Source of the DNA: Escherichia coli
Lineage (GTDB): Bacteria; Pseudomonadota; Gammaproteobacteria; Enterobacterales; Enterobacteriaceae
Assembly: GCF_003334255.1 (NCBI RefSeq)
Contig: NZ_QOWU01000003.1
DNA: 64,000 nucleotides
Strand: one strand, 5' to 3'
Both the position numbers and the translations under genes were made by a program. How positions within the stretch are numbered: the first letter of the stretch is position 1; each line of letters starts with the position of its first letter. Below are positions 1 through 64,000 of this stretch, one piece after another. A model generated the notes under the pieces. The model made no database searches. It saw only the letters and a list, made by a program, of their open reading frames with translations, and was not told the origin of the DNA.

Positions 1-11407: not shown

Positions 11408-13543
11408 TTACTCGCCCTGTTCAGCAGCCGGAGCTTCCGGTGCTGCAGCAGGTTGAGACTGCTCAGTCGCTTCTTTAATGCTCAGACGGATACGGCCCTG
11501 GCGATCAACTTCCAGAACTTTCACCGGTACTTCCTGACCCATCTGCAGGTAATCGGTCACTTTCTCAACGCGTTTGTCAGCGATTTGAGAGATGTGGACC
11601 AGACCTTCTTTACCGCCGCCGATGGCAACAAATGCGCCAAAGTCAACGATACGGGTCACTTTACCAGTGTAGACGCGGCCCACTTCGATTTCTGCAGTGA
11701 TCTCTTCGATACGACGAATAGCATGTTTCGCTTTCTCGCCGTCGGTCGCTGCAATCTTCACAGTACCGTCATCTTCGATTTCGATGGTGGTGCCAGTTTC
11801 TTCGGTCAGAGCACGGATTACAGAACCGCCTTTACCGATAACATCTTTGATCTTGTCCGGGTTGATCTTGATGGTATGGATACGCGGTGCGAACTCAGAG
11901 ATATCGCCACGCGGCGCGTTGATCGCCTGTTCCATTACGCCCAGGATATGCAGACGCGCACCTTTAGCCTGGTTCAGCGCAACCTGCATGATCTCTTTGG
12001 TGATACCTTCAATTTTGATATCCATCTGCAGTGCAGAGATACCGTCGCGGGAACCTGCAACTTTGAAGTCCATATCGCCCAGGTGATCTTCGTCGCCCAA
12101 AATGTCAGACAGTACAACGTAGTTGTCGCCTTCTTTCACCAGACCCATTGCGATACCCGCAACGGCAGCTTTGATCGGCACACCTGCGTCCATCAGCGCC
12201 AGAGACGCGCCGCACACGGAAGCCATAGAAGAGGAACCGTTGGATTCAGTGATTTCAGACACAACACGTACGGTGTACGGGAATTTGTCCATATCCGGCA
12301 TGACTGCCAGCACGCCGCGCTTCGCCAGACGACCGTGACCAATTTCACGACGCTTCGGAGAACCGACCATGCCGGTTTCGCCTACGGAGTACGGAGGGAA
12401 GTTGTAGTGGAACAGGAAGGTATCGGTACGTTCGCCCATCAGTTCATCAAGAACCTGCGCGTCACGAGCAGTACCCAGCGTTGCGGTAACCAGCGCCTGC
12501 GTTTCACCACGGGTGAACAGCGCAGAACCGTGAGTACGCGGCAGCACGCCAGTACGCACATCCAGACCACGGATCATATCTTTTTCACGACCGTCGATAC
12601 GCGGTTCGCCTGCCAGTACGCGGCTACGAACAACGTTTTTCTCGATCGCGTGCAGAATTTCACCCAGTTCGTTTTCGTCCAGGGTTTCGTCTTCAGCAAG
12701 CAGCGTCGCGATGGTTTCAGATTTGATGACATCAACCTGCGCATAACGCTCTTGTTTGTCGGTGATGCGGTAAGCATCGCTCAGGCGAGCTTCAGCCAGT
12801 GCAGCAACGCGCGCGTTTAGCGCTTCGTTTACCGGCTCCGGCTGCCAGTCCCAACGCGGTTTACCGGCTTCTTTCACCAGTTCATTGATGTTCTGAATAA
12901 CAACCTGCTGTTGTTCATGACCGAACACTACTGCGCCCAGCATCTGGTCTTCGCTCAGCAGTTGAGCTTCAGATTCAACCATCAGTACAGCGGCTTCAGT
13001 ACCGGCAACAACCAGATCCAGTTTGCTCTCTTTCAGCTCGTCCTGAGTCGGGTTCAGTACGTACTGGTCATTGATGTAACCTACGCGGGCAGCACCAATC
13101 GGGCCATTGAACGGAATACCAGACAGAGACAGCGCTGCGGAAGCACCAATCATCGCGACGATATCCGGGTTAACTTGCGGGTTAACAGAAACCACGGTGG
13201 CGATAACCTGAACTTCGTTGACGAAGCCTTCCGGGAACAGCGGGCGAATCGGGCGGTCAATCAGACGCGCGATCAGGGTTTCGCCTTCGCTTGGGCGGCC
13301 TTCACGACGGAAGAAGCTACCCGGGATACGACCAGCAGCGTAGGTACGCTCCTGATAGTTAACGGTCAGTGGGAAGAAGTCCTGACCTGGTTTGGCTTTT
13401 TTCTGGCCAACAACGGTAACGAATACCGCGGTGTCATCCATGCTAACCATAACAGCGGCAGTAGCCTGACGAGCCATCATGCCGGTTTCCAGAGTCACGG
13501 TGTGTTGGCCGTACTGGAATTTACGAACGATCGGATTAAGCAA
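11408..13543 (-). CDS. pnp: Polynucleotide phosphorylase (PNPase), 711 aa, UUG start
   Basis: ORF track 11408..13630; mature N-terminus [21 protein letters not shown] begins at the TTG codon (plus-strand caa at 13541..13543); KH and S1 domains at the C-terminus. Confidence 0.92.
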
Positions 13544-13744
13544 TGTAATATCCTTTCTCTTTCTTAGACAGTACCTTACGGCACTGGTGTTAATACCCGA
13601 TCTTCTGCGCATCCTCGCGACTAATGACAACCCTAACCCAGCTCTATGTGGGTAAAGCCTCTCATTAGCCGCGCGAACCTCTGCAACGGAAGATCATTCA
13701 TAGCAACAATACATTAGTTTCCAGTGAATTGCTGCCGTCAGCTT

Positions 13745-13774
13745 GAAAAAAGGGGCCACTCAGGCCCCCTTTTC
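13745..13774 (-). terminator. Rho-independent terminator after rpsO, inside the rpsO-pnp leader region
   Basis: Minus strand: GGGGGCCTGAGTGGCCCC hairpin followed by TTTTTT. Confidence 0.7.
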
Positions 13775-13789
13775 TGAAACTCGCAAGAA

Positions 13790-14155
<366 letters not shown>

Positions 14156-14207
14156 TTAAGCGGCAGTATTCTACTCGTAGCGACCTGTTATCGCAAGACG
14201 GTTAACA

Positions 14208-15152
14208 TTACGCCGGGTATTCAACCACCAGGCGACGAGGCGCAACGCGGCCTTCATCGTCAATTTCGCCCATACCGATAAATTTGCCGTTCTCACCTTC
14301 CGTGACGCGAACCAGTCCTTCCAGTGGCGCACCAGATGTACGAACCGGGTTACCATTTTTGAAGTAAACAGAAGACGTTAACGGAAGATTCACCACCGGA
14401 TAGTCCGAAGCTGGACTGTCCATTGGCATCAGTAATGGATCAAGTAACTCCGCGGCTGGAATATCCTGCTGTTCAGCTTGCTCAACAAGTTCACGCAGGT
14501 GCTCCAGGGTCACCATCCGTTCAACCGGATATTTACTTACCGCCAGACGGCGCAGGTAAATAACATGCGCGCCACAGCCGAGTTTTTCACCCAGGTCATC
14601 AATGATGGTGCGGATATAAGTGCCTTTTGAGCAGTGAATTTCCAGCTCCAGCTCATTGCCTTCATGGCGAATAAACAGCAATTCATAAACGGTAATCGGA
14701 CGCGCTTCACGCGGAACTTCAATGCCCTGACGCGCATATTCGTACAGTTTTTTGCCCTGATATTTCAGTGCTGAATACATCGAAGGGATCTGTTCGATAT
14801 CGCCACGGAAAGTATCCAGTGCCGCTGCCAGCTGCTCTGCGCTAAAGGTTACCGGACGTTCTTCAACGATCTGTCCGTCGGCATCAGAAGTATCGGTACG
14901 CTGTCCAAGACGCGCAATGACCCGATAGCGTTTGTCGGAGTCCAGCAGATACTGGGAAAACTTCGTCGCTTCCCCGAGGCAAATCGGCAACATGCCGGTC
15001 GCCAGCGGGTCCAGCGCACCGGTATGCCCGGCACGGTTGGCGTTATATATACGTTTCACTTTTTGCAGCGCATCGTTGCTGGACATACCCTGAGGTTTAT
15101 CCAGCAACAAAACGCCGTTAATGTCGCGACCGCGACGACGAGGACGACTCAT
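14208..15152 (-). CDS. truB: tRNA pseudouridine-55 synthase TruB, 314 aa
   Basis: ORF track; [17 protein letters not shown]...[16 protein letters not shown] catalytic region. Confidence 0.93.
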
Positions 15153-15553
15153 TAGTCCTCCTTGCTGTCGTCCGGGTTAACACGACGTTCTTCGTCATGT
15201 TTGACCACGCTGGTCACCAGGTTTGACATGCGCATCCCTTCAACCAGAGAGTTGTCGTAGAAGAAGGTCAGTTCCGGCACGATACGCAGGCGCATCGCTT
15301 TCCCCAGCAGGCTGCGGATGAAACCAGAAGCTTCTTGCAACGCTTTGATGCCCGCTTTAACCGCGTCTTCATCTTTGTCGTTGAGGAACGTCACATATAC
15401 TTTGGCATACGCCAGGTCGCGAGACATTTCGACACCGGAAACGGTGGTCATCATGCCCAGGCGAGGATCTTTAATTTCACGCTGCAGGATGAGAGCGATC
15501 TCTTTTTGCATTTCCTGCGCTACGCGCTGCGGGCGACCAAATTCTTTCGCCAT
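15152..15553 (-). CDS. rbfA: Ribosome-binding factor A, 133 aa
   Basis: ORF track 15152..15571; start trimmed to [20 protein letters not shown]; stop overlaps truB ATG (TAATG). Confidence 0.9.
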
Positions 15554-15716
15554 AATAAATTCTCCTGACAAAAAAGGGGCTGTTAGCCCCTTTTTAAAAT
15601 TAATTTCAGGTGGAAGGGCTGTTCACGTTGACCTGATAAGACGCGCCAGCGTCACATCAGGCAATCCATGCCGGATGCAGCGTAAACGCCTTATCCCGCA
15701 TGGAACCCTAAAAACC

Positions 15717-18389
15717 TTAAGCAATGGTACGTTGGATCTCGATGATTTCGAATACTTCGATCACATCGCCAGTGCGGACGTCGTTGTAGTTCTTAACGCC
15801 GATACCACATTCCATACCGTTACGGACTTCGTTAACGTCATCTTTGAAGCGGCGCAGGGACTCCAGCTCGCCTTCGTAGATAACCACGTTGTCACGCAGA
15901 ACGCGGATCGGGTTGTGACGTTTAACCACACCTTCGGTAACCATACAGCCTGCGATGGCACCAAATTTCGGCGATTTGAACACGTCACGAACTTCCGCCA
16001 GACCGATAATCTGCTGTTTCAGTTCCGGAGACAGCATACCGCTCATCGCCGCTTTCACTTCGTCAATCAGGTTATAGATGACGGAGTAGTAACGCAGATC
16101 CAGGCTTTCCGCTTCAATCACTTTACGTGCAGAGGCATCAGCACGTACGTTAAAGCCAACCAGGATGGCGTTGGACGCCGCAGCCAGGGTGGCGTCGGTT
16201 TCGGTGATACCACCTACGCCAGAACCGATGATCTTCACTTTAACTTCGTCAGTAGACAGTTTCAGCAAGGAGTCGGAGATCGCTTCGACAGAACCCTGTA
16301 CGTCTGCCTTCAGGACGATATTCACTTCGTGAACTTCGCCTTCGGTCATGTTGGCGAACATGTTCTCGAGTTTAGATTTCTGCTGACGCGCCAGTTTAAC
16401 TTCGCGGAATTTACCCTGACGATAGAGTGCAACTTCACGCGCTTTCTTCTCGTCACGTACAACGGTAACTTCATCACCCGCAGCCGGTACGCCGGACAGG
16501 CCGAGGATTTCCACCGGAATGGACGGACCCGCTTCCAGCACTTCCTGACCCAGTTCGTTACGCATCGCACGAACACGACCGTATTCGAAGCCACACAGAA
16601 CGATATCGCCCTTGTGCAGAGTACCTTCACGTACCAGAACGGTAGCAACCGGACCACGACCTTTATCGAGGAAGGATTCGATAACCGCACCGCTCGCCAT
16701 ACCTTTACGTACCGCTTTCAGCTCCAGAACTTCCGCCTGCAGCAGGATAGCGTCCAGCAGTTCATCGATACCGGTACCCGCTTTCGCAGATACGTGTACG
16801 AACTGGCTTTCACCGCCCCACTCTTCCGGCAGGATGCCGTACTGGGAGAGTTCGTTCTTAACGCGATCCGGATCAGCTTCTGGTTTATCGATCTTGTTCA
16901 CTGCAACCACCACCGGTACCTGCGCCGCTTTCGCGTGCTGGATTGCTTCGATGGTCTGCGGCATCACACCGTCGTCGGCAGCAACAACCAGGACTACGAT
17001 GTCCGTTGCCTGCGCACCACGAGCACGCATTGAAGTAAACGCGGCGTGCCCCGGGGTGTCCAGGAAGGTGATCATGCCGTTTTCAGTTTCAACGTGGTAT
17101 GCACCAATGTGCTGGGTAATGCCGCCCGCTTCGCCAGAGGCCACTTTCGTTGAACGAATGTAGTCCAGCAGAGAGGTTTTACCGTGGTCAACGTGACCCA
17201 TGATGGTCACAACCGGCGCGCGCGGTTCAGCCGCAGCACCCGTGTCACGGTCGCTCATTACCGCCTCTTCCAGCTCGTTTTCACGACGCAGGATAACTTT
17301 ATGGCCCATCTCTTCAGCAACCAGCTGTGCGGTTTCCTGATCGATAACCTGGTTGATGGTTGCCATTGCGCCCAGTTTCATCATCGCTTTGATGACCTGA
17401 GAGCCTTTAACCGCCATCTTGTTCGCCAGTTCGCCAACGGTGATAGTTTCGCCGATCACAACGTCACGGTTAACGGCCTGAGCAGGCTTCTGGAAGCCTT
17501 GCTGCAGCGAAGAACCTTTACGTTTTCCGCCTTTACCGCCACGTACTGCTGCGCGTGCTTCTTCACGATCAGCTTTTGATTCAGCGTGTTTGTTGCCTTT
17601 CTTCGGACGCGCTGCTTTCGCGTTACGACCACGGCCACGGCCGCCTTCGACTTCACGATCGCTTTCGTCTTCTGCCTGGCGAGCATGTTGAGAAGTAGTG
17701 ACGTGATAATCGCTGGAATCTTCAGTCGGTTCCGCGTTATCAGTCCATTTGTTTTCTTCCGCCATACGACGTGCTTCTTCAGCAACGCGACGTGCTTCTT
17801 CTTCGAGTTTACGACGCGCTTCTTCTTCAGCTTTACGCTTGAGCTCTGCAGCTTCCTGCTCACGGCGGGCTTTTTCAGCCTGGGCGTTTTTAGTCATATC
17901 GTCTTGTTGATTGCTCACTTTGTCTTTTTCCGCAGCTTCACGTTTCGCTTGTTCAGCAGCTTCACGCTTAGCTTGTTCTGCGGCCTCACGTTCAGCTTTT
18001 TGTTGCGCCTCGCGTTTAGCCGATTCTTCTGCCTCACGACGGGCTTGCTCTTCCGCTTCACGCTGCGCTTGCTCTTCCGCTGCAAGGCGTTCAGCCTCTT
18101 GCGGATCGCGTTTCACAAAGGTGCGTTTCTTGCGGACTTCGATTTGTACCGATTTGCTTTTTCCACCGGTACCAGGAATGTTAAGGGTGCTGCGTGTTTT
18201 ACGTTGCAGCGTCAATTTGTCCGGGCCTGAATTTTTCTGATTCAGGTGGTCAATCAAAGTCTGTTTCTCTTGTGCAGACACAGAGTCGTCAGCAGACTTC
18301 CGGATACCTGCATCAGCAAATTGCTGTACCAGGCGTTCCACGGAGGTCTGTCGCTCTGCGGCCAGCGTTTTAATCGTTACATCTGTCAT
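15717..18389 (-). CDS. infB: Translation initiation factor IF-2, 890 aa
   Basis: ORF track; G-domain [21 protein letters not shown]; Glu/Ala/Lys-rich repeats near the N-terminus. Confidence 0.95.
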
Positions 18390-18413
18390 GCTGTTCCTTC
18401 CTGCTACAGTTTA

Positions 18414-19901
<1,488 letters not shown>

Positions 19902-19928
19902 CGCGGGCTTTTCACCTCATCCAGACTA

Positions 19929-20381
19929 TTAAAAGTGGGGAACCAGGTTCGCCTTCTGGATATTACTCAGCGCGAACACTTCATCTTTACCTTCGACGGT
20001 AACTGTGATCATTTCACCGTCTACCGCTTTGATAACGCCCTGCCATTTACGACGGTTTTGTACCGCCATACGGAGAACCAGAGTCACCTCTTCTCCGACA
20101 AAACGGGCGTAGTGTTCAGCCGTGAACAGTGGGCGATCGAGACCCGGTGAGGAGACTTCCAGGTTATAAGCAACGGTGATGGGATCTTCAACATCCAGCA
20201 CAGCACTTACCTGGTGGCTCACATCAGCACAATCATCAACATTGATGCCATCTTCACTATCAATATAGATGCGCAGTGTGGATGTGCGACCGCGAATAAA
20301 TTCGATGCCAACCAGTTCAAAACCCAGGGCCTCAACTGGCGCAGTAATCATCTCTGTTAATTTTTGCTCTAATGTGGACAA
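19929..20381 (-). CDS. rimP: Ribosome maturation factor RimP, 150 aa, probable UUG start
   Basis: ORF track 19929..20393; the 150-aa form [23 protein letters not shown] begins at an in-frame TTG. Confidence 0.85.
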
Positions 20382-20405
20382 GCCCACCCCCAAGACATAA
20401 AAAAA

Positions 20406-20466
20406 GGGCCTAAAGCCCAGTTATTCTGTAGTCAGATAACAAAAAACCCCGATAAATCGGGGCTTT
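20406..20466 (-). terminator. Two tandem hairpin plus U-run structures between metY and rimP
   Basis: Minus strand: gccccgatttatcggggc followed by TTTTTT, then gggctttaggccc followed by TTTTTTT. Confidence 0.55.
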
Positions 20467-20587
20467 ATATAACTGAACCCTATAACCGCAACTGCGGTCT
20501 GGAGCACTTTCCAGAAGGATTTTTTCAAATCCCACTACGAAGGCCGAAGTCTTCACAGTATATTTGAAAAAGGACTCTAAGGGAAAG

Positions 20588-20664
<77 letters not shown>

Positions 20665-20924
20665 CCTGAAACGTGGCAAATTCTACTCGTTTTGGGTAAA
20701 AAATGCAAATACTGCTGGGATTTGGTGTACCGAGACGGGACGTAAAATCTGCAGGCATTATAGTGATCCACGCCACATTTTGTCAACGTTTATTGCTAAT
20801 CATGTGAATGAATATCCAGTTCACTTTCATTTGTTGAATACTTTTGCCTTCTCCTGCTCTCCCTTAAGCGCATTATTTTACAAAAAACACACTAAACTCT
20901 TCCTGTCTCCGATAAAAGATGATT

Positions 20925-20960
20925 AAATGAAAACTCATTTATTTTGCATAAAAATTCAGT
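20925..20960 (+). promoter_or_regulatory. Two adjacent ARG-box-like sites (ArgR operator) upstream of argG
   Basis: aaTGAAAACTCATTta and ttTGCATAAAAATTCAgt resemble the ARG box consensus TNTGAATWWWWATTCAN; about 50 bp upstream of the argG ATG. Confidence 0.45.
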
Positions 20961-20996
20961 GAGAGCGGAAATCCAGGCTCATCATCAGTTAATTAA

Positions 20997-22355
<1,359 letters not shown>

Positions 22356-22362
22356 TTCGACA

Positions 22363-23988
22363 TCAACCCTGCCCTTCAGGGGTGGGGTTACCTTGCTTAT
22401 CCTCTGTAAACTCCTTTCTGAGCATCACATAATCGAAAACATCATGGTTTGCATCCACAACCCGTGAGTCTCCTTTATAGTGTGCAATCACTTCCTCAAG
22501 CGTTTGCGGCTGTTCCGGCTTTGTTACCCCCATCCACGCATTAATAAGGTAATTATTGTAAGCTGTCGAAAAGATGTTGTTTTCCGTTGTGCGATCCACG
22601 CCATCCCCAAGAACGGGGCTATACCAGATAAACATCGGGACATGATATGCCTGCTGGCTAGCCTCCCTGCCTCCATGAAAATAGACGTTCTTCTTCGTAG
22701 GGTCACGTTCCAGGCCGTGGTCGGCAAAATACATGACCGAGGCGCGGCGATCTTTTAATAATTCAAAAACCTGACCTAGCAAACTATCTGTGTAATGAAT
22801 GGAGTTGTCATAGCAGGCATCCTGATCGTCCTGCGGTTGAAACACGGCGCTGGATTGCGGATAGGCGCTACAAGCCGGTTCATGGCTTCCATTTAAATGA
22901 AGAACAATCAGTTTCTTTTGCTGCGTATTTTGCTGTAATGCTTGCGATAAATGCGGCAACAACAATTCATCAAATCCTCTGACATAAACTGTTTCCATGG
23001 CGCGCATGGCGATACTGGTAACTGCTGTACCATTCTGCCGAAAAGCGGATTGCGAGCTTAGCCAGAAAGTCTGAAATCCTGCTTGATTAGCCATATTAAT
23101 AATGTTGTCGGGGTAATTATGAATGTCATGACTCAAAACAGAATCAGCAGTTAAAGAAAGGGGAACCGACAGCGCAGTGTAAGGTGCGCCGCTTATTGCT
23201 TGATTAAACAGTTTGATCTGTTTTCTTTGTGCTTCAACTTGCGGTGTCGTAGAGCGTGTATATCCATACAAAGACATATTGTCGACACGTACAGACTCCC
23301 CCACAATCAACACGTAGGTATCAATACCTGTATCCCTGACTGATAATTGAAAATACGGCACCGTGTTTGCAATTGAGAGTAATCTTTGATGCTCTTTCGC
23401 TGCTAAAGCAAAATAGTTGAGATTGAAAAACGGCGTATAGGTAGCAAATCGCGACGCTAGTATATATGGACTGAACGCTTTTTTATTTTTTGCATCTTTA
23501 TAAGCAAATTGACAAGCGGAAAATAAACTGCCCGAAATGACAATCAGCAATAATATTCCTGTCACTTTTTTTGTCGGCAAGGAAACATCATATTTTATTA
23601 TTACTGCCAAAAAAAGAAGGGATAAAAAAGCAAAGGCACATAGATAAGGGATATACATCCCCAGCATTTTGACAACTTCATCCGGATCACTCTGGAGCAC
23701 ACTAATCGCAAATCCATCATTGAAAGTTGTACCAAAGGTACACCATGAATAGAGGCTAATACTCATGTCTGCCGCAGTCAGTAACACAAATGGTGCGGCA
23801 ACAAGCAGGCGAAGCGGAAGGGATGATATACGTTTTACAACCAGGATGGTCAGAACGAAGAACAGCAAGCGCTGAACCATATGCGCTCCGGAAGAAGCGA
23901 CTAAGTTCGTAATACCAAAAACAATAACACAAAGATACAACAACCAATGAGATTTAAAAGTTCTAGCAAATTTGTTGAATACTGTCAT
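22363..23988 (-). CDS. yhbX: Putative phosphoethanolamine transferase (EptA/sulfatase-like family) YhbX, 541 aa
   Basis: ORF track 22363..24021; start trimmed to MTVFNKFARTFKS; N-terminal TM helices plus C-terminal sulfatase-like domain; AT-rich. Confidence 0.8.
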   Translation of the reverse strand: MTVFNKFARTFKSHWLLYLCVIVFGITNLVASSGAHMVQRLLFFVLTILVVKRISSLPLRLLVAAPFVLLTAADMSISLYSWCTFGTTFNDGFAISVLQSDPDEVVKMLGMYIPYLCAFAFLSLLFLAVIIKYDVSLPTKKVTGILLLIVISGSLFSACQFAYKDAKNKKAFSPYILASRFATYTPFFNLNYFALAAKEHQRLLSIANTVPYFQLSVRDTGIDTYVLIVGESVRVDNMSLYGYTRSTTPQVEAQRKQIKLFNQAISGAPYTALSVPLSLTADSVLSHDIHNYPDNIINMANQAGFQTFWLSSQSAFRQNGTAVTSIAMRAMETVYVRGFDELLLPHLSQALQQNTQQKKLIVLHLNGSHEPACSAYPQSSAVFQPQDDQDACYDNSIHYTDSLLGQVFELLKDRRASVMYFADHGLERDPTKKNVYFHGGREASQQAYHVPMFIWYSPVLGDGVDRTTENNIFSTAYNNYLINAWMGVTKPEQPQTLEEVIAHYKGDSRVVDANHDVFDYVMLRKEFTEDKQGNPTPEGQG

Positions 23989-24410
23989 CCAGAAATCCAA
24001 GTTCACAACCAATATAAACAATTATCAACAATGTTTAATTTTATATCAGACATGTTTTTCAACTCTGATCCATATCAGAACGAAACACTGTTAGTTTTTT
24101 CTTTTTAAATGATGCGGCCATTGCGTTCTCAGTAATTAAATAACATTATCAATGCGTCTCTAAACATTACGCAGAACGTAGCCATCAGTCGTTATACTGA
24201 CAGGAGCAGGATGGTTTATCGAGAAGTAAACATATCCGTATTCGTACCGGAACTGGAGTTGACACAATAAAGTGCCAATTATGTCAGTAGAAGGGAAAAA
24301 TTTATAACTAAGGCGTACCGGCACCATCGTTTCAAGGTACCAGCTACGAGTAAAGCAACTGGACGAGATACAGATACCTGACAACCATTCCTCAGACCTG
24401 GACCAAAACG

Positions 24411-24440
24411 AAAAAAGACGCTTTTCAGCGTCTCTTTTCT
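24411..24440 (-). terminator. Rho-independent terminator after leuU (secG-leuU transcript)
   Basis: Minus strand: aagacgctgaaaagcgtctt hairpin followed by TTTTTT. Confidence 0.7.
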
Positions 24441-24446
24441 GGAATT

Positions 24447-24533
24447 TGGTACCGAGGACGGGACTTGAACCCGTAAGCCCTATTGGGCACTACCACCTCA
24501 AGGTAGCGTGTCTACCAATTCCACCACCTCGGC
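24447..24533 (-). tRNA. leuU: tRNA-Leu (GAG), type II with long variable arm
   Basis: Minus strand reads GCCGAGGTGGTGGAATTGGTAGACACGCTACCTTGAGGTGGTAGTGCCCAATAGGGCTTACGGGTTCAAGTCCCGTCCTCGGTACCA. Confidence 0.92.
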
Positions 24534-24547
24534 ACGGATACTACTTT

Positions 24548-24880
24548 TTAGTTCGGGATATCGCTGGTCGGCTTAGCCGGAGCAGCTGGCTGAGTTTGTT
24601 CGGTTTTCGCCGGTGCACTCAGATTTTCCCATTCGCTACCTTTATTGGTTTTGTTGCTATTGATGTTACCCAGCACCAGACTGATGATGAAGAATAACGT
24701 TGCCAGCAGCGCCGTCATGCGGGTCATGAAGTTACCAGAACCACTTGAACCAAACAGCGTAGCGGAAGCGCCTGCTCCGAAGGAGGCTCCCATATCAGCG
24801 CCTTTACCTTGCTGCAGCATGATCAGACCAACAAGGCCAATTGCCACAATAAGGAAAACTACTAAAAGAGCTTCATACAT
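24548..24880 (-). CDS. secG: Protein-export membrane protein SecG, 110 aa
   Basis: ORF track 24548..24928; start trimmed to MYEALLVVFLIVAIGLVGLIMLQQGKGADMG. Confidence 0.9.
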   Translation of the reverse strand: MYEALLVVFLIVAIGLVGLIMLQQGKGADMGASFGAGASATLFGSSGSGNFMTRMTALLATLFFIISLVLGNINSNKTNKGSEWENLSAPAKTEQTQPAAPAKPTSDIPN

Positions 24881-25062
24881 AATCAACCTGTTCCTTGCGG
24901 AGTTGCCGCGTACCAATGCTTCAACCAATAAAGCGGGAGTTTTTAATCTTTCCCACTGAAGCGGGTGTGAATACTAACCAAAGCGAATGACCTTCGCAAG
25001 GGCAATTTTATCGCATTGTATCAACTGCGGAAAAAAACAGCAAAACCGATGTGTTCGCTGAG

Positions 25063-25090
25063 AAAAAAGGCGACAATCGCCGCCTTTTTA
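25063..25090 (-). terminator. Rho-independent terminator after glmM
   Basis: Minus strand: aaggcggcgattgtcgcctt hairpin followed by a T-run. Confidence 0.65.
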
Positions 25091-25107
25091 GCCAGTTATC
25101 TAACGCT

Positions 25108-26445
25108 TTAAACGGCTTTTACTGCATCGGCGATGCGGTGTGCAAATTCAGTCACCTGCGCTTCGTCTTCGCCTTCCACCATCACGCGAATTAACGGTTC
25201 GGTGCCGGATTTACGCAGCAACACGCGTCCACGGTTGCCCAGCGCAGCTTCAACCTCTGCGGTCACGGCTTTAACTGACTCATGCTCAAGTGGATCGCCG
25301 CTACCTGCGGTGTAACGTACGTTAACCAGAATCTGCGGGAACATTTTCATGCCGCTGCAAAGGTCGTGCAGGCTCATATGGTTACGTGCCATCGCCGCCA
25401 GCACCTGCAAGCCAGCAACGATGCCGTCACCGGTAGTAGTTTTATCCAGCAGGATCACATGACCGGAATTCTCTGCACCGATACGCCAGCCTTTCTCCTG
25501 CATTTTTTCCAGTACGTAGCGGTCACCCACTTTCGCGCGCGCAAATGGAATTCCTAACTGTTTCAGCGCCAGTTCAAGCCCCATGTTGCTCATCAATGTA
25601 CCCACAGCGCCACCACGCAGCTGGCCCTGACGAAGACCTTCACGCGCGATGATATACATGATCTGATCGCCATCGACTTTATTGCCTTCATGGTCAACCA
25701 TAATCACGCGATCGCCATCGCCGTCGAAGGCAATACCGAGATCCGCTTTTTCAGCCAGCACACGAGCCTGGAGCGCGCGAACGTCGGTAGCCCCCACTTC
25801 GGCATTGATGTTTACACCGTTTGGCTCACAACCGATAGCGATAACGTTCGCCCCCAGTTCGCGCAGCACGTTCGGCGCGATGTGATAAGTCGCACCGTTT
25901 GCACAATCCACCACAATCTTCAGTTCACTGAGGCTAAGTTCGTTCGGGAACGTGGCTTTGCAAAACTCGATATAGCGACCCGCGGCATCAACGATACGGC
26001 TGGCTTTACCCAGTTCTGCCGAATCAACGCAGCTGATCTCCTTTTCCATTTCCGCTTCGATGGCCTCTTCTACCGCATCCGGCAGTTTGGTGCCGTCGAT
26101 AGAGAAGAATTTAATGCCATTATCGTAGAACGGGTTATGCGATGCAGATATCACAATTCCGGCCTCTGCGCGGAAGGTACGCGTCAGATAAGCCACGGCC
26201 GGTGTTGGCATCGGGCCAGTGAAGAGTGCGGAAAGGCCCGCTGCCGCCAGACCCGCTTCCAGTGCTGACTCCAGCATATAGCCAGAAATACGCGTGTCTT
26301 TACCAATAATAATCTTACGGGAGCCGTGGCGCGCCAGCACTTTACCCGCGGCCCAACCCAGCTTAAGCACAAAATCAGGTGTGATCGGCGCATCCCCTAC
26401 ACGACCACGAATCCCATCGGTACCGAAATATTTACGATTACTCAT
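25108..26445 (-). CDS. glmM: Phosphoglucosamine mutase GlmM, 445 aa
   Basis: ORF track; active-site region [10 protein letters not shown] (phospho-serine loop). Confidence 0.95.
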
Positions 26446-27286
26446 AGCGTTTGTTTTCCTTTGCAGACAGAGTGGCTTCCACCACCCGCATCGCTTCTAC
26501 GGTTTCTTTGACGTCATGAACACGAATGATGTGCGCGCCTTGCATTGCGGCAATGACCGCACAGGCCAGACTACCGCTCAGGCGCTCGGACGGCCCCACG
26601 TTCAGCAGCTGCCCAATCATCGATTTTCGTGACATACCCACCAACAGCGGCAGGTTGAAATGGTGAAATTCAGCCAGGCGCGCCAGTAATGAATAGTTAT
26701 GGGAGAGATTTTTACCGAAACCGAATCCGGGGTCGAGCAACAATTTCTCTTTTGCGATACCCGCCTGCTCGCAACGTGCTATTTGCTCAATAAAGTAGCG
26801 ATTCACTTCTGCAAAGACATCGTCATACTTCGGAGCTTCCTGCATGGTTTTTGGATTTCCCTGCATATGCATCAGACAAACCGGTAAACCGGTTTCTGCA
26901 GCCGCCTCCAGAGCGCCAGGTTCGGAAAGGGAGCGGATATCATTAATAATGTGAGCGCCAACTTTCGCTGACTCACGGATGACTTCTGGTTTGGATGTAT
27001 CGACTGAGATCCAGACTTCGAAGCGTTGAGCAATTGCCTCAACCACAGGAATAACACGTTGCAACTCTTCTTCAACGCTAACTTCCGCCGCCCCTGGGCG
27101 CGTGGACTCGCCACCAACGTCAATGATCGTCGCGCCAGCGTTGATCATCAGATTCGCATGTTTCACCGCATCTATCAGCGAGTTATGCGTGCCACCATCC
27201 GAAAAGGAATCAGGCGTGACGTTGAGGATCCCCATTACGTGAGGATGGCTAAGGTCCAGTGAAGTACCCTGGGCAAAGAGTTTCAT
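26438..27286 (-). CDS. folP: Dihydropteroate synthase FolP, 282 aa
   Basis: ORF track 26438..27352; start trimmed to [32 protein letters not shown]; 8-nt overlap with the glmM start. Confidence 0.9.
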
Positions 27287-27315
27287 GATGTTATCCCTGG
27301 TATGAATTGATAAGA

Positions 27316-27345
27316 AAAAACCCCGGAGCACGCCCCGGGGTTTTC
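27316..27345 (-). terminator. Hairpin plus U-run between ftsH and folP (terminator or attenuator)
   Basis: Minus strand: CCCCGGGGCGTGCTCCGGGG followed by TTTTTT. Confidence 0.6.
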
Positions 27346-27375
27346 GGTACAAATACAGTCATCTGATGCGGGAAC

Positions 27376-29310
27376 TTACTTGTCGCCTAACTGCTCTGAC
27401 ATGGTGTTACCCGGGTTCGGCGTACGCGGTTCATCAACCGGACGAGGAGCCTTTGGACTACCATTGTCGCCAGAATTGTTAGAAGCGCCTGGTTCTTCCC
27501 AGCCCGCTGGCGGACGTACATCGCGACGTGCCATCAGGTCATCAATCTGCGGTGCGTCGATAGTCTCATATTTCATGAGAGCATCTTTCATCGCATGCAG
27601 AATATCCATATTGTCGGTCAGAAGCTGACGCGCACGATTATAGTTACGCTCAATCAGTGCTTTCACTTCCTGGTCGATGATACGTGCAGTTTCATCGGAC
27701 ATATGTTTCGCTTTCGCTACGCTACGGCCGAGGAACACTTCACCTTCTTCTTCCGCGTACAGCAGTGGACCCAATTTCTCAGAGAAGCCCCACTGAGTCA
27801 CCATGTTACGTGCCAGGTTGGTCGCAACTTTAATATCGTTGGACGCACCGGTAGATACATGTTCCGGCCCGTAGATGATCTCTTCTGCCAGACGACCACC
27901 GTACAGCGTAGAAATCTGGCTTTCCAGTTTCTGACGGCTGGCGCTGATTGCGTCGCCCTCAGGCAAGAAGAAAGTCACACCCAGCGCACGACCGCGTGGG
28001 ATAATCGTCACTTTGTGCACCGGATCGTGTTCCGGCACCAGGCGACCGATAATCGCATGACCCGCTTCGTGGTAAGCCGTCGATTCTTTCTGCGCTTCCG
28101 TCATCACCATGGAGCGACGTTCCGCACCCATCATGATTTTGTCTTTCGCTTTCTCGAACTCAACCATCGACACAACGCGTTTGTTGCCACGAGCAGCGAA
28201 CAGTGCCGCTTCGTTCACCAGGTTCGCCAGGTCAGCACCGGAGAAACCAGGAGTACCACGGGCAATGATTGCCGCGTCGATATCGGGTGCCAATGGTACG
28301 CGACGCATGTGAACTTTCAGGATCTGCTCACGACCGCGAACATCTGGCAAGCCGACCACAACCTGACGGTCGAAACGGCCAGGACGCAGCAGGGCCGGGT
28401 CGAGAACGTCCGGACGGTTAGTCGCGGCGATAACGATGATACCTTCGTTACCTTCGAAGCCATCCATCTCAACCAGCATCTGGTTCAGAGTCTGTTCACG
28501 TTCATCGTGACCACCGCCCAGACCAGCGCCACGCTGGCGGCCTACGGCGTCGATTTCATCGATAAAGATGATGCACGGTGCCGCTTTCTTCGCCTGTTCG
28601 AACATGTCACGAACACGGGATGCACCCACACCGACGAACATTTCTACGAAGTCAGAACCGGAGATAGTAAAGAACGGAACTTTCGCTTCGCCTGCAATCG
28701 CTTTCGCCAGCAGCGTTTTACCGGTACCCGGAGGACCGACCATCAAGACGCCTTTCGGGATCTTACCGCCGAGTTTCTGGAAGCGGCTCGGCTCGCGCAG
28801 ATACTCAACCAGTTCAGCAACTTCTTCTTTTGCTTCGTCGCAGCCCGCAACGTCAGCAAAGGTCGTTTTGATCTGATCTTCCGTCAGCATGCGCGCTTTG
28901 CTCTTACCAAACGACATGGCACCTTTGCCACCGCCGCCCTGCATTTGACGCATGAAGAAGATCCAGACACCAATCAGCAACAGCATCGGGAACCAGGAGA
29001 TGAAGATAGAAGCCAGCAGGCTTGGTTCTTCAGGCGGTTCACCGACAACCTTGACGTTCTTGGTCAACAGGTTATCCAGTAATTTCGGATCCTGAACCGG
29101 AATGTAAGTGGTATAACGGTTACTATCTTTCTTGGTAACGTTGATTTCACGTCCGTTGATACGCGCTTCACGAACCTGGTCGTTATTGACCTCTTGTAGG
29201 AAGGTAGAGTAATCCACCTTACGGCCATTAGACTCGCTGGGCCCAAAGCTCTGGAATACTGACATCAGCACAACGGCAATGACCAGCCAGAGTATTAGGT
29301 TTTTCGCCAT
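27376..29310 (-). CDS. ftsH: ATP-dependent zinc metalloprotease FtsH (HflB), 644 aa (647 if the upstream ATG is used)
   Basis: ORF track 27376..29319; Walker A GPPGTGKT, second region of homology, zinc site HEAGHA. Confidence 0.94.
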
Positions 29311-29409
29311 GTCACTCAAGGGATTAACCTCTTATTACAACTGTGTTAAAAACAGCGTCAGGATACTCTATATCCAGCATCTTTCAAACTTTCGTCTGAA
29401 ATCTCCCGG

Positions 29410-30039
29410 TTAGGGTTTACGCCCGGTCGCTACAATATACACTTCCCGCGAACGTGCACGAGAAGAGTCCGGCTTACGAACTTTGACCTTCGTAAACAGG
29501 GAGCGAATTTCCCTTAGATACTCATCGAAACCTTCGCCCTGGAACACCTTCACTACAAAACTGCCACCTGGCGCTAATACATCACGACACATTTCTAGCG
29601 CCAGTTCCACCAGATACATGGCACGGGGGATATCCACCGCCGGTGTTCCGCTCATGTTTGGTGCCATATCGGACATGACAACCTGGACTTTGCTGTCGCC
29701 AACGCGCTCCAGCAGTGCTTTCATCACCAGTTCATCACGAAAATCGCCCTGAAGAAAGTCCACACCAACGATAGGATCCATAGGTAAAAGATCGCAAGCG
29801 ATGATGCGGCCTTTGCCGCCAATTTGGGTGACCACATATTGTGACCAACCACCCGGAGCAGCACCAAGGTCGACAACCGTCATTCCCGGTTTAAAGAGTT
29901 TGTCACTTTGCTGTATTTCATCAAGTTTAAACCAGGCACGGGAACGTAACCCCTTTTTCTGTGCCTGTTGAACATATTTATCGCTAAAGTGTTCCTGAAG
30001 CCAGCGGCTGGAGCTGGCAGAACGCTTCTTACCTGTCAT
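29410..30039 (-). CDS. rlmE: 23S rRNA 2-prime-O-ribose U2552 methyltransferase RlmE (RrmJ/FtsJ), 209 aa
   Basis: ORF track; SAM-binding [13 protein letters not shown]. Confidence 0.93.
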
Positions 30040-30164
30040 TTAACTTTCCCATGGGGATAACTCATCGTAACCAATTGCATAAATTTTTACGCGCCTATTT
30101 GGTGATATATGGGAGATGGCGGTAGAATGACCCGTTTTCAATCCCAACGTAAGCAAAAAATACG

Positions 30165-30458
30165 ATGAATCTGAGTACTAAACAAAAACAGCACCTGAAA
30201 GGTCTGGCACATCCGCTCAAGCCAGTTGTTCTGCTTGGCAGTAATGGTTTGACCGAAGGGGTGCTGGCCGAGATTGAACAAGCGTTAGAGCACCATGAAC
30301 TCATCAAGGTGAAAATCGCCACCGAAGATCGCGAAACTAAAACCTTGATCGTGGAAGCTATCGTGCGCGAAACCGGCGCCTGTAATGTACAGGTCATCGG
30401 TAAAACGCTGGTGCTTTATCGCCCAACTAAAGAACGTAAAATCTCGCTGCCACGCTAA
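30165..30458 (+). CDS. yhbY: CRS1/YhbY-type RNA-binding (CRM domain) protein, 97 aa
   Basis: ORF track; MNLSTKQKQHLKGLAHPLKPVVLLGSNGLTEGV. Confidence 0.9.
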   Translation: MNLSTKQKQHLKGLAHPLKPVVLLGSNGLTEGVLAEIEQALEHHELIKVKIATEDRETKTLIVEAIVRETGACNVQVIGKTLVLYRPTKERKISLPR

Positions 30459-30546
30459 GATTATCCTAAAGTTACACACATTTGCTGTGTAAAACGAGGG
30501 GTTTTCCGCAGGCAGGAGAGCAAAATGCCACGCTCTGTTCGTTGAT

Positions 30547-30572
30547 AAAAGGCCGCATAGCGGCCTTTTTCC
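30547..30572. terminator. Bidirectional hairpin terminator between convergent yhbY and greA
   Basis: aaaaggccgcatagcggccttttt: GC stem flanked by A-run and T-run. Confidence 0.65.
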
Positions 30573-30613
30573 TTTCTTTACAATACATCAACATCTTGAG
30601 TATTGGGTAATTC

Positions 30614-31090
<477 letters not shown>

Positions 31091-31183
31091 TTGTTATACC
31101 TCTTGAATATTCCTGATGGGGCAAGTCTTCACCCACCCCGGCTGTTCGGCCTGCCCGGCATAACTCCTCACCGGGACCAGAAG

Positions 31184-31219
31184 CAAAAAAATACCGACCC
31201 GGGTACAAGTCCCAGGTCA
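31184..31219 (-). terminator. graL: Intrinsic terminator/attenuator in the greA leader (3-prime end of the GraL leader RNA)
   Basis: Minus strand: gacctgggacttgtacccgggtc hairpin followed by GGTATTTTTTT, about 95 nt upstream of the greA ATG. Confidence 0.5.
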
Positions 31220-31337
31220 GCTACAATTCACATTTTGATAGTCATTTTACCCTGAAGTTCCCGAAGGGTCATCGTTTACTTTATAGGGCGTTGCGCCGTA
31301 GTATGACGGCTCGATTCCAGGTTGTTAGCGCGAGATT

Positions 31338-32771
31338 ATGCGATTTTCCAGATTTATCATCGGATTGACCAGCTGTATAGCGTTCAGTGTTCAGGCCGCA
31401 AATGTTGATGAGTACATTACTCAACTCCCCGCTGGTGCCAACCTTGCCCTGATGGTGCAAAAAGTCGGCGCGTCGGCCCCCGCTATTGATTACCACAGTC
31501 AGCAGATGGCGCTGCCTGCCAGTACCCAGAAAGTGATTACTGCGCTGGCGGCGTTGATTCAACTCGGCCCCGATTTTCGTTTTACCACGACGCTTGAAAC
31601 CAAAGGCAATGTGGAAAACGGCGTACTTAAGGGTGACTTAGTGGCGCGATTTGGTGCCGATCCGACGTTAAAACGTCAGGATATTCGCAATATGGTCGCG
31701 ACTTTGAAAAAATCTGGCGTCAACCAAATCGATGGCAATGTGTTGATAGATACCTCCATTTTCGCCAGCCACGATAAAGCCCCCGGCTGGCCATGGAATG
31801 ACATGACACAATGCTTTAGCGCTCCGCCTGCCGCCGCCATAGTTGACCGCAACTGTTTCTCCGTCTCGCTCTACAGTGCCCCAAAGCCTGGTGATATGGC
31901 TTTTATACGCGTGGCATCTTATTACCCCGTTACGATGTTCAGCCAGGTACGCACCCTCCCCCGTGGTTCTGCCGAAGCGCAATACTGCGAACTGGATGTG
32001 GTGCCAGGCGACCTGAACCGCTTTACGCTGACGGGATGCCTGCCACAACGTTCTGAGCCGCTCCCGTTGGCTTTTGCCGTGCAGGATGGAGCCAGCTATG
32101 CCGGTGCAATTCTGAAAGATGAGTTAAAACAGGCGGGTATCACCTGGAGCGGAACACTGCTGCGCCAGACTCAGGTTAACGAACCTGGAACGGTAGTTGC
32201 CAGTAAACAGTCGGCCCCGCTGCACGATCTGCTTAAGATTATGCTGAAAAAGTCGGACAACATGATCGCCGATACGGTTTTCCGCATGATAGGCCATGCG
32301 CGCTTCAATGTGCCTGGAACATGGCGGGCCGGGTCGGACGCCGTGCGTCAGATCCTGCGCCAGCAAGCCGGTGTCGATATTGGAAACACCATTATTGCCG
32401 ATGGTTCAGGGCTTTCGCGGCATAACCTGATTGCCCCCGCCACCATGATGCAGGTGCTGCAATACATTGCCCAACACGACAATGAACTTAACTTTATCTC
32501 CATGCTGCCGCTGGCGGGCTATGACGGCTCTTTGCAGTACCGTGCAGGTCTGCATCAGGCGGGCGTGGATGGAAAAGTCTCAGCGAAAACCGGTTCGTTG
32601 CAGGGGGTATATAACCTGGCGGGATTCATTACCACAGCGAGCGGGCAACGAATGGCGTTTGTGCAATATCTTTCTGGCTATGCAGTAGAACCTGCGGATC
32701 AGCGTAATCGCCGTATTCCGTTAGTGCGTTTTGAAAGCCGTTTGTATAAAGATATTTATCAGAACAATTAG
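31338..32771 (+). CDS. dacB: D-alanyl-D-alanine carboxypeptidase/endopeptidase PBP4 (DacB), 477 aa
   Basis: ORF track; signal peptide MRFSRFIIGLTSCIAFSVQA; SxxK motif in ASTQKV. Confidence 0.94.
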   Translation: MRFSRFIIGLTSCIAFSVQAANVDEYITQLPAGANLALMVQKVGASAPAIDYHSQQMALPASTQKVITALAALIQLGPDFRFTTTLETKGNVENGVLKGDLVARFGADPTLKRQDIRNMVATLKKSGVNQIDGNVLIDTSIFASHDKAPGWPWNDMTQCFSAPPAAAIVDRNCFSVSLYSAPKPGDMAFIRVASYYPVTMFSQVRTLPRGSAEAQYCELDVVPGDLNRFTLTGCLPQRSEPLPLAFAVQDGASYAGAILKDELKQAGITWSGTLLRQTQVNEPGTVVASKQSAPLHDLLKIMLKKSDNMIADTVFRMIGHARFNVPGTWRAGSDAVRQILRQQAGVDIGNTIIADGSGLSRHNLIAPATMMQVLQYIAQHDNELNFISMLPLAGYDGSLQYRAGLHQAGVDGKVSAKTGSLQGVYNLAGFITTASGQRMAFVQYLSGYAVEPADQRNRRIPLVRFESRLYKDIYQNN

Positions 32772-32829
32772 TCAAAAAGAAACCCCGGCACATGGCCGGG
32801 GCTTCAGATTATTGACAAAGTGCGCTTTG

Positions 32830-32940
<111 letters not shown>

Positions 32941-32956
32941 CGTTTATCATCAGTGA

Positions 32957-34144
<1,188 letters not shown>

Positions 34145-35110
34145 TCATTCGCCTGCGCGGGGTTGCGATACCACCGTTGTATGCTTACGTAATCCGCCCC
34201 AAATACGATGACCAATGGCGGAATACATCGCGCCCGCAACCACGACAAACGCACCGAGATAACCTAAAAGGTTTAACATCGGTCTGGCGAAGAAATCGGG
34301 CCAGGCCAGTGATAAAAGATCTGAAAAAAACAGCGTAAACAGTGGGGTGAGCGTGATGATCGCGCTCACCTGCGCTGCCTGCCAGCGAGCCATCGCTTCC
34401 GCCAGGGCGCCATATCCTACCAATGTATTCAGTCCGCAAAAAATTAAACATGCGAGCTGCCAGTGGCTAAGCTGCGCTATCACTCCAGGCTTTGCCAGAG
34501 GGAAGAGCGCAATTGTACATAAAGTGTACAGTAAAAACAGGATCTGCGGTGAGGCCAGCCGACGCAATAAAACCTTTTGCGCCACGCCATAACTCACCCA
34601 AACCGTCGCAGCACCGACCCCAAAGATAACTCCCCAGGTGTAATCGGTGAGCTTTGTAAATATCTCGACCAGACTGGTGTTAAAAAACATCACCAGGCCG
34701 CTCAGGAGCATCAATGCCCCTACAACCTGAGTGCTGCGCATTTTCTCTTTCAGGATAAATACGCTGGCAACCATCATGCCAACTGGCGAGAGTTGCCCAA
34801 TCACCTGCGAAGCGGTCGGACTCAGGTATTGCAAGGATGAGCTGAACAGGATGAAGTTCCCAAACAGCCCGGCGGTCGCCACTGCCAACAAAATCAACCA
34901 GCGTGGCTTACGAAACACGCGTAATGGCGGCAACCTCTTCTTCACCGCAAGAATGGCACCCAGGCCAATACTCGCCATCAAGAAACGGTAAAACACGATT
35001 GTCGGAGGTTCCATCACCTCCAGCACCTGCTTCATTGCGATTGGCAACGCCCCCCAGCAAATTGCTGTGGTGAGCGCCAAAAGAATGCCAATGCCTGCCT
35101 GCTGCTTCAT
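34145..35110 (-). CDS. yhbE: EamA/DMT-family inner-membrane transporter, 321 aa
   Basis: ORF track; ten predicted hydrophobic segments. Confidence 0.85.
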   Translation of the reverse strand: MKQQAGIGILLALTTAICWGALPIAMKQVLEVMEPPTIVFYRFLMASIGLGAILAVKKRLPPLRVFRKPRWLILLAVATAGLFGNFILFSSSLQYLSPTASQVIGQLSPVGMMVASVFILKEKMRSTQVVGALMLLSGLVMFFNTSLVEIFTKLTDYTWGVIFGVGAATVWVSYGVAQKVLLRRLASPQILFLLYTLCTIALFPLAKPGVIAQLSHWQLACLIFCGLNTLVGYGALAEAMARWQAAQVSAIITLTPLFTLFFSDLLSLAWPDFFARPMLNLLGYLGAFVVVAGAMYSAIGHRIWGGLRKHTTVVSQPRAGE

Positions 35111-35181
35111 ACCGTATTCCCTGCAAAGCGCATTTGCGGATTAACGTCGCACCATGCGCATTTTTACCGGTTATCGAATGT

Positions 35182-35212
35182 AAAAAGCCCCGCAACGTGT
35201 TGCGGGGCTTTC
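35182..35212 (-). terminator. Rho-independent terminator after rpmA
   Basis: Minus strand: agccccgcaacacgttgcggggct hairpin followed by TTTTT. Confidence 0.7.
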
Positions 35213-35236
35213 ATCCGTTACCGGGACGCGAAAAAC

Positions 35237-35862
<626 letters not shown>

Positions 35863-36084
35863 TCAGAGTGCGCTATAAATATTCACAATAGGGCGCGAAT
35901 ATTACGCAAAACGCACGCCTTTGACAAGTGCTACAGTCAATACACGAAGAAAAAAAACACAACTTGTACGGTAACGTTTATCTGTGCCATTTTTTCAGTA
36001 CAATCACCCTATATTCCTAACCATAAACCCTAAGTTGCCTTTGTTCACAGTAAGGTAATCGGGGCGAAAAGCCCGGCTTTTGCG

Positions 36085-37056
36085 ATGAATTTAGAAAAAA
36101 TCAATGAGTTAACCGCGCAAGATATGGCGGGTGTTAATGCGGCAATCCTTGAGCAGCTTAATTCCGACGTCCAACTGATCAATCAGTTAGGCTATTACAT
36201 CGTCAGCGGCGGCGGTAAACGTATTCGTCCGATGATTGCTGTACTGGCTGCACGAGCTGTTGGCTATGAGGGAAATGCGCATGTCACCATTGCTGCCCTG
36301 ATCGAGTTTATCCACACGGCGACTCTGCTGCACGACGACGTTGTGGATGAATCAGATATGCGCAGGGGTAAAGCTACCGCCAACGCCGCATTTGGCAATG
36401 CCGCCAGCGTGCTGGTAGGCGATTTTATTTATACCCGCGCTTTCCAGATGATGACCAGCCTCGGTTCACTCAAAGTGCTGGAAGTCATGTCAGAAGCCGT
36501 AAACGTCATCGCAGAAGGTGAAGTTCTGCAACTGATGAATGTTAACGATCCGGACATCACTGAAGAAAACTACATGCGCGTTATCTATAGCAAAACCGCG
36601 CGTCTGTTTGAGGCTGCCGCGCAGTGTTCCGGAATTCTGGCTGGCTGTACGCCGGAGGAGGAGAAAGGCCTGCAGGATTATGGGCGCTATCTCGGCACTG
36701 CTTTCCAGTTGATCGACGATTTACTCGATTACAATGCCGATGGCGAACAGTTAGGTAAAAACGTCGGCGACGATCTGAACGAAGGTAAACCGACGCTGCC
36801 GCTGCTGCATGCGATGCATCATGGCACACCAGAACAGGCACAGATGATCCGTACCGCCATCGAACAGGGTAACGGTCGCCATCTTCTGGAACCGGTTCTG
36901 GAAGCAATGAACGCTTGTGGATCTCTTGAATGGACGCGTCAGCGCGCCGAGGAAGAAGCAGACAAAGCCATCGCAGCGTTACAGGTGCTCCCGGACACCC
37001 CTTGGCGAGAAGCACTCATCGGCCTCGCGCACATCGCTGTTCAACGCGATCGTTAA
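36085..37056 (+). CDS. ispB: Octaprenyl diphosphate synthase IspB, 323 aa
   Basis: ORF track; prenyltransferase Asp-rich motifs LLHDDVVDESD and DDLLDY. Confidence 0.94.
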   Translation: MNLEKINELTAQDMAGVNAAILEQLNSDVQLINQLGYYIVSGGGKRIRPMIAVLAARAVGYEGNAHVTIAALIEFIHTATLLHDDVVDESDMRRGKATANAAFGNAASVLVGDFIYTRAFQMMTSLGSLKVLEVMSEAVNVIAEGEVLQLMNVNDPDITEENYMRVIYSKTARLFEAAAQCSGILAGCTPEEEKGLQDYGRYLGTAFQLIDDLLDYNADGEQLGKNVGDDLNEGKPTLPLLHAMHHGTPEQAQMIRTAIEQGNGRHLLEPVLEAMNACGSLEWTRQRAEEEADKAIAALQVLPDTPWREALIGLAHIAVQRDR

Positions 37057-37284
37057 TCCCCTCCCCTCATCCCGCGCAGTGCGCGGGATGATTCCAGTAA
37101 ACTCCATAAGAATACTTATTCAGCGTAATAATGCACTGAAAAACCAGTGTATACATCTTTATATATTCTGAATATTCACACTCTTTACAGGAACTTTTTA
37201 GAGCAATCGGCCATCAGGAGTATAGTGATGCTCGACAGAAGAAGTGTTCTGAATGAAAGCGACTAACTTAAGGAGTGAGGAAAG

Positions 37285-37563
37285 ATGGAAAGTAATTTCA
37301 TTGACTGGCATCCCGCTGACATCATTGCGGGTTTGCGCAAGAAGGGAACGTCAATGGCGGCGGAATCTCGCAGAAATGGTTTGAGTTCCTCAACGCTGGC
37401 GAATGCATTATCGCGCCCATGGCCGAAAGGAGAGATGATTATTGCGAAGGCCCTGGGAACTGACCCCTGGGTTATCTGGCCATCACGCTACCATGATCCG
37501 CAGACCCATGAGTTTATCGACAGAACGCAGTTGATGCGTAGCTACACTAAACCGAAAAAATGA
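37285..37563 (+). CDS. sfsB: Ner-like DNA-binding regulator SfsB (Nlp), 92 aa
   Basis: ORF track; MESNFIDWHPADIIAGLRKKGTSMAAESRRNGLSSSTLANAL. Confidence 0.88.
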   Translation: MESNFIDWHPADIIAGLRKKGTSMAAESRRNGLSSSTLANALSRPWPKGEMIIAKALGTDPWVIWPSRYHDPQTHEFIDRTQLMRSYTKPKK

Positions 37564-37610
37564 GTGGTCTGGCGGTAGCCCCGCGTACGGGGCTGCCAGC
37601 TTTCAGACGA

Positions 37611-38870
<1,260 letters not shown>

Positions 38871-38924
38871 TTAGTTTGTTCTCAGTTAACAATTCATATC
38901 CGCTACCGGCGAATCGCCCATAGC

Positions 38925-39179
38925 TCAAAAGCCGTTCAGTTTGCGATCGCGCGCCCACTCCGCAGGGGTATACGCTTTAATCGACACAGCATGAATGCGG
39001 TTATCCGCAATATATTCCATCAGCGGGCCATAGACCGTCTGCTGTTTTTTAACCCGACTCATGCCGTCAAACAACTCACCCACGGCAATAACCTGAAAGT
39101 GGCTGCCATCGCCGGAAACGTGGACTTCCTGGAGGGAGAGAGCGTTCATCAACACGCTCTGAATTTCATTATTTTCCAT
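38925..39179 (-). CDS. ibaG: BolA-family acid-stress protein IbaG (YrbA), 84 aa
   Basis: ORF track 38925..39194; start trimmed to [30 protein letters not shown]. Confidence 0.85.
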
Positions 39180-39338
39180 GGGATCTTCAATCATCAGTTA
39201 ATAAACCAGCGAAACATCTTAGAGCAAAGTTGCGCTGGCATAAATAAGCAAAAAGCCTCGCTGATAAATCAGACAAGGCTCGACTTGCAGGCAGGTTTGC
39301 CGGACAGGCGGTTAACGCCATATCCGGCCTGAAAAAAT

Positions 39339-39631
39339 TTAACGAGGCAGAACATCAGCAGGCAAATTATACAATTTCGCCAGGGTATACACTTTGTCAT
39401 TTACCCCCTGAAGCGTCACATTGTTGCCCTGCTTTTTCGCCAGATCGATAAGATGGAGCAGCAGTGCCAGTCCCCCCGTATCCACGCGGGAGACACGGCT
39501 AAGATCGATGCAGGTAATCCCCTTCACCGCTTCCTCACGCATTTCCCAAAGCGGTAGCAAAACGTCCTGATCCAGCTCTCCGGATAACGCCAGCGTGTCA
39601 CCCGTCTGCATCCAGCTCAGTGACTCGCTCA

Positions 39632-39632
<1 letters not shown>
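39339..39632 (-). CDS. mlaB: STAS-domain phospholipid-transport component MlaB, 97 aa
   Basis: ORF track 39339..39728; start trimmed to MSESLSWMQTGDTLALSGELD; start overlaps the mlaC stop (TAATG). Confidence 0.88.
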
Positions 39633-40285
<653 letters not shown>

Positions 40286-40837
40286 TTATTTCGTTGTACC
40301 CACAGGTTCAGTGGTTTCATTATTACCTGGCGCAGCAGCTGGCGCATCGCCACTATTCTTATTGTCATCGCCTTTACTACCGTAAAGGAACTGACCAATG
40401 AGATCTTCCAGCACCATCGCAGACTTAGTGTCCTGAATTGTATCGCCATCCTTCAGGATAGCAGTCCCCAGTTCCGGGTCTTCAAAACCGACGTTTAATG
40501 CCAGATATTGTTCCCCCAGCAGGCCGGAAGTACGAATGCTCAGCGAACTGGTATCTGGAATGTGGTTATAACGTTGTTCAATTTCCAGCGTTACGCGCGG
40601 CAGATAGGTTTTCGGGTCCAGCGTAATATCCGCCACCCGACCCACAACAACGCCACCAATACTGACCGGAGAGCGCGCTTTCAGGCCGCCAATGTTATCG
40701 AACGTCGCATAAAGCGTGTAGGTCGGTTCAGTACGTATGGACGTCACGTTCGCCGCCTTCAGGCAAACAAACAGCGCCGCCAGCAGTGCTGCTAATAAAA
40801 AGATACCCACCCAAATTTCATTTTTTTTCGTTTGCAT
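40286..40837 (-). CDS. mlaD: MCE-domain phospholipid-transport protein MlaD, 183 aa
   Basis: ORF track 40286..40852; start trimmed to MQTKKNEIWVGIFLLAALLAALFV. Confidence 0.9.
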   Translation of the reverse strand: MQTKKNEIWVGIFLLAALLAALFVCLKAANVTSIRTEPTYTLYATFDNIGGLKARSPVSIGGVVVGRVADITLDPKTYLPRVTLEIEQRYNHIPDTSSLSIRTSGLLGEQYLALNVGFEDPELGTAILKDGDTIQDTKSAMVLEDLIGQFLYGSKGDDNKNSGDAPAAAPGNNETTEPVGTTK

Positions 40838-40841
40838 GAAC

Positions 40842-42441
<1,600 letters not shown>

Positions 42442-42650
42442 AATTCACCCTTCGTCTTGCGTTGATTTTCTAAGCATGGCGCTCAATTTAACCTTGAACC
42501 CAACATATTTACAGAATATTACCCGCCGTGGTTAGCGAAAGCTGGCATTTGTTTTACTTTTTAGCCGCATAAAGTCAAAATTAAGCATCCGTTACGGCTT
42601 TCTGAAAATCTTCAGCGGACCGGCGAGTATACCTGAAGAAAGGACGTTAG

Positions 42651-43628
42651 ATGCTTTTAGCTACGGCACTGTTAATTGTTGGTTTACTTTTGGTCGTTTA
42701 CAGTGCCGACCGCCTGGTTTTTGCCGCGTCTATTCTTTGCCGAACCTTTGGCATCCCGCCGCTGATCATCGGCATGACGGTGGTCAGTATTGGTACATCG
42801 TTACCAGAAGTCATCGTCTCGCTTGCCGCGTCTCTGCACGAACAACGCGATTTAGCCGTTGGTACAGCCCTCGGCTCAAACATTATCAATATATTGCTGA
42901 TCCTCGGTCTGGCTGCGCTGGTTCGTCCTTTTACCGTCCATTCTGATGTTCTACGCCGTGAATTACCCTTAATGTTGTTGGTCAGCGTGGTGGCCGGTTC
43001 CGTACTCTATGACGGACAACTTAGTCGCAGCGATGGTATCTTTCTCCTCTTTCTGGCTGTGCTATGGCTGCTGTTCATTGTTAAACTTGCACGTCAGGCT
43101 GAACGTCAGGGGACTGACAGCCTGACCAGAGAGCAGCTTGCAGAGCTGCCGCGTGACGGCGGATTGCCCGTCGCGTTTTTATGGCTCGGCATTGCGCTTA
43201 TCATCATGCCAGTGGCCACGCGGATGGTGGTTGATAACGCCACGGTGCTGGCGAATTACTTTGCCATCAGCGAGTTGACGATGGGTCTGACGGCAATTGC
43301 TATCGGAACCAGCCTGCCGGAACTGGCAACCGCAATAGCGGGGGTTCGCAAAGGTGAAAACGACATTGCTGTCGGAAATATCATTGGCGCAAACATTTTT
43401 AATATTGTCATCGTGTTGGGTTTACCCGCGCTGATAACGCCAGGAGAGATTGATCCACTGGCGTACAGTCGTGACTACAGCGTGATGTTGCTGGTGAGCA
43501 TTATTTTTGCGTTGCTGTGCTGGCGGCGCTCCCCGCAACCGGGCCGTGGTGTAGGGGGATTATTAACTGGCGGATTTATCGTATGGCTGGCGATGTTGTA
43601 CTGGTTATCGCCAATACTCGTTGAATAA
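42651..43628 (+). CDS. yrbG: CaCA-family Na+/Ca2+ exchanger-like inner-membrane protein, 325 aa
   Basis: ORF track; duplicated alpha-repeat motifs GTSLPE...GSNIINIL and GTSLPELATA...GANIFNIV. Confidence 0.88.
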   Translation: MLLATALLIVGLLLVVYSADRLVFAASILCRTFGIPPLIIGMTVVSIGTSLPEVIVSLAASLHEQRDLAVGTALGSNIINILLILGLAALVRPFTVHSDVLRRELPLMLLVSVVAGSVLYDGQLSRSDGIFLLFLAVLWLLFIVKLARQAERQGTDSLTREQLAELPRDGGLPVAFLWLGIALIIMPVATRMVVDNATVLANYFAISELTMGLTAIAIGTSLPELATAIAGVRKGENDIAVGNIIGANIFNIVIVLGLPALITPGEIDPLAYSRDYSVMLLVSIIFALLCWRRSPQPGRGVGGLLTGGFIVWLAMLYWLSPILVE

Positions 43629-43641
43629 CTGGAAACGCATT

Positions 43642-44628
43642 ATGTCGCACGTAGAGTTACAACCGGGTTTTGACTTTCAGCAAGCAGGTAAAGAAGTCCT
43701 GGCGATTGAACGTGAATGCCTGGCGGAGCTTGATCAATACATCAATCAGAATTTCACGCTTGCCTGTGAAAAGATGTTCTGGTGTAAAGGGAAAGTTGTC
43801 GTCATGGGGATGGGAAAATCGGGGCATATTGGGCGAAAAATGGCGGCAACGTTTGCCAGCACCGGTACACCTTCATTTTTCGTCCATCCTGGTGAAGCCG
43901 CGCATGGTGATTTAGGCATGGTTACCCCACAGGATGTGGTGATTGCTATCTCTAACTCTGGTGAATCCAGCGAAATCACGGCCTTAATTCCAGTGCTTAA
44001 GCGTCTTCACGTACCGTTAATCTGCATCACCGGTCGCCCGGAGAGCAGCATGGCGCGCGCCGCAGATGTGCATCTGTGTGTTAAAGTAGCGAAAGAAGCC
44101 TGTCCGTTAGGGCTGGCACCGACCAGCAGCACCACCGCCACGCTGGTTATGGGCGATGCCCTCGCTGTCGCGCTGTTAAAAGCACGCGGCTTTACTGCTG
44201 AAGATTTTGCGCTCTCACACCCAGGCGGCGCACTGGGTCGTAAACTTCTGCTGCGCGTAAACGATATTATGCATACGGGCGATGAGATCCCGCATGTTAA
44301 GAAAACGGCCAGTCTGCGTGACGCGTTGCTGGAAGTTACCCGCAAAAATCTTGGTATGACTGTCATTTGCGATGACAATATGATGATTGAAGGCATCTTT
44401 ACCGACGGTGATTTACGCCGTGTCTTCGATATGGGCGTGGATGTTCGTCAGTTAAGTATTGCCGATGTGATGACGCCGGGGGGAATACGTGTGCGCCCTG
44501 GCATTCTGGCCGTTGAGGCACTGAACTTAATGCAGTCCCGCCATATCACCTCCGTGATGGTTGCCGATGGCGACCATTTACTCGGTGTGTTACATATGCA
44601 TGATTTACTGCGTGCAGGCGTAGTGTAA
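43642..44628 (+). CDS. kdsD: D-arabinose 5-phosphate isomerase KdsD, 328 aa
   Basis: ORF track 43621..44628; start trimmed to MSHVELQPGFDFQQAGKEVL; SIS domain followed by tandem CBS domains. Confidence 0.92.
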   Translation: MSHVELQPGFDFQQAGKEVLAIERECLAELDQYINQNFTLACEKMFWCKGKVVVMGMGKSGHIGRKMAATFASTGTPSFFVHPGEAAHGDLGMVTPQDVVIAISNSGESSEITALIPVLKRLHVPLICITGRPESSMARAADVHLCVKVAKEACPLGLAPTSSTTATLVMGDALAVALLKARGFTAEDFALSHPGGALGRKLLLRVNDIMHTGDEIPHVKKTASLRDALLEVTRKNLGMTVICDDNMMIEGIFTDGDLRRVFDMGVDVRQLSIADVMTPGGIRVRPGILAVEALNLMQSRHITSVMVADGDHLLGVLHMHDLLRAGVV

Positions 44629-44648
44629 AGATTCAAGGATAAACAACA

Positions 44649-45215
44649 ATGAGCAAAGCAGGTGCGTCGCTTGCGACCTGTTACGGCCCTGTCAGCGCCG
44701 ACGTTATAGCAAAAGCAGAGAACATTCGTCTGCTGATCCTCGATGTCGATGGCGTACTGTCAGATGGCCTGATTTATATGGGCAATAATGGCGAAGAGCT
44801 GAAAGCGTTCAATGTTCGTGACGGTTATGGCATTCGTTGTGCGCTCACCTCTGATATTGAAGTCGCTATCATTACCGGGCGAAAGGCTAAACTGGTAGAA
44901 GATCGTTGTGCCACATTGGGGATCACTCACTTGTATCAGGGGCAGTCAAACAAACTGATCGCCTTTAGCGATCTGCTGGAAAAACTGGCGATTGCCCCGG
45001 AAAATGTGGCTTATGTCGGCGATGATCTCATCGACTGGCCGGTAATGGAAAAAGTGGGTTTAAGCGTCGCCGTGGCCGATGCGCATCCACTGTTGATCCC
45101 GCGCGCCGATTACGTGACGCGCATTGCTGGCGGTCGTGGCGCAGTGCGCGAAGTTTGCGACTTATTACTCCTGGCGCAGGGCAAACTGGATGAAGCCAAA
45201 GGGCAATCGATATGA
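44649..45215 (+). CDS. kdsC: KDO 8-phosphate phosphatase KdsC, 188 aa
   Basis: ORF track; HAD motif LLILDVDGVLSDG. Confidence 0.93.
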   Translation: MSKAGASLATCYGPVSADVIAKAENIRLLILDVDGVLSDGLIYMGNNGEELKAFNVRDGYGIRCALTSDIEVAIITGRKAKLVEDRCATLGITHLYQGQSNKLIAFSDLLEKLAIAPENVAYVGDDLIDWPVMEKVGLSVAVADAHPLLIPRADYVTRIAGGRGAVREVCDLLLLAQGKLDEAKGQSI

Positions 45216-45787
45216 GTAAAGCCAGACGTTGGGTTATCATTGTGCTATCACTGGCGGTTCTGGTGATGATCGGCATTAATATGGCCGAAAAAGACGATAC
45301 CGCCCAGGTGGTCGTCAACAACAATGATCCCACCTATAAAAGCGAGCATACGGACACGCTCGTCTATAACCCAGAAGGGGCACTAAGCTATCGATTGATT
45401 GCTCAACACGTTGAATATTATTCCGATCAGGCCGTTTCGTGGTTTACGCAGCCGGTACTTACCACGTTTGATAAGGATAAAATCCCGACATGGTCCGTAA
45501 AAGCAGATAAAGCCAAGCTGACCAATGACCGGATGCTCTATTTATATGGACACGTTGAAGTCAACGCACTTGTGCCAGACTCTCAACTTCGCAGAATCAC
45601 GACGGATAACGCGCAGATCAATCTGGTGACGCAGGATGTTACCTCTGAAGACCTCGTCACGTTATACGGAACAACATTTAACTCCAGCGGTCTGAAAATG
45701 CGCGGCAACTTACGCAGCAAGAACGCCGAGCTGATTGAAAAGGTTAGAACATCCTATGAAATTCAAAACAAACAAACTCAGCCTTAA
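45212..45787 (+). CDS. lptC: LPS export anchor protein LptC, 191 aa
   Basis: ORF track; single N-terminal TM helix; ATGA overlap with the kdsC stop. Confidence 0.92.
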   Translation: MSKARRWVIIVLSLAVLVMIGINMAEKDDTAQVVVNNNDPTYKSEHTDTLVYNPEGALSYRLIAQHVEYYSDQAVSWFTQPVLTTFDKDKIPTWSVKADKAKLTNDRMLYLYGHVEVNALVPDSQLRRITTDNAQINLVTQDVTSEDLVTLYGTTFNSSGLKMRGNLRSKNAELIEKVRTSYEIQNKQTQP

Positions 45788-46313
45788 TCTTGTGCTTGCC
45801 AGCTCACTTCTGGCCGCCAGCATTCCGGCATTTGCCGTAACCGGAGACACTGATCAGCCGATCCACATTGAATCGGACCAGCAATCTCTTGATATGCAAG
45901 GCAACGTGGTTACCTTTACCGGTAATGTCATCGTCACCCAGGGCACCATCAAAATTAATGCCGACAAAGTGGTCGTTACCCGTCCGGGCGGCGAACAAGG
46001 TAAAGAAGTGATTGACGGCTACGGTAAACCGGCAACGTTCTACCAGATGCAGGACAACGGTAAACCCGTTGAAGGTCACGCTTCCCAGATGCACTACGAA
46101 CTGGCAAAAGATTTTGTCGTTCTGACGGGTAATGCTTATCTGCAGCAGGTCGATAGCAACATTAAGGGCGATAAGATCACTTACCTGGTGAAAGAGCAGA
46201 AAATGCAGGCTTTCAGCGACAAAGGCAAGCGCGTAACAACCGTTCTGGTGCCGTCGCAGCTGCAGGACAAAAACAACAAAGGCCAGACCCCGGCACAGAA
46301 GAAGGGTAATTAA
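45756..46313 (+). CDS. lptA: Periplasmic LPS transport protein LptA, 185 aa
   Basis: ORF track 45735..46313; start trimmed to MKFKTNKLSLNLVLASSLLAASIPAFA (signal peptide); 32-nt overlap with the lptC 3-prime end. Confidence 0.9.
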   Translation: MKFKTNKLSLNLVLASSLLAASIPAFAVTGDTDQPIHIESDQQSLDMQGNVVTFTGNVIVTQGTIKINADKVVVTRPGGEQGKEVIDGYGKPATFYQMQDNGKPVEGHASQMHYELAKDFVVLTGNAYLQQVDSNIKGDKITYLVKEQKMQAFSDKGKRVTTVLVPSQLQDKNNKGQTPAQKKGN

Positions 46314-46319
46314 TTCGTT

Positions 46320-47045
46320 ATGGCAACATTAACTGCAAAGAACCTTGCAAAAGCCTATAAAGGCCGTCGCGTGGTAGAAGACGTCAGCCTGACCGTCAAC
46401 TCCGGGGAAATTGTCGGTCTGCTGGGGCCAAACGGTGCCGGTAAGACCACCACTTTCTACATGGTTGTAGGCATTGTGCCGCGCGATGCGGGCAACATCA
46501 TTATTGATGATGACGATATCAGTCTGCTGCCTCTGCATGCACGCGCGCGCCGCGGTATCGGCTATCTGCCACAGGAAGCCTCCATTTTCCGTCGCCTCAG
46601 CGTTTACGATAACCTGATGGCGGTACTGCAAATTCGTGACGACTTGTCTGCTGAACAACGTGAAGACCGCGCGAACGAGCTGATGGAAGAGTTTCACATT
46701 GAGCACCTGCGTGACAGCATGGGGCAGTCACTCTCCGGGGGTGAACGTCGCCGTGTAGAAATTGCCCGCGCACTGGCTGCGAATCCGAAATTTATTCTGC
46801 TCGACGAACCGTTTGCCGGGGTTGACCCGATCTCGGTTATCGACATTAAACGCATCATTGAGCACCTGCGCGACAGCGGCCTGGGCGTGCTGATCACTGA
46901 CCACAACGTGCGTGAAACACTGGCGGTTTGTGAACGCGCTTATATCGTCAGTCAGGGGCATTTGATCGCCCACGGCACGCCTACAGAAATCTTACAAGAC
47001 GAACACGTTAAGCGTGTATACCTTGGGGAAGACTTCAGACTCTGA
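46320..47045 (+). CDS. lptB: LPS export ABC ATPase LptB, 241 aa
   Basis: ORF track; Walker [10 protein letters not shown], signature LSGGERRR, Walker B LLDEP. Confidence 0.95.
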
Positions 47046-47092
47046 TAGGGTAGAAGTTTGCGACGTTTTAGCAGGAGAGTACGATTCTGAAC

Positions 47093-48526
47093 ATGAAGCA
47101 AGGTTTGCAACTCAGGCTTAGCCAACAACTGGCGATGACGCCACAGCTCCAACAGGCAATTCGTCTGTTGCAGTTGTCGACGCTGGAACTTCAGCAGGAG
47201 CTACAGCAGGCGCTGGAGAGTAATCCGCTGCTTGAGCAAATCGACACTCATGAAGAAATCGACACCCGCGAAACGCAAGACAGTGAAACGCTGGACACCG
47301 CCGACGCGCTCGAACAAAAAGAGATGCCGGAAGAGCTGCCGCTCGATGCCAGTTGGGACACCATTTACACCGCTGGTACACCATCCGGCACCAGCGGTGA
47401 CTACATTGACGACGAGCTGCCGGTCTACCAGGGCGAAACGACGCAGACCTTGCAGGATTACCTGATGTGGCAGGTTGAGCTGACACCGTTTTCCGACACT
47501 GACCGCGCTATTGCTACCTCTATCGTCGATGCCGTTGATGAAACCGGTTATCTGACTGTCCCGCTGGAAGATATTCTCGAAAGTATAGGCGATGAAGAGA
47601 TCGACATCGACGAAGTTGAAGCCGTCCTTAAGCGGATCCAACGGTTTGATCCGGTCGGTGTGGCGGCAAAAGATCTGCGTGACTGTCTGCTGATCCAACT
47701 CTCCCAATTCGATAAGACCACGCCGTGGCTGGAAGAGGCCAGACTGATCATTAGCGATCATCTCGATCTGTTAGCCAATCACGACTTCCGCACTTTAATG
47801 CGCGTCACGCGTCTGAAAGAAGATGTGCTGAAAGAAGCCGTCAATCTGATCCAGTCGCTCGATCCGCGCCCCGGGCAGTCGATCCAGACTGGCGAACCTG
47901 AGTATGTCATTCCAGATGTGCTGGTGCGTAAGCATAACGGTCACTGGACGGTAGAACTCAACAGTGACAGCATTCCGCGTCTGCAAATCAACCAGCACTA
48001 CGCCTCGATGTGCAATAACGCGCGCAACGATGGTGACAGCCAGTTTATCCGCAGCAATCTGCAGGATGCCAAATGGTTGATCAAGAGTCTGGAAAGCCGT
48101 AACGATACGCTACTGCGCGTGAGTCGCTGTATCGTTGAACAGCAGCAAGCCTTCTTTGAGCAAGGTGAAGAATATATGAAACCGATGGTACTGGCCGATA
48201 TCGCCCAGGCTGTCGAAATGCATGAATCGACGATATCTCGCGTGACCACGCAAAAATACCTGCATAGTCCACGAGGCATTTTTGAACTGAAGTATTTCTT
48301 TTCCAGTCACGTCAATACCGAGGGCGGCGGCGAAGCTTCCTCCACGGCGATTCGTGCGCTGGTGAAGAAATTAATCGCGGCGGAAAACCCAGCGAAACCG
48401 TTGAGCGACAGCAAGTTAACCTCTTTGCTGTCGGAACAAGGTATCATGGTGGCACGCCGCACTGTTGCGAAGTACCGAGAGTCTTTATCCATTCCGCCGT
48501 CAAACCAGCGTAAACAACTCGTTTGA
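47093..48526 (+). CDS. rpoN: RNA polymerase sigma-54 factor RpoN, 477 aa
   Basis: ORF track; Gln/Leu-rich region [29 protein letters not shown]; RpoN box [10 protein letters not shown] at the C-terminus. Confidence 0.95.
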
Positions 48527-48548
48527 CCCAACCGATAAGGAAGACACT

Positions 48549-48836
48549 ATGCAGCTCAACATTACCGGAAATAACGTCGAGATCACCGAGGCACTGCGCG
48601 AATTTGTTACAGCCAAATTTGCCAAACTTGAGCAATATTTTGACCGAATCAACCAGGTCTATGTTGTTCTGAAAGTGGAGAAAGTCACCCACACCTCAGA
48701 TGCAACACTGCATGTAAACGGTGGTGAAATTCATGCCAGCGCGGAAGGTCAGGACATGTACGCTGCCATTGATGGCTTAATTGATAAGCTGGCACGCCAG
48801 TTGACCAAACATAAAGATAAACTGAAACAACACTAA
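48549..48836 (+). CDS. hpf: Ribosome hibernation promoting factor Hpf, 95 aa
   Basis: ORF track 48465..48836; start trimmed to MQLNITGNNVEITEALREFV. Confidence 0.9.
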   Translation: MQLNITGNNVEITEALREFVTAKFAKLEQYFDRINQVYVVLKVEKVTHTSDATLHVNGGEIHASAEGQDMYAAIDGLIDKLARQLTKHKDKLKQH

Positions 48837-48953
48837 TTGTCCGGGCAATTAGCATGTGCATGGCGGCCTGTTGTGCGGCACAACGGGCCATTTGTACGGT
48901 TAATGCTCCGAGCCTGTTCCACTGTTTGAGTGGGCAGGTTCTTAGGTGAAATT

Positions 48954-49445
48954 ATGACAAATAATGATACAACTCTACAGCTTAGCAGTGTTCTTAACAG
49001 GGAATGTACGCGAAGCCGCGTCCACTGTCAGAGCAAAAAACGCGCCCTGGAAATCATCAGCGAGCTGGCGGCGAAACAACTTAGCCTGCCGCCTCAGGTG
49101 GTTTTTGAAGCTATCCTGACGCGGGAAAAAATGGGCAGTACCGGTATCGGCAATGGTATTGCCATTCCGCATGGCAAACTGGAAGAAGATACTCTGCGCG
49201 CCGTTGGCGTTTTCGTTCAGCTCGAAACGCCTATAGCTTTCGATGCCATCGACAACCAACCGGTGGACTTACTTTTTGCCCTGCTGGTGCCGGCAGACCA
49301 AACTAAAACGCACCTGCATACTCTGTCGCTGGTGGCGAAACGTCTGGCGGACAAAACCATCTGCCGCCGTTTACGCGCAGCCCAGAGCGATGAAGAGCTG
49401 TATCAAATCATTACGGATACCGAAGGTACTCCGGATGAAGCGTAG
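48954..49445 (+). CDS. ptsN: Nitrogen-PTS EIIA-Ntr (PtsN), 163 aa
   Basis: ORF track 48930..49445; start trimmed to MTNNDTTLQLSSVL; phospho-His region GNGIAIPHGK. Confidence 0.9.
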   Translation: MTNNDTTLQLSSVLNRECTRSRVHCQSKKRALEIISELAAKQLSLPPQVVFEAILTREKMGSTGIGNGIAIPHGKLEEDTLRAVGVFVQLETPIAFDAIDNQPVDLLFALLVPADQTKTHLHTLSLVAKRLADKTICRRLRAAQSDEELYQIITDTEGTPDEA

Positions 49446-49490
49446 TTATTCGGTAATGTCTCTTTTAGACGTTGTGAGGAGAAACAGTAC

Positions 49491-50345
49491 ATGGTACTGA
49501 TGATCGTCAGCGGACGTTCAGGTTCAGGTAAATCTGTCGCCCTGCGTGCGCTGGAAGATATGGGTTTTTACTGCGTGGATAACCTTCCCGTAGTGTTGTT
49601 ACCCGATCTGGCTCGAACCCTGGCCGATCGCGAGATTTCTGCCGCCGTCAGCATTGATGTTCGTAATATGCCGGAGTCACCAGAAATATTCGAACAGGCG
49701 ATGAGTAACCTGCCTGACGCTTTCTCACCGCAACTCCTGTTCCTGGATGCCGACCGTAATACCTTAATTCGTCGTTACAGTGACACGCGCCGACTGCATC
49801 CGCTTTCCAGCAAAAACCTGTCGCTGGAAAGTGCTATCGACAAAGAAAGCGATTTGCTGGAGCCTCTGCGTTCGCGAGCGGATCTGATTGTCGATACCTC
49901 AGAAATGTCCGTTCACGAGCTGGCTGAAATGCTGCGTACCCGTCTGCTGGGTAAACGTGAACGCGAACTGACCATGGTCTTTGAGTCTTTCGGCTTCAAA
50001 CACGGTATCCCTATCGATGCAGATTACGTCTTTGACGTGCGCTTCTTGCCGAACCCGCACTGGGATCCGAAACTGCGTCCAATGACAGGTCTTGATAAAC
50101 CTGTCGCCGCGTTCCTCGACCGCCACACAGAAGTACACAATTTTATCTACCAGACGCGAAGCTATCTTGAGCTATGGTTACCTATGCTGGAAACCAACAA
50201 CCGTAGCTACTTGACGGTCGCCATTGGTTGTACCGGCGGGAAGCACCGTTCGGTGTATATTGCAGAGCAACTGGCAGACTACTTCCGCTCGCGCGGTAAA
50301 AACGTCCAGTCACGCCATCGTACGCTGGAAAAACGTAAACCATGA
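49491..50345 (+). CDS. rapZ: RNase adapter protein RapZ (YhbJ), 284 aa
   Basis: ORF track; Walker A GRSGSGKS. Confidence 0.93.
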
Positions 50346-50614
50346 CCGTCAAGCAAACTGTTGAAATCACAAACAAGCTGGGCATGCATGCCCGGCCTGC
50401 AATGAAGCTGTTTGAATTAATGCAGGGTTTTGACGCTGAAGTGCTCTTACGTAATGACGAAGGCACCGAGGCTGAAGCCAACAGCGTTATTGCGCTGCTG
50501 ATGTTGGATTCTGCCAAAGGACGGCAGATTGAAGTTGAAGCGACCGGTCCACAGGAAGAGGAAGCACTGGCCGCCGTTATCGCCCTCTTTAATTCTGGTT
50601 TTGATGAAGATTAA
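50342..50614 (+). CDS. npr: Nitrogen-PTS phosphocarrier NPr (PtsO), 90 aa
   Basis: ORF track; HPr-like GMHARPA active-site His; ATGA overlap with the rapZ stop. Confidence 0.93.
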
Positions 50615-50760
50615 TCTTCATCACTTTGACATACAACTCCCTTCAAACTCCCCCCGACAATAAGAAAATCACGTACTGAAATCGTTCTCAATCAACGTCA
50701 TTTGTACATTTTGTGCGCTTTTCACTTTCAGAAGAACCTTAAGAAAACCTTAAGAGGCAT

Positions 50761-50779
50761 TGTTTAGGTTTTGTTTAAG
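50761..50779 (+). promoter_or_regulatory. PhoP-box-like direct repeat upstream of yrbL
   Basis: TGTTTAggtttTGTTTAag matches (T)GTTTA-N5-(T)GTTTA, about 50 bp upstream of the yrbL ATG. Confidence 0.6.
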
Positions 50780-50827
50780 TTAATCGACCATACTGGAGAT
50801 CGTCAGAAAATATTTCCAGGAGATGGC

Positions 50828-51460
50828 ATGATTCGCTTATCTGAACAAAGTCCCCTGGGCACCGGAAGACATCGGAAATGTTATGCGCATCCGGAAGATG
50901 CCCAACGCTGTATCAAGATTGTCTACCATCGTGGCGATGGTGGCGATAAAGAGATCCGCCGTGAGTTAAAGTACTACGCGCATCTTGGTCGCCGGTTAAA
51001 AGACTGGAGTGGAATACCGCGCTATCACGGTACCGTTGAGACGGATTGCGGAACCGGTTATGTCTACGATGTGATTGCAGATTTTGACGGCAAGCCTTCC
51101 ATTACGCTGACCGAATTTGCTGAACAATGCCGTTACGAAGAAGACATTGCACAACTGCGCCAGCTACTGAAACAGCTGAAGCGTTATTTGCAGGATAACC
51201 GTATCGTGACGATGTCGCTGAAGCCGCAGAATATCCTCTGTCACCGCATCAGTGAGTCAGAGGTTATCCCGGTCGTCTGCGACAACATTGGTGAAAGCAC
51301 ATTGATTCCACTGGCGACCTGGTCGAAGTGGTGTTGTCTGCGTAAGCAAGAGCGGTTATGGAAACGATTTATCGCCCAACCGGCGCTGGCTATTGCCCTG
51401 CAGAAAGATCTGCAACCTCGTGAGAGCAAAACGCTGGCCCTCACTTCGCGCGAAGCTTAA
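50828..51460 (+). CDS. yrbL: PhoP-regulated protein YrbL (kinase-like fold), 210 aa
   Basis: ORF track 50771..51460; start trimmed to [24 protein letters not shown]. Confidence 0.82.
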
Positions 51461-52185
51461 TCCAGCTGGTGTTGTTGCATAAACGGCTCACCGCCTAACT
51501 GATACATCTGCCGTAAAATCCACGCCTGACGGCTACGCACGTAGCCCGATGGCGAGGAGACTTTGAAACGAAGTGGATTAGGTAATACAGCTGCCAGTAA
51601 TGCAGCTTCCGACCGGGTAAGTTTGCTCGCGGGTTTGTGGAAATAACGTTGTGCCGCAGCTTCGACGCCAAACACACCGTCGCCAAATTCGGCGATATTC
51701 AGGTAAACCGTCAGGATACGCTTTTTGCTCCAGACCGTTTCTATCCCCAGCGTTAATCCGGCTTCCAGCCCTTTTCGAACCCAGCTACGCCCATCCCATA
51801 AAAAGAGATTTTTGGCTGTCTGTTGAGAAATCGTTGAAGCACCGCGAATACGGTTTTCATTGCGCTCGTTGTGCGCCAGGGCTTTCTCAATGGAAGCGAC
51901 ATCAAAGCCCCAGTGCTCAGGAAATTTCTGATCTTCTGCGGCAATCACCGCCAGTCCCATCCACGGCGAGATTTGATCCATACTGACCCAGTCAGAATGT
52001 GCCACGTAACGAAAATTGCCATGCAGCCAGGCGCTGACCTGTCGCTCGACCATTACCGCTGAGAAGGGAACAGGCGCAACGCTAAACAACGCGATGCCCC
52101 CGCCCCAGAAAACGGCGAGGACAACCATTAACCGCAAAAGAAAACGGCGAACGAAACTAAACACCGTTAAGCGGCTTTTACTCAT
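51457..52185 (-). CDS. mtgA: Monofunctional peptidoglycan glycosyltransferase MtgA, 242 aa
   Basis: ORF track; GT51 motifs AAEDQKF and [12 protein letters not shown]. Confidence 0.93.
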
Positions 52186-52835
52186 TCAGCCAGAACCAGC
52201 ACGCGGGAAACCAGCTTATCAATGCCGCTCGCCGCTTCTGCAATGTTCTGCGCCAGCATATATGCTGGGGTGGTGACAATCTTATTGTCTTCATCAACCA
52301 CGATATCATCGACAGGACACGGCACATGCTCCGCGCCCATCTCTTCCAGCACTTCTGCGGTATCGATATCAGTACCGATGGTCAAACGCAGCGGGAAATC
52401 GAAAATTTTCGGCAGCATCGCCGGGGCAATACACATAAAACCAAGCGGTTTTCCGGCCTGATGCATCGCTTGTGCCAGCGCCTTTAATTCACGGTCAACG
52501 GTGCATTCGCTACCAAGACTGGCAAAATTGCTTAAATTCTTCGCCGCGCCAAACCCCCCCGGCACAATCAACGCATCCAGTTCAGCGGCATCGGCCTGGG
52601 CCAGAGGACGGATTTCACCGCGCGTTATTCGTGCCGCTTCAATCAGCACATTGCGCGTTTCCGTCATCGCTTCGCCAGTTAAATGGTTGATAACATCAAC
52701 CTGCTGCTTATCCGGTGCAAAGCAGACCGCCTGCGCACCGCTGCGTGAAATAGCTAACAACGTCAACACCGCTTCATGAATTTCAGAACCGTCATAGACG
52801 CCGCATCCGCTCAGAATTACGCCAATTTTCTTCAT
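52182..52835 (-). CDS. elbB: DJ-1/PfpI-like glyoxalase-family protein ElbB, 217 aa
   Basis: ORF track 52182..52844; start trimmed to [21 protein letters not shown]. Confidence 0.88.
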
Positions 52836-52952
52836 TGTGATCATCCTTTCGCAATTGACTGAAACACATTAATTTTTTTAATAAAAATGGTACGCATCAC
52901 ACATTTAACTGATTCATGTAACAAATCATTTAAGTTTTGCTATCTTAACTGC

Positions 52953-53073
52953 GTGCGGCCTGAAAAACAGTGCTGTGCCCTTGTAACTCATCATAATAAT
53001 TTACGGCGCAGCCAAGATTTCCCTGGTGTTGGCGCAGTATTCGCGCACCCCGGTCTAGCCGGGGTCATTTTTT
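52953..53073 (+). ncRNA. arcZ: Hfq-dependent small RNA ArcZ (SraH/RyhA), about 121 nt
   Basis: Begins GTGCGGCCTGAAAAACAGTGCTGTGCCC and ends with hairpin CACCCCGGTCTAGCCGGGGTCA followed by TTTTTT on the plus strand; the 3-prime end overlaps the arcB stop codon on the other strand. Confidence 0.8.
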
Positions 53074-55401
53074 AGTGGCTTTTGCCACCCACGCTTTCAG
53101 CACTTCTACGTCGTGACGCCACTCTTCTTTCATCTCTTCAATCCATTCACCGACGTTATCTTCCCAGGCCGGAAGGTCAGGAGACTGAATTTGCTGACCC
53201 AGCTGTTGCAGATGGCGTAACCCCACTGACCCCGCCGCACCTTTAATTTTATGTCCTTCCTCAACAATGCCTTTTTTATCCTGCGCCGTCAGATTCGACT
53301 CCAGCACGCTGACATAGCCCGGCATCATCTTCTCAAACACCGCTAACCCGTCGGTGATCAGCTTCGGTCCTACAAGTTCGAGATACTGTTCCAGCATGGG
53401 AATATCGAGCAATGCTTCTGATTTACTGTTCTCTTCTGTCGTCACCGTACTCTCCTCATCATCCTGGGTATCCCAGAATTTCTTGATCATCGCGGTTAGC
53501 GCCGGAACAGAAAGCGGCTTACTCAGCACATCATCCATTCCAGCATTGAGGTACTCTTGTTTGTCTTTCAGCACGTTAGCGGTTAAGGCCACCAGCGGCG
53601 GTAAATCCTCGCGCGGATAACGTTTCGTCAGTTCACGAGAGATATCCAGCCCGGTCATATCTGGCAACTGAATATCCAGCAACACCAGGTCGTATTCGCC
53701 CGGTTTAAACATCTCCAGCGCCGCCTTGCCGGTCATGGCGACATCAACGCTGTTACCTAATTTTTCCAGCACAGAACGCGCAACAATCACGTTCAGTTCA
53801 ATGTCTTCCACCAGCAGCACATTCAGCGCCGGTAAAGGCATATCGTCTTCATCAAACGCATCATCGACCTCTTCTGCTACCGACGGTGCGTGGATCGTCA
53901 ACGTAAAGGTTGAACCTTTGCCCTGTTCGCTGGTAACCGTAATATCGCCGCCCATATTTTTCGCCAGACGACGAGAAACGGCCAGACCAATACCGGTGCC
54001 GGTGGCAGGTTTACCGCCATGACTGTCTTTCACCTGGTAATACATGGCGAAAATTTTATCCAGCTCATCCTGCGGAATGCCGATACCAGAGTCTTCCACT
54101 TCAAAATGCAGCATATCGCCTTCATCGTAGCGCACGCGCACGGTAACCTGGCCTTGCTGGGTGAATTTGACGGCGTTACTGATGAGGTTCCACAGGATCT
54201 GCCGTAAACGCGTCCCGTCGGTAATGACCTGATGCGGTAATGGCAGCGTCGGCTCCAGGTTAAAGCGCAATCCTTTTTGTTGCGCCTGCAATGCGGAGAG
54301 ATTTTCCAGATCGGCAAGGAAGCTGGTGAAATCAACCGGTTGATTATCAAGCTGGACCTTGCGCCGTTCCATCTTATCCATGTCGATAATATCGTTAAAG
54401 ATATTCCCCAGCGTGACGGCCGAAACATGGATGGTCTTGAGATATTTTTCCTGCTCGGCGGTGAGTTCGGTATCCAGCAGAATGCGGCTCAGACCGACGA
54501 TACCGTTCAGCGGTGTACGCAATTCGTGACTGATGGTGGAGATAAACGTCGTTTTGTCGCGGCTGGCCCGTTCAAGCGCATCCTGATACCGCTTACGCTC
54601 GGTAATGTCGCGACCAAAGCCCATCAAACCGTGACGTTTACCCACGCGGTCGTAGTACGGCACTTTACGGATTTCAAAGCAGGCTTTGCGCCCGTCCGGG
54701 TAATCCAGCCACTGTTCATAGGTCAGTGACACATTATGACGGAACACTTTTTCATCGGTTTCAATGACTTTTGCGGCGGCTTCCGGTGAGTAAACATCAG
54801 CAGGTTTCAGGTGAACCAGTTGTTTTTCGCTTTTTCCGGTCAGCAGCTCCATCGCGCGGTTACAGCCGGAAAACTCTTTATCTTCGTTACGATAAAAAAC
54901 CAGGTCGGGTGAAGCATCAAGGAAGGAACGTAAGAATGAGGATTGCTGCTCGAGCTGAATTTGTGTCTCTTCGCGCTCTTTGATTTCAATTTTCAGTTGG
55001 CCGAAGGTTTCCTGCAGTTCTGCTTCCGCTTTTTCACGAACGGCAATTTCCTGATTTAGCTGGGCAATATTATCTTTTAACTGAACGTTGAGGCTCAAAT
55101 CGCGCTCGCGCATCTCCTCCAGTTTTTGCACCAGCCGTGACAGACGTTGTCGTGACTCCTCCAGTTGCTCGACGACCACCGATAGAAAGTAGACCGCCCA
55201 CGGCGTAATCAGCAAACCAAAGAAGATAGAACGAATAACATCAATGCTTTCGACCTGACCATGCAGCACCATGGTTACCGCCATTTGTACCACAATGGCA
55301 AGAACGACGAGGGCCAGCGCCAGCAACATTGAGAAGCGCACCAGACCTAACTTCATCATCAGGTCAACATAATACTGCGCCAGCAGACGAATTTGCTTCA
55401 T
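53065..55401 (-). CDS. arcB: Hybrid sensor histidine kinase ArcB, 778 aa
   Basis: ORF track; H-box ISHELRTPLN, receiver domain LLVEDIELNV...LLDIQLPDMTG, C-terminal HPt domain. Confidence 0.95.
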   Translation of the reverse strand: MKQIRLLAQYYVDLMMKLGLVRFSMLLALALVVLAIVVQMAVTMVLHGQVESIDVIRSIFFGLLITPWAVYFLSVVVEQLEESRQRLSRLVQKLEEMRERDLSLNVQLKDNIAQLNQEIAVREKAEAELQETFGQLKIEIKEREETQIQLEQQSSFLRSFLDASPDLVFYRNEDKEFSGCNRAMELLTGKSEKQLVHLKPADVYSPEAAAKVIETDEKVFRHNVSLTYEQWLDYPDGRKACFEIRKVPYYDRVGKRHGLMGFGRDITERKRYQDALERASRDKTTFISTISHELRTPLNGIVGLSRILLDTELTAEQEKYLKTIHVSAVTLGNIFNDIIDMDKMERRKVQLDNQPVDFTSFLADLENLSALQAQQKGLRFNLEPTLPLPHQVITDGTRLRQILWNLISNAVKFTQQGQVTVRVRYDEGDMLHFEVEDSGIGIPQDELDKIFAMYYQVKDSHGGKPATGTGIGLAVSRRLAKNMGGDITVTSEQGKGSTFTLTIHAPSVAEEVDDAFDEDDMPLPALNVLLVEDIELNVIVARSVLEKLGNSVDVAMTGKAALEMFKPGEYDLVLLDIQLPDMTGLDISRELTKRYPREDLPPLVALTANVLKDKQEYLNAGMDDVLSKPLSVPALTAMIKKFWDTQDDEESTVTTEENSKSEALLDIPMLEQYLELVGPKLITDGLAVFEKMMPGYVSVLESNLTAQDKKGIVEEGHKIKGAAGSVGLRHLQQLGQQIQSPDLPAWEDNVGEWIEEMKEEWRHDVEVLKAWVAKATKK

Positions 55402-55451
55402 TAGGGAATTCCTTCACGACAACCTGCCCCAATAATACCCAATTCTGACAG

Positions 55452-56426
55452 TTACGTTATAAATTGTGTGAGAAATGCGGAATTCCCCTCAACGACCCAC
55501 TCCGTTGGAGGTAGCCACGGACGTCCCAGCGCCGATCCCTGTACGCCATGTTCATTCAGATAGCGATCCAGCTCGACCATTCCCGTCCATCGATTTTCGC
55601 ACCACAGCGGAGCAAGCAGCGTCGGGCGACGGGCGCTGGCGGAAATGCGGTGGTAGATCACTTCCGGTGGCGTATGGCGAATCATTTCTCCGGCAGTGAG
55701 CGTGTAATCCTCCAGTTCAATACCGTTCAAACGCCCCGCTTCCCAGGCTTTCGCCATAATGCTGCCTTTCACAATATGCAGCGGATGCAGCTTTATGCCG
55801 TCCACGCCGGTTTCAACCACTCGCTCCAGCGTTTGCAAACATTCAGCCTGCCCTTCGCCAGGCAGGCCGACAATTAAGTGGGAACACACCTTCAGCCCGC
55901 GCTGACGTGCCAGCTGGGTTGTACGCTGATAACAGGCAAAATCATGGCCGCGGTTGATGCGATGCAGTGTTTTGTCGTGGGCGGTTTGTAGCCCCAGCTC
56001 CAGCCACACTTCGTAACCCTGGTCCTTATATTCGCAAAGCAGATCCAGCACCGCATCCGGCACGCAGTCCGGGCGGGTACCCACACACAAACCGACAATA
56101 TTGGCCTGGCTCACCGCCTGCTGATACATAGAACGCAGCACCTGAACTTCCGCAAAGGTGCTGGTATACGCCTGAAAGTAGGCCAGATAGCGTTTAGCGC
56201 GGTTAACTAAATTCGCCTGGTGCGCCAGTTGCTCGGCAATGGAACGATGCTGCTGCGCTTCATCGGCAAACGAGGCAACATTACAGAATGTGCAGCCACC
56301 ACGCCCGATGGTACCGTCACGGTTAGGGCAGCTAAAACCGCCGTGCAGCGTCAGCTTATGCACCTTTTGCCCATAACGACGGGTGAGATCACCACCAAAC
56401 ATATTGACTAATTTCTGTAACTGCAT
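55452..56426 (-). CDS. yhcC: Radical-SAM family protein YhcC (start uncertain)
   Basis: ORF track 55452..56459; TIGR01212-like; start provisionally placed at MQLQKLVNMFGG; alternative starts at the upstream ATG or at MFGG. Confidence 0.75.
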   Translation of the reverse strand: MQLQKLVNMFGGDLTRRYGQKVHKLTLHGGFSCPNRDGTIGRGGCTFCNVASFADEAQQHRSIAEQLAHQANLVNRAKRYLAYFQAYTSTFAEVQVLRSMYQQAVSQANIVGLCVGTRPDCVPDAVLDLLCEYKDQGYEVWLELGLQTAHDKTLHRINRGHDFACYQRTTQLARQRGLKVCSHLIVGLPGEGQAECLQTLERVVETGVDGIKLHPLHIVKGSIMAKAWEAGRLNGIELEDYTLTAGEMIRHTPPEVIYHRISASARRPTLLAPLWCENRWTGMVELDRYLNEHGVQGSALGRPWLPPTEWVVEGNSAFLTQFIT

Positions 56427-57100
56427 AATCTGATAGACCGCGCCTTGAAAAGAGGCCAAAGCCTGCCATTTTTAGCTCAATTCGGCGATGACCTGGATCA
56501 ATCGTCCCGGCCTGCTTTTATCAACTGCATAATCAATCAAAATTACCGAAATTTCATGCATAATCACATAAATCACTTTTGCTTATCTTGTGTCAGATTT
56601 TTTTATCTCCTGATGGATTTTAGGCAAAAACAGTAGCATGAAACGTCATTACCAATTAAGGCAGTATAAAATGCTGGTTTTGTCGTCAGTTCAAGGCAGG
56701 ATAAGGGTTAACACACCTTTATGACAGTCAGGAATTGACTGTTTCTCTAACGACTTCCCTTTTAGCCTTAAAGATAAAATCCATTTTAATTTCAGTCATT
56801 TAATAAAGAATTTTGCGCTAAAGCACATTTCTGTACCAATAAGCTTGCCATTTGACCTGTATCAGCTTTCCCGATAAGTTGGAAATCCGCTGGAAGCTTT
56901 CTGGATGAGCAGCCTGCTCATCATATTTATGCAGTAATTGAGATCCCCTCTTCACCGTATTAACCGATGCGAAAAGGACAACAAGGGGGCGAATGCGAGG
57001 CGCGCGTATGACACGCAAACCCCGTCGCCACGCTCTTTCTGTGCCCGTGCGCAGCGGTTCGGAAGTGGGGTTCCCGCAGAGCCTGGGGGAGGTTCACGAT

Positions 57101-60100
57101 ATGTTGTACGATAAATCCCTTGAGAGGGATAACTGTGGTTTCGGCCTGATCGCCCACATAGAAGGCGAACCTAGCCACAAGGTAGTGCGTACTGCAATAC
57201 ACGCACTGGCCCGCATGCAGCACCGTGGCGCGATTCTCGCCGATGGTAAAACCGGCGACGGTTGCGGCTTGCTGTTACAAAAACCGGATCGCTTTTTTCG
57301 CATCGTTGCGCAGGAGCGCGGCTGGCGTTTAGCAAAAAACTACGCTGTCGGGATGCTCTTCCTGAATAAAGATCCTGAACTCGCCGCTGCCGCACGCCGC
57401 ATCGTTGAAGAAGAACTGCAACGCGAAACCTTGTCGATTGTGGGCTGGCGTGATGTCCCCACTAACGAAGGCGTGCTGGGTGAAATCGCCCTCTCCTCTC
57501 TGCCACGCATTGAGCAAATTTTTGTGAACGCCCCGGCAGGCTGGCGTCCACGCGATATGGAGCGCCGTCTGTTTATCGCCCGCCGCCGCATTGAAAAGCG
57601 TCTCGAAGCCGACAAAGACTTCTACGTCTGTAGCCTGTCGAATCTGGTGAACATCTATAAAGGTCTGTGTATGCCGACGGATCTGCCGCGCTTTTATCTG
57701 GATCTTGCGGACCTGCGTCTGGAATCGGCCATTTGCCTGTTCCACCAGCGCTTCTCCACTAACACCGTACCGCGCTGGCCGCTGGCGCAACCGTTCCGCT
57801 ATCTGGCGCATAACGGTGAAATCAACACCATCACCGGTAACCGCCAATGGGCGCGTGCGCGTACTTATAAATTCCAGACACCGCTTATCCCTGACCTGCA
57901 CGACGCCGCACCGTTCGTCAACGAAACCGGCTCTGACTCCAGTTCGATGGATAACATGCTGGAACTGCTGCTGGCAGGCGGGATGGATATCATCCGCGCC
58001 ATGCGTCTATTAGTACCACCCGCCTGGCAGAACAACCCGGATATGGACCCGGAACTGCGTGCCTTCTTTGACTTTAACTCCATGCATATGGAGCCGTGGG
58101 ATGGCCCGGCGGGCATCGTGATGTCCGACGGTCGTTTTGCCGCCTGTAACCTCGACCGTAACGGTCTGCGTCCGGCGCGCTACGTCATCACCAAAGATAA
58201 GCTCATCACCTGCGCCTCTGAAGTCGGTATCTGGGATTACCAGCCTGACGAAGTGGTCGAAAAAGGCCGCGTCGGGCCAGGCGAACTGATGGTTATCGAC
58301 ACCCGCAGTGGGCGTATTCTGCACTCGGCAGAAACCGATGACGATCTGAAAAGCCGCCATCCATATAAAGAGTGGATGGAGAAAAACGTCCGCCGACTGG
58401 TACCGTTTGAAGATCTGCCCGATGAAGAAGTGGGTAGCCGCGAACTGGACGACGACACGCTTGCCAGCTACCAGAAACAGTTTAACTACAGCGCGGAAGA
58501 GCTGGACTCCGTAATTCGCGTACTGGGCGAAAACGGTCAGGAAGCGGTCGGTTCGATGGGCGATGATACCCCATTCGCCGTGCTCTCCAGTCAGCCGCGC
58601 ATTATTTACGACTACTTCCGCCAGCAGTTTGCCCAGGTGACTAACCCGCCAATCGACCCGCTGCGTGAAGCGCATGTTATGTCGCTCGCCACCAGTATCG
58701 GTCGTGAAATGAACGTCTTTTGCGAAGCAGAGGGCCAGGCGCACCGTTTAAGCTTTAAATCGCCGATTCTGCTCTACTCCGATTTCAAACAGCTCACGAC
58801 GATGAAAGAGGAGCACTACCGCGCAGATACGCTGGATATCACCTTTGACGTCACTAAAACCACGCTCGAAGCGACAGTCAAAGAGCTGTGCGACAAAGCC
58901 GAAAAAATGGTACGTAGCGGCACCGTGCTGCTGGTGCTCTCCGACCGGAATATCGCTAAAGATCGCCTGCCGGTTCCAGCCCCGATGGCGGTTGGCGCGA
59001 TCCAGACCCGTCTGGTCGATCAAAGCCTGCGTTGCGATGCCAACATCATCGTCGAAACCGCCAGCGCCCGCGATCCGCACCACTTCGCCGTGTTGCTGGG
59101 CTTCGGCGCGACGGCTATTTATCCATACCTTGCCTATGAAACGCTGGGCCGCCTGGTAGACACCCATGCGATTGCCAAAGATTATCGTACCGTGATGCTC
59201 AACTACCGTAACGGCATCAACAAAGGCTTGTACAAAATCATGTCCAAAATGGGCATCTCCACCATCGCCTCTTACCGCTGCTCGAAACTGTTTGAAGCGG
59301 TCGGTCTACACGATGATGTAGTGGGCCTGTGCTTCCAGGGGGCGGTCAGCCGCATTGGTGGAGCAAGCTTTGAAGACTTCCAGCAGGATCTGCTGAATCT
59401 GTCGAAACGTGCCTGGCTGGCGCGTAAGCCCATCAGCCAGGGCGGTCTGCTGAAATACGTCCACGGCGGCGAATACCACGCCTACAACCCGGACGTGGTG
59501 CGCACGCTGCAACAAGCGGTACAAAGCGGCGAGTACAGCGACTATCAGGAATACGCGAAGCTGGTTAATGAGCGTCCGGCAACCACGCTGCGCGATCTGC
59601 TGGCAATTACGCCGGGTGAAAACGCGGTCAACATTGCTGATGTTGAACCGGCAAGCGAACTGTTTAAACGCTTTGATACCGCCGCGATGTCTATCGGCGC
59701 GTTAAGCCCGGAAGCCCACGAGGCGCTGGCGGAAGCGATGAACAGCATCGGCGGTAATTCGAACTCCGGTGAAGGCGGCGAAGACCCGGCGCGCTACGGC
59801 ACCAACAAAGTGTCGCGCATCAAGCAGGTGGCTTCCGGTCGCTTTGGGGTTACTCCGGCGTATCTGGTCAATGCCGACGTCATTCAGATTAAAGTCGCCC
59901 AGGGCGCGAAGCCAGGCGAAGGCGGTCAGTTGCCGGGTGATAAAGTCACGCCTTACATCGCCAAACTGCGCTATTCGGTGCCCGGAGTGACGCTGATCTC
60001 CCCGCCGCCGCACCACGATATCTACTCTATCGAGGACTTAGCGCAGCTCATTTTCGACCTCAAGCAGGTTAACCCGAAAGCGATGATCTCCGTGAAGCTG

Positions 60101-61561
60101 GTTTCCGAACCGGGAGTAGGCACCATCGCGACTGGCGTGGCAAAAGCTTATGCGGACTTGATCACCATCGCAGGCTATGACGGCGGCACCGGCGCAAGTC
60201 CGCTTTCATCGGTGAAATACGCAGGCTGTCCGTGGGAGCTGGGGCTTGTTGAAACCCAGCAGGCGCTGGTTGCTAACGGCTTGCGTCACAAGATCCGTTT
60301 GCAGGTCGATGGCGGCCTGAAAACGGGTGTCGATATCATCAAGGCGGCGATTCTCGGCGCAGAAAGCTTCGGCTTCGGCACTGGCCCGATGGTGGCGCTC
60401 GGCTGTAAATATCTACGTATTTGCCATCTGAACAACTGCGCAACGGGTGTAGCAACTCAGGATGACAAACTGCGTAAGAACCACTATCACGGCCTGCCAT
60501 TCAAGGTGACGAATTACTTTGAGTTTATCGCCCGTGAAACCCGCGAGCTGATGGCACAGCTTGGCGTAACACGTCTGGTGGATCTGATTGGTCGCACCGA
60601 CCTGCTGAAAGAGCTGGACGGTTTCACCGCCAAACAGCAGAAGCTGGCGCTGTCGAAGCTGCTGGAGACTGCCGAACCGCATCCAGGTAAGGCACTCTAC
60701 TGCACCGAAAACAACCCGCCGTTTGATAACGGCCTGCTGAACGCGCAGTTGCTGCAACAGGCGAAACCGTTTGTCGATGAGCGCCAGAGCAAAACCTTCT
60801 GGTTCGATATTCGCAACACCGACCGTTCTGTCGGCGCGTCGCTTTCAGGCTATATCGCCCAGACGCACGGCGATCAGGGGCTGGCAGCCGATCCTATCAA
60901 AGCGTACTTCAACGGCACCGCAGGCCAGAGCTTCGGCGTGTGGAACGCGGGCGGCGTGGAACTGTACCTGACCGGTGATGCCAACGACTATGTCGGTAAA
61001 GGCATGGCGGGCGGCTTAATCGCCATTCGTCCTCCGGTTGGTTCCGCCTTCCGCAGCCATGAAGCAAGCATTATCGGCAACACCTGCCTGTATGGCGCGA
61101 CCGGTGGTCGTCTGTATGCCGCAGGCCGCGCGGGTGAACGTTTCGGCGTGCGTAACTCCGGTGCTATCACCGTGGTAGAAGGCATTGGCGACAACGGTTG
61201 TGAATATATGACGGGTGGTATCGTCTGCATTCTGGGTAAAACCGGCGTTAACTTCGGTGCGGGCATGACCGGCGGTTTCGCTTACGTTCTCGATGAAAGC
61301 GGCGATTTCCGCAAACGCGTTAACCCGGAACTGGTCGAGGTCTTAAGCGTTGACGCTCTGGCGATCCATGAAGAGCATCTGCGTGGTCTTATCACCGAGC
61401 ATGTGCAGCATACCGGCTCTCAGCGCGGTGAAGAGATTCTGGCGAACTGGTCAACCTTCGCCACTAAATTTGCGCTGGTTAAACCGAAGTCCAGTGATGT
61501 AAAAGCACTGCTGGGTCACCGTAGTCGTAGCGCAGCTGAGTTGCGCGTGCAGGCGCAGTAA
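57101..61561 (+). CDS. gltB: Glutamate synthase (NADPH) large subunit GltB, 1486 aa from [12 protein letters not shown]
   Basis: ORF track 56993..61561; Ntn amidotransferase nucleophile Cys in [12 protein letters not shown]; the ORF extends 36 codons upstream of the ATG used here. Confidence 0.92.
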
Positions 61562-62992
<1,431 letters not shown>

Positions 62993-63551
62993 GCGAGGTA
63001 ACAATGAATTCGCCAGACTGTGTCTGGCGAATCAAATTACTGACGAAGTGCGCGTTGTTTTCTGGCAAATGCGGCATGAGCGTTTGACCTTTCCTATAAT
63101 AGGGATAATTTTCAATAAATTGTGCTTTGTTCACCAAGTCTGATGAGTGAAGCACATCAAGCAATTTCTCATTTACAATCCGTCTCAATTACTTGTTAAC
63201 ACCTCTGACAATACCGATTCTGCAAGCTATTCAGTCTTTTCATTCCATGTAAATTGTCTCGATATTAATATACAAAATATGAATATAAAAAACCAATATA
63301 TTATCCTTAATTATCTATATATTTTCCTATTTTTCAGCGCAAACATTCATGTAATGAATAATTATCACCACAAACCACCTCACCAGCACCTTATTATTCA
63401 CATGATCGTAACTATAAAATTCATTAAATAAATACATCCCAGCAAGTTGGCTATTTCTGAACGAGTTATTTATTTACATTCACAAACAGATATATATACT
63501 GCTTCAGCTTTTTATTTTAAAAAATAAATTTGTTATTAAGGATATGTTCAT

Positions 63552-63923
63552 ATGTTTTTCAAAAAGAACCTCACAACAGCTGCTATTTGTGCAGCACTTT
63601 CTGTTGCAGCATTCAGTGCCATGGCAACAGATTCAACTGATACAGAATTAACTATCATCGGCGAGTATACCCCTGGTGCATGTACCCCAGTTGTTACGGG
63701 CGGCGGCATTGTTGACTATGGGAAACATCATAACAGTGCGCTGAATCCGACCGGTAAAAGTAATAAACTGGTTCAACTGGGCCGCAAAAACAGCACATTA
63801 AATATAACCTGCACAGCACCAACGCTAATTGCTGTAACCTCCAAGGATAACCGTCAGTCGACCATTGTAGCGTTAAACGACACATCCTATATTGAAAAAG
63901 CTTATGATACTCTCGTAGATATG
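63552..63923 (+). pseudogene. gltF: gltF (periplasmic protein GltF), N-terminal 123-124 codons, apparently truncated by IS1
   Basis: ORF track 63552..63950; signal peptide MFFKKNLTTAAICAALSVAAFSAMA; frame runs into the IS1 terminal repeat at about 63924 and stops at a TAG inside it; I recall intact GltF as roughly twice this length. Confidence 0.7.
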
Positions 63924-64000
63924 GGTGATGCTGCCAACTTACTGATTTAGTGTATGATGGTGTTTTTGAGGTGCTCCAGTGGCTTCTGTTTCTATCAGCT
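63924..64000 (+). mobile_element. IS1 insertion sequence, left terminal inverted repeat and 5-prime region (element continues past the window end)
   Basis: GGTGATGCTGCCAACTTACTGATTTAGTGTATGATGGTGTTTTTGAGGTGCTCCAGTGGCTTCTGTTTCTATCAGCT matches the IS1 left end as I recall it, including the start of insA. Confidence 0.85.
63979..64000 (+). CDS. insA: IS1 InsA, first 7 codons only (GTG start)
   Basis: GTG GCT TCT GTT TCT ATC AGC translates to (M)ASVSIS, the InsA N-terminus. Confidence 0.7.

Follow-up and report, generated by a model that had tools for sequence, protein, structure and literature searches.

A Probable Fimbrial Leader Behind gltBD

The main finding obtained in this work is that the AT-rich spacer between gltD and gltF is probably the regulatory leader lying 5' to an accessory fimbrial operon of the beta chaperone-usher class, gltF-yhcA-yhcD-yhcE-yhcF, which is lodged behind gltBD, and not a glt regulatory element. 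In the arrangement that we propose, the gltBD transcripts would end or gain stability at a GC hairpin behind gltD, and the next ~500 bp would be AT-rich and untranslated, a type of DNA coated by H-NS, keeping the operon silent in laboratory conditions. A sigma-70 promoter of its own, ~50 bp upstream of gltF, would then drive the operon, and two or three dyads further upstream (at about -81, -155, and -230) would be candidate sites for a dimeric regulator, possibly of the LysR type, able to counteract the silencing. The names "gltF" and "gltBDF operon" imply nitrogen metabolism, whereas the sequence and comparative evidence points to a pilus operon that is optional and brings its own AT-rich leader. 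Regulon inference would be misled if the spacer were counted among the glt control elements, for instance in the Lrp-target lists that contain gltF. The features discussed below are collected in Table 1.

Table 1. Coordinates of known and predicted features at the gltD-gltF junction, given as positions in the window (the whole 64-kb stretch of DNA that was analysed)
Feature	Position	Strand	Basis or remark
gltD, glutamate synthase small subunit	61574..62992	+	472-aa ORF, annotated gltD in K-12; last core gene ahead of the variable region
Accessory islet, boundary zone on the left	62994..63033		Homology breakpoints against other strains
GC-rich hairpin	63008..63032		Arms 63008-63018 / 63022-63032, 11 perfect pairs, 3-nt loop, without U-tract
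AT-rich untranslated DNA, probable leader/regulatory region of gltF-yhcADEF (beta-class chaperone-usher operon)	63033..63551	+	Composition; equivalent leaders before homologous operons
94-aa GTG ORF, compositional artefact	63147..63431	+	No family match, no conservation
Dyad-like site ATACA-N5-TGAAT	63270..63284		One mismatch to ATTCA-N5-TGAAT; centre at about -230 from the predicted start
Perfect dyad ATTCATGTAATGAAT, candidate operator A	63345..63359		ATTCA-N5-TGAAT, T-N11-A geometry; centre at about -155
Dyad ATTCATTAAATAAAT, candidate operator B	63419..63433		Single mismatch; distance to site A, 74 bp; centre at about -81
Sigma-70-like predicted promoter, TTTACA-16 nt-TATACT	63473..63500	+	10/12 consensus matches; -35 at 63473-63478, -10 at 63495-63500
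Shine-Dalgarno AAGGA	63538..63542	+	9 nt ahead of the gltF ATG; kept in 3/3 aligned Escherichia alleles
gltF codons 1-124	63552..63923	+	Sec signal peptide, then DUF1120 pilin-like domain; truncated in the window
IS1 left end (GGTGATGCTGCCAACTTACTGAT...) inserted in gltF	63924..64000	+	Artificial gltF ORF then stops at 63950

Extent and Composition of the Spacer

A first-pass annotation, made from the letters of the window, had described a strongly AT-rich spacer of about 560 bp between gltD and gltF, and this spacer is real. It occupies positions 62993-63551 (559 bp, GC 0.32), between the gltD stop codon (TAA at 62992) and the gltF start at 63552, and it is 100% identical to the gltD-gltF intergenic region of E. 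coli K-12. In 63100-63551 the GC content is 0.285, against 0.518 over the whole 64-kb window, and the sharp contrast in composition with the flanking gltBD genes that had been remarked upon is borne out by the GC figures. Sliding GC values revealed that the spacer is not uniform, since the ~100 nt past the hairpin reach ~0.39-0.50 and the AT-rich core begins only at ~63100-63150, with a GC content of 25-29% (~0.28 in 63150-63530). Both the lowest-GC 559-bp stretch (0.304) and the lowest-GC 300-bp stretch (0.247) of the 64 kb fall in the spacer, and 300-bp windows with a GC content of 0.30 or less make up 0.3% of the 64 kb. Runs of A/T of at least 8 nt occur at 25 per kb in the spacer vs. 2.25 per kb windowwide, and the frequency of the TpA step is 0.097 vs. 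0.042, respectively. The two strings that had been quoted as repeated tracts are indeed present (63262-63306 and 63510-63541), although they do not belong to a repeat family: one weak 15-bp tandem of 2.1 copies was found at 63262-63292, and otherwise a few short pairs at chance level. A scan of 62500-64000 with the Rfam 15 covariance models (E ≤ 1) returned zero matches.

gltF and the Accessory Chaperone-Usher Operon

gltF is the pilin-like first gene of the accessory beta-class operon gltF-yhcADEF and not a glutamate-synthase gene. The DUF1120 domain of GltF was matched with an E value of 1.8e-45, and the best PDB matches of its AlphaFold model (pLDDT 79) were the FimA, FimG, FimF, PapK, and CS20 pilins; the matches to FimA, FimG, FimF, and PapK had probabilities of 0.9-1.0 with TM-scores that are modest (0.42-0.56). 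A search of PDB sequences with GltF gave no meaningful match, and only the fold comparison indicated pilins. In K-12, the genes 3' of the spacer are, in order, gltF (DUF1120), yhcA (PapD-like chaperone), yhcD (usher), yhcE, and yhcF (DUF1120), and genes for a chaperone and an usher follow gltF in K-12-type genomes as well as in all homologous loci. These two genes are not visible in the window because it stops inside the IS1 that interrupts gltF. The operon has a GC content of 0.42-0.46 vs. 0.56-0.57 for gltBD. Previous studies describe gltF-yhcADEF as the beta-class "yhc" chaperone-usher locus, present in phylogroup A only and cryptic in K-12 (PMC5216030; PMC3032704; PMC8174762). The spacer is a textbook case of low-GC accessory DNA, an ordinary type that is for the most part known already. 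The first-pass annotation had missed the identity of the pilin operon, the left edge of the islet, and the IS1 truncation. Some strains of phylogroup A and ETEC retain the uncharacterised beta-class fimbriae in intact form.

The distribution of the spacer agrees with that of an optional element. It was found in 1,237-1,293 of the 5,426 complete E. coli genomes (~23%, sensitive blastn included), vs. 5,416 for the 3' end of gltD; judged from these genome sequences, the spacer and the operon are an accessory islet that is absent from ~77% of E. coli. Three alternative states of the locus were recognised, namely the gltF islet, gltD followed by yhcG (O157, B1), and gltD followed by the hairpin and nanQ (B2). 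Homology with O157/B1-type genomes stops at 62994, and with B2-type genomes at 63032.

An AT-rich leader of 342-559 bp (GC 0.26-0.32) precedes every homologous operon, whichever gene lies upstream. Four more divergent alleles adjacent to gltD (L007/L018, L010, L017, and L019), whose GltF proteins are 54-78% identical, have leaders of 342-508 bp with a GC content of ~0.30. L007 and L010 were absent from the complete E. coli genomes searched and therefore presumably come from other Escherichia lineages. Convergence with gltD is seen in Enterobacter mori, in Kluyvera, and in an unplaced metagenomic allele (L014), where the operon lies behind the sspB terminator, with leaders of 507-548 bp (GC 0.26-0.30). 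This convergent arrangement makes co-transcription with gltD impossible in Enterobacter and Kluyvera, and the operon must have its own promoter there. The earlier proposal that the spacer controls gltF separately from gltBD is very probably correct.

Transcription Across the gltD-gltF Junction

The GC inverted repeat reported after the gltD stop does exist, although its start had been set ~10 nt too far to the left. The RNA hairpin that it would form has a dG of -22.6 kcal/mol (z -5.5), and it is probably the end of the gltBD transcript or a 3' stabiliser. Some GC hairpin is found at the equivalent place in every gltD-adjacent allele; in B2 strains it lies between the convergent gltD and nanQ genes, where it is retained in Nissle, and a paralogous copy with compensatory changes in the stem is located between yhcG and nanQ. 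A canonical intrinsic terminator was not found between gltD and gltF, and, as the gltD hairpin has no U-tract, some read-through from gltBD is possible.

It is conceivable, if somewhat doubtful, that the spacer is mainly a zone of Rho-dependent termination and insulation, a role that could coexist with that of a leader. Transcripts running past the gltD hairpin would continue into a long untranslated RNA, C-rich and G-poor, that would load Rho, and the fimbrial operon would thereby be shielded from the strongly expressed gltBD genes. The composition of the + strand is consistent with such a zone: in 63150-63530, C amounts to 20.2% and G to 7.9% (C/G 2.57), the 100 nt with the fewest G in the window are located at 63282-63381, and the spacer is devoid of a conserved ORF. 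The excess of C over G is shared by all five gltD-adjacent alleles (C/G 1.55-2.16), and it is not displayed by the sspB-adjacent alleles, which lie behind a strong intrinsic terminator. Nevertheless, the sense strand of the inverted Enterobacter/Kluyvera operons is G-rich or balanced (C/G 0.47-0.97), the excess of G being clear for two alleles out of three. The skew thus follows the chromosome strand and not the direction of the operon, so that it fits a replication-linked mutational bias equally well, which weakens the case for a selected Rho loading site.

A second alternative, which we regard as unlikely, is that the spacer is the intercistronic region of a gltB-gltD-gltF operon and that gltF, lacking its own promoter, owes most of its expression to read-through from the gltB promoter, which Lrp and IHF control. 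The co-orientation of gltF with gltD, the lack of a U-tract at the gltD hairpin, and the lack of a canonical intrinsic terminator agree with this alternative, as do the RegulonDB-derived lists that put gltF in gltBDF under Lrp and one paper that calls gltF part of gltBDF. However, gltF is absent from ~77% of the E. coli genomes carrying gltBD, its true partners are a chaperone and an usher, and the 559 nt that read-through would need to traverse are untranslated and G-poor. In addition, the AT-rich leader accompanies the operon in its convergent position in Enterobacter and Kluyvera, a second allele also has a -35/-10 pair, and a published ChIP-exo analysis treats gltF as a gene with an RNAP-occupied promoter of its own (PMC6237786).

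Predicted Promoter and Dyads in the Spacer

A leader with its own start signals is the reading that we favour, and the predicted sigma-70 promoter of Table 1 would initiate transcription at ~63507, leaving a 5'UTR of ~45 nt. A promoter-like site recurs in one of the four divergent Escherichia alleles, L007, where a similar architecture (TTTACA-16-TACACT) lies within a conserved block. Promoter-like sites in the region show no excess, with 3 observed vs. 4.3 expected from shuffles. The text of the ChIP-exo study implies that one of the regulators YeiE, YieP, YiaJ, or YafC binds at an RNAP-occupied gltF promoter; in the same work, gltF is a named exception in the analysis of transcription factor versus RNAP positions, and expression is reported to be changed in the deletion strains (PMC6237786).

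Upstream of this promoter, the leader contains copies of the dyad ATTCA-N5-TGAAT. The motif was spotted first and tested afterwards, and in an unbiased enumeration of dyads across eight distinct leaders only ATTCA-N5-TGAAT and the gltD hairpin were common to at least three; a G/C-containing dyad shared that widely appeared in 0 of 500 shuffles. Sites with at most one mismatch are confined to the leader in each 12-18 kb locus, and the dyad is missing, at the same tolerance, from four of the eight distinct leaders. For site A, both L007 and L010 have a positional counterpart with one mismatch, and the Enterobacter allele L011 has a perfect copy; the site adjoins the sole local peak of predicted curvature (63331). 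Counterparts of site B are found at a similar distance from the ATG in L007 (one mismatch) and in L010 (perfect). A literature search for ATTCA-N5-TGAAT found nothing. The sites resemble those of LysR-type regulators in that TTCA-N5-TGAA within the dyad has the T-N11-A geometry, the copies in the spacer are ~74 bp apart and upstream of the -35 element, and YeiE and YafC, which are among the four regulators reported near gltF, are LysR-type; the sites are unlike them in that half of the distinct leaders have no such dyad. We put forward, as a speculative proposal, that the beta-class (Yhc-type) leaders share an undescribed operator of two or three dyads, ~63-75 bp apart and upstream of the promoter, which may be bound by a chromosomal dimeric regulator, possibly of the LysR type (YeiE or YafC), that would switch the silent pilus operon on. 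The dyads offer a concrete starting point in the search for the signal that activates beta-class fimbriae.

Many fimbrial operons are phase variable, and an imperfect 24-nt inverted repeat (63302-63325 / 63521-63544, 79% complementary) surrounds 195 bp containing the predicted promoter. That the spacer acts as a phase-variation switch, whether by inversion of a promoter segment as in fim or by Dam/Lrp-dependent methylation as in pap, is nevertheless very improbable: a synthetic inverted junction searched against 5,426 genomes was present in 0 of 1,150, and no recombinase gene was found in the islet. A pap-like switch is rejected on account of the single GATC in the spacer, where two are needed, and the Lrp consensus matches are at chance level. 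Least probable of all is that the spacer is a decayed gene or codes for the 94-aa ORF, an uninterrupted frame of 94 codons that had rightly been suspected of being a compositional artefact, given that its GTG start has no Shine-Dalgarno sequence, its amino acid composition is the one that AT-rich codons produce, Pfam and NCBIfam yielded no match, it is unannotated in all ~1,150 RefSeq genomes among the matches listed, and divergent alleles contain no equivalent ORF. A 72-aa antisense ORF had no NCBIfam match either.

Curvature, H-NS, and Related Systems

The first-pass annotation had viewed the spacer as curved DNA bound by nucleoid proteins of the H-NS/Lrp/IHF type, and neither special curvature nor binding sites for these proteins could be confirmed. 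Curvature was predicted by a wedge model with the parameters of Bolshoy et al. (1991); the spacer lies at the 91st percentile of the window, yet 59% of dinucleotide shuffles reach its mean, and autocorrelation detected no 10-11 bp phasing of AA/TT steps in the spacer. Matches to IHF, Lrp, Fis, and H-NS consensus sites were at the chance level for the composition, as estimated from dinucleotide shuffles, and none of nine consensus tests of the spacer, among them those for IHF, Lrp, Fis, CRP, and two H-NS motifs, clearly exceeded chance. The H-NS high-affinity motifs TCGATAAATT and TCGATATATT likewise matched at chance level. The nearest approach to a signal was IHF at one mismatch, with 6 sites observed vs. 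2.15 expected (nominal P 0.035, uncorrected for the nine tests), and no exact IHF consensus match was present in the spacer.

The control region upstream of gltB is governed by Lrp, IHF, Crp, and ArgR (PMC1784095). That region (~56427-57100) neighbours the spacer on the chromosome, shares its strand, and seems to be the one that the first-pass annotation had in mind for control by nucleoid proteins; its GC content is 0.44 and its predicted curvature is the second highest in the window. In contrast, the spacer is far more AT-rich, is not specially curved, has no significant Lrp or IHF consensus, and belongs to a separate, accessory transcription unit.

The spacer does show traits of H-NS-type DNA, in that its AT content is extreme across several hundred bp, TpA steps are frequent, and it is tied to accessory genes. 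H-NS tracts, with a mean length of 1.7 kb, show enrichment at fimbrial operons and in horizontally acquired DNA (PMC3064808), and a site in yhcA, 1.4 kb downstream, was flagged as H-NS-bound, the expression of yhcA being very low (PMC10294691). Considering its composition together with this literature, silencing of the spacer by H-NS is likely. The closest parallels are the cryptic chaperone-usher operons of K-12 (sfm, ycb/elf, yra, ybg, yad, yeh, and others), whose AT-rich upstream regions are silenced by H-NS according to what PMC3559732 and PMC5216030 relate of Korea et al. (2010). As in those operons, a long, AT-rich, non-coding leader stands directly before the major-subunit gene, and the yhc operon is accessory, sporadic, and very poorly expressed in K-12. 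It differs from them in being the sole beta-class chaperone-usher operon of E. coli, in a spacer that falls outside the published "promoter islands" by sfmA, elfA, yraH, and ybgD, and in the gltF name and operon annotation, which are still tied to glutamate synthase.

Insertion Sequences at the Locus

The spacer region is an IS hotspot. Strain CFS3246 carries an IS1 that splits the predicted -35 from the -10 (target duplication at 63481-63489), and in different strains IS1 is also located at 63034 and 63158, as well as inside gltF; IS5 was found in the gltF-yhcA spacer and in yhcE. In the bgl operon, the H-NS-silenced promoter is activated by insertion of IS1 or IS5 (PMC9678765). The AT-rich regulatory region of gltF resembles bgl in attracting IS elements, and differs from it in that most insertions here delete or truncate the gltF operon. 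In the genome studied here, IS1 interrupts gltF at codon 124, and the operon is consequently dead or subject to polarity.

Identity and distribution of the gltD-gltF spacer

The DNA between gltD and gltF belongs, as a 5' leader of low GC content, to a cryptic chaperone-usher operon of sporadic occurrence, and its tie to glutamate synthase is purely positional. As gltD ends with a TAA codon at 62990-62992 and gltF starts at 63552, the spacer is 559 bp long; it is 100% identical to the same region of E. coli K-12. There it is followed by gltF (254 aa; Pfam DUF1120, E 1.8e-45), yhcA (PapD-like chaperone), yhcD (usher), yhcE (interrupted by IS5), yhcF (a second DUF1120 protein), yhcG and then the nan operon. 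Despite its name, gltF is the pilin-like first gene of a fimbrial operon, as indicated by its DUF1120 domain, its chaperone and usher neighbours, the modelled fold of its product and the listing of the operon in the literature. The AlphaFold model of GltF (16 homologues as input; pLDDT 79) had its best PDB matches among chaperone-usher pilins, namely FimA of E. coli and Salmonella, FimG, FimF, the CS20 pilin and PapK, with probabilities of 0.9-1.0 and modest TM-scores. Previous studies count gltF-yhcADEF among the twelve chaperone-usher operons of MG1655 and describe yhc as the sole beta-class locus of E. coli, found in phylogroup A only and considered cryptic in K-12 (PMC8174762, PMC3032704, PMC5216030, PMC3559732).

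The spacer is part of an accessory islet. Of 5,426 complete E. coli genomes, 5,416 had the final 400 bp of gltD and only 1,237-1,293, sensitive blastn included, had the spacer, always at 95-100% identity. Homology with O157 and B1-type genomes, which are arranged as gltD, 183 bp and yhcG, ends at 62994, 2 bases past the gltD stop, and homology with B2 genomes such as Nissle ends at 63032, directly 3' of a hairpin. The GC content of the islet operon is 0.42-0.46, compared to 0.56-0.57 for gltBD. Relatives of GltF are few (17 clusters among 5.8 billion proteins). Four more alleles sit behind gltD and point the same way; their GltF is 54-78% identical, and the C-terminus of GltD does not differ from the E. 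coli one. Two of these divergent alleles, L007 and L010, were looked for in complete E. coli genomes and had no match there. In three others (Enterobacter mori, Kluyvera and an unplaced metagenomic set) the operon occupies the space between sspB and gltD and is convergent to gltD, with its leader 3' of the canonical sspB terminator, so that co-transcription with gltBD is impossible. A leader of 342-559 bp with a GC content of 0.26-0.32 precedes the first pilin gene in all eight distinct versions; the AT-rich DNA travels with the fimbrial operon rather than with glt. Since the inverted operon recurs there in Enterobacter mori, Kluyvera and related metagenomic contigs (L011, L012, L013, L014-L016), where the nan genes are absent, the gltD-sspB interval is an old, recurrent site for a beta-class chaperone-usher operon. 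The Kluyvera operon has three tandem DUF1120 pilin genes.

Composition, curvature and nucleoid proteins

The AT-richness noticed in the first-pass annotation was confirmed: GC content is 0.32 in the spacer (0.285 for 63100-63551) versus 0.518 in the window, and no 559-bp or 300-bp stretch in the 64 kb has a lower GC content than those within it (0.304 and 0.247), a GC content of 0.30 or less occurring in just 0.3% of the 300-bp windows. Runs of at least 8 A/T are 11 times denser than in the window (25 versus 2.25 per kb) and TpA steps 2.3 times commoner. Both strings quoted in that annotation were found in the spacer; its "repeated" tracts do not form a repeat family. The 94-aa ORF was rightly suspected to be an artefact, as it has no Shine-Dalgarno sequence, no match in Pfam or NCBIfam, no annotation anywhere in RefSeq and no counterpart among the other alleles. 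An Rfam scan of the region gave no match. The feature is real and statistically extreme for the window, yet ordinary in kind.

The proposal that this is curved, Lrp/IHF-type DNA was not supported. In a Bolshoy-type wedge model, the mean predicted curvature (7.2 degrees per helical turn; 18.7 at one local peak, 63331) lies at the 91st percentile of 559-bp windows, but 59% of dinucleotide shuffles of the spacer equal or exceed this mean and 31% reach the maximum, and no 10-11-bp periodicity of AA/TT steps was found. For the IHF, Lrp, Fis and CRP consensus and two published H-NS nucleation motifs, the spacer had no clear excess of matches over its shuffles; IHF at one mismatch came nearest (6 observed versus 2.15 expected; nominal P 0.035, uncorrected), and the exact IHF consensus did not occur. 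The description fits instead the yhcC-gltB intergenic region (56427-57100), the known Lrp/IHF-controlled gltB promoter, which ranks second in predicted curvature (around 56440) and third in low GC in the window. The mechanically called gltB ORF (56993-61561; 1,522 aa from the ATG at 56993) exceeds RefSeq gltB (1,486 aa; start equivalent to 57101) by 36 codons.

Coating of the spacer by H-NS is likely, given its extreme AT and TpA content and previous reports. A PhoB ChIP site in yhcA, about 1.4 kb downstream, was flagged within an H-NS-bound region, and yhcA expression was 38 normalised units, against values in the thousands for housekeeping genes (PMC10294691). The mean length of H-NS tracts is 1.7 kb; they are overrepresented in horizontally acquired DNA, as is fimbrial biogenesis among H-NS-bound operons (PMC3064808). 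Repression by H-NS has been reported for the cryptic chaperone-usher operons of commensal E. coli (PMC3559732).

Signals within the leader

Features of the spacer and of the operon start (window coordinates)
Feature	Position	Details
GC hairpin	63008-63018 / 63022-63032	11 perfect pairs; RNA dG -22.6 kcal/mol, z -5.5
One-mismatch dyad	63270-63284	75 bp upstream of perfect dyad
Perfect dyad ATTCATGTAATGAAT	63345-63359	in second conserved block
One-mismatch dyad	63419-63433	74 bp downstream of perfect dyad
Predicted promoter (+ strand)	63473-63478 / 63495-63500	-35 TTTACA, 16 nt, -10 TATACT; consensus scan, 10/12 positions
Near-palindrome CAGATATATATACTG	63487-63501	overlaps predicted -10
Shine-Dalgarno AAGGA	9 nt before gltF ATG	conserved in 3/3 aligned alleles
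IS1 left end, this copy	63924-64000	past gltF codon 124
IS1, other genomes	63034; 63158	each with deletion reaching yhcG
IS1, strain CFS3246	63481-63489 (target duplication)	splits predicted -35 from -10
IS1, at least 8 genomes		deeper in gltF or near yhcA

The leader most likely carries the operon's own promoter, and the earlier idea that gltF is controlled apart from gltBD is very probably right. The consensus scan gave one promoter-like site on the + strand; overall, such sites are no more numerous in the region than in shuffles. This site carries weight because it falls within a block, one of only a few, that can be aligned with the divergent allele L007 (TTTATTTACAATCATAAACA..., 16 nt, TACACT). 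The near-palindrome at the -10 matches the Lrp consensus with 2 mismatches, which shuffles show to be non-significant (P about 0.26).

The inverted repeat reported after gltD is also real, although it begins about 10 nt to the right of the position first assigned. No shuffled sequence folds equally well, and no U-run was found 3' of the hairpin. Some GC hairpin directly follows the gltD stop in all five gltD-adjacent versions, with unrelated sequences in two of them. K-12 and O157 have a paralogous second hairpin in the yhcG-nanQ interval, its stem differing by compensatory changes. The two 28-bp hairpins, GAATTCGCCAGAC...GTCTGGCGAATC and GAATTCTGCAGAC...GTCTGCAGAATC (window 63008-63032 and, at yhcG/nanQ, 17354-17381 of the homologous locus L001), flank the islet together with yhcG. 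In B2 strains there is one copy only, located between gltD and nanQ, which are convergent there; this suggests insertion or deletion at a common bidirectional terminator.

One new lead is the recurring dyad ATTCA-N5-TGAAT, whose copies are candidate regulator sites. In L007 two one-mismatch copies are separated by 73 bp; in another divergent allele, L010, a perfect copy and a one-mismatch copy are separated by 63 bp. Their distances from the ATG are similar to those in the spacer. The Enterobacter leader (L011) has one perfect copy. Dyads with at most one mismatch occur nowhere else in each 12-18 kb locus. As the motif had been noticed before testing, we enumerated all 5-nt dyads with 3-7-nt spacers in eight distinct leaders; solely the gltD hairpin and ATTCA-N5-TGAAT were common to at least three, the latter being absent from four and two of its carriers, K-12 and L010, being related by descent. 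When all leaders were dinucleotide-shuffled 500 times, about 4% of trials gave a dyad common to at least three, and none (0/500) gave one with a G/C-containing half-site. The motif has the T-N11-A geometry typical of LysR-type regulators. A ChIP-exo study that related regulator positions to RNAP-occupied promoters places gltF among the targets of YeiE, YieP, YiaJ or YafC, two of which are LysR-type; its text names no single regulator for gltF (PMC6237786).

The spacer may have a secondary role, compatible with the main reading, in Rho-dependent insulation. The + strand of the core has 20% C and 8% G, and any read-through RNA would thus be well suited to Rho. However, in the operon sense C exceeds G in 5/5 gltD-adjacent alleles and G equals or exceeds C in 3/3 inverted ones, so that the skew tracks the chromosome strand independently of operon direction, which argues for a mutational origin. 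The leaders (63053-63551, L007, L010, L011, L013, L014, L017 and L019) show a roughly two-fold C/G asymmetry, the gltD-sense strand being C-rich in seven of eight and about balanced in L011. A fim-like phase switch, brought to mind by an imperfect inverted repeat flanking the promoter, was rejected, as 0 of 1,150 genomes had an inverted junction and the region has no recombinase gene and a single GATC site.

Insertion sequences

The gltF of this window matches that of K-12 without a difference over 372 nt (124 codons), after which the left end of IS1 begins at 63924; the 132-aa "gltF" ORF ending at 63950 is therefore a gltF-IS1 fusion artefact. The exact junction was not found in complete E. 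coli genomes, many of which have other IS events at this locus. An IS5 in the gltF-yhcA spacer has been reported in evolved K-12 (PMC8403718). A full-length spacer is missing from about 11% of the genomes that have any of it. Independent IS1 insertions and IS1-bounded deletions at several sites in different strains (loci L002, L003, L020 and L021) make the spacer and the 5' portion of the operon an IS hotspot.
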